A DNA stretch of 62,763 nucleotides, filler included. It is 6 parts of 6 records of this genome, joined end to end, with 100 filler letters (N's around TTAATTAATTAA, not from the genome) between each part and the next. Parts side by side here need not be neighbours in the genome. Positions count along the whole stretch, not along the records: positions 1 to 29,829 come from SRR20825010_5299; 5 more parts are not named here. One strand, written 5' to 3'. This document shows positions 1 to 62,763 of this stretch, piece by piece (position 1 is the stretch's first letter; each line of letters begins with the position of its first letter). Under the pieces are notes generated by a model. The model did not search any database and was not told where the DNA came from. It saw only the letters and a program-made list of their open reading frames with translations. Position numbers and translations under genes: made by a program.

Positions 1-1
1 C

Positions 2-1555
2 TGTGTGGGCGATGACGACCAGTCCATCTACGGCTGGCGCGGCGCCGAGGTTGGGAACATCCTCAAATTCTCTACCGATTTTCCCGGTGCCAAGGTTGTC
101 AAGCTTGAGCAAAACTACCGCTCCACCGGTCACATTCTGGCCGCTGCGTCACGTCTGATTGCAGGCAACGAAGACCGGCTCGGCAAAACACTGTGGACCG
201 ATCAGGATGACGGTGAAAAACTCGACATCCGCGGTGTATGGGACGGCCCAGAAGAAGCCCGCGCCATCGGTGAAGAGATCGAAAGCCTCCAGCATAAAGG
301 CAATAAACTTAGCGAGATCGCGATCCTTGTCCGCACTGGTTTCCAAATGCGTGAGTTTGAGGAACGCATGATCACGCTTGGCCTACCCTATCGCGTTGTG
401 GGTGGACCGCGTTTCTATGAACGTGCTGAAATTCGGGACGTTATGGCCTATCTGCGCGTGATCTCCCAGCCTGATGATGACCTGGCGTTTGAACGTATCG
501 TGAATGTGCCCAAGCGCGGCCTCGGCACAACTGCAGTGCAAAAAGTGCATCACCTCGCGCGGTCCCACGGCATTTCGATGACGCGGGCTGCCCGCCAGAT
601 CACCGGGCTTGATATGCTGAGGCCACAGGCCCGCAAATCACTCACCCGTTTGATGGATAACTTTGACCGTTGGCGCGGCCTGCTACATAGCCACAGCCAC
701 ACCGAAGTGACAGAAATGCTGCTCGAAGAATCGGGCTATATGGAGATGTGGCAAAACGATACATCGCCTGACGCCGCTGGCCGGATCGAGAATATCAAGG
801 AAATGGTTTCCTCAATGGGGGAATTTGAGAACCTTGGTGGCTATCTTGAGCATATCGCCCTCGTTATGGAAAATGACAGCAACGAGACGCAGGAGAAGGT
901 GACACTGATGACCCTTCATGCGGCCAAGGGGCTTGAGTTTGATACTGTTTTCCTGCCGGGGTGGGAGGAAGGCCTGTTCCCTAATCAGCGCGCGCTGGAC
1001 GAAACCGGCGTACGTGGGTTGGAGGAAGAACGCCGGCTCGGCTACGTGGGGATCACACGGGCGAAACAAAAGGCCTATATCTATTTCGCAGGCAACCGGC
1101 AGGTGTTTGGCCAATGGCAATCCAGCCTGCCCAGCCGCTTCATCGAAGAACTTCCCGGCGAACATGTGGAAATGGAATCGGCGCAAGGACTATACAGCGG
1201 CCGAAGCAACCGCGGAAGCTGGGGCGATACCTATGACGACTTTGGCAGTGGTGGCTCTGACGGATACTATACCTCATCCGGCGATAAATACGGGCCGGGC
1301 TGGCAGCGCGCACAAAACTGGCGGCAGCAACAGTCCGGCTATGGCCGAAGCAATAAGACCATCGATATGCCCACCACGACAAGCCGAAAGCCAAAACCGA
1401 AACCACAAGTTAGTGACATTGCGGTCGGGGAGCGTGTTTTTCACGATAAATTTGGCTATGGCATCGTCGAGGATGTTGAAGGCAACAAACTTCTGGTGGC
1501 TTTTGATAAAGCTGGCAGCAAACGTGTTGTCGATACCTATGTCACCCGCGCCTGA
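2..1555 (+). CDS. uvrD: UvrD/PcrA ATP-dependent DNA helicase (5'-truncated at window edge)
   Basis: SF1A motifs VGDDDQSIYGWRGA, LEQNYRS, TLHAAKGLEF, EEERRLGYVGITRA; C-terminal Tudor-like RVFHDKFGYG. Confidence 0.96.
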   Translation, partial: CVGDDDQSIYGWRGAEVGNILKFSTDFPGAKVVKLEQNYRSTGHILAAASRLIAGNEDRLGKTLWTDQDDGEKLDIRGVWDGPEEARAIGEEIESLQHKGNKLSEIAILVRTGFQMREFEERMITLGLPYRVVGGPRFYERAEIRDVMAYLRVISQPDDDLAFERIVNVPKRGLGTTAVQKVHHLARSHGISMTRAARQITGLDMLRPQARKSLTRLMDNFDRWRGLLHSHSHTEVTEMLLEESGYMEMWQNDTSPDAAGRIENIKEMVSSMGEFENLGGYLEHIALVMENDSNETQEKVTLMTLHAAKGLEFDTVFLPGWEEGLFPNQRALDETGVRGLEEERRLGYVGITRAKQKAYIYFAGNRQVFGQWQSSLPSRFIEELPGEHVEMESAQGLYSGRSNRGSWGDTYDDFGSGGSDGYYTSSGDKYGPGWQRAQNWRQQQSGYGRSNKTIDMPTTTSRKPKPKPQVSDIAVGERVFHDKFGYGIVEDVEGNKLLVAFDKAGSKRVVDTYVTRA

Positions 1556-1572
1556 GGGCTTAAGGAGCTTCC

Positions 1573-2481
1573 ATGTCTGAAATCTGGTGCCTGAAAGGCG
1601 AACTGACGCTTGAGCGCGCGGAAGCGCTTGAAGCACTTCTGGAAGTGATGGGCGAAGAGCGCGGTGCGTTTCCGCCAACCCTGTCCTATTTTGAACAACC
1701 CGGGCAACCCTTATGGATGGTTGAGATATTCTTCGCCGAAAAGCCCGACGACAGGTTTGTACCAGAGCTTCTTGAACGTGCTGACCTTACCAATTGGCAG
1801 CATGACTTTGCAGCCGTAGAGAACAAGGACTGGGTGAGCGAAAGCCAAAAACTGCTTTCGCCCGTTGAGGCAGGCCGGTTCTTTGTGTTTGGCGCGCACG
1901 ACAAAGACAAGGCACGTAGGGAAGGCATCAACTTGCAGGTCGACGCGGGCCAAGCCTTCGGCACAGGCAAACACGAGACAACAGCCGCCTGCCTTGAGGT
2001 TATAGACAGCCTGGCGAATGAGATTACCCCTCACAAGATACTCGACCTGGGCACAGGCTCTGGTGTGCTTGCTCTTGGTGCTCATAAGGTTTGGGCAAAT
2101 GCGCATGTTGTCGCGAGCGATATCGACCCCATCGCCATTGTGGTTACGGACGAGAATATCGAGATTAATGCTGGTGTTTCCCGCAAACCGGGCGAAAACA
2201 AAGCGGGCATCGCCACCGTGGTTGCCGCCGGACTTGATGATCCCGCGTTCAAAGGCGACAGTCCTTTTGACCTGATCGTCGCCAATATCCTCGCAGGGCC
2301 ATTGATAGACCTGTCAGCCGATATCACGGACGCACTGGCGGCAGGCGGCACTCTGGTGCTTTCGGGCTTGCTCGTGACCCAGAAAAAAGAAGTCCTCGAC
2401 GCCTATAAGGCTCGAGGACTAGTAACTCTGGGCAGAGTAGAGAAAGGGGAGTGGCTCGCGCTTACATTGCGCAAGCCATAA
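1573..2481 (+). CDS. prmA: Ribosomal protein L11 methyltransferase
   Basis: AFGTGKHETT, LDLGTGSG, VANILAGPL motifs; AAGGAG RBS. Confidence 0.93.
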   Translation: MSEIWCLKGELTLERAEALEALLEVMGEERGAFPPTLSYFEQPGQPLWMVEIFFAEKPDDRFVPELLERADLTNWQHDFAAVENKDWVSESQKLLSPVEAGRFFVFGAHDKDKARREGINLQVDAGQAFGTGKHETTAACLEVIDSLANEITPHKILDLGTGSGVLALGAHKVWANAHVVASDIDPIAIVVTDENIEINAGVSRKPGENKAGIATVVAAGLDDPAFKGDSPFDLIVANILAGPLIDLSADITDALAAGGTLVLSGLLVTQKKEVLDAYKARGLVTLGRVEKGEWLALTLRKP

Positions 2482-2547
2482 GCCTCATAAAGAGACCTGA
2501 GGATCGCAGCCTCGGCGGTTATCCCGCCAGGCCACTTGGGGAAATTC

Positions 2548-2874
2548 TTAGTGAGCCAGTGCACCGCCACCGAAGGCACCGCCACCCATGCCGCCAAAAC
2601 CGCCGCCAAGGCTGCTTGGACGGGTAATTTTGAACTGGATAGGTTTGCGAACTGGTTCAGCGCGCATCATGCCGTTTGCGGTCATCAACGTGAAGAAATC
2701 ACCTTTGGCTGTCAGGTCCAATGCAAGCTCGGAAACGGTTTCTTCTGCAGTTACCAGAAAAAACTCTTTATCTTTGCGGCCACACACGGCGCCAGGCACT
2801 TTGCCATTCGCTGCCATCAAACCCATGAAGCTATATGCTTCGAGCGTTACAAATTCATTTGCTACTTTTGCCAT
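2548..2874 (-). CDS. Hypothetical 108-aa protein with Gly-rich C-terminal tail
   Basis: AAGGAG RBS shortly before the ATG; fills the intergenic space; no recognised family. Confidence 0.7.
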   Translation of the reverse strand: MAKVANEFVTLEAYSFMGLMAANGKVPGAVCGRKDKEFFLVTAEETVSELALDLTAKGDFFTLMTANGMMRAEPVRKPIQFKITRPSSLGGGFGGMGGGAFGGGALAH

Positions 2875-2958
2875 CGGTAATCTCCTTAACCAATCTCGCT
2901 GCTTATTCTTATTTGTCAGCCCTTGCTGACGCCGCTTAGATAGGCCTGTTCGATATGA

Positions 2959-2973
2959 TTAAGAAGGCGTTAA
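2959..2973. promoter_or_regulatory. Putative CtrA box TTAA-N7-TTAA
   Basis: TTAAGAAGGCGTTAA, about 85 nt upstream of the 2874 start. Confidence 0.5.
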
Positions 2974-3096
2974 ATTTGCGTGGTAGCCATGCATAAAACG
3001 CATAACTATATTCAATTACCTTCCCGCATGACGCAGGTCACATTTTGGTAACAAAAAGGCAGCCTGGTGACATTTCGGCGAAAGAAGTGAAATAAT

Positions 3097-4065
3097 TTAG
3101 CCTGCAGGCCGAAAGGCAATAACAAACATGAGTATGGCTAATAAAACCGTCCAAAGCGCAATGCCACCAAGGACATAGGGGGTTGCCATGCGCCGCTCAA
3201 ACCACAGGCGGGGCTGAATACCCTTGGCAAGGAAAACCAGAAGGCCAGAGAGGTTCACGCACACTACGTTTACCACCAGCAGCAAGAGTGCGCCGTAAGC
3301 CAATTTAAGCTCGCCCTGCCCCAGCATAAACCCAAATGTCGCTGCAGGCGGCAGCAACGCAACAGCAACCATAACCCCCACAAGGGTCATCGATAGCCCC
3401 GACGTCAGCGACAGCACACCAGCAACACCAGACGCCGCCGCAAGCGCAATACCACCAAGGCCAACTTCTGTCCGGCTCATGAGCTCCCAGCTATCAGGGA
3501 GTTCTGGCCAAACGAATCCAATCAGTGCAGACACTGCGACCGCGAGCGATATCCCCGAAAAAGCTGTCACAAATGACTGTGTCATCATCTCTTTGTTGCC
3601 AAGTGACGTGCCAAAGGCAAAAGCGAGGTTGGGCCCCAGAAGCGGCGCGATCACCATCGCACCAATCACGACAGCCACATTGTTTTGCATCAAACCAATA
3701 AGCGCCACAATGGTCGACAGGAACGTGAGAATCATGAAGTTCATGTCGAGCCGGGCGCCTTGGCCCATCTTCTGGAACAACTCTTCCCGTGTGTCAGCCG
3801 TTCCTTCCTGCTCTACATGCGGCAAAGTGGTCTCAACTGGCAGGATGGAAATTCGGGCTTTCGATGAAAGACTAAGAAGCTGCTGAAGCGCGTCGATAGC
3901 CTTTTGCCTGTCTCCGGACCGGGTGAGCAGGAAAAAGAGCGCGTGGTCCTCATCAAGCGCCACACCCTTATGATAGGAAATGACGCATTCATGCGATGTC
4001 GAGATGGCTTTGATGTTGGCCTCTGCCGAGATCGGCGCTGTAATCTGCAACATTTTGAGTGACAT
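3097..4065 (-). CDS. TIGR00341/DUF389 family membrane protein
   Basis: AVVIGAMVIAPLLGP and LVGVMVAVALLPP signatures; multiple TM helices. Confidence 0.88.
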   Translation of the reverse strand: MSLKMLQITAPISAEANIKAISTSHECVISYHKGVALDEDHALFFLLTRSGDRQKAIDALQQLLSLSSKARISILPVETTLPHVEQEGTADTREELFQKMGQGARLDMNFMILTFLSTIVALIGLMQNNVAVVIGAMVIAPLLGPNLAFAFGTSLGNKEMMTQSFVTAFSGISLAVAVSALIGFVWPELPDSWELMSRTEVGLGGIALAAASGVAGVLSLTSGLSMTLVGVMVAVALLPPAATFGFMLGQGELKLAYGALLLLVVNVVCVNLSGLLVFLAKGIQPRLWFERRMATPYVLGGIALWTVLLAILMFVIAFRPAG

Positions 4066-4133
4066 AAGCTTCCCTGTCCTTGCCTGGAGGAAAGCCTAAT
4101 GCAGCCCTATCCGCACCACAAGAGGCGTTATTC

Positions 4134-8188
<4,055 letters not shown>

Positions 8189-8206
8189 CGCGTCCCCCCT
8201 GATGTA

Positions 8207-9016
8207 TTAAAATGGCCAGATTTTGCTGAGCCAGGATTTCTCACTATATTCAGGCACCATATCCTGACCGCTCAGCAACGAGTAGCTATAGCGATACCAT
8301 TTACTGCCTGGGAAGTTATGCCCAAGCACAGCAGCTGCCATCTTAGCCTCATCATTGATGCCCAGCGCCAGATAGATCTCTACCAAACGGTGAAGTGCTT
8401 CAGGCGTGTGGCTCGTGGTCTGATATTGCTCAATCACGTTACGGAAGCGCCCTTCGGCCGCCAGAAACTCCTGACGGCTCTGATAGAAACGCCCCACTTC
8501 CATGTCTTTCCCTGCTAGGTGGTCACGGGTCAGGTCAAGCTTCAGCTTGGCGTCTTTTGCGTACGCTGAATCAGGATACCGCCGGATAACTTCCACAAGA
8601 GAGTTTTCCGCCTCAGTTGTTTTGTTCTGATCCCGGCCCACGTCTGAAATCTGCTCATACTGGCAAAGTGCGATCAGATAGTATGCGTAAGGTGCACCGC
8701 GGTTACCCGGATGCAACTGCAAGAAGCGCTGGGCCGCGAGAATCGCATCGTCATATGAATTTGTCATATAGTGAGAATACGCAGCCATAAGCTGTGCTCG
8801 ACGTGCCCACACCGAATACGGGTGTTGCCGCTCGACCTCATCAAATGCTGCCGCCGCAAACTTATAGCGCTTCTTCGCCAAGCTGTCCTGCGCGAGGTTA
8901 TACAAAACCTCTACATCCCGCGCTACATACCGATCTTCATCATCTTTGGAACTGCACGCAACAACGCTTAAAACAAGCAAACTCAGTACAGTCTTCTTCA
9001 GCCAATTCGCTGTCAT
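8207..9016 (-). CDS. bamD: Outer membrane protein assembly lipoprotein BamD
   Basis: Lipobox VVAC; EVERQHPYSVWARRAQLM TPR motif; position upstream of recN-ligA. Confidence 0.95.
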   Translation of the reverse strand: MTANWLKKTVLSLLVLSVVACSSKDDEDRYVARDVEVLYNLAQDSLAKKRYKFAAAAFDEVERQHPYSVWARRAQLMAAYSHYMTNSYDDAILAAQRFLQLHPGNRGAPYAYYLIALCQYEQISDVGRDQNKTTEAENSLVEVIRRYPDSAYAKDAKLKLDLTRDHLAGKDMEVGRFYQSRQEFLAAEGRFRNVIEQYQTTSHTPEALHRLVEIYLALGINDEAKMAAAVLGHNFPGSKWYRYSYSLLSGQDMVPEYSEKSWLSKIWPF

Positions 9017-9218
9017 GGCAGTCTTTCACTCCCGTAATGAGAGAAATGTCCCCTTGCATTTCCCCCATAAGGTTATAATCTCGTATTCATGCAACCAATG
9101 GTATAATTTCACCAACTACTGAAGGAGAAACTGGCCGCATCGGCGTTGGCGAAATCTCTAGCACAGTAAGTCGCACGCGCCAACGGAGAATCCCATCGGC
9201 AAAACTGGAGCAAAATCT

Positions 9219-9629
9219 ATGGCCAGACAAATTGACGAAATTGAGGACGGCATGCTGGAACTTTCAGCACGCAAAGCCGACCTGATAGACAAACATGTGG
9301 GACGGCGCCTTCGGGATAGACGACGTTCGCTCGACCTATCTCAGCAAGACATCGCCAACATCCTGAGCATTTCCTACCAGCAAGTGCAAAAGTATGAGAG
9401 CGGCCTGAACCGTGTGAGCGCTGGTCGCTTGTACCTGCTCGCACACATCATGCACACAACTGTGGGATACTTTTATGAAGGGTTGCCGTCTGGAGACGAG
9501 ATTCTTTCAGGCCGAATTACGGAGATGGACCTGATTATCCCGGAACTTGAAACGCTGCCAAGTGCAAACGTACGAGATGCGCTAAGCGACCTCGTACGTG
9601 CAATCAAAGAATCGAAAATGTTGAGCTAA
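9219..9629 (+). CDS. XRE-family HTH transcriptional regulator
   Basis: DKHVGRRLR...SYQQVQKYESGLNRVSAGRL, typical alphaproteobacterial XRE. Confidence 0.88.
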   Translation: MARQIDEIEDGMLELSARKADLIDKHVGRRLRDRRRSLDLSQQDIANILSISYQQVQKYESGLNRVSAGRLYLLAHIMHTTVGYFYEGLPSGDEILSGRITEMDLIIPELETLPSANVRDALSDLVRAIKESKMLS

Positions 9630-9652
9630 ACGAAGAAATCAGGGAAGGCCCA

Positions 9653-10531
9653 TCAGGCTTTCCCTTTAACCAGCGCGTCATAATCATACATCAGCGTCTT
9701 GGTCATTTCTCCTACTTCAAAATTATAGGGCCCAATCTCAGACAGTGGTGTTACCTCAGCCGCAGAACCGGTCAGGAATGCCTGCTCGAATGTTGCCATC
9801 TCATCTGGCATAATCGCGCGCTCAACTACCTTGATCTGACGCTTTTTGGCAAGGCCAATGACCGTACGGCGCGTAATCCCATCAAGGAAACAATCTGGCT
9901 TCGGCGTATGCAATTCACCGTTCTGTACGAAGAAGATGTTAGCGCCTGTCGCTTCAGCCACCTGACCACGATAGTCAAACATCAGCGCGTCGTGATAGCC
10001 CTTCGCCTCAGCCGCGTGTTTAGACATGGTACAGATCATGTAAAGGCCTGATGCCTTGGCATTGGTTGGCGCGGTGTCTGGCGCAGGACGACGCCACGTT
10101 GAAATATCAAGCCGCAAGCCCTTAAGTCGTGCCTCCGGTGAGAAGTAGGATGGCCATTCCCAAACTGCAATCGCGGCATGAATAGTGTTTTGTTGGGCGG
10201 AAACGCCCATCATTTCACTTCCACGCCAAACAATTGGCCGGCAGTAAGCATCTACAAGCTCATTCTTCTCAAGCAATGTCCGGCAGGCATTATTAATGTC
10301 ATCCTGCGTATAAGGGATTTCATATCCAAGGATTTTTGCCGAGTTGAAAAGCCGCTCCGTGTGCTCTTTCAGCTTGAAGATGGTGCCATTATAAGCGCGC
10401 TGGCCCTCAAAGACCGCACCCGCATAATGCAAGGCGTGCGTAAGGACGTGCGCATTACATTCTCTCCAAGGCTGATACTCGCCATCCATCCACATCCAAC
10501 CATCGCGGTCATTATAGGGCGCACTTGCCAT
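9653..10531 (-). CDS. ilvE: Branched-chain amino acid aminotransferase
   Basis: LTHALHY, VFEG, AKASGLY (PLP Lys), LDGITRRTV; start placed at MASAPY after GGAG. Confidence 0.94.
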   Translation of the reverse strand: MASAPYNDRDGWMWMDGEYQPWRECNAHVLTHALHYAGAVFEGQRAYNGTIFKLKEHTERLFNSAKILGYEIPYTQDDINNACRTLLEKNELVDAYCRPIVWRGSEMMGVSAQQNTIHAAIAVWEWPSYFSPEARLKGLRLDISTWRRPAPDTAPTNAKASGLYMICTMSKHAAEAKGYHDALMFDYRGQVAEATGANIFFVQNGELHTPKPDCFLDGITRRTVIGLAKKRQIKVVERAIMPDEMATFEQAFLTGSAAEVTPLSEIGPYNFEVGEMTKTLMYDYDALVKGKA

Positions 10532-10605
10532 TTCTGTTCTCCGAAAACGCGAAACAAATAAGAATATGTCTCTTTTTACTTGATCGATGTAACATTCTGT
10601 CATTA

Positions 10606-10628
10606 TTATGTCAACAAGGCTGACATAA
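10606..10628. promoter_or_regulatory. Inverted repeat operator between ilvE and the MarR gene
   Basis: TTATGTCA-N7-TGACATAA, perfect 8-bp arms. Confidence 0.6.
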
Positions 10629-10643
10629 ATTATATGAGCAGAT

Positions 10644-11132
10644 ATGCAACGAAAACTACCGCAATCCAACCTTTATTTACGCGAAGAGGAACTTCGTCGC
10701 GGAGTTGAACTTCTTTATTTTGCGTACCGTGATTTTACCCGGGACCCAGATGAGATTCTTGCACAGTCGCGCTTCGGGCGCGCCCATCACCGGGTGCTCT
10801 ATTTTGTCGGACGTAACCCCGGCACCACAGTGTCTGGCCTACTTAATTTATTGCGTATTACCAAACAAAGCCTGTCCCGCGTTCTGGGGCAGCTTGTCGA
10901 GGATGACTATATCCAGCAGGACGCTGGGCTTGAGGATCGTCGCCAGCGACTTCTCTATCTCACCGACAAGGGCAAAGCCTTTGAAAAGGAGCTTTTTGAG
11001 AGCCAGCGCCACCGGGTCGCGGAAGCATACAAACGGGCAGGTCCTGAGGCTGTTGCAGGTTTCTGGGAGGTGCTTCTCAACATTGTCGACACCGAAGAAC
11101 GCGAAGCCGTACTCCGCCAGATTGAAAAATAG
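10644..11132 (+). CDS. MarR-family regulator (PetP-like)
   Basis: ELLYFAYRDFT, FGRAHHRVLYFV, ITKQSLSRVL, DRRQRLL; divergent from ilvE as is common in alphaproteobacteria. Confidence 0.9.
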   Translation: MQRKLPQSNLYLREEELRRGVELLYFAYRDFTRDPDEILAQSRFGRAHHRVLYFVGRNPGTTVSGLLNLLRITKQSLSRVLGQLVEDDYIQQDAGLEDRRQRLLYLTDKGKAFEKELFESQRHRVAEAYKRAGPEAVAGFWEVLLNIVDTEEREAVLRQIEK

Positions 11133-11173
11133 CTCTTATAAGGGCATGATGGGGAAAGAAGGAAACCTCATCT

Positions 11174-11734
11174 ATGGTCGAGCTCGCACCAGAATTTAAC
11201 GAATTTCAAACCTGCTGGGAAACCTTGCCTCGCAACGCACATCCTCTGGTGCCTGCGAAACGAGACATCTCTCCCGTTCGTTTCGGTGAAATGCTGCATT
11301 ATATTGGCATTGGTGAAATGCGTGGGCATCTGGACATGCAAGTGCTTTTTTATGGTGCCGGTATAGAGCGCGTGTCAGGTATCAAGGTTACCGGCAAGAA
11401 CTATTATGACCTACTGCCGCCCGCGTTCGTAAAACCATTGTCTGTGTTTCATACCTATGTATTGGGAACCCCATGCGGGGCCTTTGTAAGCGACGTTATC
11501 ACGACCCCGTCAGGTGCCCGATATGAGTACCAATCACTCCAGTACCCACTCTCGGACGATGATGGTGAAATAAAGTATCTCCTTGTCTACGGCCGCGCCC
11601 GCATCCCCTACGGAGACAACAGCGAACGGCAGAGCACAAGCTTTCACCGAGATAGCATCAAGGACATGCATTATATTGATCTCGGCGCCGGTGCGCCCAA
11701 GGCCTGCATTGAAAATTTCGAGTTTCACCGCTGA
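11174..11734 (+). CDS. Stand-alone PAS-domain protein (PAS_5/DUF1457-like)
   Basis: W..LP, P.KRDISP and G...TGKNYYD pattern of alphaproteobacterial PAS_5 proteins. Confidence 0.6.
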   Translation: MVELAPEFNEFQTCWETLPRNAHPLVPAKRDISPVRFGEMLHYIGIGEMRGHLDMQVLFYGAGIERVSGIKVTGKNYYDLLPPAFVKPLSVFHTYVLGTPCGAFVSDVITTPSGARYEYQSLQYPLSDDDGEIKYLLVYGRARIPYGDNSERQSTSFHRDSIKDMHYIDLGAGAPKACIENFEFHR

Positions 11735-11862
11735 TCCAGCTTCCTCCCCTTTACGTAGTCAAGTCCGTCTGGAAGCGGCACCATCAATCTATCAAAAATG
11801 CTGGCGATAAAAGCGCAAGCGCCCTATGAAAGAGACACCACAACAAACGAGGTACAAAGCAC

Positions 11863-12510
11863 ATGAGTATCGACGAACGGCTGCTAACCGGCTACCGCAC
11901 CTTTCGTGAAGAAGCCTTTGAACGGGACCGCGCGCTCTATGAAGAACTGGCATCACAGGGACAAACCCCTCATACGCTCGTAATTGCATGTTCCGATAGC
12001 CGAGTATTGCCTCAGCAAATTCTGACAGCTGGCCCTGGGGACCTTTTTGTCGTGAGAAACGTTGCCGCCATGGTGCCGCCCTATGAAAAGGATGAGGGCC
12101 ACCACGGTACCTCCGCAGCGATCGAGTTTGCGGTTACAGTACTTGAAGTTTCAAACGTTGTTGTGATGGGGCACGCGGGTTGCGGCGGCGTGGCAAGCGT
12201 TGTTGACCGCAACATGCCTGCTGACAGCTTTGTAGGTCAGTGGATGCGCCCTCTTCATCAATGGATGGAAAGCTATGGCCATATCACTGCAGAAGACCCC
12301 GCCACCCGCAAACGACTGCTGGAACGCGCGGCCATCCACCTGTCGATCCAGAATCTCAAGTCCTTCCCGTTTGTTGCAGATCGGGTTTCAGCGGGCAAAC
12401 TCGCACTCAAAGGTCTGCTGTTCGATATCCATACCGGCGATTTGTCCGAGGTAATCGCCAAGCATGACACAGCCTTTAACTTGCGGTCAGTGCTTGAAGG
12501 CCATGGCTGA
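11863..12510 (+). CDS. Beta-class carbonic anhydrase
   Basis: CSDSR, FVVRNVA, HAGCGG zinc ligands. Confidence 0.94.
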   Translation: MSIDERLLTGYRTFREEAFERDRALYEELASQGQTPHTLVIACSDSRVLPQQILTAGPGDLFVVRNVAAMVPPYEKDEGHHGTSAAIEFAVTVLEVSNVVVMGHAGCGGVASVVDRNMPADSFVGQWMRPLHQWMESYGHITAEDPATRKRLLERAAIHLSIQNLKSFPFVADRVSAGKLALKGLLFDIHTGDLSEVIAKHDTAFNLRSVLEGHG

Positions 12511-12808
12511 GACGCAGAAAACAGTCACGCGCTGGGCTGAAGACACTTTCGGCCCAGTTCAGGATCACGCTGTACTTGTCCGGCGCGCTATGAATGAGAT
12601 GGAAGAGCTTCTTGACGCTACGATTGCGGGCGATAAACCCGAAATAGGCAAAGAAACAGCTGATATCGCCATTCTTTTGTACCGGCTGCTTGAACTTAAT
12701 GGACTCGACCTCACCCAAGAGATCACAAACAAGATGGTTGAGAACCGCGCCCGCCGGTGGCAATGCAAAGGCGACGGCACCGGCAAGCATATCCCTACTG
12801 GCGACTAA
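12503..12808 (+). CDS. MazG-like all-alpha NTP pyrophosphohydrolase (DUF550-like)
   Basis: W...TFG, EMEEL...ETAD acidic motif, KM..NRARRW; ATG overlaps the end of the carbonic anhydrase gene. Confidence 0.72.
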   Translation: MAETQKTVTRWAEDTFGPVQDHAVLVRRAMNEMEELLDATIAGDKPEIGKETADIAILLYRLLELNGLDLTQEITNKMVENRARRWQCKGDGTGKHIPTGD

Positions 12809-13617
12809 AGATTAAACACGCGCCGCGCGTTACCCTCAAGGAAACCTTTCTCTTGTTCTGAGGTTAACCCGAGTTCGCTTAACCCCTTCAAACATTGCAC
12901 AGGCGAAAGCATGGGCCAGTTGGTGCCAAAGAGCACACGCTTCGCACCTGGCCCTTTCATGAATGCCACCAGATCATTGGGCAAGCGGCGCACGGCGTAT
13001 GCCGAGGTATCCACATAAAAGTTCGGATATTTGAGTGCCAGCGACACCACTTCATCAATCCACGGAAAGCCCACATGCCCGCCGACGATTTTCAGTTCCG
13101 GGAAATCAAGCAGCACATCATCAAGATAAGGGATCAAGCGACCGGGTTCGGACCGACATAACGGCCCCGTGTGACCGACCTGGGTGCAGAAAGGCACACC
13201 AGCGTCAACGCATGCCGTATAAACAGGATAGTACCGCCGGTCATTCGGCGGAAGATCCCACAGCCACGGCACCACCCTCACGCCAATAAATGACTTTCCA
13301 TCAACAACGCGCCTGATCTCTCGTACCGCGCCCATCGGATCATTAAGGTCAACCGTCGCAAGCCCCCGGAACCTGGCAGGTGCCAGTGTGATCTGCGCGG
13401 CAACCTCTTCATTGCTGATCAAGCTGCCCTTAGGACCATGCCACGCAGACAAAAGGCTGATATCCACGCCCGCCTTATCCATGCTTGCTAGCGTCTCTTC
13501 CACCGTTGGTGTGATCACCTCGCCTGAGCGCCCTGTCCAGCGCAGAAGCGTAGCCATCCAAGGTTCTCTGGCCATGCGTTCGGTAGTGATTTGCGCCCAG
13601 ACATCAATCGCAGCCAT
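12805..13617 (-). CDS. Amidohydrolase_2 family protein
   Basis: FCTQVGHTGP, GGHVGFPW, YVDTSAY, LFGTNWP. Confidence 0.88.
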   Translation of the reverse strand: MAAIDVWAQITTERMAREPWMATLLRWTGRSGEVITPTVEETLASMDKAGVDISLLSAWHGPKGSLISNEEVAAQITLAPARFRGLATVDLNDPMGAVREIRRVVDGKSFIGVRVVPWLWDLPPNDRRYYPVYTACVDAGVPFCTQVGHTGPLCRSEPGRLIPYLDDVLLDFPELKIVGGHVGFPWIDEVVSLALKYPNFYVDTSAYAVRRLPNDLVAFMKGPGAKRVLFGTNWPMLSPVQCLKGLSELGLTSEQEKGFLEGNARRVFNL

Positions 13618-13625
13618 GTCATTCT

Positions 13626-13657
13626 CCTAATTTACTTTACTAGTGAAGTAAATTAGG
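13626..13657. promoter_or_regulatory. 32-bp near-perfect palindrome, probable MarR operator
   Basis: CCTAATTTACTTTACTAGTGAAGTAAATTAGG, one mismatched pair; overlaps the amidohydrolase RBS. Confidence 0.7.
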
Positions 13658-13695
13658 TTCTTTGGAGCATAAAATCAAGTTGCTAAGGTATCCGC

Positions 13696-14127
13696 ATGGC
13701 AGCAAATCAACATCGGCTCTATCTGCGACTGCAGCTCGCGGCCCACCACCTCAAAAAGCACGCGGACCGCGCACTTTTAGACAGTGCGGCGGTTACAACG
13801 GCACAGGCCGCTGTTCTATCCATTCTGATGACTGAGGGCGCTGCATCGCAGAAAGTGATCGCGAACACACTTGGCCAGAACGAATCCGCCGTTACCGCAA
13901 TGGTGAAGAGACTTCTTAAACTCGGTTATATTGAAAGACAGAAAAGCGCTGAGGACGGGCGTGCCTGGCTCCTGAGCCTTACAGAGAAGGGCAAACAAGC
14001 CCTTGGTGACATTAAGGGACCGTTTGCAGCGGTAAACGCCATACTTGATGATATTTTGAGCGACGAAGAGGCGGCCAAACTAGCGGACTATCTTGGCCGA
14101 ATCTCAAAAGGCTTTGGCGTGCGCTAA
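13696..14127 (+). CDS. MarR-family regulator
   Basis: wHTH with SAVTAMVKRL and EDGRAWLLSLTEKG; divergent from the amidohydrolase. Confidence 0.9.
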   Translation: MAANQHRLYLRLQLAAHHLKKHADRALLDSAAVTTAQAAVLSILMTEGAASQKVIANTLGQNESAVTAMVKRLLKLGYIERQKSAEDGRAWLLSLTEKGKQALGDIKGPFAAVNAILDDILSDEEAAKLADYLGRISKGFGVR

Positions 14128-14134
14128 CGGGAAA

Positions 14135-14554
14135 CTATTTTTTCACCGTCGCCAAGCATTCGATTTCCACTCTGGCGCCTAACGCTAGACCCGACGCGCC
14201 CATTGCACTCCGCGCAGGAAAACGATCTGTGAAGTAGGTGCGGTACACCTCGTTCATAGCCGCCCATTCCTTGATGTCAGCCATCATAACAAGGCATTTC
14301 ACCACATGGCTCATATCGGAACCATTGGCTTCAAGCGTTGCCTTGATGTTGTCCATAGTCTGTCTTGTCTCAGGGCCGATGCCCCCTGGTACCAATGACA
14401 TCGTGCCTGGTTTGGCACCGAGCTCACCTGACAGGTACAGCATATCCCCTACCCTCACGGCTTTTGAGAACGGTAGGCTTGCCTGCTCATTTTCAGCTGC
14501 CGCCCCGAAGGTGGTCATAGCTGCTACAACGGTCGCTAGAATTAGGTTTCTCAT
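14135..14554 (-). CDS. RidA/YjgF-family protein with N-terminal signal peptide
   Basis: PFSKAV, LYLSG, MNEVY, FPARSA, RVEIEC; MRNLILATVVAAMTTFGAAA leader. Confidence 0.9.
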   Translation of the reverse strand: MRNLILATVVAAMTTFGAAAENEQASLPFSKAVRVGDMLYLSGELGAKPGTMSLVPGGIGPETRQTMDNIKATLEANGSDMSHVVKCLVMMADIKEWAAMNEVYRTYFTDRFPARSAMGASGLALGARVEIECLATVKK

Positions 14555-14607
14555 ATCTTCCCCCTGAAGGTGTTTTCAGCAGCCTAGTTATTTTAGGCTC
14601 TCATGCC

Positions 14608-14639
14608 AAAAGAAAAGGGCCGCTCAATGAGCAGCCCTT
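14608..14639 (-). terminator. Intrinsic terminator of petABC
   Basis: AAGGGCTGCTCA/TGAGCGGCCCTT stem followed by a U-tract on the minus strand. Confidence 0.75.
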
Positions 14640-14663
14640 CACAATCTTGCCATTCTGTATGAC

Positions 14664-15455
14664 CTATTTGTCTTCGTAGAAGTTCTTACCGCTTTTCACC
14701 GGCTTCCAGATCTTCTTCATGGAGAAGTAGAGGATGATTGTAAGGATACCTAGGAACAGCAGAACTTTCAGCCCCATGTTATGACGCACTGTAAGTTTTG
14801 GCTCAGCCACGTACATCAGGAAGTTGGTGACGTCTTTTGCCATTTGCTCCGGTGTCGCAGCAGTACCGTCTTCATATTCAACGATACCTTCTGCTAGCGG
14901 AGGTGCCATGGAGATCGCGCCGCCCTTGAAGTAAGGGTTATACTGTTTACCAGCCGGAATATCGCGGCCAGCCGGCGCATCTTCATAGCCAGTCATAAGG
15001 CTATAGAGGTAGTTTGCTCCGTCATGACGCGCCTTCGCCATCAGCGAAAGATCCGGTGGCAGTGCGCCGCCGTTTGATGCACGAGCAGCGTTGTCGTTCG
15101 GGAACGGGCTCGGGAAGGCATCTTCCGGACGAGCCGCGCGAACAGTAGGATCACCCGCATCATCAATTTCACCAGGCACTTCATATTCAGCAGCCCACGC
15201 TTTGATCATGTCTTCTTCGTAACCGAGGTCCGCAAGGTTACGGAACCGGAAGTATTTAAGGGCGTGACATGCCGAACAAACCTGTTTGTACACCTGCCAG
15301 CCGCGCTGGGCAGAGGTAACATCCAGTTTGCCGAACGGGCCTTCAAATTCCCATTCCATCTGCATCGGGTGCTTGTCAGCACCCGCGCTATATGATGCCC
15401 CAGCGAGACCTACAGCCGCGGTCAGGGCAATCGCAATGTTCTTAACTAGTTTCAT
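14664..15455 (-). CDS. petC: Cytochrome c1
   Basis: QRGWQVYKQVCSACH, PPDLSL, ISMAPPL, C-terminal TM helix. Confidence 0.97.
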   Translation of the reverse strand: MKLVKNIAIALTAAVGLAGASYSAGADKHPMQMEWEFEGPFGKLDVTSAQRGWQVYKQVCSACHALKYFRFRNLADLGYEEDMIKAWAAEYEVPGEIDDAGDPTVRAARPEDAFPSPFPNDNAARASNGGALPPDLSLMAKARHDGANYLYSLMTGYEDAPAGRDIPAGKQYNPYFKGGAISMAPPLAEGIVEYEDGTAATPEQMAKDVTNFLMYVAEPKLTVRHNMGLKVLLFLGILTIILYFSMKKIWKPVKSGKNFYEDK

Positions 15456-15466
15456 CGTGAATCCCC

Positions 15467-16738
15467 TTACTCAGCTGCTTTAACAACTGGGTTGGCAATA
15501 CTTTCCGGCAATGGCAGCGTTTTCTCGATCTTTCCGAGAAGCGGCAGGATAACCAGGAAGTGAGCGAAATAGTAGATCGTGCCAAGCAGACCAACTAGCG
15601 GCCAGATACCTTCAGGCTTCTTGCCGCCAACGATCGTGAGGACAAACATGTCGATCACGAGGAAGAGGAAGAACCAGCGGAAGGTCGGACGGAACTTGCC
15701 AGAGCGAACCTTGGATGTATCCAGCCATGGCAGGAACAGCCACACAAGGATCGACGCAAACATCGCAAGCACACCCAAAAGCTTGGCAGGAATGAACACT
15801 ATATCAGTGAATGGTATACCAAGATCAAACGTAATCGAGCGCAGGATCGCATAGAACGGCAGGAAGTACCATTCTGGCACGATACTGTCTGGCGTCACCA
15901 TTGGGTCGGCCGGGATATAGTTATCCGGGTGGCCAAGTGCATTCGGCATGTAGAAAAGAAATGCAGCAAACACAAAGAAGAAGACACCCGCACCAAACGC
16001 ATCCTTCACCGTATAGAACGGGTGGAATGGGATCTGGTCAGCGCCGGACTTCACTTCAATACCCAGCGGGTTACCACTGTCCGAAATCTTCTTCGCCCAG
16101 AGGTGAAGGATCACAACACCAGCAATTACAAACGGCAGCAGATAGTGCAGACTGAAGAAGCGGTTCAAGGTTGGGTTATCAACTGAGAAACCGCCCCACA
16201 GCAGGGTCACAATGCTTTCGCCCACGACCGGAATTGCAGAGAAGAGGTTCGTGATCACTGTCGCACCCCAGAAGGACATCTGACCCCAAGGAAGGACATA
16301 GCCCATGAAGGCCGTTGCCATCATGAGAAGGAAGATTACAACACCGAGCATCCACAACACTTCGCGAGGAGCCTTATAGGACCCAAAGTACAAACCGCGG
16401 AAGATATGGATATAGACGGCGATAAAGAAGAAGGAGGCACCGTTCGCATGCATATAGCGAATGAGCCACCCATAATTCACATCACGCATGATACGCTCGA
16501 CACTGTCAAACGCCATCGAGGTGTGTGGGGTATAGTGCATTGCGAGCACAATACCGGAAATGATCTGAACAACGAGCATCAGGCCCGCGAGGGAACCGAA
16601 GTTCCACCAGTAGTTCAGGTTGCGCGGTGTAGGCGTATCAGGGCCCACAACGTTATTCACCAGCGAGATTATCGGCAGGCGTTCTTCAACCCATGCAGCT
16701 ACAGCATTTTTGGGTTTTGCAGCATTCCATTCAGCCAT
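15467..16738 (-). CDS. petB: Cytochrome b
   Basis: [31 protein letters not shown]; four heme His ligands present. Confidence 0.98.
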
Positions 16739-16749
16739 GACTTGCCCCC

Positions 16750-17304
16750 TTACCCGATCTGGAGTGTTGAATCTGAGAGGAAGGTATAGGTCGGCACCTC
16801 TAGGTTCTTAGGTGCTGGGCCCTTCCTTATTCGACCCGCGGTATCATAGTGTGAACCATGGCAAGGGCAGAACCAACCGCCGTACTCGCCACGTTCGTCG
16901 CCGGTTTTGGTGCCCAGCGGCACACAACCAAGGTGCGTACAAACGCCCATGACAACAAGCCAGTCAGCATGACCTTCTTGCACGCGTTCCTCGTCGGTTT
17001 GTTTGTCGATCAATGAAGCCACAGGTACTGCCCGCGCTTCTTCAATCTCTGCCTGCGTGCGGTGACGGACAAAAACCGGTTTCCCGCGCCATTTTATTAC
17101 CACAGCTTCCCCTTCGCCAATGGCGCTGAGGTCCACTTCCACGGATGCCAGCGCCAATGTATCAGCCGCTGGGTTCATCTGGTCAATAAAAGGCCAGGCC
17201 GCCATAACAGCGCCCACACCGGCCATACCTGCGGCCGCTACATGAAGAAAATCGCGCCGTGTGGCGTCGTCTTCTGCTTCGATAGTCTCGTTGATAGTGC
17301 TCAT
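16750..17304 (-). CDS. petA: Rieske Fe-S protein
   Basis: Tat motif TRRDFL, CTHLGC and CPCHGS. Confidence 0.98.
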
Positions 17305-17393
17305 CTAATCTTCCCTGACAGGAACGTGATGCGAAAGGCGATCAGTCGTCTGATTCCCGAACGTAATTCTACCTCTGCATGGTAGCAAATCTC

Positions 17394-17410
17394 TGCGTCA
17401 CAAGGCCGCA
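17394..17410. promoter_or_regulatory. Putative RegA/PrrA/RegR box upstream of petABC
   Basis: TGCGTCACAAGGCCGCA fits GCGNC-N5-GNCGC. Confidence 0.4.
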
Positions 17411-17592
17411 GCGTCGCCAGCCATAAACTCTACCGCCAGACAGCCCCTGCCCAGCGAATTGGGATTGGTTTAGTCGGACGCGTGAAAAGAGGCAAGGGTT
17501 TATCCTCCGAATTTCTAAAAAAATGGCAGAAAATTGTCCGCTTGGATAGTGTGTCGTTGCATCATGGTGACAGAGAATATAGCTTGCGCGCC

Positions 17593-18057
17593 ATGGAAAT
17601 AGCGCTTTTTCAACCCGATCAACCGCAGAACACCGGCACACTCCTGAGGCTTGGTGCTTGTATGGGGGCGCCTGTGCATATTATTGAGCCCTGCGGCTTT
17701 CCTTTTTCTCATCGGGCACTCAAGCGTTCCGCTATGGATTATGTCGATATTGTAGAAATGGTGCAGCATGTGGATTGGGAAGCGTTCGATAAAGCCCGAA
17801 CGGCCGAAGGCAAGCGGCTCATTCTCTTGACGACCAAAGGCTCCACAGCATACACGGACTTCAAATTTAACAAAAACGACATACTGATGGTTGGAAGTGA
17901 ATCATCAGGAGCACCACAATTCGTGCATGAAACAGCAGACGCTTGTTTAGTGATTCCCATGGCTGCGAAACCACGGTCTATCAATGTGGCCATTTCAATG
18001 GGGATGGTTCTTGGTGAAGCGCTGCGTCAAACAGATATGTGGCCTGAAGGAAGCTAG
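17593..18057 (+). CDS. trmL: tRNA (cytidine/uridine-34-2'-O)-methyltransferase
   Basis: [36 protein letters not shown] motifs. Confidence 0.93.
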
Positions 18058-18058
18058 A

Positions 18059-18925
18059 ATGGAACTCGAAGACAAAAAGCAGGCAGCTGCAGCATGGTTT
18101 CTAAACCTCAGAGACCAGATTTGTACCAGCTTCGAAACCATCGAGGACGACAATGACGGACCGCTCGCCAGCAAGCCCGCCGGACGCTTTGAGCGCAAAA
18201 CCTGGGATCGCACTAACCAGACCGATGGCGCTCAGGGCGGCGGCGGTACCATGTCTATCATGCGTGGTGGACGAGTTTTCGAGAAGGTCGGTGTCAATAT
18301 TTCAACCGTACACGGCACCTTCACGCCTGAGTTCGCAAAAAACATTCCCGGCGCTGACGAAGATCCACGTTTTTTTGCCACAGGTATTTCGCTTGTTGCA
18401 CATATGAATAGCCCACGGGTACCTGCCGTTCATATGAACACCCGCTTTATCGTGACAACACAGCACTGGTTTGGCGGCGGCGCAGACCTGAACGCACCAC
18501 TTCCAAATGCCAATGACACAGCGGAATTTCACGCCGCCTACAAAGGTTGCTGCGACAAGCATGGGCCTGATTATTACGAGCGTTTCAAGAAATGGTGCGA
18601 CGAGTATTTTTACATTCCACACCGCAATCGTGCGCGTGGCGAAGGCGGGATTTTTTATGACCGCCTTAACACCGGGGACTGGAGCGCTGATTTCGAGTTT
18701 ACCAAAGACGTCGGCCGCACGTTCAATGACATCTACCCCACTCTCATCCGCAAACATATGAATGAAGAGTGGACACAGGAAGAACGCGAGAAGCAGCTCG
18801 AGTATCGTGGCTACTATGCAGAGTTCAACCTTGTCTATGACCGTGGCACGACCTTCGGCCTCAAAACTGGCGGCAACGTGGAAGCGATCCTGATGTCACT
18901 ACCACCTGAAGCCAAATGGCCTTAG
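18059..18925 (+). CDS. hemF: Oxygen-dependent coproporphyrinogen III oxidase
   Basis: [32 protein letters not shown]. Confidence 0.97.
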
Positions 18926-19359
18926 GTGACCTGAGCGTCTATGTTGCGCTATTTCTGAACGCTTTTATTGCCGCCACGCTACTGCCCGCGATGTCAGAGT
19001 TGACGTTGGCTTCTTTGATTCTTTCCGACACGGGTACGCCCTATGCCCTGTTCATTGCGGCTACGGCAGGCAATGTTGCTGGGTCGTGTTTGAACTGGTG
19101 GCTGGGTGTTCGTATAACCCGGTTCCAATCCAGGAAATGGTTCCCCTTCACCTCGGCGCAGCTCGCCCGAGGTCGGCAACACTTTTTCCGATATGGCAAA
19201 TACTCCCTGCTCTTTGCTTGGGTGCCTGTGATTGGCGACCCCATCACCCTCGTTGCTGGTATGTTGCGCACCAATTTTCTGACCTTCATAATTTTTGTTT
19301 CAATAGGCAAAGCCCTACGGTACGCGGCTGTTGTTTATAGCGTTACCTCGATAGGTTAG
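18916..19359 (+). CDS. YqaA/DedA-family membrane protein
   Basis: [32 protein letters not shown]. Confidence 0.9.
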
Positions 19360-19487
19360 AATAATCATTCACCCTGGTGACGAGGTTCGTCGCCGATAAA
19401 AACACCTTTCTTGTTGTTGAGACAATTACTACTATAAGATATTTGATCACTCAATCAGTTCCAAAAGCCCTCCGGATTGCCCTATCA

Positions 19488-20615
19488 ATGAAGCCTCGCA
19501 AAGAAATTATCGTTATAGATGACCTAGCGCCTCACCCAAAGTACGGGGCAGGATGCTGCCGAGCCGCCGATATATATCAGGCACTTATTGATCAGGGCTT
19601 TAATGTTACCCTATACCTTCAGGCGCCACGTGCAGCAGATAAAGAGGTATTTGACGCTGGCCATGGGTGTTCCCGTATCCGATACGTCAAGAATATCGAG
19701 CTTCCTCAATTGATTAAGAATCTCGGTCCCAACCTGACGCACATATGGGTTTCCAGAACCCGGAACGTCGCAGCCTTCCGAGACATCTTACTTGCATGGA
19801 AAAATGAAGTACCTTCGAGGCGGTACCTCATTTCAGATACCGAAGCATTAACAAGCCTTCGTCCCCTGTCGTTCCGCATCGAGCTTCAGTCACCGAAAAA
19901 TCGTCAGACTTGCGTGGCTGCAGCACGAGAAGAGCTCTCACACTCCCAAGGTTTCGATACAGTCGTTTGTGTATCAGATTTCGAGGCTGAACTTGCCACA
20001 GAAGCCTTACCGGGTGTTCGTATCCACAAACTTGAGTCGGTCTTTTCACCGAAATGCGACACGCCGCCACACGATAAACGAGAGCACTTCTTTTTCTGCG
20101 GTGCATTTCATACCGATCAAACCCCAAACACGGATTCTGTGCAGTGGTTCTGCAATAGAGTATGGCCACATATTAAAGCAGCCCTCCCAGAAGCTCAGTT
20201 CCATATTGGAGGCTTTGTCGGAAAAGACGTCATTCTCCCGGAAGTTGTTCGCCTTAACGCTCGAATCCTGGGGCCGATTGAGGACCTCCAACTTCACTAC
20301 AATAGATATCGTGTTTTTGTCGCACCCACCCGAGTAGCGGCGGGCGTGCCCTATAAGGTACGCCACGCCATGAGCAGTGGAATTCCTTGCGTGATTACGG
20401 AACTCCTGGCCAAGCAAATGCCTCACCCGGAAAATACTCGGCCATTTGTATCCTCTCCGATAGAGGCTAAGGAATTCGCACAACACTGCATCAACTTGTA
20501 TTCAAACAAGAACGCGTGGCACGAAACACAGCAAGCAGCCCTCACCGAAATTGATCGTGCTTGTGCGCCCAATATCTTCGACACGGCCTTAAGTGCCATT
20601 CTAAGAGGCCGCTAA
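19488..20615 (+). CDS. Glycosyltransferase (GT4-like); start uncertain
   Basis: FCGAF...PNTD, VFVAPTRVAAGVPYKV..AMSSGIPCV C-terminal GT-B motif. Confidence 0.8.
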   Translation: MKPRKEIIVIDDLAPHPKYGAGCCRAADIYQALIDQGFNVTLYLQAPRAADKEVFDAGHGCSRIRYVKNIELPQLIKNLGPNLTHIWVSRTRNVAAFRDILLAWKNEVPSRRYLISDTEALTSLRPLSFRIELQSPKNRQTCVAAAREELSHSQGFDTVVCVSDFEAELATEALPGVRIHKLESVFSPKCDTPPHDKREHFFFCGAFHTDQTPNTDSVQWFCNRVWPHIKAALPEAQFHIGGFVGKDVILPEVVRLNARILGPIEDLQLHYNRYRVFVAPTRVAAGVPYKVRHAMSSGIPCVITELLAKQMPHPENTRPFVSSPIEAKEFAQHCINLYSNKNAWHETQQAALTEIDRACAPNIFDTALSAILRGR

Positions 20616-20712
20616 CACCGGTCAGACCAAGCCCTGCACTTCCGCCACAAAATAGTCATAAGCCTTTTGAAAAATGTGATAAATTGAGTTGAAACAATTG
20701 AGGTGTAGCTAC

Positions 20713-21288
20713 ATGACCAACAAAATACTGGGCGGTATTCTAATCGTTATGATGCTGGCACTACCGAGCCACGCTGACAGCCCCACTGAAAAGCGGGAAA
20801 AAATCCAGGTCATGCGTGAAGAAGTACTAGCTGAATTATTTGATCAGCGGCCGCAAGCCCGCGCCGAGATCGATGAAGCCGATGGCTATGCGGTGTTTTC
20901 AAACATCGGCGTACAGATATTCTTGCTGGGTGCTGGCGGTGGTCGCGGCGTAGTACGCGATGTCCAGTCAGGCACAGATACCTATATGAAAATGGCAACC
21001 GCGAGCGTTGGCATTGGGCTCGGCATCAAAGATTTCCGTGCTGTATTTATTTTCCACAGCCGCGATGCGCTGAATGATTTCACCGAGCATGGCTGGGATT
21101 TCACTGGTGAGGCTGACGCCGCAGCGCGCTCCGGCAACAAGGGCGGAGAGATCGGCGAAGCGGCTTCCGTTCGCAAAAAAGTCAGCGTTTATCAGTTCAC
21201 TGATGGCGGCCTAATGCTTCAGGCGTCCCTGCACGGCACAAAATACTGGCAGGACAAAAAGCTGAACCGGCTTGAAAAATCTCGCTAG
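20713..21288 (+). CDS. YSC84/SYLF lipid-binding domain exported protein
   Basis: Signal peptide ending SHA; GYAVF, GGGRG, GLGIKDFRAVFIF, GTKYW. Confidence 0.85.
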   Translation: MTNKILGGILIVMMLALPSHADSPTEKREKIQVMREEVLAELFDQRPQARAEIDEADGYAVFSNIGVQIFLLGAGGGRGVVRDVQSGTDTYMKMATASVGIGLGIKDFRAVFIFHSRDALNDFTEHGWDFTGEADAAARSGNKGGEIGEAASVRKKVSVYQFTDGGLMLQASLHGTKYWQDKKLNRLEKSR

Positions 21289-21321
21289 GTCGCAAGAGCC
21301 TTTATCAAAGCACACTGCGAG

Positions 21322-22500
21322 CTAAAGCCTTGAGAGCAAGTCATTTTTCCCGAGTTGGAAGTCGCTCTTAATCCAGAGCGCTTCCAGTTGTTCCAGCTTA
21401 CGGGAGATTTCAGGCCCGGCAAGCGCTCCTCGCGCAATCAAGTCTCCTCCCTTCACGGGGAAGGTGGGAATCTGCCACGCATTAAGTACATCGAAACAGC
21501 CCTGGCCAACGGCCTCAGGCTGGGTCATGATAGAAACCTGCGCCGCGTCAGGCCCAAGTTCATAATACAGCTTCCGCATTTCGCGTTCGTCCTCTGGGCA
21601 TGCCACTTCAAGCCCCTTTGCCGCTGCTCGCAGCCGTTCCTTCTCTTTGTTCGAGAAGCGAAACCGACGGGCAAAACCATTGACCTTATCCGAGCCAAGA
21701 GACACCCAACATGCAAGCCGCAAAAGTGGATCGATAGCGATGCCTTGCTCCTTCTCGCTCGACAGATAAACCTCCAGCTGTCTTTCATTCACTGCAATTA
21801 GTTTCAGCACCTCGCTGCCGCCAATTTTTGCAAACGACCTGATGCTGAGAAAGGGGGCTGGCGCCGAAAACATCTTCAGGAGTTCAGCGTGCACGCGTTC
21901 CGCTGACAGCGACCCAAGCAGCGCAATCTGGTGCTTGCTGGCCGCTAGCCCTGCATCGTCCAACGGGCCCGTGCCATACCAGGCATGAAAACGGAAAAAG
22001 CGCATGATACGGAGCGCATCTTCCTTGATACGCATCTCGGCGTCACCGATAAACCTGACCCGCCCCGCTTTAAGGTCAGCGACACCGCCATAGGGGTCAT
22101 ATAGCTCGCCACCCGATGAAAGATACAGTGCGTTGAAGGTGAAATCCCTCCGAGCCGCGTCCTCCAACCAGTCATCTGTGAAAGCGACTGTAGCGTGGCG
22201 GCCGTCTGTTTCCGTGTCACTACGCAGGGTCGTTATCTCAATGGTCTGGCCATCAAGCACTGCTGTCACCGTTCCATGATCGATACCCGTCGGTATCACC
22301 TTAACACCAGCGCGCTTCAACAAGCCCGTCGTGGTTGCTGGGTGGTGACGACAAGCCGCATCGATATCTTCGACAGCGCGACCAAGGAGGGTGTCGCGCA
22401 CAGCACCCCCAACAAAACGTATGTTATCAGGCCCCAAAACATCGATAACTCTCTGCACCAACGAGAGTGAGAACCAATCAGGTTGGATTTTCTTCTCCAC
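21322..22500 (-). CDS. cca: CCA tRNA nucleotidyltransferase
   Basis: VGGAVRD, DID, EITTLR, DAARRDFTFNA, EDALRIMRFFRF. Confidence 0.93.
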   Translation of the reverse strand: MEKKIQPDWFSLSLVQRVIDVLGPDNIRFVGGAVRDTLLGRAVEDIDAACRHHPATTTGLLKRAGVKVIPTGIDHGTVTAVLDGQTIEITTLRSDTETDGRHATVAFTDDWLEDAARRDFTFNALYLSSGGELYDPYGGVADLKAGRVRFIGDAEMRIKEDALRIMRFFRFHAWYGTGPLDDAGLAASKHQIALLGSLSAERVHAELLKMFSAPAPFLSIRSFAKIGGSEVLKLIAVNERQLEVYLSSEKEQGIAIDPLLRLACWVSLGSDKVNGFARRFRFSNKEKERLRAAAKGLEVACPEDEREMRKLYYELGPDAAQVSIMTQPEAVGQGCFDVLNAWQIPTFPVKGGDLIARGALAGPEISRKLEQLEALWIKSDFQLGKNDLLSRL

Positions 22501-22819
22501 CCTCGTCGTCCTCTTTTGAGTTATCTACCGCTTCTTCCTCATCCTCGGACACGAAACGACCGGGAACAACCTTGCCGTCTTCACTATGCGGCGGAATATA
22601 GCGGGTGCGGGCGTCGCCTGTCCTGTCGTCCAGGAGCCTCAGAGAAACACCTGCGGCAAGTGCGACAATAACCAACACACCCAGCGTTTTCTGGAGCCGC
22701 GAGATATCCTGCCGCCTCTCCTCTTCCGTCTGATCCTTCTTCAACCGCCAACGCAGCCAAAAAATGACCGCCACCAACGGTATCAACAACAAAGCGATCC
22801 GGAGTATTATGATAGTCAT
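22478..22819 (-). CDS. Small membrane protein (DUF6111-like)
   Basis: Two TM helices then YIPPHSEDGKVVPGRF; ATG overlaps the nudL stop; typical position between nudL and cca. Confidence 0.75.
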   Translation of the reverse strand: MTIIILRIALLLIPLVAVIFWLRWRLKKDQTEEERRQDISRLQKTLGVLVIVALAAGVSLRLLDDRTGDARTRYIPPHSEDGKVVPGRFVSEDEEEAVDNSKEDDEGGEENPT

Positions 22820-23463
22820 ACTGAAACCTTCCCTAGCCCTGCAGGCGCGCGATGTCGCGAAGCCTCCATCACCTCGCATAGGTTCACCAGCATAGCTGCG
22901 GTAGCCCCCCAGATGAAAAAATCTCCATAAGGCATAGCATAATACTCGCGCCGTGCACCCTGCCAAACAGCACTTTGTTTTCTGTGATTTTCCCGGTTGA
23001 GAATAAAATCAAGCGGCACCTCAAAAGCCGCATCAACTTCCGTCTCCTGAAGAACCAGTTCAAAGCCTGGCTGAACCAACGCAACAACCGGCACAATCTC
23101 AAAGCCTGTGCCTGTGCGGTATGTATCAAGAAAGCCACAAACCTCAATATGGCTTGCAGCTAAACCAATCTCTTCTTCAGCCTCCCTAAGGGCCGCAGCA
23201 ACAGCATCAGCATCGGTGTCATCGATTTTGCCGCCAGGGAAGCTGACCTGACCAGCGTGCTTGCTTAAATGTTCAGTGCGTTTGGTCAGCAGGATAGATG
23301 GCCCGTCTACGTGATCAACTATTGGTACCAACACTGCGGCATCCCGAATAGGCTTATCTTTGTGCGCGATTAGTTTGGCATCACGGTTCAGGTCAAAATC
23401 GGATCGCCGCCCCCTCGCAGCCGGATTGTCATCCTTCAATGCGTCAGCTAGCCAGTTCTTCAC
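22816..23463 (-). CDS. nudL: CoA pyrophosphatase (Nudix)
   Basis: AAVLVP, LLTKR, HAGQVSFPGG, ALREAEEEIG, IWGATA. Confidence 0.92.
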   Translation of the reverse strand: MKNWLADALKDDNPAARGRRSDFDLNRDAKLIAHKDKPIRDAAVLVPIVDHVDGPSILLTKRTEHLSKHAGQVSFPGGKIDDTDADAVAAALREAEEEIGLAASHIEVCGFLDTYRTGTGFEIVPVVALVQPGFELVLQETEVDAAFEVPLDFILNRENHRKQSAVWQGARREYYAMPYGDFFIWGATAAMLVNLCEVMEASRHRAPAGLGKVSV

Positions 23464-24047
23464 GCATCACCATCCTCAAGCTCACCCAAAGAGAATACAG
23501 CCCCTGCACTTGCAATCGCCAGACGAGCTTTCCCGTCATCCTTTACAACTTCTGCATGGTCGACCAACTCATAGAACACATTGCGTGAGATAAGGGCATC
23601 CAGCCTGCCGCGCACGCGGATATAGGGCCGAGGTTCTTTGGTGTCGTCATCGACCACCACAGTAATAGGATGATCCCCATCAGCGATAACCTCATCGCCA
23701 ACATTCGTTGTAAACTTCAGTAATTGCTGGCCGTCGTCCTCAACAATTTCCACCTGGGTGGCAATGAAGTGCGCATCTTCAACAGTAATGCCTATCTTCT
23801 CAACAGGTGTAACAAGGTAGGTCTTACCGTCACTATCTTTCCGAAGCACCGTTGAAAATAGTTTGACCATACGCTTACGGCCAATGGGCGTGCCCATATA
23901 GAACCAGGTCCCATCGCGGGCGATACGCATGTCAATGTCACCACAAAACTCGGGGTTCCATTTATCAACGGGTGGAAAACGTTGCCCCTCCACATGCTTG
24001 ATAATGTCCTCAAGTCTGATCTTTGCGTTATTGTTGCCAGATACCAT
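23460..24047 (-). CDS. DUF1285 domain protein
   Basis: PPVDKWNPEFCGDIDMRI.RDGTWFY, LVTPVEK; AGGAGG RBS. Confidence 0.9.
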   Translation of the reverse strand: MVSGNNNAKIRLEDIIKHVEGQRFPPVDKWNPEFCGDIDMRIARDGTWFYMGTPIGRKRMVKLFSTVLRKDSDGKTYLVTPVEKIGITVEDAHFIATQVEIVEDDGQQLLKFTTNVGDEVIADGDHPITVVVDDDTKEPRPYIRVRGRLDALISRNVFYELVDHAEVVKDDGKARLAIASAGAVFSLGELEDGDA

Positions 24048-24114
24048 TAATGTCCTCCTGTCCCTATTGTATAGCAAGGGGCAGGTCATACAATACGGTG
24101 GCTGCTATAATATT

Positions 24115-24690
24115 TTATGCTGCTACGACCGGCAGGCCGCGGTCATAGCTCCCAGCCATTGCGGCAGTTGGCATCGCAGGCACTTTATCGGCAGGTATAA
24201 TTTTACCGACACCCGGCAACGAAGGCAGCGCTGTGTTTTGCCGCACCAAAAGGCGCCGAGCATCTTTACCGCCGGGCAAGGTAATGTAGTTTGGCAGCAC
24301 ACTCTTGAAGCCGAAGCGACAGTAATAATCGATATCGCCCACAAGTAGAATACGGCGATGCCCGGCCGTCGACGCAGCCTCAAGCGAACGGTTCATCAAC
24401 TGGCTACCGATGCCATACTTCTGCATGGAAGGAGCAACAGCAAGCGGCCCAAGTAGCAGAGCACCTTCGCTGGCGCCCCGCAACAGGTCTTTGATGAGCA
24501 CTGGCCAGAAGCGTACCGTGCCAACAATACGACCTTCCGCGCGAGCTACATGCGAGAGCGACGCAACCGGCGCAACTGTTTCCCTGAGGCTATAAGAAGA
24601 TTTGTTGAACCGGTCCGGTCCAAAAGCCGCATCGAGGAGCGCTTCAATCTGCACTCCATCAAAGGGCCGTTCTTGATCAAAATTGATCAT
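24115..24690 (-). CDS. GNAT N-acetyltransferase (YhbS-like)
   Basis: AAFGPDRF.KSSYSLRE, LLLGPLAV, GIG..LM, LVGD..YY.RFGF. Confidence 0.9.
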   Translation of the reverse strand: MINFDQERPFDGVQIEALLDAAFGPDRFNKSSYSLRETVAPVASLSHVARAEGRIVGTVRFWPVLIKDLLRGASEGALLLGPLAVAPSMQKYGIGSQLMNRSLEAASTAGHRRILLVGDIDYYCRFGFKSVLPNYITLPGGKDARRLLVRQNTALPSLPGVGKIIPADKVPAMPTAAMAGSYDRGLPVVAA

Positions 24691-24748
24691 CGGCTTTTCC
24701 CATATCAGCGGTGCAAAACGCACCAAGAGCATCACAACAGGTTTAAGA

Positions 24749-24817
24749 TCAGGATCTTACGTGTCGTCGCATTCGGCTATGCCGGTTGATATGAGTGGTC
24801 TTTACCATGGCTTCCAT
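24749..24817 (-). CDS. Putative leader peptide MEAMVKTTHINRHSRMRRHVRS (alternative start 24808)
   Basis: Short ORF ending 58 nt before the GNAT start; Arg codons CGG, CGA, CGA-CGA, AGA; below the ORF-track cutoff. Confidence 0.55.
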   Translation of the reverse strand: MEAMVKTTHINRHSRMRRHVRS

Positions 24818-24935
24818 GACAGTTTTGTGTTCAAGAAGTTGCGTATTTATAATTACTTACAACCAACTTCAAGTGACATTTTCTTTCGGCATTCATCACC
24901 CTGGGTTTTGAATTAATACATCATCAAACCCTGAT

Positions 24936-24972
24936 AAAAAGAGGCGGTAGCCCGGGGAGAGCTACCGCCTTT
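24936..24972 (-). terminator. Intrinsic terminator after the porin gene
   Basis: AGGCGGTAGC/GCTACCGCCT stem followed by a U-tract on the minus strand. Confidence 0.8.
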
Positions 24973-24994
24973 ATCGCTTGCACCCGAACAGGGA

Positions 24995-26293
24995 TTACCA
25001 GTCGATCTGGAACCTCAGTGTCAGAGCATCAGCGTCGTTCTCACCGTCCGCGCCGTTCGCGGTCACGTTGAAAGCCTTGTCAATCGTCATATGAGCATAA
25101 TTGGCAGTGAAGCGTGTGTGTCGGTTCAGGTACCAGTTCACTCCTAAAAGGTAAGTATCTTGCTCACCTCCGTACACACCGTCCCCCGTCAGGTCGATCC
25201 GGTCAAAGCGCGCTGCAATCTGCCAGGCACCCATGCCGCCCTTATGGACAGGGTTATTCACTTTGGGGCGATCCCATGCGCCTTTAGCAAGGTTGAGAGT
25301 TTTCGTTTCGCCTGTAATAAACCAACCAGCTTCAACATACCCACCCCAGAGAGTGGCGTTGCCGCCACCCACGGCGGCGTCTTTGGCCGTCAGATTCGCC
25401 CATTCAGATGCAACGTGAAATGCGCCATATTGCATCGCGCCTTCCAGAACAAACAGCGTGTCATCACCCGTAATTGTACCAGTGTCTACAAGTCGGCCAG
25501 CAAGGTGTGAGTGCGTGCGTTGGCGGTATCGGTATGCGCCATCACCGGCATCTTGCACACGAGCAGACGCACCCAATAGCCATTTACCATCTTCAAATTC
25601 CTGACCATAAGTCGCGCGGCCCGCAAAGAGGTAACCCTCATCCTCAAACCCAGCGTCATTTTTCCCGCGGAAAGCCCCGAGGTTTAAGGTCCATGTGTCT
25701 CCACCGTTTTTGTAGCCAATACCGATATTGCGCCCCAGGCCAAAGGCGTCCGTGAAGGATGCGCGTTCCATAAATGTAACGTGGCGGCTAGAGGTCATCT
25801 CCTCTAGCGACACGGGAGGTTTATAATGACCAAACTTCCATGTGCCTGTGGAGGTCTTATATTCAATGATCGCGTCGGCGAGGCTAACTTCGTTTCCCGC
25901 AAACTCAGCCTCAATGACATATTTAACGTCTTTCCAAGCCTTACCTTCAACACCGATACGCGCTGCACGCATTTCGGTGGCCTTGACATTCATACTGTCG
26001 TCGCCGTCGGTCACCCATCCTGCATCAGCCATGATCCGGCCCCGCAGGTTAACCTCAAAAAGACCATCGTCCGTTGCGAGACCAAAGGCAGGTTCTTCCT
26101 TCGAAATTTTCGGGCGCTTGGTCTCCACCTTATCAGCTGCCGCCTGCTTTGCTTCCAGTTCCTCAATACGCTTGGCGAGCGATGCAAGTTGTTGCTTCAG
26201 CTCGTCGATTGATTGTGCGCCAACTGGCTGTGCCAGAGCTGCAGTGATTGCTGTTGCGCCAAGCAACACGGACAGTCTTTTCCGGTTCATCAT
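24995..26293 (-). CDS. OprO/OprP-family phosphate-selective porin
   Basis: Signal peptide plus coiled coil; RAARIGVEG, SLEEMTSS...TFMERA, GAWQIAARFD, GVNWYLN; C-terminal Trp. Confidence 0.88.
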   Translation of the reverse strand: MMNRKRLSVLLGATAITAALAQPVGAQSIDELKQQLASLAKRIEELEAKQAAADKVETKRPKISKEEPAFGLATDDGLFEVNLRGRIMADAGWVTDGDDSMNVKATEMRAARIGVEGKAWKDVKYVIEAEFAGNEVSLADAIIEYKTSTGTWKFGHYKPPVSLEEMTSSRHVTFMERASFTDAFGLGRNIGIGYKNGGDTWTLNLGAFRGKNDAGFEDEGYLFAGRATYGQEFEDGKWLLGASARVQDAGDGAYRYRQRTHSHLAGRLVDTGTITGDDTLFVLEGAMQYGAFHVASEWANLTAKDAAVGGGNATLWGGYVEAGWFITGETKTLNLAKGAWDRPKVNNPVHKGGMGAWQIAARFDRIDLTGDGVYGGEQDTYLLGVNWYLNRHTRFTANYAHMTIDKAFNVTANGADGENDADALTLRFQIDW

Positions 26294-26573
26294 CTTCTGG
26301 TCCTATTCCTTCTTTGGCAACGATAAGCACCCAACTGCTTACCGCACTGTCAGATCGCAAATTACCCTATTCACGATGACCGTTTCTGGTCTCGCGGGAG
26401 AAATTCGCGTTATGTGTCGAAGCGCATTGATGTCTATTTGTGTTTAAGATTTATGACATTTGTTACGATATCGCGACATTTTAGGTAATGCTTTGATTTT
26501 AAATGAGTTCCAAAGCATCACTTATAATTTTTCGGCATCATTTTATCATGAAACCAGCCATTCAACCTCAAAT

Positions 26574-26602
26574 ATGACAGGCGAATCACAAAAAAATCAT
26601 AA
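26574..26602 (-). promoter_or_regulatory. Pho-box-like 11-bp periodic direct repeats
   Basis: Minus strand TTATGAT-N4-TTGTGAT-N4-CTGTCAT upstream of the porin gene. Confidence 0.45.
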
Positions 26603-26649
26603 AACAGAAACTCTTCTGACCCGCGATTTGACGACAATTGTTGTCGTGA

Positions 26650-28701
26650 TCAGATGGTACGAACATCTGAGAGGAATTTATCCACTTCGCGCTTGATGCT
26701 TGCGGCCAGCAGCTCCAGCTGTTCTGCCGCAGACATGACATCTGCTGACGCAGCCCCTGTCTTCTCAGCACCAGTCGCTACCTCATGAATTTCCGCCGTT
26801 ACGCGCTGAGTACCCTCAGATGTGAACTGAACGCTTCTGCTAATCTCATTGGTTGTCGCCTGTTGTTCTTCCACAGCGGATGAAACATTGAGCATAACAT
26901 TGTTAAGACGCTCATTTGCTTCTCCAATGGTGTGAATAACACCCACAGCAACCTGTGTGACGTCCTGCATATCGCCGATTTGCGAGGTAATCTGCTCTGT
27001 CGCCCTTGCGGTTTGGTTCGCCAGGCTCTTAACCTCACTCGCGACAACAGCAAAGCCTTTACCAGCCTCACCGGCCCTAGCGGCCTCAATGGTAGCATTG
27101 AGAGCAAGCAAGTTAGTCTGCTCTGCAATATCATTGATCAGTTTGACAACGTCTTCAATCTGACGGGAACTGTCAGACAGCTTACCAATTGCTTTTCCGC
27201 CCTCATCCGAGGCTGCAACCGCTTCTCGGGAAATTGCGTTCGCATTTTGCATCTGCTGGTTCACCTCTGCGATAGAGGCTGCGAACTCCTCGATTGCTGC
27301 AGCCATTGCAGAGACATTGTCCTGCATCTGTGTAGACGCCTCGGTAACCGACATCACCTGCCGACCAGTAGTGTCGGCTACGTCAACCATCTCGCCCGCC
27401 GTGTCACGCATGCGAACAGAAGCTGTATCCAGATTTTCGACAGCATCGCCAATCGTGCTATCGAACGTACCGACAAGAACATTCATACGCTCCGAACGTT
27501 CTTCGCGCCTGCGGGTTGCCGCCCGTTCAGCCTCAACTTTTTCCCGCTCTTCCGCTGCACGACGCTCTGCTTCCTCACGGTCCCGTTCTGCCTGCTGCTC
27601 AGCCTGCACCCTTGCATCGGCCTCAAGACGCACACGCTCCGCCGCGCTATCTCGTAGCTTTTCGGCGGTACGCGCCATGCTACCCAGTTCGTCACGGTAA
27701 CTTGTCCCGGGTACATTGGTCTTAAAATCACCACCCGCTATGCCACCAAGAGCGGCCTCCAAGGCTTTAACCGGACCAACCGTGGTACGTACCACTGCCC
27801 ACGCTACGCATATTGCCAGGGCAATAATAACGACTGAAATAACCACAAGACTGGTGAACGCGCTGGACCGAGCGGCAGCAGCTTTCTCAGAGTAGCGAAC
27901 TTGTTCGTCACTCGCGATTTTCGCAACAACTTCAAAGGGCTGATCTGTCCGGGCGTAGATATCACTCAGAAGTTTGAGGGACCGCGCATTCGCTTCTCTG
28001 GTTTGCGCGTATGCTTTAAAACTCGCCACATATGTACTAAGCTTGTCAAGAATGTCACTCTTCACGTCGTCACCAAACCTGATACTCGCAAGCCGGGTTC
28101 TGAACTCTGTATCTCTTGCATCAATGCGGTCCACATATTTGGGATCGGCCCGCATGATGAAATCCTTCTCATGACGCCGCATCATCAGCATCAGAATTTC
28201 AAGCTTATCGTCCGTATGCTCTTCAAGAGTTTCCTCAATTGAATGCACCGCCGCGCGCAACTCGCCTTGCCGACCTGAAGTTTCGTCAAGACCTATTTGC
28301 ACATACCCTGCCACAACTGTTTTGAACTGTTGGCCGTGTTCCAGCAATATCTTGCTGAGTTGATCGGCAGAGGTTTGCAAACGCTTGTTTGGGCTCATTG
28401 TTTTCAGCTCAGCCAGTGTAGCCCGCGCTGCATTCATGGCAGTTTGATATCTGTCCGCATAGGATAGGTCGAGCCTCAGGAGAAAATCTTTCTCATTCCT
28501 CCTGATTTCGAGGGACTGACGCTCCAATTCTTTTTCAAGAATACTGACTCTACTATATCTATCAGCATCCTCTTGTGCGCTATTGATCACGCTGGAAAAG
28601 CTCAAATAGGAAAAGAGTATTGCGAGCAACCCCAATACGGCGACACCTGCCAGCAAAAATACTCGCACAGAAATTGAACGGTTCTGAAGCCAACTGAGCA
28701 T
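26650..28701 (-). CDS. Methyl-accepting chemotaxis protein
   Basis: Two TM helices flanking a periplasmic helical domain, [34 protein letters not shown]; start placed at MLSW after GAAGGA. Confidence 0.95.
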
Positions 28702-29140
28702 AGAAATTCCTTCCATCCACCAAGATGCCCCCACAGCATATGATCATTGTTCCGCTATATCCCGACAGGACAGGCTGGTTGGTCTGCAGTCTTATACATT
28801 GAGAAACTAACTAACATCCCAATGCAGGTCCTGCTCTGGCCCCAGCTGTCCCCTCGTCCCTCGACGAGCGATGTGTCAAGTATCTAGCTGGCAAGGGTTA
28901 ATTTTTGGGTAATGCTACGGCTGAGTGAAAAATTTCATAAAAATGTAACAATGATAGACAGATGGTTAATACGCTCTCATTAAGGGTATTTAATAAACAA
29001 TAAGGTGTTTTGATTTCACACTCAAACTGTCACGCGTTATATTTACGCTGCCTTTATAAATCCAATTAAACTCTCGCACTGTTTTTAGATGCGAATTGCA
29101 TGAAACTTCCTTCATAAGCAATAGAGGGTCGGAGGTTAAA

Positions 29141-29497
29141 ATGAACAGTCAGGCAATTTCCGCTACAGCACTAACAGGCAAATCCGTTGTTGGGACCTGT
29201 GGCGAACCACTTGGGACAATCGAAGATATCATTATCAATGCGGATGCAGGCCAGGTAACGCATGTTATTGTACGCACTGGTGGCTTGATGGGCTCTACTT
29301 TGGGGGCGCATCATCATGCACTACCCTTTTCCGCCTTGATACCATGCACTGATGGATCGAGGTTCCGCCTGGACCTCTCTGAAACGGAGCTTGAGCGCCT
29401 GCCAGAGATTATCGATGGTGATTATACGAGCCTCAGCGACCCTTTAAGTCAAAGAGCTGTGCACTATCTACTGGGCATGGAACGTTCAACGCCCTAG
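29141..29497 (+). CDS. PRC-barrel domain protein
   Basis: SATALTGKSV...GE.LGTIEDIII...GQV; GGAGG RBS. Confidence 0.85.
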   Translation: MNSQAISATALTGKSVVGTCGEPLGTIEDIIINADAGQVTHVIVRTGGLMGSTLGAHHHALPFSALIPCTDGSRFRLDLSETELERLPEIIDGDYTSLSDPLSQRAVHYLLGMERSTP

Positions 29498-29558
29498 GAA
29501 AAATTTCGGAACAGGTCCACTATCATCAGCTATTACGTGACGCTGAAAGGAAAACTCT

Positions 29559-29717
29559 ATGGATATCATCCGCATTATTATCGCAATATTGCTTCCGCCC
29601 CTTGGGGTGTTTCTTCAGGTAGGAATTGGTGCCCAGTTTTGGCTAAATATTCTGCTGACCATTCTAGGGTACTTCCCCGGCATCATCCACGCAGTTTACA
29701 TCATCGCAAAACGGTAG
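29559..29717 (+). CDS. Pmp3/YqaE family small membrane protein (52 aa, absent from the ORF track)
   Basis: MDIIRIIIAILLPPLGVFLQVGIGAQFWLNILLTILGYFPGIIHAVYIIAKR; AAGGA RBS. Confidence 0.93.
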   Translation: MDIIRIIIAILLPPLGVFLQVGIGAQFWLNILLTILGYFPGIIHAVYIIAKR

Positions 29718-29741
29718 TCGACGCATCGGCCAGCCTTAGGC

Positions 29742-29785
29742 AAAGAAAAACCTCCCGAAGATTGCTCCTCGGGAGGTTTCTTTTT
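29742..29785. terminator. Bidirectional intrinsic terminator (Pmp3 gene / groEL)
   Basis: A-tract, ACCTCCCGA/TCGGGAGGT stem, T-tract. Confidence 0.82.
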
Positions 29786-29802
29786 CTGCAGAGAAGCGCG
29801 GC

Positions 29803-29829
29803 TTAGAAGCCCATGCCGCCCATGCCGCC
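29803..29829 (-). CDS. groEL: Chaperonin GroEL, C-terminal fragment only
   Basis: Minus strand reads GGMGGMGF-stop followed by a strong terminator; truncated by the linker. Confidence 0.75.
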   Translation of the reverse strand, partial: GGMGGMGF

Positions 29830-29929
29830 NNNNNNNNNNNNNNNNNNNNNNNNNNNNNNNNNNNNNNNNNNNNTTAATTAATTAANNNNNNNNNNNNNNN
29901 NNNNNNNNNNNNNNNNNNNNNNNNNNNNN
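29830..29929. other. Artificial contig linker
   Basis: 44 N + TTAATTAATTAA (stops in all six frames) + 44 N. Confidence 0.98.
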
Positions 29930-30078
29930 GCGATCGCCTTGCCGCCGGCAACGGTACCTGCGGTCTCAACCTCGAAGCCGCGTTTTTCCATCGCCTTGGC
30001 CAGCCGGCGCAGAAACGGTTCGTCGTCGTCCACCAACAGCAAGCTGCGATCAGGCCCCAGATTGGATAGGTCTTGCAT
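29930..30078 (-). CDS. regA: RegA/PrrA response regulator, N-terminal fragment
   Basis: DRSLLLVDDDEPFLRRLAKAMEKRGF; downstream of senC. Confidence 0.92.
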
Positions 30079-30142
30079 CATCATCCCCACGCGGCAGTTT
30101 CAACGCTTTGCAAGGGCACTATGAAGGCCCTGACCGCTGCGG

Positions 30143-30760
30143 TCAATTTGGCTGCTTGTCGATGAAACAGCCGATCTTATCAGCCATGTCTGCGGGTGTT
30201 GTTTCGCGGCGGTAGAAATCAACAACGTCGTTTCCCGGCATCACCAGATAGCTGAACGTCGAATGATCCACGAGGTATTCGCCGTCTGTTGGCGGATGCG
30301 CCTTGTAATAGGTGCGGTACGCTTGGCTGGCGGCTTTGACCTGCTCGGGCGAGCCGGTCAGCCCGACCATTCGGGGGTGCATATTGGCCGCGAAATCGCC
30401 CACGACTTCGGGCGTATCACGCGCCGGGTCGACCGTGATGAAAACCGGTACAACGCTTTGGCCGCGCTCTTCGAGTATCTCAACGGCGGCGGCGTTGCGG
30501 TCGACGTCCAGCGGGCAGACATCGGGGCAATAGGTATATCCAAAGTAGATCAGGGCAGGTTCGGTGATCACATCGGTGTCAGTGACGGTTTTGCCCTCGC
30601 TGTTGACCAGTTCAAACGGCCCGCCCAGATCACCGGCCACTGTGCCAGAGCGGCATTGGGCAAACTGATCCGCATCGGAGACCCGCGTTGTAACCCAAAG
30701 CGTCGCACCAAGAAAAACTGCCGCGACGGCCAGAGCGGAAAGGGAGATTACACGGTTCAT
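30143..30760 (-). CDS. senC: SCO1/SenC/PrrC copper chaperone
   Basis: YFGYTYCPDVCP, ITVDPARD, YLVDHS; lies between regB and regA. Confidence 0.95.
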   Translation of the reverse strand: MNRVISLSALAVAAVFLGATLWVTTRVSDADQFAQCRSGTVAGDLGGPFELVNSEGKTVTDTDVITEPALIYFGYTYCPDVCPLDVDRNAAAVEILEERGQSVVPVFITVDPARDTPEVVGDFAANMHPRMVGLTGSPEQVKAASQAYRTYYKAHPPTDGEYLVDHSTFSYLVMPGNDVVDFYRRETTPADMADKIGCFIDKQPN

Positions 30761-30859
30761 CTTGTTCTCCTGCGCCAATTGGGCACCTTGATCAGTTCTG
30801 GGTGCAGACCTACGCTACAGCTTCTGACATGCAACACCGAATAAACAAAAGGTGCGCTG

Positions 30860-32245
30860 ATGACGCAGGCCAACATCCTTCCTTTGTCCGGGCCTTTGTC
30901 CGGGCGCACGCGTGCGAACTGGATACGTTTGCGTACCATGATTGTCCTGCGATGGGTGGCCATCACGGGACAACTGGCGGCAATCACTGTGGCACAGGCC
31001 ATGTTCGGCCTGCAACTGGCGCTCAGCCTGTGTTATTTTGCTGTTGGCGTGTCGATCATCGGCAACCTGATCGCGACATTCATATTTCCCGAAAACAAGC
31101 GCCTCAGCGAGCGGGAAAATCTGGGCATGATCATGTTCGATCTGCTGCAGATCGCTTTCCTGCTGTACCTGACCGGCGGGTTGAACAACCCATTTTCACT
31201 GCTGCTGCTTGGTCCTGTGACCATCTCTGCCACCACGCTCAGCCTGCGCTCCACCGTTTTGTTGTGTACCACGGCCATCGTCCTTGTCTCGATCCTTGCG
31301 CTCAGCCATGTGCCGCTTGTGAACAGCGAAGGTGAAATCCTGCGGATCCCGGCTCTGTTCAACTTTGGCCAATGGACGGCGCTGGTCATCGCGATCATAT
31401 TCACCAGCGCCTATTCGCGCCGTGTCACGACCGAGGTGCATTCGATGGGCGATGCGCTGGCCGCGACCCAGATGGCGCTGGCCCGCGAACAGAAACTGAC
31501 CGACCTTGGCGGCGTTGTCGCCGCAGCGGCGCATGAACTGGGGACACCGCTGGCAACGATTAAACTGGCAAGCGCAGAGCTGCTGAACGATCTCCAGGAT
31601 CAACCGGACCTTGCGGAAGATGCCGCACTGATCCGCGACCAGGCGGATCGCTGCCGGGACATCCTGCGCGACATGGGCCGCGCCGGAAAAGACGACCTGC
31701 ACCTGCGGCAGGCCCCCTTTGAGGCGGTTGTGGCCGAGGCCGCGGAACCGCATGTGGGCAGAGGCATCAATGTCGAACGCAAACATGCCCCCCGTCATTC
31801 GGATGCAAAGGACCAGCCTGCCATCCTGCGCAAACCCGAGATCGTTCATGGGTTGCGCAACCTGATCCAGAATGGCGTGGATTTTGCACGCAGCTCGGTC
31901 TGGATTGAAACGGATTGGACGGACCAGACGATCTCGGTCCGGATCATCGACGACGGGCCGGGATTTCCCGCTGACGTGATCGGCCGGATCGGCGACCCGT
32001 TTGTCCGGCAGCGCAAGTTCAGCCAGATCATGGGCGCAAGACCTGAATACGAGGGAATGGGGCTTGGGCTTTTCATAGCAAAGACGCTGCTTGAAAGATC
32101 AGGCGCACAACTGCGCTTTGCGAATGGATCGGAACATCCGCAAAGCGGTGCAGTTGTCGAAGTCATCTGGCCGCGCGAAATGCTTGAGCCGCAGACCAGG
32201 GCAACAAGTGGCCCGCTTGGCGCAAATCAACGAATTATTGCGTAG
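30860..32245 (+). CDS. regB: RegB/PrrB redox sensor kinase
   Basis: GGLNNPF quinone-binding motif, AAHELGTPL H-box, redox Cys in RCRDIL. Confidence 0.96.
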   Translation: MTQANILPLSGPLSGRTRANWIRLRTMIVLRWVAITGQLAAITVAQAMFGLQLALSLCYFAVGVSIIGNLIATFIFPENKRLSERENLGMIMFDLLQIAFLLYLTGGLNNPFSLLLLGPVTISATTLSLRSTVLLCTTAIVLVSILALSHVPLVNSEGEILRIPALFNFGQWTALVIAIIFTSAYSRRVTTEVHSMGDALAATQMALAREQKLTDLGGVVAAAAHELGTPLATIKLASAELLNDLQDQPDLAEDAALIRDQADRCRDILRDMGRAGKDDLHLRQAPFEAVVAEAAEPHVGRGINVERKHAPRHSDAKDQPAILRKPEIVHGLRNLIQNGVDFARSSVWIETDWTDQTISVRIIDDGPGFPADVIGRIGDPFVRQRKFSQIMGARPEYEGMGLGLFIAKTLLERSGAQLRFANGSEHPQSGAVVEVIWPREMLEPQTRATSGPLGANQRIIA

Positions 32246-32285
32246 ACGCACAGGTTACCGCCGCAAGTGGAAGGAAATGGTGGTT

Positions 32286-32302
32286 GTTAACGTGGTGTTA
32301 AC
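32286..32302. promoter_or_regulatory. CtrA binding site
   Basis: GTTAACGTGGTGTTAAC gives a full TTAA-N7-TTAAC on both strands. Confidence 0.8.
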
Positions 32303-32353
32303 CAATTCGGTCAAAGATCACTTGTTGCATCTCTGATCAGTTAGGAACCCGCC

Positions 32354-33829
32354 CTGTTAACTCCGCCAGAAATCCTTCTAGTCGTCCTTATCGCCGTCGC
32401 TGCCGCATTGGCGGCTGTGACGTACCTGCTCCGGCGGCCGGAACCCGCGTTTCAGTACGAGATGGCAGATGCCGAACCTGTGGCGCTGCTTTTTGATGAT
32501 GGTGTCTTGCATCATGCCACGACGCCCGCGCTGCAGCGATTTTCGCTCTTGCCCGGTGCGCATCTGTGGGATGACCTTCGTGAAGCGTTGAAAGACAGCT
32601 TTCCCGATTTTCCGACTTGCCCCGGACCCGGTGAACACGGTGCGCTCACACTTCAGGCCAAGACCGCCAATGATCCGCAGGAGATCGAGATTTCATGGTG
32701 GGGATCGCTTTGCTGGGTAACATGCCTGGATCACCAGTATCGCGACCGGGATCACGCCAGCGCCAGCGCGGCACAACGAGCTTGCGATGCCTCACCGCAC
32801 CCCATCTGGCAGACGGACCGCGACGGAACGGTCATCTGGCGGAACAACCGATACCTGACCCTGTTCGAACAACTGCACGGACGCCGACCGCAATCCGATG
32901 AATGCCTGTTTGAACAGGCAATGACCGCCCGAAATGGACGAACTTCGCTGACATCCAGAAACGGCGGTGATCCCGATTGGTTCGAAATTTCCACTCGTGA
33001 GGTGAACGGGGTGACTGTTCACCATGCAACATGCATCAGCGGCCTGGTCAAAGCGGAAGACTCCCTGCGCACATTCGTCCAAACCCTTACCAAGACATTC
33101 GCGCATTTGCGGATCGGACTGGCCATTTTCAACCGCGAAGACCAACTTGTACTATTCAACCCGGCACTGCTGGAACTATCAGGCGTGCCAGCCGAATTTC
33201 TAAGCGCCAGACCCAACATGCTGTCCTTCTTCGACCAGCTCCGCGAGAACAGGCGCATGCCGGAGCCAAAGAACTACGGAAGCTGGCGTCAGCAGATTGC
33301 CGATCTGGCCAGTGCTGCCGCAGACGGGCGCTACCGTGAAACCTGGTCGCTGGAAGATGGCCGCACCTATGCCGTTCAGGGCCGCCCCCACCCCGAAGGC
33401 GCAACAGTTTTCCTGTTCGAGGATATCAGCGCAGAGGTCAGTCTGACACGCAACTTTCGCGCCGAGCTTGAGCTGAGCCAATACTTGCTGGACAAGGTCG
33501 AAGACTGCCTTGTCGTTTTTTCACCCTCCGGCGTGCTGACGTTCTGCAATTCGGCCTACAGGGATTTATGGCAGCAGAACCCTGACGCTGCATTTGCCGA
33601 CATCACGGTATCTGACTGTCTCGATGTTTGGCGCAGCAAGGCAAAGGCTGACGTGCCGTGGCGGGATTTTCTGAAAGTCTCTTGCGGGTACAGCAACCGG
33701 CAGTCGCTGACGACAAGGGTCACCATGGACAATGGGCAACTGATGACCTGCGTTGCCGAAACCATCGCATCGGGCGCGACCCTGATCTGCTTCAAGACCC
33801 TTGAGGAGGTTGCCGCCGAAGCCCATTGA
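32354..33829 (+). CDS. divL: DivL-like PAS-domain protein lacking a kinase domain (probable CTG start)
   Basis: PAS_7-type repeats (FVQTLTKTFAHL.IGLAIF, LRENRRMPEPKNY, W.L.DGRT); regB-PAS-tsaE gene order of Rhodobacteraceae; the ORF track starts it at TTG 32408. Confidence 0.75.
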   Translation: MLTPPEILLVVLIAVAAALAAVTYLLRRPEPAFQYEMADAEPVALLFDDGVLHHATTPALQRFSLLPGAHLWDDLREALKDSFPDFPTCPGPGEHGALTLQAKTANDPQEIEISWWGSLCWVTCLDHQYRDRDHASASAAQRACDASPHPIWQTDRDGTVIWRNNRYLTLFEQLHGRRPQSDECLFEQAMTARNGRTSLTSRNGGDPDWFEISTREVNGVTVHHATCISGLVKAEDSLRTFVQTLTKTFAHLRIGLAIFNREDQLVLFNPALLELSGVPAEFLSARPNMLSFFDQLRENRRMPEPKNYGSWRQQIADLASAAADGRYRETWSLEDGRTYAVQGRPHPEGATVFLFEDISAEVSLTRNFRAELELSQYLLDKVEDCLVVFSPSGVLTFCNSAYRDLWQQNPDAAFADITVSDCLDVWRSKAKADVPWRDFLKVSCGYSNRQSLTTRVTMDNGQLMTCVAETIASGATLICFKTLEEVAAEAH

Positions 33830-33877
33830 GGTCGTATTTTGCCTTGCAGCCTTCTGAACCACGGGTATGCATGGGCT

Positions 33878-34013
33878 ATGACAACCCTTTCCCGCAGCCT
33901 TTGCTTTTCAGATGCTGAACAGACCGCCATCTATGCCACGCGTCTTGCCCGGCATCTGGGGTCCGGCGACGTGATCCTGCTGTCCGGCGACGTGGGGGCG
34001 GGCAAGACCCACT
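33878..34013 (+). CDS. tsaE: tRNA t6A biosynthesis ATPase TsaE, N-terminal fragment
   Basis: GDVILLSGDVGAGKTH. Confidence 0.9.
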
Positions 34014-34113
34014 NNNNNNNNNNNNNNNNNNNNNNNNNNNNNNNNNNNNNNNNNNNNTTAATTAATTAANNNNNNNNNNNNNNNNNNNNNNNNNNNNNNN
34101 NNNNNNNNNNNNN
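34014..34113. other. Artificial contig linker
   Basis: N44-TTAATTAATTAA-N44. Confidence 0.98.
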
Positions 34114-34114
34114 G

Positions 34115-34642
34115 GGTACAGAGAATCGAGTAAGGTTATTGAAGCAATTTCTGCAAGATTTCAAAAAACCAATTGTTATAGATGCTGATGGACTGAACTT
34201 GCTAGCTCGAAATCCTGATTTATTACCCTTAGTGCCAAAGAATTCAGTTCTTACGCCACATATAGGTGAGTTTACGAGGTTAGTGGGGAAAGCTACTAAC
34301 CATTTGGAAAGGCTTGAATTGGCCAAAAGATTTGCGATGGATAATGAATTGATCTTGGTGCTTAAAGGAGCAAATACAGTTATTAGTTTGCCAGATGGAA
34401 GACAAGTCGTTAATTCTTCAGGAAACAAATACATGGCAACAGGAGGGGCTGGAGATGTGCTAACTGGCATGATCACTTCTTATTTAGGAATGGGGTACGC
34501 ACCTGAGAATGCCGCACTATGTGGAGTGTTTCACCATGGCATGGCAGGAGAAATCGCCTCAAAATCCAAAAGAAGGTCTTTGATCGCTAGTGATATCATC
34601 GCATCTATCCCAGACACATACATTCAATTAGATATTTCTTAA
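34115..34642 (+). CDS. nnr: NAD(P)HX dehydratase/epimerase, C-terminal fragment
   Basis: VIDADGLN, LTPHIGEF, LKGA, MATGGAGDVLTG. Confidence 0.92.
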   Translation, partial: GTENRVRLLKQFLQDFKKPIVIDADGLNLLARNPDLLPLVPKNSVLTPHIGEFTRLVGKATNHLERLELAKRFAMDNELILVLKGANTVISLPDGRQVVNSSGNKYMATGGAGDVLTGMITSYLGMGYAPENAALCGVFHHGMAGEIASKSKRRSLIASDIIASIPDTYIQLDIS

Positions 34643-34704
34643 TTCTTTGGTCCTAGACAAACTATACATGTTTCTCTGAGGTTCTTCTCCTATCTATTTT
34701 TACT

Positions 34705-35892
34705 ATGAACAAAGAGAAGCTTTTGCTTTGGACCCTAGCGGCCATTAATTTTATTCACATCGTCGATTTCATGATTTTGATGCCCTTAGGTCCTCAGTTG
34801 ATGAGAATCTTTGATATTTCTCCTCGTGAATTTGGCTTATTGGTTTCTTGCTATACATTCAGTGCGGGGATTTCCAGCTTCTTCGGAGCCTTTGTATTGG
34901 ATCGATTTGATCGCAAGAAGATACTGGTTTGGGTATATATAGGTTTTGCGATTTCCACCTTAGGCTGTGCTCTATCACCTAGCTATCCTATTCTTTTGGC
35001 GGCAAGAGTAATCTCCGGCATTTTTGGCGGATTGACTTCAGCTTTGATTTTGGCGATTATCGGTGACGTAATTCCTGATTCTCGACGTGGTAGAGCCATG
35101 GGTTTGGTAATGGCGGCATTCTCAGTAGCATCAGTTCTTGGAGTACCTCTTGGGTTGTTTTTAGCAAGTTTGTCTGATTGGCACACGCCATTTTTCTTAC
35201 TTACAGGACTATCTGTGTTGAGCCTTGGGATGATCATCAAGTATATCCCAAATATCACAGATCATCTTAAAAATGACATTGTACGACCTAATCCTTTATT
35301 AGTTATTCGAAGAGTTACAAGCGATTCCAATCAGATGAGAGCGATTACTCTTTCTGTGATGATGATGTTTGGACAGTTTATGATTATTCCCTTTTTGAGT
35401 CCATATACTGTGGCAAATGTTGGGTTTACTGAGCTACAACTCACTTACATCTACATGGCGGGTGGAGCATTTACGATTTTCACTTCGCCTTGGGTTGGGA
35501 AGCTTTCTGATAAGTATGGCAAACAGAAGATCTTTATCATTTTCATGCTTCTGAACCTGATTCCTATTGCCATCATTACTCACTTGGGTGTTACTCCAAT
35601 TCCTTTTGTACTGATGGTTTCCACGATGTTCTTTGTGACTTCTAATGGCAGATATGTACCAGCGGCGGCAATTGTGACGGGAACTGCCAAGCCAGAAAAT
35701 AGAGGAAGCTTTCTGAGTTTCAACTCAGCCGTGCAACAATTAGCGACTGGAGTAGCTACATTACTTGCAGGGATTATCATCGGAGAGAATGCAGCTGGGG
35801 AATTGACCAATTACAATGTGGTAGGATACATCGCCATTGCATTTAGTTTGCTATGTATTCCTTTAGCGATGAGGATAAAAGTGGTGAGTTGA
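34705..35892 (+). CDS. MFS transporter (DHA1-like)
   Basis: About 12 TM helices; motif A LDRFDRKK; DFMILMPLGPQLM. Confidence 0.92.
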   Translation: MNKEKLLLWTLAAINFIHIVDFMILMPLGPQLMRIFDISPREFGLLVSCYTFSAGISSFFGAFVLDRFDRKKILVWVYIGFAISTLGCALSPSYPILLAARVISGIFGGLTSALILAIIGDVIPDSRRGRAMGLVMAAFSVASVLGVPLGLFLASLSDWHTPFFLLTGLSVLSLGMIIKYIPNITDHLKNDIVRPNPLLVIRRVTSDSNQMRAITLSVMMMFGQFMIIPFLSPYTVANVGFTELQLTYIYMAGGAFTIFTSPWVGKLSDKYGKQKIFIIFMLLNLIPIAIITHLGVTPIPFVLMVSTMFFVTSNGRYVPAAAIVTGTAKPENRGSFLSFNSAVQQLATGVATLLAGIIIGENAAGELTNYNVVGYIAIAFSLLCIPLAMRIKVVS

Positions 35893-35966
35893 AAAGATTC
35901 TCTCGACAAAGTATTTTGTAATATTTTCTTCAGGTTGATCTGTATCAGTGGGCGAAAAACGATGTC

Positions 35967-36000
35967 AAAAAATAATCCCCGACATTTCTGCCGGGGATTT
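35967..36000. terminator. Intrinsic terminator between convergent MFS and asnS genes
   Basis: AATCCCCG/CGGGGATT stem with adjacent A-tract. Confidence 0.7.
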
Positions 36001-36007
36001 GTAATTT

Positions 36008-37459
36008 TTAGAACTCTGCATTTCCTGGCGTTCGAGGGAATGCGATCACATCCCTAATATTTCCCATTCCAGTGACGAAGAGCACCATTCGCTCAAAGCC
36101 AAGTCCGAAACCGGCGTGCGGTGTAGCTCCAAATCTTCTCGTATCTAGGTACCACCACATTTCATCCTGCGGGATGTTCATCTCTTCCATTCTAGCGGTG
36201 AGCACATCCATGCGTTCTTCACGCTGTGAACCACCTACTATTTCACCAATTCCAGGGAAAAGTATGTCCATCGCCGCTACCGTCTTTCCGTCTTCGTTTT
36301 GACGCATGTAGAACGACTTGATATCTTTAGGGTAATCCGTCAGGATAACTGGCTTTTTGAAATGCTTCTCAACCAAGAATCGCTCGTGTTCAGATTGCAA
36401 ATCTGCTCCCCATGCATCGATCAGGTATGAGAATTTCTTCTTTTTATTTGGAGTCGAGTTTCTGAGAATTTCGATTGCCTCCGTATAAGTGATTCTTACG
36501 AAGTCATTATCTGCTACAAATTTCAGCTTATCCGTTAAGCTCATTTCGCTGCGTTGATCAGCTGGCTTAGATTTTTCTTCTTCCTGAAGCCTTGAATCAA
36601 GGAATGCCAAATCTTCAGCACAATTGTCCAGTGCGTATTGGATCACATATTTTAAGAAATCTTCCGCTAGATCGGCATTGTCTTCCGCATCATAGAAAGC
36701 CATTTCCGGTTCGATCATCCAGAATTCAGCCAAGTGGCGAGTTGTATTGGAATTTTCAGCACGAAAAGTCGGGCCAAACGTATAGATATCAGCGAGTGCC
36801 ATTGCGGCTAGTTCACCTTCCAATTGTCCAGACACCGTTAGATTGGTTTCTCTTTCGAAGAAATCCTGCTTGTAATCGATCGCTCCATCAGCAGTCTTTG
36901 GAGGGTTTTTCAGGTCAAGTGTAGTGACTTTGAATGTCTCTCCAGCACCTTCTGCATCTGAAGCCGTGATGATAGGCGTGTGGATGTAGAAAAAACCTTT
37001 GTCGTTGAAGTATTTATGAACAGCAAAAGCCAAGGCATGTCTTACTCTAAAGACCGCGCTGAAAGTATTGGTACGCATTCTTAGGTGAGCATTTTCCCGA
37101 AGGAACTCCATGGAATGCTTCTTAGGCTGCAGCGGATATTTTTCTGGATCTGCTTCACCTAATACTACAATAGCTGTAGCATTCAACTCAGAGCTTTGCC
37201 CAGCACCTTGAGACTCGACTACATTTCCTGTTATTTTAAGACATGCGCCAGTGGTACATTTCTTAAGAATTTCCTCCGAAATCAGATTGGGGTCGGCCAC
37301 CACTTGGTAATTGGTAATGATGGAACCGTCATTCAGTGCAATGAATGAAACATTTTTGTTTCCTCTCTTTGTACGAACCCAGCCCATGAGCGTCACTTCT
37401 GTTCCAATAGGATTAGTATCCAGGATGGTCTTGATTTTGACTCGTTTGTTAAATGCCAT
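36008..37459 (-). CDS. asnS: Asparagine--tRNA ligase
   Basis: [38 protein letters not shown]. Confidence 0.98.
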
Positions 37460-37636
37460 TTGGTGATATGTTAATGCGGAGCTACGAAGCCCGCTAATAA
37501 TTTAAAGGAATGCAAAAAAACGATTAAATAAGCTTTTTATCAAAAGATTGCTCGTTTTTCCTAACTTTGGCATAAGGGCTTTTTCAGTGGAAAAGGCCTT
37601 TTTTGAACCCAAACAGCAGGTTTTACCCAATCCCGA

Positions 37637-38575
37637 ATGCAAAAGTTAAATCTTAGCCAATCACTTTCCCAGAAGCTTTCACCTCAGCAAATACAATTTA
37701 TCAAATTGCTGCAGGTACCGACAGCCGAATTAGATACTCGAATCGAAGAGGAACTCGAGATTAATCCTGCGTTGGAAGAGGGTAAAACAGAAGAAAAAGA
37801 CAGTGCCGATGATGACTTTGAAGATAATTACGAAGAGGAATCTCCGCAGGATGATCGTGATGTAAATATCGATGACTACCTAGACGATGAGTATGGTGGT
37901 TATAAAATGCAAGGTGACGGAAACTACAATGCCGATGAGGAAGATCGGGAGATTCCAATTTCCAGTCAATCTTCCCTACATGAGCAGCTAGTTTCTCAGT
38001 TGAGTTTTCTTAGACTTGACGATAGGAAGAAGATCATCGGTGAGCAATTGATAGGAAGTATTGAGAATGATGGATATATCCGTAGAGATTTAGAGTCTAT
38101 CATAAATGATTTGGCTTTCAGCCAAAATATTGAAACAGATATTGATGAGTTGGAGGAGATTTTGAGAAAAATCCAAAATTTTGATCCAGCAGGTATAGCC
38201 TCTAGAAACCTTCAGGAATGCCTTACTATTCAGCTTGAGCGTAAAGAGCATCCAGATGATCCTACAGTGCAGAATGCACTAAGGATTATGCAGGATTGTT
38301 TCGATGAGTTTACCAAAAAGCATTATGCTAAGATTCAGAAGCGTTGCGATCTTAATGATGAGGAGACTAAGGATGCTGTTAATTTGATTACTAAGCTCAA
38401 TCCAAAGCCAGGAGGAGTTGCTGATGGTTTGGTTCGGACGCAATATATCATACCAGATTTCATGCTTACAAATACTGCTGGCAAGTTTGAGATTAGCTTA
38501 AATTCTAAGAATGCACCAGAGTTGAGGATTTCTAGATCCTATTCTGAAATGTTTGACGCATATGATAAGAGTGAT
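37637..38575 (+). CDS. rpoN: RNA polymerase sigma-54 factor, N-terminal part
   Basis: QKLSPQQIQFIKLLQ, EINPALE, DPAGIASRNLQECL, LNPKPG; Bacteroidota TAACTTTG -7 element upstream. Confidence 0.95.
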
Positions 38576-38675
38576 NNNNNNNNNNNNNNNNNNNNNNNNN
38601 NNNNNNNNNNNNNNNNNNNTTAATTAATTAANNNNNNNNNNNNNNNNNNNNNNNNNNNNNNNNNNNNNNNNNNNN
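38576..38675. other. Artificial contig linker
   Basis: N44-TTAATTAATTAA-N44. Confidence 0.98.
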
Positions 38676-39559
38676 TTTAAAACCTGACGCGCCTGCTGAA
38701 TATCATGTAATGCTTTTTTGAGTTTGCGTTCTGCTTCTTCCTGTTTTTTTTCGTTCGCTTTTGACCAGGTATCCGTCGCTGTGATCAGTTCTTCGACGGC
38801 ATCCTGCTCCAGCTCTTTGGCTTCCTTTTTATTCTCCTCGGTAGAATAGAAATCATTGACGAACAGGATCGCTTTGGCCTCCTTACCAAACGCCGTGCTG
38901 ACCTTATACCGCAGGGCAGCATAACGGGAGATTCCATGGGCACCGGCAAACGGGCTTTTTTTATCTCCCTGTTGAGGAGTCCGCCGCATGATGATCACGA
39001 CTTTGTCTTTGACGTCCAGATCAGCGTAGTCATTGTATTTCAGATCGTCGGCATCAATGCCATAACCACAGAATACCAGTTCCGCATCGAATTTTCCCGA
39101 GCCTCCAAACGAGCAGGCGCGAAAATCCTGGTCGTATTTCAGAGGAATGGTTTTTCCTTCCGAGCCTGTCAGTTCCAACTGGTTGACCGGTCCCAGTTTA
39201 CTTCCCGTATTGATCGTGAATTTCTGGAACGCACCCTCTTCGATGACCTTTACATTCAAACCGGCCTGTTGAAACTCTTTGGCGATATAATCTGCTGCCT
39301 GGTTAATACCTTGTGTATCGACACCGCGTCCCTCCAGTTCGTCAGATGCCAGATATTTGATCGCATCCAGCATCCGTTTTCCACTGGTAGAATCGGGTTC
39401 TGATTTGGCTTTGACTTCCGGTTTGGTGGGGCTGGCAGGAGTTTCACCGTGTAAGAGAGAAGAGCCTGAGTTAGAAAACAGGCTCAAACTGACCAGGGTG
39501 AATAAACAGGCTCTGTAACCAACGGGAGTCATTGCGGATTTAATATTCCAGACAGACAT
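38676..39559 (-). CDS. M28-family aminopeptidase with PA domain, N-terminal fragment
   Basis: YLASDELEGRG, VFCGYGI, YNDYADLDVKDKVV. Confidence 0.85.
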
Positions 39560-39843
39560 AAAACCTCTTTCTCTTTCGATTTGTCTGTAAAACAGGACAT
39601 TACGTACTACGTCAACTTCGGGGCGTATGTTGGAATGACAAGGCGGTTTCACCTGTCATACGTTCTATTTTCGCAATTGCCAGACGGAATGGAAGTCAGT
39701 ACCCAGGTTTAAATGGAAAATCAAAGTGGATCTCAACTCATTTTGACTGTTGAATTTATGTAGAACAAGCCTGAACTGGCGATTTGATTCGGGAACGGTT
39801 AGAGTTTAATTTTTATACAGAACTGAGACCCCCCCGATTGATA

Positions 39844-41895
39844 ATGGAACCATCAATGGAGATTCCCACAGCAGCGCTTATCGACTGTGGTCTACCAGCA
39901 GAGGACGCAACACAGCTGGTTGATTTACTGAAACAGATCCCCGTCACATCGGATAAGGAACTCTGGCGTTTTCTGGTTACAGAAGTACTGACCGCAGAGG
40001 TCCCGTTCAGCGTTCATCAATATTTATACCAGCATGTTTTTGAGAAACGTATTTCAAACAGTGAGCCGGCACCAGCCTGGTTTGCTGGTGACTATGAACT
40101 TAATGGTTCTCACCTCGCGAAATGGGCGGCTGATTTGAAACTGGACGGGTTTGATGCCGTTTACGAATGGTCGATTTCTAACCGGGATAAATTTACGGCG
40201 AAGTTATTAGAATCTCTGAAAATTCAGTTTCGAGAACCACCTCAGGAGATCATGGATCTGCACGCTGGTGTTGAGCAGGTTGAATGGCTCAGGGGAGCGA
40301 CGTTAAACATCGTGGAATCCTGTCTGCGGGAGAAATCAGAGGAAACCGCGATTTTATTTCAGCGCAATACTGACGAAGTACAGCGAATCAGCTATCGGGA
40401 ACTGAGAGAATTAACAGCCCGGGTTGCGAACGGTTTAACTGAAGCAGGCATCGAACCGGGCGAACGTGTCGCAGTGATGCTGCCGATGACAACGGAATCC
40501 GTGGCTATTTTTCTGGGAATCATTGCCGCCGGCTGTGTCGTCGTCACCATTGCAGACAGTTTCTCTGCAGAAGAAATGCAGGTGCGTCTGAGGATTACCA
40601 CACCGCGGCTGATCTTCATTCAGGATGTGATTACACGCAATGGACGTCAATTGCCCTTGTATGCGAAATTGAAATCCTTGTCTGAGTTACCGGCGGTCGT
40701 GCTGCCGGAATCGGAATCGCTGGAAGTGTCACTTCGCGAGTGTGATCAACTGTGGTCGGATTTTCTTTCAGCCAACCCGAAACTGACCTGCGTGTCTCGA
40801 AAACCGCATGATGAAACGACGATTCTGTTTTCGTCGGGAACAACGGGCAGTCCCAAAGGAATCCCCTGGGATCAGACGACACCAGTCAAATCAGCGGGGG
40901 ATGGGTATCTGCATCATGATATTCATGCTGGCGATATTGTCTGCTGGCCGACCAATCTGGGGTGGATGATGGGGCCCTGGCTTGTGTACGCCTCGCTGAT
41001 CAATGATGCCACAATTGCTCTGTCAGACGCTGTGCCCACCAGTCGTCGGTTTTGTGAATTCGTTCAGAATGCAGGCGTTACCATGCTGGGACTAGTGCCA
41101 AGTATTGTTTCGGCCTGGCGAAGTCAGGATGCGACCGCGGGACTGGACTGGTCACAAATCAAGGTCTTCAGCTCCACCGGTGAGTGTTCGAATCCCGAAG
41201 ATATGCTGTGGCTGATGTCGCGTGCCGGGTACCGTCCTGTGATTGAATATTGTGGCGGAACAGAAACTGGCGGCGGCTACATCACGGGGACAGTCCTCAA
41301 GCCAGGCGTTCCCGGTCTGTTCTCCTGTCAGGCGCTCGGTTTTGAATGGCTGTTATTAAATGAATCTGGTGAGGAAACAAAGAACGGCGAAGTCTTTTTT
41401 GTTCCACCTGTGATTGGACTCTCGACGCGATTGATCAACCGGGAGCATCATGAAGTCTATTTTGCTGGCATTGCACCAGGACCCGACGGACAGCTACTCC
41501 GCCGTCATGGAGACCAGATTGAAGCGTTACCCGGCGGCTACTTTCGGGCGCATGGACGAGTGGATGATGCCATGAATCTGGGAGGGATTAAGGTCAGCTC
41601 TGTACAAATTGAAGAGCTGTTGACACAGACTTCAGGAGTGAGAGAAGTCGCTGCCATTGCGGTTGCGCCTCCTGGTGGAGGGCCAGGCCAACTCGTCATC
41701 TTCGTGGTTCTGCAAGAGGGAGCAAAATTTGTCGCGACAGAGCTACAGCAGCAGATGCAACAGATCATTCGCAGTCAGCTCAACCCGCTTTTCAAAATCC
41801 ATGCCGTCCGGGAAATACAACAATTGCCCAGAACCGCATCTAATAAAGTGATGCGGCGAAAATTACGTGATTTATATCAGAGTGAGGAATTATGA
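39844..41895 (+). CDS. Acyl-CoA synthetase (acetate/acetoacetate-CoA ligase superfamily, AAE17/18-like)
   Basis: LFSSGTTGSPKG, WPTNLGWMMGPW, IEYCGGTE, LRRHGD, HGRVDD.MNLGGIK, LPRTASNKVMRR. Confidence 0.92.
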   Translation: MEPSMEIPTAALIDCGLPAEDATQLVDLLKQIPVTSDKELWRFLVTEVLTAEVPFSVHQYLYQHVFEKRISNSEPAPAWFAGDYELNGSHLAKWAADLKLDGFDAVYEWSISNRDKFTAKLLESLKIQFREPPQEIMDLHAGVEQVEWLRGATLNIVESCLREKSEETAILFQRNTDEVQRISYRELRELTARVANGLTEAGIEPGERVAVMLPMTTESVAIFLGIIAAGCVVVTIADSFSAEEMQVRLRITTPRLIFIQDVITRNGRQLPLYAKLKSLSELPAVVLPESESLEVSLRECDQLWSDFLSANPKLTCVSRKPHDETTILFSSGTTGSPKGIPWDQTTPVKSAGDGYLHHDIHAGDIVCWPTNLGWMMGPWLVYASLINDATIALSDAVPTSRRFCEFVQNAGVTMLGLVPSIVSAWRSQDATAGLDWSQIKVFSSTGECSNPEDMLWLMSRAGYRPVIEYCGGTETGGGYITGTVLKPGVPGLFSCQALGFEWLLLNESGEETKNGEVFFVPPVIGLSTRLINREHHEVYFAGIAPGPDGQLLRRHGDQIEALPGGYFRAHGRVDDAMNLGGIKVSSVQIEELLTQTSGVREVAAIAVAPPGGGPGQLVIFVVLQEGAKFVATELQQQMQQIIRSQLNPLFKIHAVREIQQLPRTASNKVMRRKLRDLYQSEEL

Positions 41896-43088
41896 GTCAG
41901 CAGAAACAGACAAGAGTCGCCGTACTCAGTGCCGCCCGCACTCCAATCGGTGCTTTTAATGGAGCTTTTAAAGATCTCTCCGCAGTCAACCTGGGAACGA
42001 TTGCTGCTAAGGAAACATTGAAACGGGGGCAACTGAGTGCCGCACAGGTCGATGAGGTATTTCTGGGGCAGGTATTTACTGCGGGATGTGGCATGAACCC
42101 GGCCCGTCAGGTGGCACTCAATGCAGGTATGCCGTTCGGTGTGCCCGCTACCACAGTGAATATGGTGTGTGGTTCGGGTTTGAAATCGGTCGCATTAGGT
42201 GTGCAGGCAATTCTGTGTGGCAATGCCCGCGTTGCACTGGCAGGGGGCATGGAAAGCATGAGTAACGCCCCATATCTGCTGCAGGGAGCCCGCAGTGGTT
42301 TCCGGATGGGAAATCAGCAACTGGTAGATTCCATGATTCACGATGCCTTGTGGGATGCCTTTTACGACTGTCACATGGGGATGACGGCTGAAAATCTTTC
42401 CGAAAAGTATGACATCTCCCGCGAGGCCCAGGATCGCTATGCGGTTCAAAGTCAGGAACGCTGTCAGGCAGCCATCGAAGCCGGAAAATTCGTTGAGGAG
42501 ATTGTGAGAGTTCCCGTGACGAACAGGAAAAAGGAGACAACACTGATCTCTGAGGATGAATATCCGCGTAAAGGGACCAGTTATGAAACGATCTCCTGTC
42601 TACGGCCTGCCTTTAAATCGGAAGGCACTGTGACGGCTGCTAATTCTTCTGGAATCAATGATGGGGCTGCCACCCTGCTGATTGCTGAGGAAAGTTTTGT
42701 CGCTGAACATCATCTGAAACCTCTGGCCTGGATTCGCGCGTTTTCCAATGTAGGCCTGGATCCACAATTTATGGGCATGGGGCCTGCTCACGCAGTGGAT
42801 GCATTGTTAAAAGCCGAAAAACTTAAACTGAGAGAGATCGGACTGCTGGAAGTGAACGAAGCATTTGCCGCTCAAACCCTGGCTGTCGGTAAATCACTGA
42901 ACTGGGATGAGGAGCGTGTGAATGTGAATGGGGGAGCGATTGCCCTGGGACACCCCCTGGGAGCCAGTGGGGCGCGGATTGCGGTGAGTCTATTACACGA
43001 GATGCAGAAACGGAAGACACAACGGGGGATTGCTTCGCTGTGTATTGGCGGCGGCATGGGGATTGCCATGTTATTCGAAGCGGCCTGA
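41892..43088 (+). CDS. Acetyl-CoA C-acetyltransferase (thiolase)
   Basis: [25 protein letters not shown]. Confidence 0.95.
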
Positions 43089-43121
43089 TCTGAGCAGTTA
43101 TTTAAAGGAAGCGAATGTCTG

Positions 43122-44057
43122 ATGCAGGAAATCGGAATTCTGGGTGCGGGGCTGATCGGAGCCAGCTGGGCGACTTTTTTTGCGGCGCAGGGCTTGAACG
43201 TCCGCATCTTTGATGTGAACGACACAGTCAAACAGCAGGCGCGGGAACAGTCTGTCCAAAATCTTCAACGTCTGGCAAACTTGGAACTGATTTCCCGGGT
43301 GGATGCTGCAGCAGCAGAGGAAAAGCTGAAAGTCGTTGATTCTCTGGCGGAATTGCTGGCTGACGTGGAATATGTGCAGGAATCTGTGATCGAAGATTAT
43401 GAAATCAAAGCAGACGTCTATCAGCAGTTTGAGCAGTATGCTCCGGAAACGGCAATTCTGGGCAGCAGTTCTTCGGGACTGTTGATGACGCGGATGCAGG
43501 CGGTGATGCAGCATCCCGGTCGGGCATTGATCGCGCATCCTTTCAATCCGCCGCATCTGATCCCGCTGGTAGAACTGGTTCCCGGCGAACAGACTGCTAT
43601 TGAAACAATGGAAACAGTCAAAGCGTTTTTTCTGGAACTGGGAAAACATCCCGTAGTCTTGAACAGGGAAGTCCCCGGCCACATTGCCAATCGACTGGCG
43701 GCGGCGGTCTGGAGAGAATCGCTGGCGCTGCTGGATGCGGGTGTCGCCAGTGTGGAAGACATTGATGCCGCACTCTGTAAAGGACCGGGCTTGCGGTGGG
43801 CGCTGATGGGCCAGCATCTGATCTATGAACTCGGCGGTGGTGCAGGTGGATATCAGAAATTTATGGATACGATCGGGGCTTCTTTTGAAGCATACTGGGA
43901 GGATATGGAACACTGGACGAGCATCCCTGAATCCGCAAAGTCGAAGGCGGTTTCCGGAACACAGTCTTATCTGACTCAGAAAAGCCGCAGTGAATGGGCT
44001 GCCTGGAGAGATGAGAAACTGGCCCGCATTCAACAGATTATTAGTGAGGAGAAGTGA
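43122..44057 (+). CDS. 3-hydroxyacyl-CoA dehydrogenase family (CRYL1/carnitine dehydrogenase-like)
   Basis: [36 protein letters not shown]. Confidence 0.9.
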
Positions 44058-44295
44058 TGTCTACGTCTCGAACCGCTTTGATTACAGGAGCCGCGAGTGG
44101 CATCGGTGCCGAAATTGCCCAGACCTTATTCCGCGAAGGTTGTCATGTGGTGATTGCTGATCGGAATGAACCCGACTATTTGGAGAGTCTTAGTGCCGCA
44201 GATCAGCGAACACGGTTTATCCCCACAGATCTCTCAGAACAGGCTGATTGTCAGTCGCTGGTCGAACAAACTTTGAACGAGTTCGGATCGATTGA
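44057..44295 (+). CDS. SDR oxidoreductase, N-terminal fragment
   Basis: TGAASGIG; TGATG overlap with the upstream gene. Confidence 0.88.
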
Positions 44296-44395
44296 NNNNN
44301 NNNNNNNNNNNNNNNNNNNNNNNNNNNNNNNNNNNNNNNTTAATTAATTAANNNNNNNNNNNNNNNNNNNNNNNNNNNNNNNNNNNNNNNNNNNN
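44296..44395. other. Artificial contig linker
   Basis: N44-TTAATTAATTAA-N44. Confidence 0.98.
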
Positions 44396-46696
44396 GCCAT
44401 AGAGATAACGAAGCGTGTCGTATACATCGGACTGCTCAACCCCGTAATATTCGAGATTGTCCTGATTGATGATTACTTGGATCCGTTCTGGCTGGTTATG
44501 ATAGCTGTTGTCGATATCGACGATGAACGGGACGCTCTCGAACGCCTCACGAACCTTGTCGGCCACAGCGCGGCGCGTCTGCGGGTCCGGGCCGTAAATC
44601 TCGGCGAGTAAGGTACTGATAACGGGAGGGCCGGGGGGCGGCTCGACGACCTTGAGAACAGCGTCTTTCGGTACGTCGGCATCCTTGAGACGTTGGCGCA
44701 TTTCGAGCGCGATGGCATGGCTTGAGCGGTCGCGTTCGCCCTTGGGCGACAGGTTCACCGCGACCTGTCCCTGTTCGGGATTGGAGCGCAGATAATAATG
44801 ACGCACCAACCCATTAAAATCGAAGGGCAGGGCCGTACCAGCATAGGTCTGGAACGAGACGATTTCGGGGACGGCGGCCAGCCGGTCGACTATTATCTGG
44901 AGTGTGCGGTTCGTATCTTCGACAGATGAACCTTTCGGCAGGTCGAGGACGACCTGAAGGTCCGACTTGTTATCGAAGGGCAGAAGCTTGACCGTCACAT
45001 CTCTGGTATAGAAAAGACCAAGCGACGCCAGAGTGGTGAAACCGACAATCAGAAGGAATATCCACGAACGCTGACGGGTGCGGAGGACTGGCCGGGCGGT
45101 TGCAACATAGAGCCGACCGAGCAAACCACCGCCAGCCGTCGAATGGTCGTGGGCCGCGATGGCGTGAGCCCCGCCGATCTTGAGCATCAGCCAGGGCGTC
45201 AGCACGACGGCGACAAAGAAAGAAAACAACATCGCAGCGGAGGCAACAGCTGGGATCGGACTCATATAGGGGCCCATCATGCCGGAAACGAAGAGCATGG
45301 GCAGAAGGGCGACAACCACTGTCAATGTGGCAATGATCGTAGGATTGCCAACTTCGGAGACCGCATCGATGGCTGCCTGTGCACGCGATCGGTCGTCATC
45401 CATCGTCCAGTGACGGGCGATGTTTTCAATCACGACGATGGCGTCGTCGACCAGAATGCCTATGGAAAAGATCAACGCAAACAAGCTAACACGGTTCAAT
45501 GTGTAGCCCATAAGGTGGGCGGCAAACAGCGTCAGCAGGATTGTTGTCGGAATAACAACCGCTACCACCAGCGCCGCGCGCCAACCAATGGCGATAGCAA
45601 CCAGCACGACGATCGATACTGTTGCGAGCCCCAAATGGAAGAGCAGTTCGTTTGCCTTCTCATTTGCTGTTTCTCCGTAGTTGCGTGTGACGGTCATCTC
45701 CACGTCCTCGGGGAAGATCTGGCCGCGCACTTGTTCCAGGCGCTTAACGATATCATTGGCGATGACGACGGCGTTGGTACCCGGACGCTTGGCGATCGCC
45801 AGCGAGACCGCAGGTGCGCGGGCAAGCCCGGAATCTGTCTTGCGAATATCCGTCACTCTGTTCTCGGCCGGTGCGGTTGCAAGGACTACCTTTGCGACGT
45901 CGCGGACATAGACCGGCCTTCCATCGCGGGCGGTGAGCAGGAGATTGCCGATCTGTGACATTTCCTGCAAGGTTTGGCCCGCGATTAGGGCATGTTGCCC
46001 GCCCTCATCGCGGATCAGGCCAAGACGGAACGAGCGGTTGGCACCTTCAATCTTTGCGGCAAGTTGCTGCAATGTGATCCCGTAAAGCGAGAGTTTTTCC
46101 GGGTCGGGTTCGATCCGGAATTCTTCGGGCTGTTCGCCAATGATATAGGTGAGACCAATATCCGGAAGCTTTGAGACTTCGGTCTGCAGTTCATGTGCGA
46201 TCCGCGTCAGTCCGTTCGCCGTCCAGCGGGAGGCCGCTTCCGGCGTCGGCCGCAATGTGGCGACGACGATTGCCACGTCATTGATGCCGCGCCCGACGAT
46301 CAGTGGCTCGGGAATGCCGACCGGGATGCGACCCATGTTGGCGCGGATTTTCTCGTGGACTCTCAGGATAGCAACATCCGCATTGGTGCCAACGTCGAAT
46401 CGCGCCGTGACAAGGGTGCCATCGTCCTCGGTCTGGGAATAGACATGTTCAATGCCGTCGATGCTCTTGATGATCGTCTCAAGCGGTTCGGTGACGAGCT
46501 TTACAGCGTCTTCCGCCTTCAGGCCGTTCGCGTTGACATGGATATCGACCATCGGCACGGAGATCTGCGGTTCCTCTTCGCGCGGCAGGGTGACGAGTGC
46601 AATCAGACCCAGCGCAAGCGCCGCCAATAAAAACAGTGGCGTGAGCGGAGACGTGATGAAGGCACGGGTGAGGCTGCCGGCGATTCCAAGCTTCAT
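44396..46696 (-). CDS. RND transporter permease (3'-truncated)
   Basis: LPREEEPQISVPM, IGILVDDAIVVIENI, GMMGPYMSPIP. Confidence 0.93.
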
Positions 46697-47733
46697 GGTA
46701 ATATAACCCGGTCGCCGTCTTGCAGGCCTGTCAGTACCTCAATGCGTTTTGCGCCGTCTTCATCGAAGGGTTCGCCCAGGATCACAGCCACGTCCGTGCT
46801 GCCATCAGGCGTGGCGACGTGCACATAATCAACGCCGTGCAGCGTGTGAACCGCCTCAGGCGGAACGGAGAGAACGGTGCGCTTGCCGACCGGGATTGAC
46901 ACCAGCATGCGTTCGTTGACGAAATAGTCTCCGATTCCAGAGACCTCGACGTCTGCGATTACACGCCCGTTTATAATTTCGGGATAGATCTTGACGAGTC
47001 GCCCGGGACGGACAGTGACGGTCTGATCGGGTGATTGCGCCAATCCCCGTTCGCCGACAAGAACTTCGGTCCCCTCTACGATTTCCGCTGCGTGCCGTTC
47101 CGGTAGCGACAGACGTAGGTAGTAGGGACCTGGCGCGATGCGGGCGATTTCCTCGCCGGGGAGGATGACGGAGCCAAGCGTTACCGGAACCGTGAGGACC
47201 CGACCAGCGGCCGGGGCGAAGACCGTGCCTTCCTGCGCGCTCTGCTCGACAACGGCCTTGTCGGCCTGTGCTGCGGCGACCTGTTTGCTTGCAACTTCGA
47301 ACTGCGTTCTGGCTTGGTCCAGCCGTGTTTGAGTTCCCGTGCCCGCCGCCCGTAGTTGTTTCGATCGTTCCAGCTCAGTCCGCGCGTACACCAGTTGGGA
47401 GTCGAGCGCTTCAATCCTGGCGTCAAGGGCCTGGAGTTGAAGCGCAAGCTTGTCATCGACCACCACGGCAACGGCTTCGCCCTTCTTGACGACATCGCCC
47501 TGACTAATGCGGATTTCGCGGATGGATCCGCCAATGCGCGCGCGCGCCGGTATCACGATGCGGCTTTCCACCTGGCCAAAAACGGCCTTCATTTCAGGAA
47601 TCGTCTCGGCCTTGACGGTAAATTCGGCCGCCCGCGCACCGTGAGCGGCAAAAAGCAACGATATAACGAGGGTGGCTTGTAGAAATCGGAAAGATGACCG
47701 AAGCATGGAAGGCGTACCTTTCATAGGCAGCAT
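46693..47733 (-). CDS. RND periplasmic adaptor (MFP); start may be 47724 or 47706
   Basis: ARARIGG, GDVVKKGE lipoyl-like motif, APAAG, VLTGLQDGD. Confidence 0.9.
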   Translation of the reverse strand: MLPMKGTPSMLRSSFRFLQATLVISLLFAAHGARAAEFTVKAETIPEMKAVFGQVESRIVIPARARIGGSIREIRISQGDVVKKGEAVAVVVDDKLALQLQALDARIEALDSQLVYARTELERSKQLRAAGTGTQTRLDQARTQFEVASKQVAAAQADKAVVEQSAQEGTVFAPAAGRVLTVPVTLGSVILPGEEIARIAPGPYYLRLSLPERHAAEIVEGTEVLVGERGLAQSPDQTVTVRPGRLVKIYPEIINGRVIADVEVSGIGDYFVNERMLVSIPVGKRTVLSVPPEAVHTLHGVDYVHVATPDGSTDVAVILGEPFDEDGAKRIEVLTGLQDGDRVILP

Positions 47734-47778
47734 CGCGCGAAATCGCGCCTTAAGTTATAAAACGGAGAAGTGTACGGT

Positions 47779-47982
47779 CTACTTGAACGCGACCCCAGTC
47801 TTGCATCCAAGACTCTTGAACACCATGGCTGCCGGACAGAAACCCGTAACCGAAGCCTGGATGAGGTTCACGCCGACAAAGGCTGTTAGAAGAAACCACC
47901 AAGGTGAAATGTAGTAGCCGAGTGCCAAGGAAGCGAGAATCATAAACCCCGCGAACATCATGACGGCGCGATCAATTGTCAT
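47779..47982 (-). CDS. DUF2892/YgaP-like small membrane protein
   Basis: IDRAV..FAG, LTAFVG.NLIQ...TGFCP; AGGAGA RBS. Confidence 0.9.
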   Translation of the reverse strand: MTIDRAVMMFAGFMILASLALGYYISPWWFLLTAFVGVNLIQASVTGFCPAAMVFKSLGCKTGVAFK

Positions 47983-48111
47983 TTTTATCTCCTCTTTCTA
48001 TTTAATTATGTTCCACATCCGCAGGCCTCGATCATGCTGAGAGATCGAAACCTTCGTATTGGCATGTCTTTTTTCTCTATCCCTCTTGCATATAACATTC
48101 AAATATTATAA

Positions 48112-48127
48112 ATTCAAGATTATGAAT
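48112..48127. promoter_or_regulatory. SqrR-type operator ATTC-N8-GAAT
   Basis: ATTCAAGATTATGAAT overlapping the regulator's ATG. Confidence 0.62.
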
Positions 48128-48373
48128 GTAAAAAATATGATTGCATCTGCGGAAGCAGCGGCCAAGCTGATGCGTAGCCTATCGCACCCCCAGCGCCTTC
48201 TCGTGCTTTGTGCTTTGGTGGAAGGGGAGAAGTCGGTTGCCAAGTTGCGTCAGGAGCTTGGGATCGAGCAGGTGCCAATGTCACAGCAACTCATACGGCT
48301 GAGATCGGACGGGCTTGTCAAATCGCGCCGTGAGGGAACGACGGTTCACTATAGAATTGCTTCCCATGAAGTG
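48122..48373 (+). CDS. ArsR/SmtB repressor, BigR/SqrR-like (3'-truncated)
   Basis: A..LMRSLSHPQRLLVLC.L.EGE, SQQL..LR, RREG...HYRI. Confidence 0.88.
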
Positions 48374-48473
48374 NNNNNNNNNNNNNNNNNNNNNNNNNNN
48401 NNNNNNNNNNNNNNNNNTTAATTAATTAANNNNNNNNNNNNNNNNNNNNNNNNNNNNNNNNNNNNNNNNNNNN
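48374..48473. other. Artificial contig linker
   Basis: N44-TTAATTAATTAA-N44. Confidence 0.98.
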
Positions 48474-48474
48474 A

Positions 48475-48654
48475 GTGAAAAAGGCCGGATTGATCATCGC
48501 AGCTATTGGCACCGCAGTGCTGACAGCACCAGGATTGGTGCCTGCTGTATTGCTCGCCTATGCGGGGTATGCAGTGACAGCCGGAACTGTCTTGGTCACC
48601 ATCTCTCAATTAACCGTCGACGACGGAGCATTTGAGAAGCTGTTGATGAATTAA
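48475..48654 (+). CDS. Small hydrophobic Bacteroidota protein, C-terminal fragment (absent from the ORF track)
   Basis: VKKAGLIIAAIGTAVLTAPGLVPAVLLAYAGYAVTAGTVLVTISQLTVDDGAFEKLLMN-stop followed by a terminator. Confidence 0.65.
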   Translation: MKKAGLIIAAIGTAVLTAPGLVPAVLLAYAGYAVTAGTVLVTISQLTVDDGAFEKLLMN

Positions 48655-48675
48655 CTAGAATCTATTGATAGTATT

Positions 48676-48706
48676 AAACCGGAGGGGATTCCTCTCCGGT
48701 TTTTTT
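48676..48706 (+). terminator. Intrinsic terminator
   Basis: AAACCGGAG/CTCCGGTTT stem plus T-tract. Confidence 0.8.
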
Positions 48707-48987
48707 AGTTAGCTGTAGAAGCGAATCATTATTCACCCTATTAAATGTAAAGCAAGGAGCACCTTAATGGAGAGAAACGGTTTAAGCTCCTTTGCAACAT
48801 TCTAAGATGATTTTTCAGGAATATGCTTATTTGACTGGCTGGATTCGGTCTGTCATGAAATAGAGTCTGAAGGGAACAACATTTCATGGGTGAATATTTC
48901 AGAAACAGGAAGTGATTTCAGGGTAGATATGGCAATGCCGGGAAAAAAAGGAGGATTTTAAAGTAGAAATTATTAATAATATCGTGC

Positions 48988-49677
48988 TCACTTAGGCTGA
49001 ATTATATATGATCTTACCCCCATGACGATCATTAATTGGGCTATTGCGTAGGTTCCCATAATCATTAAATCGGCATCAGGAATTGCCTGGTAAAATTTGT
49101 CCAGTGCGATCAGGCCATCAGAAATAAAGAATAGACTGGCACCTATGAAAACTTGCCAAAAGGAAGCTTTATTACACTTGTTATATCGCTCTCTAGCAGT
49201 TGTTAGCATGCTTACGATCGCTATGATGTAGACAATCACCGGGATTTTAAGTACCCCCAGATTAGGGTTGATCATATAGAATACAAAAGCCGCCACAAAG
49301 TAGATTGGTAGATTGATAAAGAAGGTCTTTACGAAATTTACATTCAATATAGATTCAGGAGCTTTTTGAGCTACTTTGAAACCTATGATATAGCATACAT
49401 GAGCGATGAGAAATGCTCCGATTCCATACATGAAAAGGTTGTCCCAGAGAAGTAAAATATCGCCAATAAGGGAGAAAATCAGTCCACCAAGAATTGACTT
49501 TGCCAGTAAAGTGGAGGAAATTGGTTTGGTGATTTGATAGAAATAGAGTGCTAAGCCTAAAATAATCAGAGGTTTGGAAAAAAATCTCAATTCATTTTTT
49601 TGCTCTAGAATAAAGGCCATATCTGTCATAGAAGCGAACAAAAACAGGTAAAGCCACAGGATATTTTTCTTTTTCAA
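48988..49677 (-). CDS. YhhN-family lysoplasmalogenase-like membrane protein
   Basis: SKPL, FSLIGDILL, FLIAHVCYI, LFFISD, TYAIAQ; TTG start. Confidence 0.9.
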   Translation of the reverse strand: MKKKNILWLYLFLFASMTDMAFILEQKNELRFFSKPLIILGLALYFYQITKPISSTLLAKSILGGLIFSLIGDILLLWDNLFMYGIGAFLIAHVCYIIGFKVAQKAPESILNVNFVKTFFINLPIYFVAAFVFYMINPNLGVLKIPVIVYIIAIVSMLTTARERYNKCNKASFWQVFIGASLFFISDGLIALDKFYQAIPDADLMIMGTYAIAQLMIVMGVRSYIIQPK

Positions 49678-50027
49678 GGAGTTATAAATTTTGAGTGGTA
49701 TAAATAATGTGAATCAATAATTTGAAATAATGCGATTTATCCAAAATAAATTTGGTAAAAACATCACTTAACAATTTGGTAATGGTTTGGGCTTAATTTA
49801 GAATATTATTCTAAGTTAAGCGGGTATTTCCTATTCAATGAATGGTGAAACATATTTTTTTCTTACATAAACAGAATATTATTCACCTATCAATGTTAAC
49901 AAATTGTTAAAAATTGTGAAATTTGAGGCGTAAAACTTAACGGTAAGTACCCTTATATGCCAAAAGGCGAATTTACCTTTGCAACTGAAATTTATTTCAA
50001 ACCAACTTATATCAAAACGTACAAATT

Positions 50028-53000
50028 ATGAGGCAAAATTTACTTAAAAGTTTGATTTCACTCGTATTGGTTGTGATTGCAACTATCGGCGTGTCACAAG
50101 CACAGGTCACCACTAGTTCCATCGTAGGACAAGTGGTGGACGCACAGGGAGAAACTCTTCCAGGGGCGAATGTTGTAGCTACGCACGAGCCGTCAGGTAC
50201 TCGTTATGGAGCTGTTTCCAATTTGGATGGTAGATTTACTATTCCAAACATGAGAATTGGTGGTCCATACACTATTCAAGTAAGCTTTATTGGGTACCAG
50301 CCTGCTACTTATGGCAATGTGGTATTAAGATTGGGCGAGCCATTTGCTCTTTCCATTACACTAAACGATGATAGCACAGAACTTGGTGAAGTGATTGTTT
50401 CTGGAGCAAAATCATCAGAATTTGACTCTAACAAAACAGGTACTTCTACTAATATCTCGAAGAAGCAACTTACTGATCTTCCTCAAATCAATAGAAGTGT
50501 AACTGAATTTACTCGTTTGACTCCTCAAGCAAACGGGACTTCTTTTGCAGGTCGTGACTCACGATACAACAATTTGCAGGTAGATGGTGCTAATTTCAAT
50601 AACGGTTTTGGTCTAAGCGGTAATCCACTTCCAGGTGGTAATGCTCAGCCAATTTCTTTGGATGCAATTGAAGAAATTACGGTAAATATCGCGCCATTTG
50701 ATGTGACTCAAAGTGGTTTTACAGGTGCAGGTATAAATGCAGTAACTCGTAGTGGTACAAATACATTGCAAGGTTCAGCTTACTACTTCACCAAAAACCA
50801 AGATTTACAGGGTAAAAAAATCGGAGACAATGAATTGGAATCTGTAGATGCAGGTACTAAAAACTTTGGCTTTAGATTAGGTGGTCCAATCATTAAGAAC
50901 AAATTGTTCTTTTTCGTCAATGCAGAAAGAGAAAACGAAACAGGAGCTAATGCTTCGGGTACTAACCTTTGGAGACCATCTGAAAATGGTATCGCTGATG
51001 CTGAAAACAACGTCACTAGAGTAAGAAGATCTGAGATGGATGCGGTAAGCAATCACCTTATCAACGTTTGGGGATATGATCCAGGTAGATATGAAGGATA
51101 TGCAAATGAAGCGGAGCAGCACAACACTAAATTTCTAGCAAGAATTGACTGGAACATCAGTGATAAGCACAAGCTTGCAGTGAGATATAACCAAGTAGTT
51201 GGTATTTCTAATCAATTGACTAACGGATCTTCAGGTCCTAGACCAAGAACTACTAGTGATGCAAACAGAGTAAGCCAGAATTCAATGGCATTTGAGAATG
51301 CCAGCTATGGTTTTGAAAACTCTGTGAAATCGTTAACGGCTGAATTGAACTCCTACTTAAGTCCAAAGATCTCTAATCAGTTCTTGTTCACATATTCTAA
51401 AATTCAGGATGTAAGAACTACTCCAAGCAGCCAACTCTTCCCAATGGTAGATATTTGGGATGCTGGAAGAGGTGATGGTGACAGAAACTACATCAGTTTT
51501 GGTACAGAATTGTTCTCTTATAATAACGACGTTATTAACGATAACTTTTCTTTCATCGACAACTTGACCTATATCAACGGTAAGCATACCGTTACTGCAG
51601 GTGCTGCATTTGAAGTTCAGAAATTCGGTAACAGTTTTACTAGAATGGGAACATCTTACTATAGATATGCATCTGTTGAAGATTTCTTGACTACTGGAAC
51701 TCTAGATGAAGTGGCTCCTATCATGTTTGGTTTGACTTATCCTTATGAAGGTCAAGAAACATACGCTAGAGTGAATTTTGGACTTGCATCAATTTATGCT
51801 CAGGACAAATTCGCTGTCAATAATCAATTGACTTTGACATTTGGATTAAGAGCTGAGTTGCCAATCTATTTGAATGATTTGACTGCTAACCCATCGATCA
51901 ATGCCCTTACATTATTGGATACTGATGGACAGCCTAAAAATTACGATTCAGGTAACTGGCCAACCTCTAGAGTGATGGTTTCACCACGTTTTGGTTTTAA
52001 CTATGACGTGTCTGGCGACAGAAGCTTTATCGTAAGAGGTGGTACAGGTATCTTCACAGGTAGAGTACCATTCGTATGGTTGACAAATATGCCTACAGGT
52101 GCTGGTGTACTTCAGAACACTATTGAACCAGGTAGTTACGATGAAGTAGCTCCTTGGATTAGTAGTGTGACTTTCCAGCCTGAAAGATATTACTATGTGA
52201 ATACTCCTCCTGCTGGTGGTGAAAATGTATTCATTAAAAGCCCAGCTGGTGGCTCTCCTGGATCATTTGCTTTGGTTGATAGAGATTTCAGAATGCCATC
52301 AGTATGGAGAACTAGCTTAGGTGCAGATTACCAACTTGGTAATTCTCCTTTTATCTTGACTGCTGACCTCCTTTACACTAAGGATATCAATGCTGTATAC
52401 CAGTTTGGTGCAAATAGAGCAATATCTCCAAACAGGATGAACTATGATGCAGGTGATAACAGAGAAGTGGTTCTGTCTTCAAGCAACATTCAGTACAACT
52501 CAGCTTTGGGTGCTAATAACGCGACAATCTTGACAAATACTGATCTTAAAGGTCACGCTTTCAGTGCAACAGCTGGAGTTTTGATACCTGAATTCAATGG
52601 TCTTTCTGGAAGCATCTACTATACTTATTCTGAAGCGAAAGAAGTTAGTGCAAACTCTGGTTCTTCTGCTACTTCAGCTTGGGGTGCTAGCCCGAGCATC
52701 AACAGCCCGAACGATCAGATGTTGAACATCTCAAACTTTGCAGTTCCTCATAGAGTAGTAGCTAACCTAGCTTACCGAGTTGAGTATGCTAAGAATTTTG
52801 CTACATCAATTGGTGTGTACTATAGCGGGTCTGCTCAAGGTAGATACTCGTACACTTATGGTAATGATTTTAATGGAGACGGTATCAATGCTGATTTACT
52901 ATTCTTACCTGAGAATACAAGTAGCTTGAAGTTTGTAGATATCGTATCTAGTGGTAATGTAGTTTACACTGCTGCAGAACAAGCAGCTGCTTTTGATAAG

Positions 53001-53372
53001 TATGTAGCTAGCAATGACCTAGAGCAATACAGAGGAGATTATGTTCCTAGAAATGCATTTGTAATGCCTTGGTTGAGCAGATTTGATGTAAGAGTGCTTC
53101 AGGATATCTTCACTAACATCGGTGAAAGAAAAAATACAATCCAGTTAAGTTTGGATATTGTAAACTTTGGTAACCTATTGAACAAAGACTGGGGAATTCA
53201 GGATAACCTAAACGGTGCTCAAAACCTGCTTTCTAGATCAGGTTCTGTAAGTCAAAGTCCTAGTGTTGTCATGAACCGAGTTTCTGGTGAGTTGCCAACT
53301 AATCCTTATCAAAATGCTTCTAGCTTCTCCACAACTTGGAGTATGCAGTTTGGCCTTAGATATATTTTCTAA
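50028..53372 (+). CDS. TonB-dependent receptor, Oar-like, with carboxypeptidase regulatory-like N-domain
   Basis: Signal peptide; LPGANV, PISLDAIEE, APFDV.QSGFTGAGINAVTRSG, SPRFGFNYD; C-terminal Phe; TACCTTTG -7 element upstream. Confidence 0.93.
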   Translation: MRQNLLKSLISLVLVVIATIGVSQAQVTTSSIVGQVVDAQGETLPGANVVATHEPSGTRYGAVSNLDGRFTIPNMRIGGPYTIQVSFIGYQPATYGNVVLRLGEPFALSITLNDDSTELGEVIVSGAKSSEFDSNKTGTSTNISKKQLTDLPQINRSVTEFTRLTPQANGTSFAGRDSRYNNLQVDGANFNNGFGLSGNPLPGGNAQPISLDAIEEITVNIAPFDVTQSGFTGAGINAVTRSGTNTLQGSAYYFTKNQDLQGKKIGDNELESVDAGTKNFGFRLGGPIIKNKLFFFVNAERENETGANASGTNLWRPSENGIADAENNVTRVRRSEMDAVSNHLINVWGYDPGRYEGYANEAEQHNTKFLARIDWNISDKHKLAVRYNQVVGISNQLTNGSSGPRPRTTSDANRVSQNSMAFENASYGFENSVKSLTAELNSYLSPKISNQFLFTYSKIQDVRTTPSSQLFPMVDIWDAGRGDGDRNYISFGTELFSYNNDVINDNFSFIDNLTYINGKHTVTAGAAFEVQKFGNSFTRMGTSYYRYASVEDFLTTGTLDEVAPIMFGLTYPYEGQETYARVNFGLASIYAQDKFAVNNQLTLTFGLRAELPIYLNDLTANPSINALTLLDTDGQPKNYDSGNWPTSRVMVSPRFGFNYDVSGDRSFIVRGGTGIFTGRVPFVWLTNMPTGAGVLQNTIEPGSYDEVAPWISSVTFQPERYYYVNTPPAGGENVFIKSPAGGSPGSFALVDRDFRMPSVWRTSLGADYQLGNSPFILTADLLYTKDINAVYQFGANRAISPNRMNYDAGDNREVVLSSSNIQYNSALGANNATILTNTDLKGHAFSATAGVLIPEFNGLSGSIYYTYSEAKEVSANSGSSATSAWGASPSINSPNDQMLNISNFAVPHRVVANLAYRVEYAKNFATSIGVYYSGSAQGRYSYTYGNDFNGDGINADLLFLPENTSSLKFVDIVSSGNVVYTAAEQAAAFDKYVASNDLEQYRGDYVPRNAFVMPWLSRFDVRVLQDIFTNIGERKNTIQLSLDIVNFGNLLNKDWGIQDNLNGAQNLLSRSGSVSQSPSVVMNRVSGELPTNPYQNASSFSTTWSMQFGLRYIF

Positions 53373-53392
53373 GTCCGAAAAGATATAAGTTT

Positions 53393-53424
53393 AAAGGCAT
53401 CCCAGATTTGGGATGCCTTTTTTT
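53393..53424 (+). terminator. Intrinsic terminator
   Basis: AAAGGCATCCCA/TGGGATGCCTTT stem plus T-tract. Confidence 0.88.
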
Positions 53425-53606
53425 ATGTAGAAAGTAGAAAGGCTAAGCTTCATGCTTGGAGTATAGTCTTTCAGAGTTGAGTATCCTTTATTTTTTCCAT
53501 TAATAGAGGAGATTTGCCATCAGTAAGTTTTATTGATTTTTACAGTTTTATGTAAGTTATTTTTGCATTCTGACAACCTTGTGAAAGGTCTAAAGGTTAA
53601 CCAAGC

Positions 53607-54392
53607 ATGTTGTATTATAAAATATTTTCTCATTCAGTGAGCAAAGAATGGGTCGTGTTTATACATGGTGCAGGAGGATCCTCTGCGGTTTGGTTTAAGC
53701 AACTCAAGGACTTCAAAGAAAAGTACAATCTATTGCTCATTGATCTTCGTGGACATGGTAAATCAGCTGATTTGCCTCAAGCGATCTACAATGAAGAATA
53801 CACATTTCAGGGGGTAACAGAGGATATAATTGAAGTGTTGGATCACTTAAAGATCCCGCCAGCACATTTTATGGGGGTTTCGCTGGGGACAATCATCGTT
53901 CGTCAGCTTGCAGAGCTAGAACAATGGCGTGTGAAATCACTGGTGATGGCTGGTGCAGTGACTCGATTGACTACTCAGTCTAGGATATTAGTTTTCTTGG
54001 GAAGTACTTTCAAGCGAGTGATTCCTTATATGTGGCTTTACAGATTATTTGCATTTGTAATCATGCCCCGTAAGCAACACGCGGAGTCTAGAAATCTTTT
54101 TGTCCGAGAAGCTCAAAAATTATGTCAGAAAGAATTTATACGCTGGTTTCAATTGACAAAGGACATTAATCCGCTCCTTAGATACTTTAAGGAATCCGAT
54201 TTGGGAATCCCTACGTTGTATGTGATGGGAGATCAGGATGTTATGTTTTTGGAGCCAGTAAAGAAAATAATTAAGACACATAAAAACTCAGTATTGAATA
54301 TTTTGAAGAAATGCGGGCACGTGGTGAACGTGGAAAGACCACAAGAATTTAATAAGCTGTCACTAGCATTTCTCCAGAATCAAACTTTATAA
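53607..54392 (+). CDS. Alpha/beta-fold hydrolase
   Basis: HGAGG, DLRGHG, GVSLG nucleophile elbow, CGHVV. Confidence 0.9.
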   Translation: MLYYKIFSHSVSKEWVVFIHGAGGSSAVWFKQLKDFKEKYNLLLIDLRGHGKSADLPQAIYNEEYTFQGVTEDIIEVLDHLKIPPAHFMGVSLGTIIVRQLAELEQWRVKSLVMAGAVTRLTTQSRILVFLGSTFKRVIPYMWLYRLFAFVIMPRKQHAESRNLFVREAQKLCQKEFIRWFQLTKDINPLLRYFKESDLGIPTLYVMGDQDVMFLEPVKKIIKTHKNSVLNILKKCGHVVNVERPQEFNKLSLAFLQNQTL

Positions 54393-54409
54393 GCCTATTA
54401 CTTTTCTAC

Positions 54410-55492
54410 ATGAAAAAGCAAACTAAAACCATATTGATCATTGCGGTTATTTTGATTGCTGCCGTGGCATACATTTATCCTAGAATGGATAGTCGCAAGA
54501 GCAATGAATCTGGGGTGGCGTCGGTGGGTGCTGGACCAGGGACTCCTGCCGATTTACCGGTGAAAGTGGTGAAGCTTGCACGCGAAACTCTCCGTAACCA
54601 ACTTTCCGTAACGGGTACAATCATACCAAATGAATCTGTTAATCTGAGAACAGAGATCTCCGGTTTGATCACTAAAATTTCTTTTAAAGAAGGTCAATAT
54701 GTAAGCAAAGGAACTCCTTTACTTTATCTGAATGATGATGAGCTACAAGCTCAGTTTCAGCGACTCCAGTATACTCAGAAACTTTTTGAAACTCAGGAGA
54801 ACAGACAAAAGCAGTTGTTGGCACGGGAGGCAATTAGCCAAGAAGAATACGACATAGTACTGAATCAATTCAATACCACGCTGTCAGATTTGAAATTGGT
54901 GGAAGCTCAACTTTCTAAAACAGTCATTAGAGCCCCCTTTAATGGGATTTTGGGATTGAGGCAAGTGAGTGAAGGCTCTGTAATCGGTACCAATGATATT
55001 ATTGCAAATTTTGTGAATATCGATCCGATTAAAATTGAGTTTTCTATCCCTGAGCGCTATGCTAATCAGGTTTCTGTGGGTTCTCCTATATATTTTACTA
55101 ATGAATCTACTCCTGAGGAGGTTTTGGGTAAGGTGTATGCTTTTGAACCTCAAATAGATGCCGCTACACGAACCTTAAAGTTACGAGCTGAAAGCCCAAA
55201 TAAGGAAAGAAAGTATTTGCCTGGAATGTTTGTTAGAATTCGCTTTGTGTTGGGAGAGGTGGAGGATGCCTTGATGGTTCCTTCAGAGTCTGTAATTCCT
55301 GAGTTGCAAGGGTATAAAGTTTTTGTAGTTGGCGCCGATAACAAAGCTGAGGAGCGCTCGGTAGAAATCGGTACTCGTACAGATACACACGTTCAGATCA
55401 TGAGTGGTCTGGAAGTAGGGGATCTGGTACTCACCACTGGTGTATTGCAAGCTAGGACTGGAACTCCTTTGGAATTTACTCAAATAAACTAA
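54410..55492 (+). CDS. RND periplasmic adaptor subunit
   Basis: N-terminal TM, FKEGQ.V.KG, IRAPFNG, IDAATRT, LPGMF. Confidence 0.93.
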   Translation: MKKQTKTILIIAVILIAAVAYIYPRMDSRKSNESGVASVGAGPGTPADLPVKVVKLARETLRNQLSVTGTIIPNESVNLRTEISGLITKISFKEGQYVSKGTPLLYLNDDELQAQFQRLQYTQKLFETQENRQKQLLAREAISQEEYDIVLNQFNTTLSDLKLVEAQLSKTVIRAPFNGILGLRQVSEGSVIGTNDIIANFVNIDPIKIEFSIPERYANQVSVGSPIYFTNESTPEEVLGKVYAFEPQIDAATRTLKLRAESPNKERKYLPGMFVRIRFVLGEVEDALMVPSESVIPELQGYKVFVVGADNKAEERSVEIGTRTDTHVQIMSGLEVGDLVLTTGVLQARTGTPLEFTQIN

Positions 55493-55493
55493 A

Positions 55494-58400
55494 ATGGCGA
55501 GCTTATCAAGTGTAAGTATCAACCGGCCTGTATTGGCCATTGTGATGTCACTAGTCATCATGCTTTTTGGAGCTATTGGGATTTCCCTTTTAGGAATCCG
55601 GGAGTTTCCAAGTGTGGATCCACCAGTTATCAATGTAAGGACAACCTACGTTGGAGCTAATGCTGATGTCATTGAAGCACAAATAACAGAGCCTCTGGAA
55701 GAGGCCATTAATGGGATTCAAGGGATCAAATCCCTGACTTCGACGAGTAACGATGGCGGAAGTAGTATCACCGTTGAATTTGATGTGGGAGCTGATTTGG
55801 AAGCTGCTGCGAATGATGTGCGGGATAAAGTTTCTGGGGCACAACGAAATCTTCCCCCTGATGCGGAACCTCCTGTAGTTTCCAAGGCTGATGCGGATTC
55901 TGAGCCTATTGTGTTCTTAAATGTAAAGAGTGACGAGAGAAGCCTTTTGGATCTCTCAGATATTGCAGAGAATATTTTCAAAGAAAGACTTCAAACTATC
56001 CCAGGAGTAAGTAGGGTACAGATCTGGGGTGAAAAAGAGTATGCGATCCGATTAAGAATGGATCCGCTTAAAATGGCGTCTTACGGAGTCACTCCGCTAG
56101 ATATACTTTCGAAAGTACAAAGTGAAAATGTAGAATTGCCTTCCGGAAAAATAGAAGGTGAGACCATTGAACTGTCTGTCCGAACTAAAAGCAGATTGAG
56201 TTCTCCACAGGAATTTAATGATCTGATTATTAAAGAAGATCAGAATAATATAGTTCGTTTTCAGGATGTGGGTAGTGCTGAATTAGCAGCGCTAAATGAG
56301 CGTAGTATCTTAAAACGGGATGGCGTGCCCATGGTAGGGGTTGTGCTTGTTCCTTTGCCCGGTTCAAATAGTATTGAGATTGCAGATGAATTTTACAGAA
56401 GATTAGAATTTATCGAAAAGGACTTACCGGATGATGTAGGCTTGGAGATTGGTTTTGATAAGACGAAATTCATTAGGAACTCAATTTCAGAAGTTCAAGA
56501 AACTATTATCGTCGCCTTTATTTTGGTTGTAGCCATTATCTTCCTTTTCCTTCGGGATTGGAGGACTACCTTCATTCCAGTATTGACGATTCCAATTTCT
56601 CTGGTCGGGGTATTTTTTATTATGTATTTGATGGATTTCTCCATCAACGTTCTGACGCTTTTAGGTATTGTTCTCTCTATTGGACTCGTCGTCGATGACG
56701 CGATTGTTGTGTTGGAGAATATTTACTCTCGAATCGAAAAAGGAGAAGAACCTCAAAAAGCAGCTGAGCAGGGATCTGAGGAGATTTTCTTTGCTGTCAT
56801 TGCCACTACTGTAGCTTTGGCTGCAGTATTTTTACCAGTTATATTTTTGACAGGAACTACTGGTCGACTTTTCCGTGAATTCGGGATTGTGGTAGCCGGA
56901 GCTGTAATCATTTCTTCTTTTGTGGCATTGACTATGACTCCGATGCTGAGTTCCAAGTTGTTGAAACGAAGAGAAAAGCACAATAAATTCTACACATTCA
57001 CCGAGCCAGGCTTTGTTTGGATTAACGATAAGTACGATTCCGCTCTATCATGGTTTATGCAATTCCGATGGGTATCATTCCTATTGGTAGGATGTATGGG
57101 TTTTGGGATCTACTGGCTGTTTCAAGAAATCCCTACAGAACTTGCGCCTACCGAGGACAGAGGAGAAATAGTAATACGAATGAGTGGCCCAGAGGGCGCT
57201 ACGTTCAGCTACATGGATCAGGTGATAGATCAAATGGTGGCAGATTTTAGAAGTGATTATCCGAAAGAAGAAGTAAGCGGAATGGTATCCGTGACCTCGC
57301 CAGGTTTTGGTTCCTCTAGCACAAATTCCGGTTTTGTCAGATTTATCCTTACAGATGCTTCAAATAGAGAAAAGACCCAAGGAGCATATTTCAACGAGAT
57401 CAATGAGAAACTTAAAAGTTATACTGGAGTAAAGGCTTTTGCTTCCCAAGCTCAATCCATAGGAAATAGCCGTGGAGGTCTCCCAGTTCAATATGTATTG
57501 CAGGCACCTACTTTGGATAAGTTGAAGGAAGTGATTCCTACTTTCATGTCAGAGGTCGGTAAGAGCCCAATATTTATTTTCTCGGATATTAATTTGAAGT
57601 TTACTAAGCCAGAACTAGAAATTGAGATAGATAGAGCAAAAGCTAGAAACATTGGTGTATCTATTCAGGAAATAGCCAGAACACTACAACTGTCGTATTC
57701 GGGACAGCGTTTTGCTTATTTCATCAAGAATGGTAAGCAATACCAAGTCGTTGGTGAAATGAGGCTGGAGGATAGAAATGAGCCTGTAAATCTTCGGATG
57801 CTCTACGTACGTGCTGAAAATGGATCATTGGTTCAGCTAGACAATTTGGTCACTGTTACAGAAAAAAGTACTCCGCCACAGTTGTATAGATTCAACCGAT
57901 TCGTAGCCGGTACAGTATCAGCCAACCTTGCTGAAGGATATACGATTGGGGATGGTTTGGAAGAAATGGACAGGATCGCTGCCGAAGTGTTGGATGATTC
58001 ATTTACTACTGATGTTTCAGGTCCTTCTAAGGAATTTAGAGAAAGCTCAAACAGTTTGCTATTCGCATTCATTTTCGCTTTGGTATTGATTTACCTAGTG
58101 CTTTCTGCACAATTTGAAAGTTTCTTGGATCCACTTACCATCATGTTTACTGTTCCATTAGCACTCTTTGGTGCATTATTTACACTTTGGTTTTTTGGGT
58201 TTACACTGAACATCTTCAGCCAAATTGGAATAATCATGCTTATAGGATTAGTGACCAAAAACGGTATTCTTATAGTGGAGTTTGCCAACCAGCGAAAAGC
58301 TACAGGAATGTCAGTTCATGAAGCAATTTTTGGAGCGGCAGTAGCCAGATTCAGACCGATCTTGATGACCAGTTTATCTACTATCTTGGGTATTATGCCT

Positions 58401-58556
58401 ATCGCACTTGGTTTAGGAGCTGGAGCGGAAAGCCGTGTTCCTATGGGGGCTGCGGTAATTGGAGGCCTAACATTTGCCACAGTTTTGACACTTTTCGTGA
58501 TCCCAGCTATTTATACTTATCTCACTTCCAAAGAAGGAAGATTAGCCAGAATTTGA
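55494..58556 (+). CDS. RND efflux permease (AcrB family)
   Basis: INRPV, IGLVVDDAIVVLENI, KNGILIVEFAN, RFRPILMTS. Confidence 0.96.
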   Translation: MASLSSVSINRPVLAIVMSLVIMLFGAIGISLLGIREFPSVDPPVINVRTTYVGANADVIEAQITEPLEEAINGIQGIKSLTSTSNDGGSSITVEFDVGADLEAAANDVRDKVSGAQRNLPPDAEPPVVSKADADSEPIVFLNVKSDERSLLDLSDIAENIFKERLQTIPGVSRVQIWGEKEYAIRLRMDPLKMASYGVTPLDILSKVQSENVELPSGKIEGETIELSVRTKSRLSSPQEFNDLIIKEDQNNIVRFQDVGSAELAALNERSILKRDGVPMVGVVLVPLPGSNSIEIADEFYRRLEFIEKDLPDDVGLEIGFDKTKFIRNSISEVQETIIVAFILVVAIIFLFLRDWRTTFIPVLTIPISLVGVFFIMYLMDFSINVLTLLGIVLSIGLVVDDAIVVLENIYSRIEKGEEPQKAAEQGSEEIFFAVIATTVALAAVFLPVIFLTGTTGRLFREFGIVVAGAVIISSFVALTMTPMLSSKLLKRREKHNKFYTFTEPGFVWINDKYDSALSWFMQFRWVSFLLVGCMGFGIYWLFQEIPTELAPTEDRGEIVIRMSGPEGATFSYMDQVIDQMVADFRSDYPKEEVSGMVSVTSPGFGSSSTNSGFVRFILTDASNREKTQGAYFNEINEKLKSYTGVKAFASQAQSIGNSRGGLPVQYVLQAPTLDKLKEVIPTFMSEVGKSPIFIFSDINLKFTKPELEIEIDRAKARNIGVSIQEIARTLQLSYSGQRFAYFIKNGKQYQVVGEMRLEDRNEPVNLRMLYVRAENGSLVQLDNLVTVTEKSTPPQLYRFNRFVAGTVSANLAEGYTIGDGLEEMDRIAAEVLDDSFTTDVSGPSKEFRESSNSLLFAFIFALVLIYLVLSAQFESFLDPLTIMFTVPLALFGALFTLWFFGFTLNIFSQIGIIMLIGLVTKNGILIVEFANQRKATGMSVHEAIFGAAVARFRPILMTSLSTILGIMPIALGLGAGAESRVPMGAAVIGGLTFATVLTLFVIPAIYTYLTSKEGRLARI

Positions 58557-59902
58557 TGAAAAAACTAAGCCTATTGCTCTTATTGAGTGTCATTGGAACA
58601 AGCCTATATGCTCAAAATAATGAATCTCTGGATTTGGAGAGAGCGATTACTATTGGGTTGGAGAAAAATCTGGATGTAAAAATTGCTGTAGAAACAGTAG
58701 CTATTCAAGAAGGCAATAAGCGCATTGGTGCTGGTGACTATTTGTTGCCTAGCTTAAATGCTGCCTATACCAGAAGCTATAGCAATGAGGATGTGGAACA
58801 AGTTTTTGCTACAGATCCTAATCCCAGAACTATCGATAACGCAAAATCCAGATCCAAAAATTTCAGTTTGGCAGCTATTTATGGGTTCCGACCAGAAAGC
58901 TTTGTAGTTATGGAGCGATTCGGTGTGTTGACTGAAATCTCTGAGTTGGATGCAAAAATTGCAGTGGAGAATACCGTCGCCAATATTTCCTCAGCTTATT
59001 ATAGACTGGTTTTGGAGCTTCAGCGTCAGGAAGTTTTGCAGCGTACACTAGAACTTAGCCAGTCTAGATTAGATATCGCTGAAGCGCAATATTCTCTTGG
59101 CGGTGCTGGGAAGCGTGATTTTCTTACAGCAGAAGTAGATTATAATTCTGATTTGAGTTTGCTGCTAGGCCAGGAACAAGTGATTCAAAATGCGCGGATT
59201 AACCTGAATGAACTGATGGCTTTGAATCCAGATCAGCAATTTGTTGTTAAGGATACAATTCTTATTGGAGAGCCTTTATTGCTTCAAGACTTAGTAGAGA
59301 ATGCTTTTTTGGAGAATAAAACCTACTTAATTACTCAGCGTCAAGAGAATGTAGCTTTTCTTCAGATGAAGGAGCTGCGTGCTTCTAGGTTGCCAGTCAT
59401 TAACTTGAATGCCAATTATGCAAACAATACATCCAATTCAGATGCAGGGATTTTGATTCAGAACCAGCGTTCTGGATTTAATTATGGAGGTAATATCCAG
59501 TTGAATGTATTTAATGGATTTACGTTGAACAGAAGGATTCAAAATGCCAAAGTGCAACAGAAAATCCGGTCTTACGCGGTAGATCAGTATGAGATCCAGT
59601 TGCGTTCTGATATTCACAGGTCTTTTAATACCTATACCACTAATCGTAATCTGTTAGAAGTGGAGCAAAAGAATTATGCGGTAGCGAAAGAAAGCTCTGA
59701 AATTGCCTTGGAGCGATTCAGATTGGGTATCTCTTCTTACCTAGAATTCAGGGATGCTCAGGTGAATTTACTGACAGCGGAAAACAGATTAATCACATCT
59801 ATTTATAATATAAAGGAACAAGAAATCGAGTTGAGAAGGCTTTCTGGAAAGATTTTCTTTCAAAATAGCTTCGAAGATTTTGAGTTGACTTCAGAAGATT
59901 AG
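58556..59902 (+). CDS. TolC-family outer membrane protein
   Basis: Signal peptide, OEP repeats, ERFRLGISSYLEFRDAQ; TGATG overlap with the RND stop. Confidence 0.92.
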   Translation: MKKLSLLLLLSVIGTSLYAQNNESLDLERAITIGLEKNLDVKIAVETVAIQEGNKRIGAGDYLLPSLNAAYTRSYSNEDVEQVFATDPNPRTIDNAKSRSKNFSLAAIYGFRPESFVVMERFGVLTEISELDAKIAVENTVANISSAYYRLVLELQRQEVLQRTLELSQSRLDIAEAQYSLGGAGKRDFLTAEVDYNSDLSLLLGQEQVIQNARINLNELMALNPDQQFVVKDTILIGEPLLLQDLVENAFLENKTYLITQRQENVAFLQMKELRASRLPVINLNANYANNTSNSDAGILIQNQRSGFNYGGNIQLNVFNGFTLNRRIQNAKVQQKIRSYAVDQYEIQLRSDIHRSFNTYTTNRNLLEVEQKNYAVAKESSEIALERFRLGISSYLEFRDAQVNLLTAENRLITSIYNIKEQEIELRRLSGKIFFQNSFEDFELTSED

Positions 59903-59907
59903 TTACG

Positions 59908-59941
59908 AAACGAAGGCCTCACCAATAGCCTTCGTTTTTTT
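59908..59941 (+). terminator. Intrinsic terminator
   Basis: AAACGAAGGC/GCCTTCGTTT stem plus T-tract. Confidence 0.8.
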
Positions 59942-59976
59942 ATTTGCTTTTTTTAACGAATGCTTTATTTTTATTT

Positions 59977-59991
59977 TGGCACAGCATTTGC
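59977..59991 (+). promoter_or_regulatory. Putative sigma-54 (-24/-12) promoter of mltF
   Basis: TGGCAC-AGCAT-TTGC, ending 45 nt before the ATG. Confidence 0.6.
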
Positions 59992-60036
59992 CAAATGGGC
60001 TTTCGTGTAACATCCAGAGTCTTATGGCTCTAGTGA

Positions 60037-61431
60037 ATGAAAAAATCATTAATTCTCTTTTTCTCCATATTGACTCTTCTTCTCTTTGGTGTGCAATGCA
60101 CCTTTATAGAGAAGAACTTTGGCTCCAAATTCAAGGAGGAAGTCTATATACTTGACCTCGCAGGAATCCAAAATCGAGGATTTATCCGAGCTGCTGTGGA
60201 TAATAATTCCACAGGTTATTATATCTATCGCGGACGAAGAATGGGCTATGAATATGAGCTACTTCGTGACCTTGCCAAGAGACTGAATGTTCAGTTGCAT
60301 TTGGTTATGGTTGCAGATATAGACAAAGCTTTTGACTACCTACAAGAAGGCAAGGTCGATTTGATTGCCATGAATCTTGAAAAGAATATGGAACGGTCTG
60401 AAAAGGCTTCTTTTTCTATTCCTTTAGGGAAAATGAACACGGTTCTCGTCGGAAATGAATCCTCTGGCAAAATCACTGCATGGGATCAATTGGCTTCTGA
60501 TACGATATATGTCAGAGAAGGCGCTGTATATAAGAGCCAGCTCTGTGCTCTGAAAGATTCTCTTCTATTGAAGTACACGATTGTGACTACTCCTGATCAT
60601 GAGGAAACACTGATTGATCAAGTGGCTGATGGAACAATCAAGTGGACTATTGCTGATCAGAATATCGCGCAGGCAAATGCTACCTACTACGATGGGTTGG
60701 ATATATCATGGAAAGTTCAGAAAGAAGGAGATGTATCTTGGGTAGTTCGGGAGAATTCTCCAAAACTATTGACTGCTCTGGATGATTGGCTCGAGGATAA
60801 GCAGAAGAGATTTATACCTGATCTTTACGCTAAGTATTTCCTGAATTCTAAAAATAGTTATTTCAGAAGTAATAGCCCTTTTTCATCTCTAGCAGGAAAT
60901 CAGATTTCTGTCTATGATGATATGATTAAAAATGGAGCAGAACAGCTAGGCTGGGATTGGCGCTTGTTGGCTTCACTTGTTTACAAGGAATCTCGTTTCG
61001 ATACGGTTGCTACTTCATATGCTGGCGCAAAAGGTTTGCTTCAACTCATGCCAGTGACCTTAGAACGCTTTGGTGTGGATAATCCTAATGATCCGCAGCA
61101 GTCCTTAATGGGAGGCGTTAGGTACTTAAGGTATTTGGATAAGTTCTGGATGGAAAGAGTGCCAGACACCAGTGAGCGTCTCAAATTTATTTTAGCCTCT
61201 TATAATATTGGTCATGGGCATGTAGAAGATGCTTGGAGATTGACCATGAAATTTGGTGAAAACACGCAGACTTGGGCAGATGTCTCCAAATTCTTAGAGT
61301 TAAAAAGTGATCCCGACTATTACCGGGATCCTATTGTCAAGAGTGGCTTTGCCAAAGGACATTTAGCTGTGAACTACGTCAAGGATGTAATGTCCGTCTT
61401 CGAGTCCTACAAGGCCCTCGTAGAGCCTTAA
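60037..61431 (+). CDS. mltF: MltF-like lytic transglycosylase (SBP + SLT domains)
   Basis: GYEYELL, WDWRLLASLVYKES.F, GAKGLLQLMP, LASYN.G.GHV.DA. Confidence 0.88.
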   Translation: MKKSLILFFSILTLLLFGVQCTFIEKNFGSKFKEEVYILDLAGIQNRGFIRAAVDNNSTGYYIYRGRRMGYEYELLRDLAKRLNVQLHLVMVADIDKAFDYLQEGKVDLIAMNLEKNMERSEKASFSIPLGKMNTVLVGNESSGKITAWDQLASDTIYVREGAVYKSQLCALKDSLLLKYTIVTTPDHEETLIDQVADGTIKWTIADQNIAQANATYYDGLDISWKVQKEGDVSWVVRENSPKLLTALDDWLEDKQKRFIPDLYAKYFLNSKNSYFRSNSPFSSLAGNQISVYDDMIKNGAEQLGWDWRLLASLVYKESRFDTVATSYAGAKGLLQLMPVTLERFGVDNPNDPQQSLMGGVRYLRYLDKFWMERVPDTSERLKFILASYNIGHGHVEDAWRLTMKFGENTQTWADVSKFLELKSDPDYYRDPIVKSGFAKGHLAVNYVKDVMSVFESYKALVEP

Positions 61432-61514
61432 GTTCCTTATTCAACTAATTGTAATCTTCATGGTCTGTCTCTCACAGACCATTTTTTTTTATCCTACAAA
61501 GCACTCGTGCGGTA

Positions 61515-61988
61515 TCAAGCTCCTTCGTGAAGCTCAAACATTGCTTCTACTTCCACAGGTATATTGTCTGGCAATGTTCCCATTCCGACAGCTGATCGTA
61601 CGCCAATTCCATATTCTTCTCCCCAGACCTGAGCGAAAAGCTCACTACATCCATTGATGATATAAGGATGGCGCTCGAATGTAGAGACGCAGTTCACCAT
61701 TCCTAAGACTTTGATCACTCGCTTCACTCGATTGAGAGAGCCAAGGTTAGCTTTGATGGTTGAGAGCATTGCAAGCCCAACTTGTCTTGCCGCCAGTTTT
61801 CCGGCTTCTATATCAAGTTCTTCTCCAATTCTTCCGATGATTAAGCTGCCATCATCTTGGACAGTACCATGGCCTGAGAGATACAAGTATTTTCCGTCAA
61901 TCAAGCAAGGTTTGTAAACGCCAAGTGGCTTTGGAGCTGGAGGAAGATTGAGACCAAGTTTGGTGAAATTGCTTTCTGGAGTTTCCAT
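61515..61988 (-). CDS. RidA/YjgF superfamily protein
   Basis: LPPAP.PLGVY, KVLGMVN, INGCS, RSAVG..LP.NIPVEVE. Confidence 0.9.
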   Translation of the reverse strand: METPESNFTKLGLNLPPAPKPLGVYKPCLIDGKYLYLSGHGTVQDDGSLIIGRIGEELDIEAGKLAARQVGLAMLSTIKANLGSLNRVKRVIKVLGMVNCVSTFERHPYIINGCSELFAQVWGEEYGIGVRSAVGMGTLPDNIPVEVEAMFELHEGA

Positions 61989-62012
61989 TTGGGTGATTTT
62001 TTGTAATTAAAA

Positions 62013-62762
62013 TTAGACGAAAATATCAAGGATTAGCACGCCTGCTAATCCGGCTACGGCAACGATAGTTTCCATCAGAGACCAGGATTTGATGGTGTCT
62101 TTGATGCTTACGTTGAAGAATTCCTTGTACATCCAGAATCCGGCATCGTTGAAATGCGAGAACATCAAGCTTCCTGCACCGATGGATAATACCAAAAGGT
62201 TGGGATCTACATTCATCGTAGTCACTAAAGGGGCAATTATCCCGGCGGTTGTCAAGCCAGCTACAGTCGCAGAGCCCACACAAACTCGAATAATGGCAGT
62301 AATAATCCAGGCCAAGATCAGTGGGTGAATGTCCCAAGTTTGAAGTCCTTCGGCGATCACCAAGCTAACTCCGGTGTCAGTGAAGATTTGCTTCAAAGCT
62401 CCAGCCCCAGCAACGATCAATAGAATCATTGCGATGTCTTTGGTCGCGACCGTGTATAGATCCATGATTTGCTTCATGTTGAAACCACGATTTAAACCCA
62501 GCGTGTAGGTCGCTATAAGTACGGATACCAACATCACAATTCCTGGATCTGCTACAAAGGCAATGATCGGAGCTAAGCTGCTTTCCGGAGAAATATTTAG
62601 ATTCAAAGCTGTAGTGCCCACTAGGAGAAACACAGGAAGTAGTGCGGTGAAAAAGCTATTTGAAGCAGAAGGAAGCTCAGATTCAGGTTTTGTTTCTGCC
62701 TGGAAGGTCTTTAGAGGTTCAGCTTTCATATTCTTCAGAGTTCTCGCGAATAGAGGTCCTGC
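62013..62762 (-). CDS. GntP-family gluconate:H+ symporter (5'-truncated)
   Basis: IRVCVGSATVA, GAGSLMFSHFNDAGFW; frame stays open to the window edge. Confidence 0.92.
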   Translation of the reverse strand, partial: AGPLFARTLKNMKAEPLKTFQAETKPESELPSASNSFFTALLPVFLLVGTTALNLNISPESSLAPIIAFVADPGIVMLVSVLIATYTLGLNRGFNMKQIMDLYTVATKDIAMILLIVAGAGALKQIFTDTGVSLVIAEGLQTWDIHPLILAWIITAIIRVCVGSATVAGLTTAGIIAPLVTTMNVDPNLLVLSIGAGSLMFSHFNDAGFWMYKEFFNVSIKDTIKSWSLMETIVAVAGLAGVLILDIFV

Positions 62763-62763
62763 A

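Follow-up and report, generated by a model that had tools for sequence, protein, structure and literature searches.

A conserved, structured arginine-codon leader of a YhbS-like acetyltransferase gene in Kordiimonas is probably an arginine-sensing switch

Upstream of a gene for a YhbS-like GNAT N-acetyltransferase, on the minus strand of the 62,763-nt stretch of DNA analyzed here (the window), lies a short leader open reading frame (uORF) rich in arginine codons. This uORF is conserved, is embedded in a conserved RNA fold, is linked exclusively to this GNAT gene, and recurs in other alphaproteobacteria. Because the uORF and the structure predicted to mask the GNAT ribosome-binding site (RBS) are conserved across Kordiimonas and recurrent in other alphaproteobacteria, we regard the leader as a probable arginine-sensing switch that has not been described before. 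The reading that we prefer, with a probability of about 0.5, is that of a ribosome-dependent translational attenuator that would adjust GNAT expression to the supply of Arg-tRNA.

The first-pass annotation had read a minus-strand uORF that starts at an ATG at 24817 or a second ATG at 24808 and ends at the TGA at 24751 to 24749, and we confirmed both this frame and the positions of its arginine codons (CGG at 24784 to 24782, CGA at 24775 to 24773, CGA-CGA at 24769 to 24764, and AGA at 24757 to 24755). The ATG at 24808 is invariant in 28/28 aligned leaders, and from it the leader ORF (24749 to 24808, minus strand) encodes the peptide MVKTTHINRHSRMRRHVRS; the in-frame ATG at 24817, with the product MEAMVKTTHINRHSRMRRHVRS, is not conserved. 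The uORF is more than a chance ORF, as it is conserved at all orthologous GNAT loci examined in the genus Kordiimonas. When the window and 30 orthologous loci were searched with a regular expression for H-I-x-R...R-stop, 27 of the 31 entries matched, and the other four hold related ORFs that end in RRR or in RRR plus a tail. Across 28 leaders, frame 0 was open in every case, compared with 1/28 and 16/28 for the other two frames, and third-position entropy exceeded that of the first and second positions at codons 3, 4, 8, and 16. Counted from the conserved ATG, the peptides are 13, 16, or 19 aa long (13 to 22 aa for leader peptides overall), with stop codons TAA (16 leaders), TGA (8), and TAG (2). 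The peptide motif is HINRHSR in the window and HIRRHCR in L008, L009, and L011. An SD-like triplet 5' of the uORF ATG was found in only 16/28 leaders.

The arginine codons, to which the first-pass annotation had drawn attention, are the most conserved feature of the uORF. Their invariant core is the tandem CGA-CGA at codons 14 and 15 (24764 to 24769, minus strand), which is present in 30/30 aligned leaders and shares the frame of the ATG in 28/28. Each leader contains four to six arginine codons, and CGA makes up 82 of the 132 in the set, versus 9.8% (93/947) in window genes, based on 39 long ORFs with 947 Arg codons. In the same reference set, AGG accounts for 7.2%, CGG and AGA for ∼18% each, and CGC plus CGT for 47%, and CGA-CGA does not occur among the 55 in-frame Arg-Arg pairs. 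The earlier description of the uORF codons as rare therefore holds for CGA but not for CGG or AGA, and the accompanying statement that neighboring genes mostly use CGC/CGT was not borne out at a combined share of only 47%.

The uORF sits within a conserved fold of ∼100 nt, in which three hairpins (P1, P2, and P3) are enclosed by a closing helix (P0). This fold was derived from minimum-free-energy (MFE) structures of 28 individual leaders, RNAalifold, and a pairing tally over the aligned leaders and is thus predicted and comparative rather than probed; all coordinates refer to the minus strand. In P0, codons 5 to 8 of the leader ORF, which is 16 to 22 codons long, pair with a strand that lies against the GNAT Shine-Dalgarno (SD) sequence and partly covers it. 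Its 5' strand (CUCAUAUCA, 24787 to 24795; 94.2% of cells paired in 28 leaders) carries the His-Ile-Asn codons, which pair with UGAUAUGG adjoining the SD, and its 3' strand (UGAUAUGGG, 24699 to 24707) includes the GG of the SD-like GGA at 24700 to 24698. This GGA is found in 27/28 aligned leaders (as AGGA in one of these) and is replaced by GAG in L020. P1 (24774 to 24784, CGGC-AUA-GCCG), identified from MFE folds and the pairing tally, contains Arg codons 9 and 12 and is missing as an exact 9-nt in-frame deletion in L015 and L023. In the long hairpin P2 (24729 to 24770), seen in the individual MFE folds of the 28 leaders, the partner of the Arg run (GCGACGACA) is UGUUGU..UGC; the outer stem is 77.6% paired in the pairing tally, and the stop codon lies in the inner hairpin (24759 to 24744). 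P3 (24709 to 24725, GGTGC/GTTTT/GCACC) covaries, with three of five pairs changing on both sides, one of them, for example, being CG in 14 cases and UA in 8. It corresponds to the GGTGC-N5-GCACC hairpin that had been noted between the uORF stop and the GNAT RBS, at 24724 to 24710. The main RNA feature, P0, had gone unnoticed in that annotation, whose hairpin is one of the three that P0 encloses.

Individual MFE folds of the leaders show the same architecture. Over the whole fold, 85.6% of 660 cells pair, versus 27 to 48% when the 3' partners are slid, and the covariation score was reached by none of 500 shuffles. Within-family covariation is low in P0 and the Arg run because both are nearly invariant, and RNA pairing alone could be the cause of the nucleotide-level invariance of CGACGA.

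The putatively regulated gene (24115 to 24690, minus strand) encodes a 191-aa protein with three Pfam acetyltransferase profiles (Acetyltransf_1/7/9) above cutoff (PF00583, 38.8 bits; PF13508, 37.9 bits; PF13527, 28.9 bits) and PDB matches to 4zbg_A (3.7e-18) and 4rs2_A (2e-8). Source names are "GNAT family N-acetyltransferase [Kordiimonas ...]" and "predicted N-acetyltransferase YhbS." Alignments by tblastn began at query residue 1, the ATG at 24690, in 30/30 orthologous loci, and the in-frame GTG at 24735 reported by the ORF finder is therefore not a conserved start. We rejected an identity as N-acetylglutamate synthase (short form, NCBIfam NF005921) at 21.6 bits against a cutoff of 180, a score that reflects generic GNAT similarity only. 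ArgJ scored above cutoff in five of five genomes (G001, G016, G201, G187, and G243) and ArgA in none of them, a pattern that leaves room for the N-acetylglutamate synthase idea, yet is normal for alphaproteobacteria.

The gene upstream of the leader encodes a Porin_O_P protein (24995 to 26293; Pfam Porin_O_P, E=6.9e-57). At its end, a consensus scan found a terminator-like hairpin with a T run (24942 to 24970, minus strand; 12-bp stem, 8 GC pairs), where the first-pass annotation had placed the terminator closing the upstream transcription unit. A possible sigma-70-type promoter, TTGAAG ... TATAAA/TAAATA (24846 to 24872, minus strand), is suggested by reading of the sequence and by blocks of partial conservation in the upstream alignment; no promoter passed the thresholds of the promoter scan, and by eye we rejected sigma-54 and extended -10 interpretations of these blocks. 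Just 5' of the uORF is a conserved A-rich leader block, Box A (GAACACAAAA..GUCAU; 24816 to 24834, minus strand), with near-invariant columns in alignments A1 and A2. Pairing of Box A with the P2 3' strand as an antistructure was dismissed because, by eye, only ∼5 A-U-rich pairs are possible. No Rfam 15 model matched the leader RNA: the whole window gave no match at the gathering score, and a search of 24500 to 25100 at E<=10 returned only subthreshold matches on or near the porin terminator (tfoR at 20.9 bits versus 70, and others), which we treated as chance.

Covariance model R1 gave one strong match in the window and in each genome matched, always at this GNAT gene, and was found in 25/25 genomes of Kordiimonas and 29/38 of Kordiimonadaceae. 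With genomes also searched at class level, the analysis covered 69 orthologous GNAT loci from other alphaproteobacterial families. At nine of these, CGACGA followed by a stop after at most one further codon occurred ≤260 nt upstream of the ortholog; the background for this pattern is 0.0042 per 260 nt (P=1.4e-7 for 5/29). The distant leaders are shorter and end in CGA-CGA(-CGA)-stop, and an Arg-run leader was present in all four genomes of family f95. Of the peptide, leaders outside Kordiimonadaceae retain just the C-terminal Arg run that precedes the stop, with ends such as ...IHMRRR, ...DALRRR, ...TRQDRRR, ...FSKERRR, and ...AFLRR. The conserved sensor peptide implied by the first-pass annotation does not extend that far, and conservation of the terminal run only favors codon sensing over a specific metabolite-sensing peptide. 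In single-sequence MFE predictions for 16 distant leaders, chosen for carrying the Arg-run pattern, at least half of the run was paired to a downstream strand in 13, and the partner strand lay ≤45 nt from the start in 11. In L096 and L110, the predicted partner of the run is the SD-AUG region itself.

A link to ornithine/polyamine metabolism, also proposed earlier, is supported by gene order, as orthologous GNAT genes lie directly downstream of ornithine decarboxylase (ODC) at 8/69 alphaproteobacterial loci. At one of the eight, L104, the ODC-GNAT pair follows an Rfam speF leader (78 bits). In G001, the ODC ortholog is ∼730 kb away, and we saw no Arg-run uORF before it or, more generally, before the Kordiimonas and G243 ODC genes.

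A conserved structured ORF with a predicted P0 at the GNAT RBS agrees with the proposal that the leader is placed to control this gene. It combines a short, conserved reading frame in which codons for the same amino acid stand in tandem (CGA-CGA in 30/30, frame open in 28/28) and an overlapping conserved structure that, by prediction and comparison, masks a downstream signal (P0 94.2% paired). Since the consensus scan placed no terminator-like site in the interval from the uORF to the GNAT gene, we file the leader as a translational type of attenuator. In the resting state, the leader would form the three-hairpin junction, with P0 over the GNAT SD; as P0 pairs with the SD-adjoining strand, GNAT initiation would be hindered. 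Four elements of this model are inferred: translation of the uORF, arginine supply as its signal, an output at the level of translation, and activation of the gene by stalling. A ribosome translating the leader would melt P0, P1, and P2. The ORF has Arg codons at positions 9 and 12, followed by the invariant CGA-CGA(-CGN) run beside the stop. When charged tRNA-Arg is scarce, ribosomes would be expected to dwell or queue there, which would keep P0 open and increase GNAT translation.

In a purely thermodynamic footprint model, the mean unpaired probability of the RBS was 0.41 for the free leader and 0.41 to 0.42 when the ribosome was placed at the CGA run; the RBS opened (0.56) only when codons 5 to 12 were covered. 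We therefore dropped, for Kordiimonas, the simple version in which a ribosome stalled at the Arg run unfolds the helix at the RBS. Given that the CGA-run footprint does not open the RBS, attenuation there would need stalling at codon 9 or codon 12, a steric effect, or a second ribosome waiting in a queue.

The footprint result also bears on constitutive translational coupling without amino acid sensing, in which the uORF would be a ribosome-driven unwinder of P0 that sets a fixed low GNAT level, with CGA retained because it preserves RNA pairing or provides an inherent slow step. In the model, the codon 5 to 12 footprint opens the RBS irrespective of the Arg run, P0 melting would be required for uORF elongation and GNAT initiation alike, and CGACGA forms one strand of P2. 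We nevertheless consider this explanation unlikely. A pre-stop run of two to four same-type Arg codons recurs with different partners (UGUUGU, CGUCGUC, and UCGUCGUCGG) and behind unrelated N-terminal peptides in many families, which indicates that the codons themselves matter.

It is quite unlikely, in our judgment, that the leader encodes a ligand-dependent arrest peptide of the SpeFL or TnaC kind, in which HI(N/R)R...RRR and the exit tunnel would capture arginine, ornithine, or polyamine, blocking elongation or release at the stop so that the stall opens the GNAT RBS. According to the SpeFL report (bioRxiv 10.1101/604074), SpeFL is a 34-aa, stall-dependent, and Rho-dependent leader peptide before ornithine decarboxylase, with an HIRRXXH ornithine loop, a Phe-core effector domain, and all three stop codons in use. 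The HINRxxR motif, or HIRRHCR in three leaders, resembles that loop, and all three stops occur here as well. In addition, L098 (family f95) keeps H-I-N-R with other codons (CAC AUA AAC) while the partner strand covaries, and the ODC linkage at eight loci also speaks for this reading. On the other hand, P0 pairing also explains the His-Ile codons, and beyond Kordiimonadaceae the terminal Arg run is all that is kept. The window peptide has HINRHSR in place of HIRRXXH (SpeFL residues 10 to 16), and the Arg run is C-terminal, beside the stop. The peptides end 6 to 11 residues past His-Ile, contain no Phe, after the motif or elsewhere, and lack a 20-residue effector domain like that of the ∼34-aa SpeFL, and the downstream gene is a GNAT gene and not speF. 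Three leader peptides searched against Pfam (hmmscan, E<=10) matched no family, DUF2618 included, and the kinship with SpeFL that had been suggested is not upheld. An extended version, equally doubtful, would make the leader a counterpart of SpeFL and of the fungal arginine attenuator peptide, arrested by free arginine, ornithine, or polyamine through its basic C-terminal peptide and slow CGA codons beside the stop, and the GNAT a missing arginine/polyamine enzyme. The candidates would be an anaplerotic N-acetylglutamate synthase of ArgJ-only alphaproteobacteria or an acetyltransferase of ornithine or polyamines that acts alongside ornithine decarboxylase.

Rho-based transcriptional control in place of RBS masking, with leader ribosomes shielding the nascent RNA as in speFL or tnaC, seems distinctly improbable. 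It would accord with the absence of intrinsic terminators from the uORF-GNAT interval in the consensus scan, with the ∼58 to 72 nt of untranslated RNA after the uORF stop, and with the use of Rho by both known enterobacterial relatives in mechanism, as given in the two reports (PMC6386406 and 10.1101/604074). However, the 58-nt spacer has no evident C-rich, G-poor tract and is mostly folded in P2 and P3, and P0 lies exactly at the RBS, a placement that needs no Rho. A riboswitch or protein-binding RNA with an incidental ORF is very improbable: a three-hairpin junction closed by an RBS helix is typical of expression platforms, but the frame is open in 28/28 leaders with an invariant ATG, the P1 indel is in frame (9 nt), part of the variation is of synonymous type, the junction and loops are variable while the most conserved bases are codons, and no Rfam family matches.

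Leader-peptide attenuators are textbook examples for His, Trp, Leu, Thr, Phe, and Ile/Val. In the classical his, trp, leu, thr, and phe attenuators, codons for a single amino acid form a run that overlaps alternative RNA structures, stalling reports tRNA charging, and an intrinsic terminator is the output that controls the biosynthetic operon for the same amino acid. The Kordiimonas leader resembles them in its codon run and overlapping structure and differs in having no terminator, a predicted masked RBS, and an uncharacterized acetyltransferase as its gene. To our knowledge, no arginine attenuator of this kind has been described, and we found no dedicated bacterial arginine-codon leader of this kind in the literature searched. 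Another likeness is to erm/cat translational attenuation, where, as described for ErmCL, a ribosome stalled on a short leader ORF melts an RBS-sequestering hairpin; stalling there depends on an antibiotic together with a particular nascent peptide, whereas the candidate signal here is Arg-tRNA supply. SpeFL and orf34 (DUF2618, PF10940; gammaproteobacteria) share with the Kordiimonas leader a short ORF, consecutive Arg codons, and a His-Ile-Arg-type motif. In the reports on them, translation unmasks a downstream ornithine/polyamine gene, and in Salmonella the pausing of ribosomes at successive Arg codons of orf34 conveys how much arginine is available (PMC6386406).

The Rfam speF leader (RF00518) is likewise an alphaproteobacterial leader tied to ornithine decarboxylase, with a ligand described as unknown (PMC1273637), but it is a different RNA. 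It did not match the window at the gathering score, the interval 24500 to 25100 at E<=10, or the genomes G001, G016, G021, G243, and G201 (control genomes gave no match either). Of the initial idea of an Arg/ornithine/polyamine-responsive uORF, the conserved structured leader and the ODC link have held, while the kinship with SpeFL, the relation to the Rfam speF RNA, and the conserved sensor peptide have not.

The leader element is compact and readily mutated. Its Arg-run wiring differs between several alphaproteobacterial families, with either a local strand or the RBS itself as the partner, and these differences therefore provide a natural series to test how codon-level stalling becomes RBS opening. 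The Arg-codon leader and the ODC operon are two independent genomic associations that point to arginine/ornithine/polyamine metabolism, and the leader is the first functional handle on a widespread, uncharacterized GNAT family (YhbS/COG3153-like).

The minus strand of the window carries a small open reading frame (uORF) that begins at an ATG at 24817, has a second ATG at 24808, and stays open to a TGA at 24751-24749, encoding MEAMVKTTHINRHSRMRRHVRS. The first-pass annotation had described this frame and its five Arg codons (CGG, CGA, CGA-CGA, and AGA), and we recovered them as described, along with its GGTGC/GTTTT/GCACC hairpin at 24724-24710 and its porin terminator, a strong terminator-like hairpin and T run at 24970-24942 behind the Porin_O_P gene. 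Its description of these Arg codons as rare holds for CGA but not for CGG or AGA: among 947 Arg codons in 39 long ORFs of the window, CGC makes up 26%, CGT 21%, CGG and AGA 18% each, CGA 9.8%, and AGG 7.2%, leaving CGA as the only rare codon in the leader. No Arg-Arg pair among the 55 that these ORFs contain is encoded by CGA-CGA. A sub-threshold Rfam tfoR match over the porin terminator (24932-25013, minus; 20.9 bits versus a gathering score of 70, E = 0.01) was rejected as a chance likeness of the terminator hairpin. Upstream of the porin gene, a 694-aa ORF (26650-28734, minus) by eye resembles a methyl-accepting chemotaxis protein with a coiled-coil signalling domain.

The gene behind the leader encodes a 191-aa GNAT acetyltransferase (Pfam Acetyltransf_1/7/9) starting at ATG 24690, and tblastn alignments run from residue 1 in all 30 orthologous loci. 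The closest proteins are named "GNAT family N-acetyltransferase" (Kordiimonas sp., aestuarii, lacus, lipolytica, pumila, and aquimaris) and "predicted N-acetyltransferase YhbS" in their source records, which assigns the window to Kordiimonas (Alphaproteobacteria). The nearest solved structures by sequence are uncharacterised acetyltransferases (4zbg_A, 3.7e-18; 4rs2_A, 2e-8). Downstream in the window lie DUF1285 and NUDIX hydrolase genes (23460-24089 and 22816-23463, minus) and another long ORF. The order GNAT, DUF1285, NUDIX is partly retained in f95, a distant family outside the Kordiimonadaceae, where DUF1285 follows GNAT in locus L098 (435-1031); a NUDIX gene also lies near GNAT in L088.

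GNAT was present in 58 of 61 related genomes, from which 30 loci were taken for comparison. The small ORF recurs with its end 57 to 72 nt upstream of the GNAT ATG, and its consensus peptide is M-(V/L/I)-(K/N)-(T/S)-x-H-I-N-R-x-x-R-(L/M)-R-R-R-stop. The pattern H-[I/T/P]-x-[R/K/G/W]...stop matched 27 of 31 entries (the window, the identical L001, and 25 others), and the four misses (L012, L026, L027, and L029) have related ORFs (...MRRRLAF, ...SLRRR, ...GLRRRKGQTF, and ...RLRRR). CGACGA is invariant in all 30 leaders of the larger alignment. In a 28-leader alignment, which omits L001 and the too divergent L026 and L027, the second of the window's two ATGs (24808) is invariant and marks the conserved start; CGACGA is in frame with it in 28/28, and this frame is open in all 28, versus 1 and 16 for the other two frames. 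One codon separates CGACGA from the stop in 19 leaders and four do so in 9; the peptides are 13, 16, or 19 aa long, those of 13 aa (L015 and L023) lacking exactly 9 nt. Third positions have higher entropy than first and second positions at codons 3, 4, 8, and 16, whereas codon 2 retains its third base and varies in its first; the constraint thus falls partly on coding and partly on the RNA. Across 26 leaders, the 132 Arg codons comprise 82 CGA, 24 CGG, 17 CGC, 8 AGA, 1 AGG, and no CGT. A weak point is the start signal of the uORF itself: only 16 of 28 leaders have an SD-like triplet ahead of its ATG.

RNAalifold, the window's minimum free energy (MFE) fold, and individual MFE folds of the 28 leaders agree on a single architecture on the minus strand. 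In the closing helix, P0, CUCAUAUCA (24795-24787), which covers the last base of codon 5, His, Ile, and two Asn bases, pairs with UGAUAUGGG (24707-24699), whose strand includes the GG of the GNAT Shine-Dalgarno-like triplet (GGA in 27 of 28 leaders, one of them AGGA; GAG in L020). Helix P1 (24784-24781 with 24777-24774) includes Arg codons 9 and 12; P2 (24770 to 24729) pairs the Arg run with UGUUGU.. and holds the stop codon in a variable inner hairpin; P3 (24725 to 24709) is the previously noted hairpin. In the 28-leader alignment, 85.6% of 660 cells are paired, versus 27 to 48% with the 3' partners slid by 1 to 3 columns, and the covariation score was reached by 0 of 500 shuffles, although both figures are biased towards the structure, which was hand-written from those same sequences. 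P0 is 94.2% paired yet almost invariant, and P3 has both-side changes at 3 of 5 pairs. Comparison with L098 gives independent support for P0: the same three residues are coded CAC AUA AA and pair with a downstream UUUAUGUG strand, so that three synonymous changes are each compensated in the pairing partner. Between the uORF and GNAT, no intrinsic terminator was found.

Nearly all Kordiimonas leaders also share an A-rich block, GAACACAAAA..GUCAU/GUAAC (24816-24834, minus), 8 to 26 nt upstream of the uORF ATG and outside every predicted conserved helix. This block may be a binding site, or else a standby or enhancer element that aids SD-poor initiation. MFE folds of the window and its nearest relatives pair CUUCUUGA with UCAUGGAAG (24811-24838, minus), which would mask the first ATG (24817), itself not conserved, as well as the GGAAG ahead of the conserved one; this pairing is not kept across the wider genus.

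A 147-position covariance model of the leader gave one strong match in the window (136.8 bits) and two chance-level ones (E = 0.53 and 1.3). There is one leader copy per genome, at GNAT: five complete or near-complete genomes each had this single match, G021 having an extra weak one (E = 0.195). At E ≤ 0.01, 29 of 151 sampled genomes of the order matched (genus, 25/25; family, 29/38; other families, 0/113). The core of the leader extends beyond the model's range. Among 20 more distant orthologous loci, six have CGACGA in the scanned upstream window, each time within an ORF that closes, or nearly closes, with an Arg run (e.g., ...PSCLRRR-stop in L062 and ...CDVRRR-stop in L076). A class-wide sample contained GNAT at E ≤ 1e-25 in 69 of 201 genomes, and we scanned 260 nt ahead of GNAT for 69 of 72 matches outside G001. 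CGACGA followed by at most one codon and a stop occurred on the sense strand within 260 nt in 5/29 plus 4/40 class-wide loci; elsewhere in the 29 loci it occurred three times in 185,703 nt (0.0042 per 260 nt), giving a binomial P of 1.4e-7 for 5/29, with lineages from different families and independence only approximate. All four f95 genomes carry it (...LHINRRR, ...MIHMRRR twice, and ...DALRRR), and the terminal Arg run is the sole feature common to all distant leader peptides. In L096 and L110 the direct partner of the run is the SD-AUG strand of GNAT; in L086, L124, L143, and L145 the run forms a P2-like hairpin. In single-sequence MFE predictions for 16 leaders picked for carrying the Arg-run pattern, a downstream strand paired with half or more of the run in 13, and in 11 this partner lay no more than 45 nt from the predicted start.

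The first-pass annotation read the frame as an arginine-, ornithine-, or polyamine-responsive uORF akin to SpeFL. Kinship with either SpeFL or the speF RNA is not supported. Identity with the Rfam speF RNA is rejected, as RF00518 had no match in the window at the gathering score and none in 24500-25100 at E ≤ 10. It was also unmatched in G001, G016, G021, G243, and G201, which is weak evidence given that control genomes likewise gave no match. Membership in SpeFL/DUF2618 is also rejected, as the peptide has only part of the SpeFL motif, no effector domain, and no profile match, and its downstream gene differs. What stands of that interpretation is a regulatory leader, which is very likely, and a link to arginine, which is plausible.

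The ORF is conserved, as is the predicted fold with its closing helix on the RBS-proximal strand, and Arg codons form the invariant core. We put the probability that this is a conserved cis-regulatory leader whose ORF is translated at about 0.85 and give the full model, translational sensing of Arg-tRNA, roughly an even chance. The leader would resemble a translational-type leader-peptide attenuator, erm/cat-like in output and his/trp-like in input. The inosine-containing major tRNA-Arg decodes CGA via slow I-A wobble, ribosomes of Escherichia coli are known to pause at rare Arg codons adjoining a stop, and predicted sensitivity to starvation is highest for codons that the major isoacceptor reads. 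Leader translation would open P0, lower tRNA-Arg charging would lengthen ribosome dwell on the leader, and GNAT translation would rise as a result. Since the Arg run pairs directly with the SD-AUG in L096 and L110, stalling that turns expression on is the natural sign. The picture is less simple in Kordiimonas, where we modeled ribosome footprints as hard constraints on the fold: mean unpaired probability over -16 to +3 of the GNAT start was 0.41 for free RNA and 0.41 to 0.42 whichever of the run's three codons occupied the A site but 0.56 with codon 9 there, where the footprint covers the P0 5' strand. RBS opening there would therefore need one of three things: pausing at Arg codon 9 or 12, steric exclusion of the helix closed around the ribosome, or a stall at the run that makes a second ribosome queue up behind the first, the 16-codon ORF being just long enough for two. 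The nearest precedent is Salmonella orf34, in which a pause at two Arg codons in a row, whether these are rare or frequent, relays arginine availability to speF (PMC6386406). Searches of the main text of open-access papers found no description of an Arg-run leader before GNAT or of such an arginine attenuator, and a term search of one candidate paper, on Sinorhizobium upstream RBSs (PMC13285730), returned no acetyltransferase or Arg codons.

An ornithine/arginine decarboxylase lies directly upstream of GNAT in 3/29 plus 5/40 class-level loci, its identity being confirmed in L091 by Pfam Orn_Arg_deC_N; in L104, an Rfam speF leader (RF00518, 78 bits) precedes the decarboxylase. In alphaproteobacterium G345, this locus (L104:22-284 and 356-2025) reads ar45 sRNA (48.8 bits), RF00518, ornithine decarboxylase (ODC), and the orthologous GNAT, in that order, an ODC-GNAT operon under the orphan speF RNA. 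In G253, the ODC-GNAT pair is followed, past GNAT, by a RimK-like ATP-grasp gene of opposite orientation (L091:93-1055, plus). The Kordiimonas ODC ortholog is located elsewhere, away from GNAT, and no Arg-run uORF was found ahead of it. ArgJ scored above the cut-off in all five genomes searched (G001, G016, G201, G187, and G243) and ArgA in none of them. Small unrelated GNATs fill the N-acetylglutamate synthase (NAGS) role in other bacteria (PMC4490483); the GNAT studied here scored only 21.6 bits on the short-NAGS model (cut-off, 180). The association of this GNAT is with arginine, ornithine, and polyamine metabolism in general.
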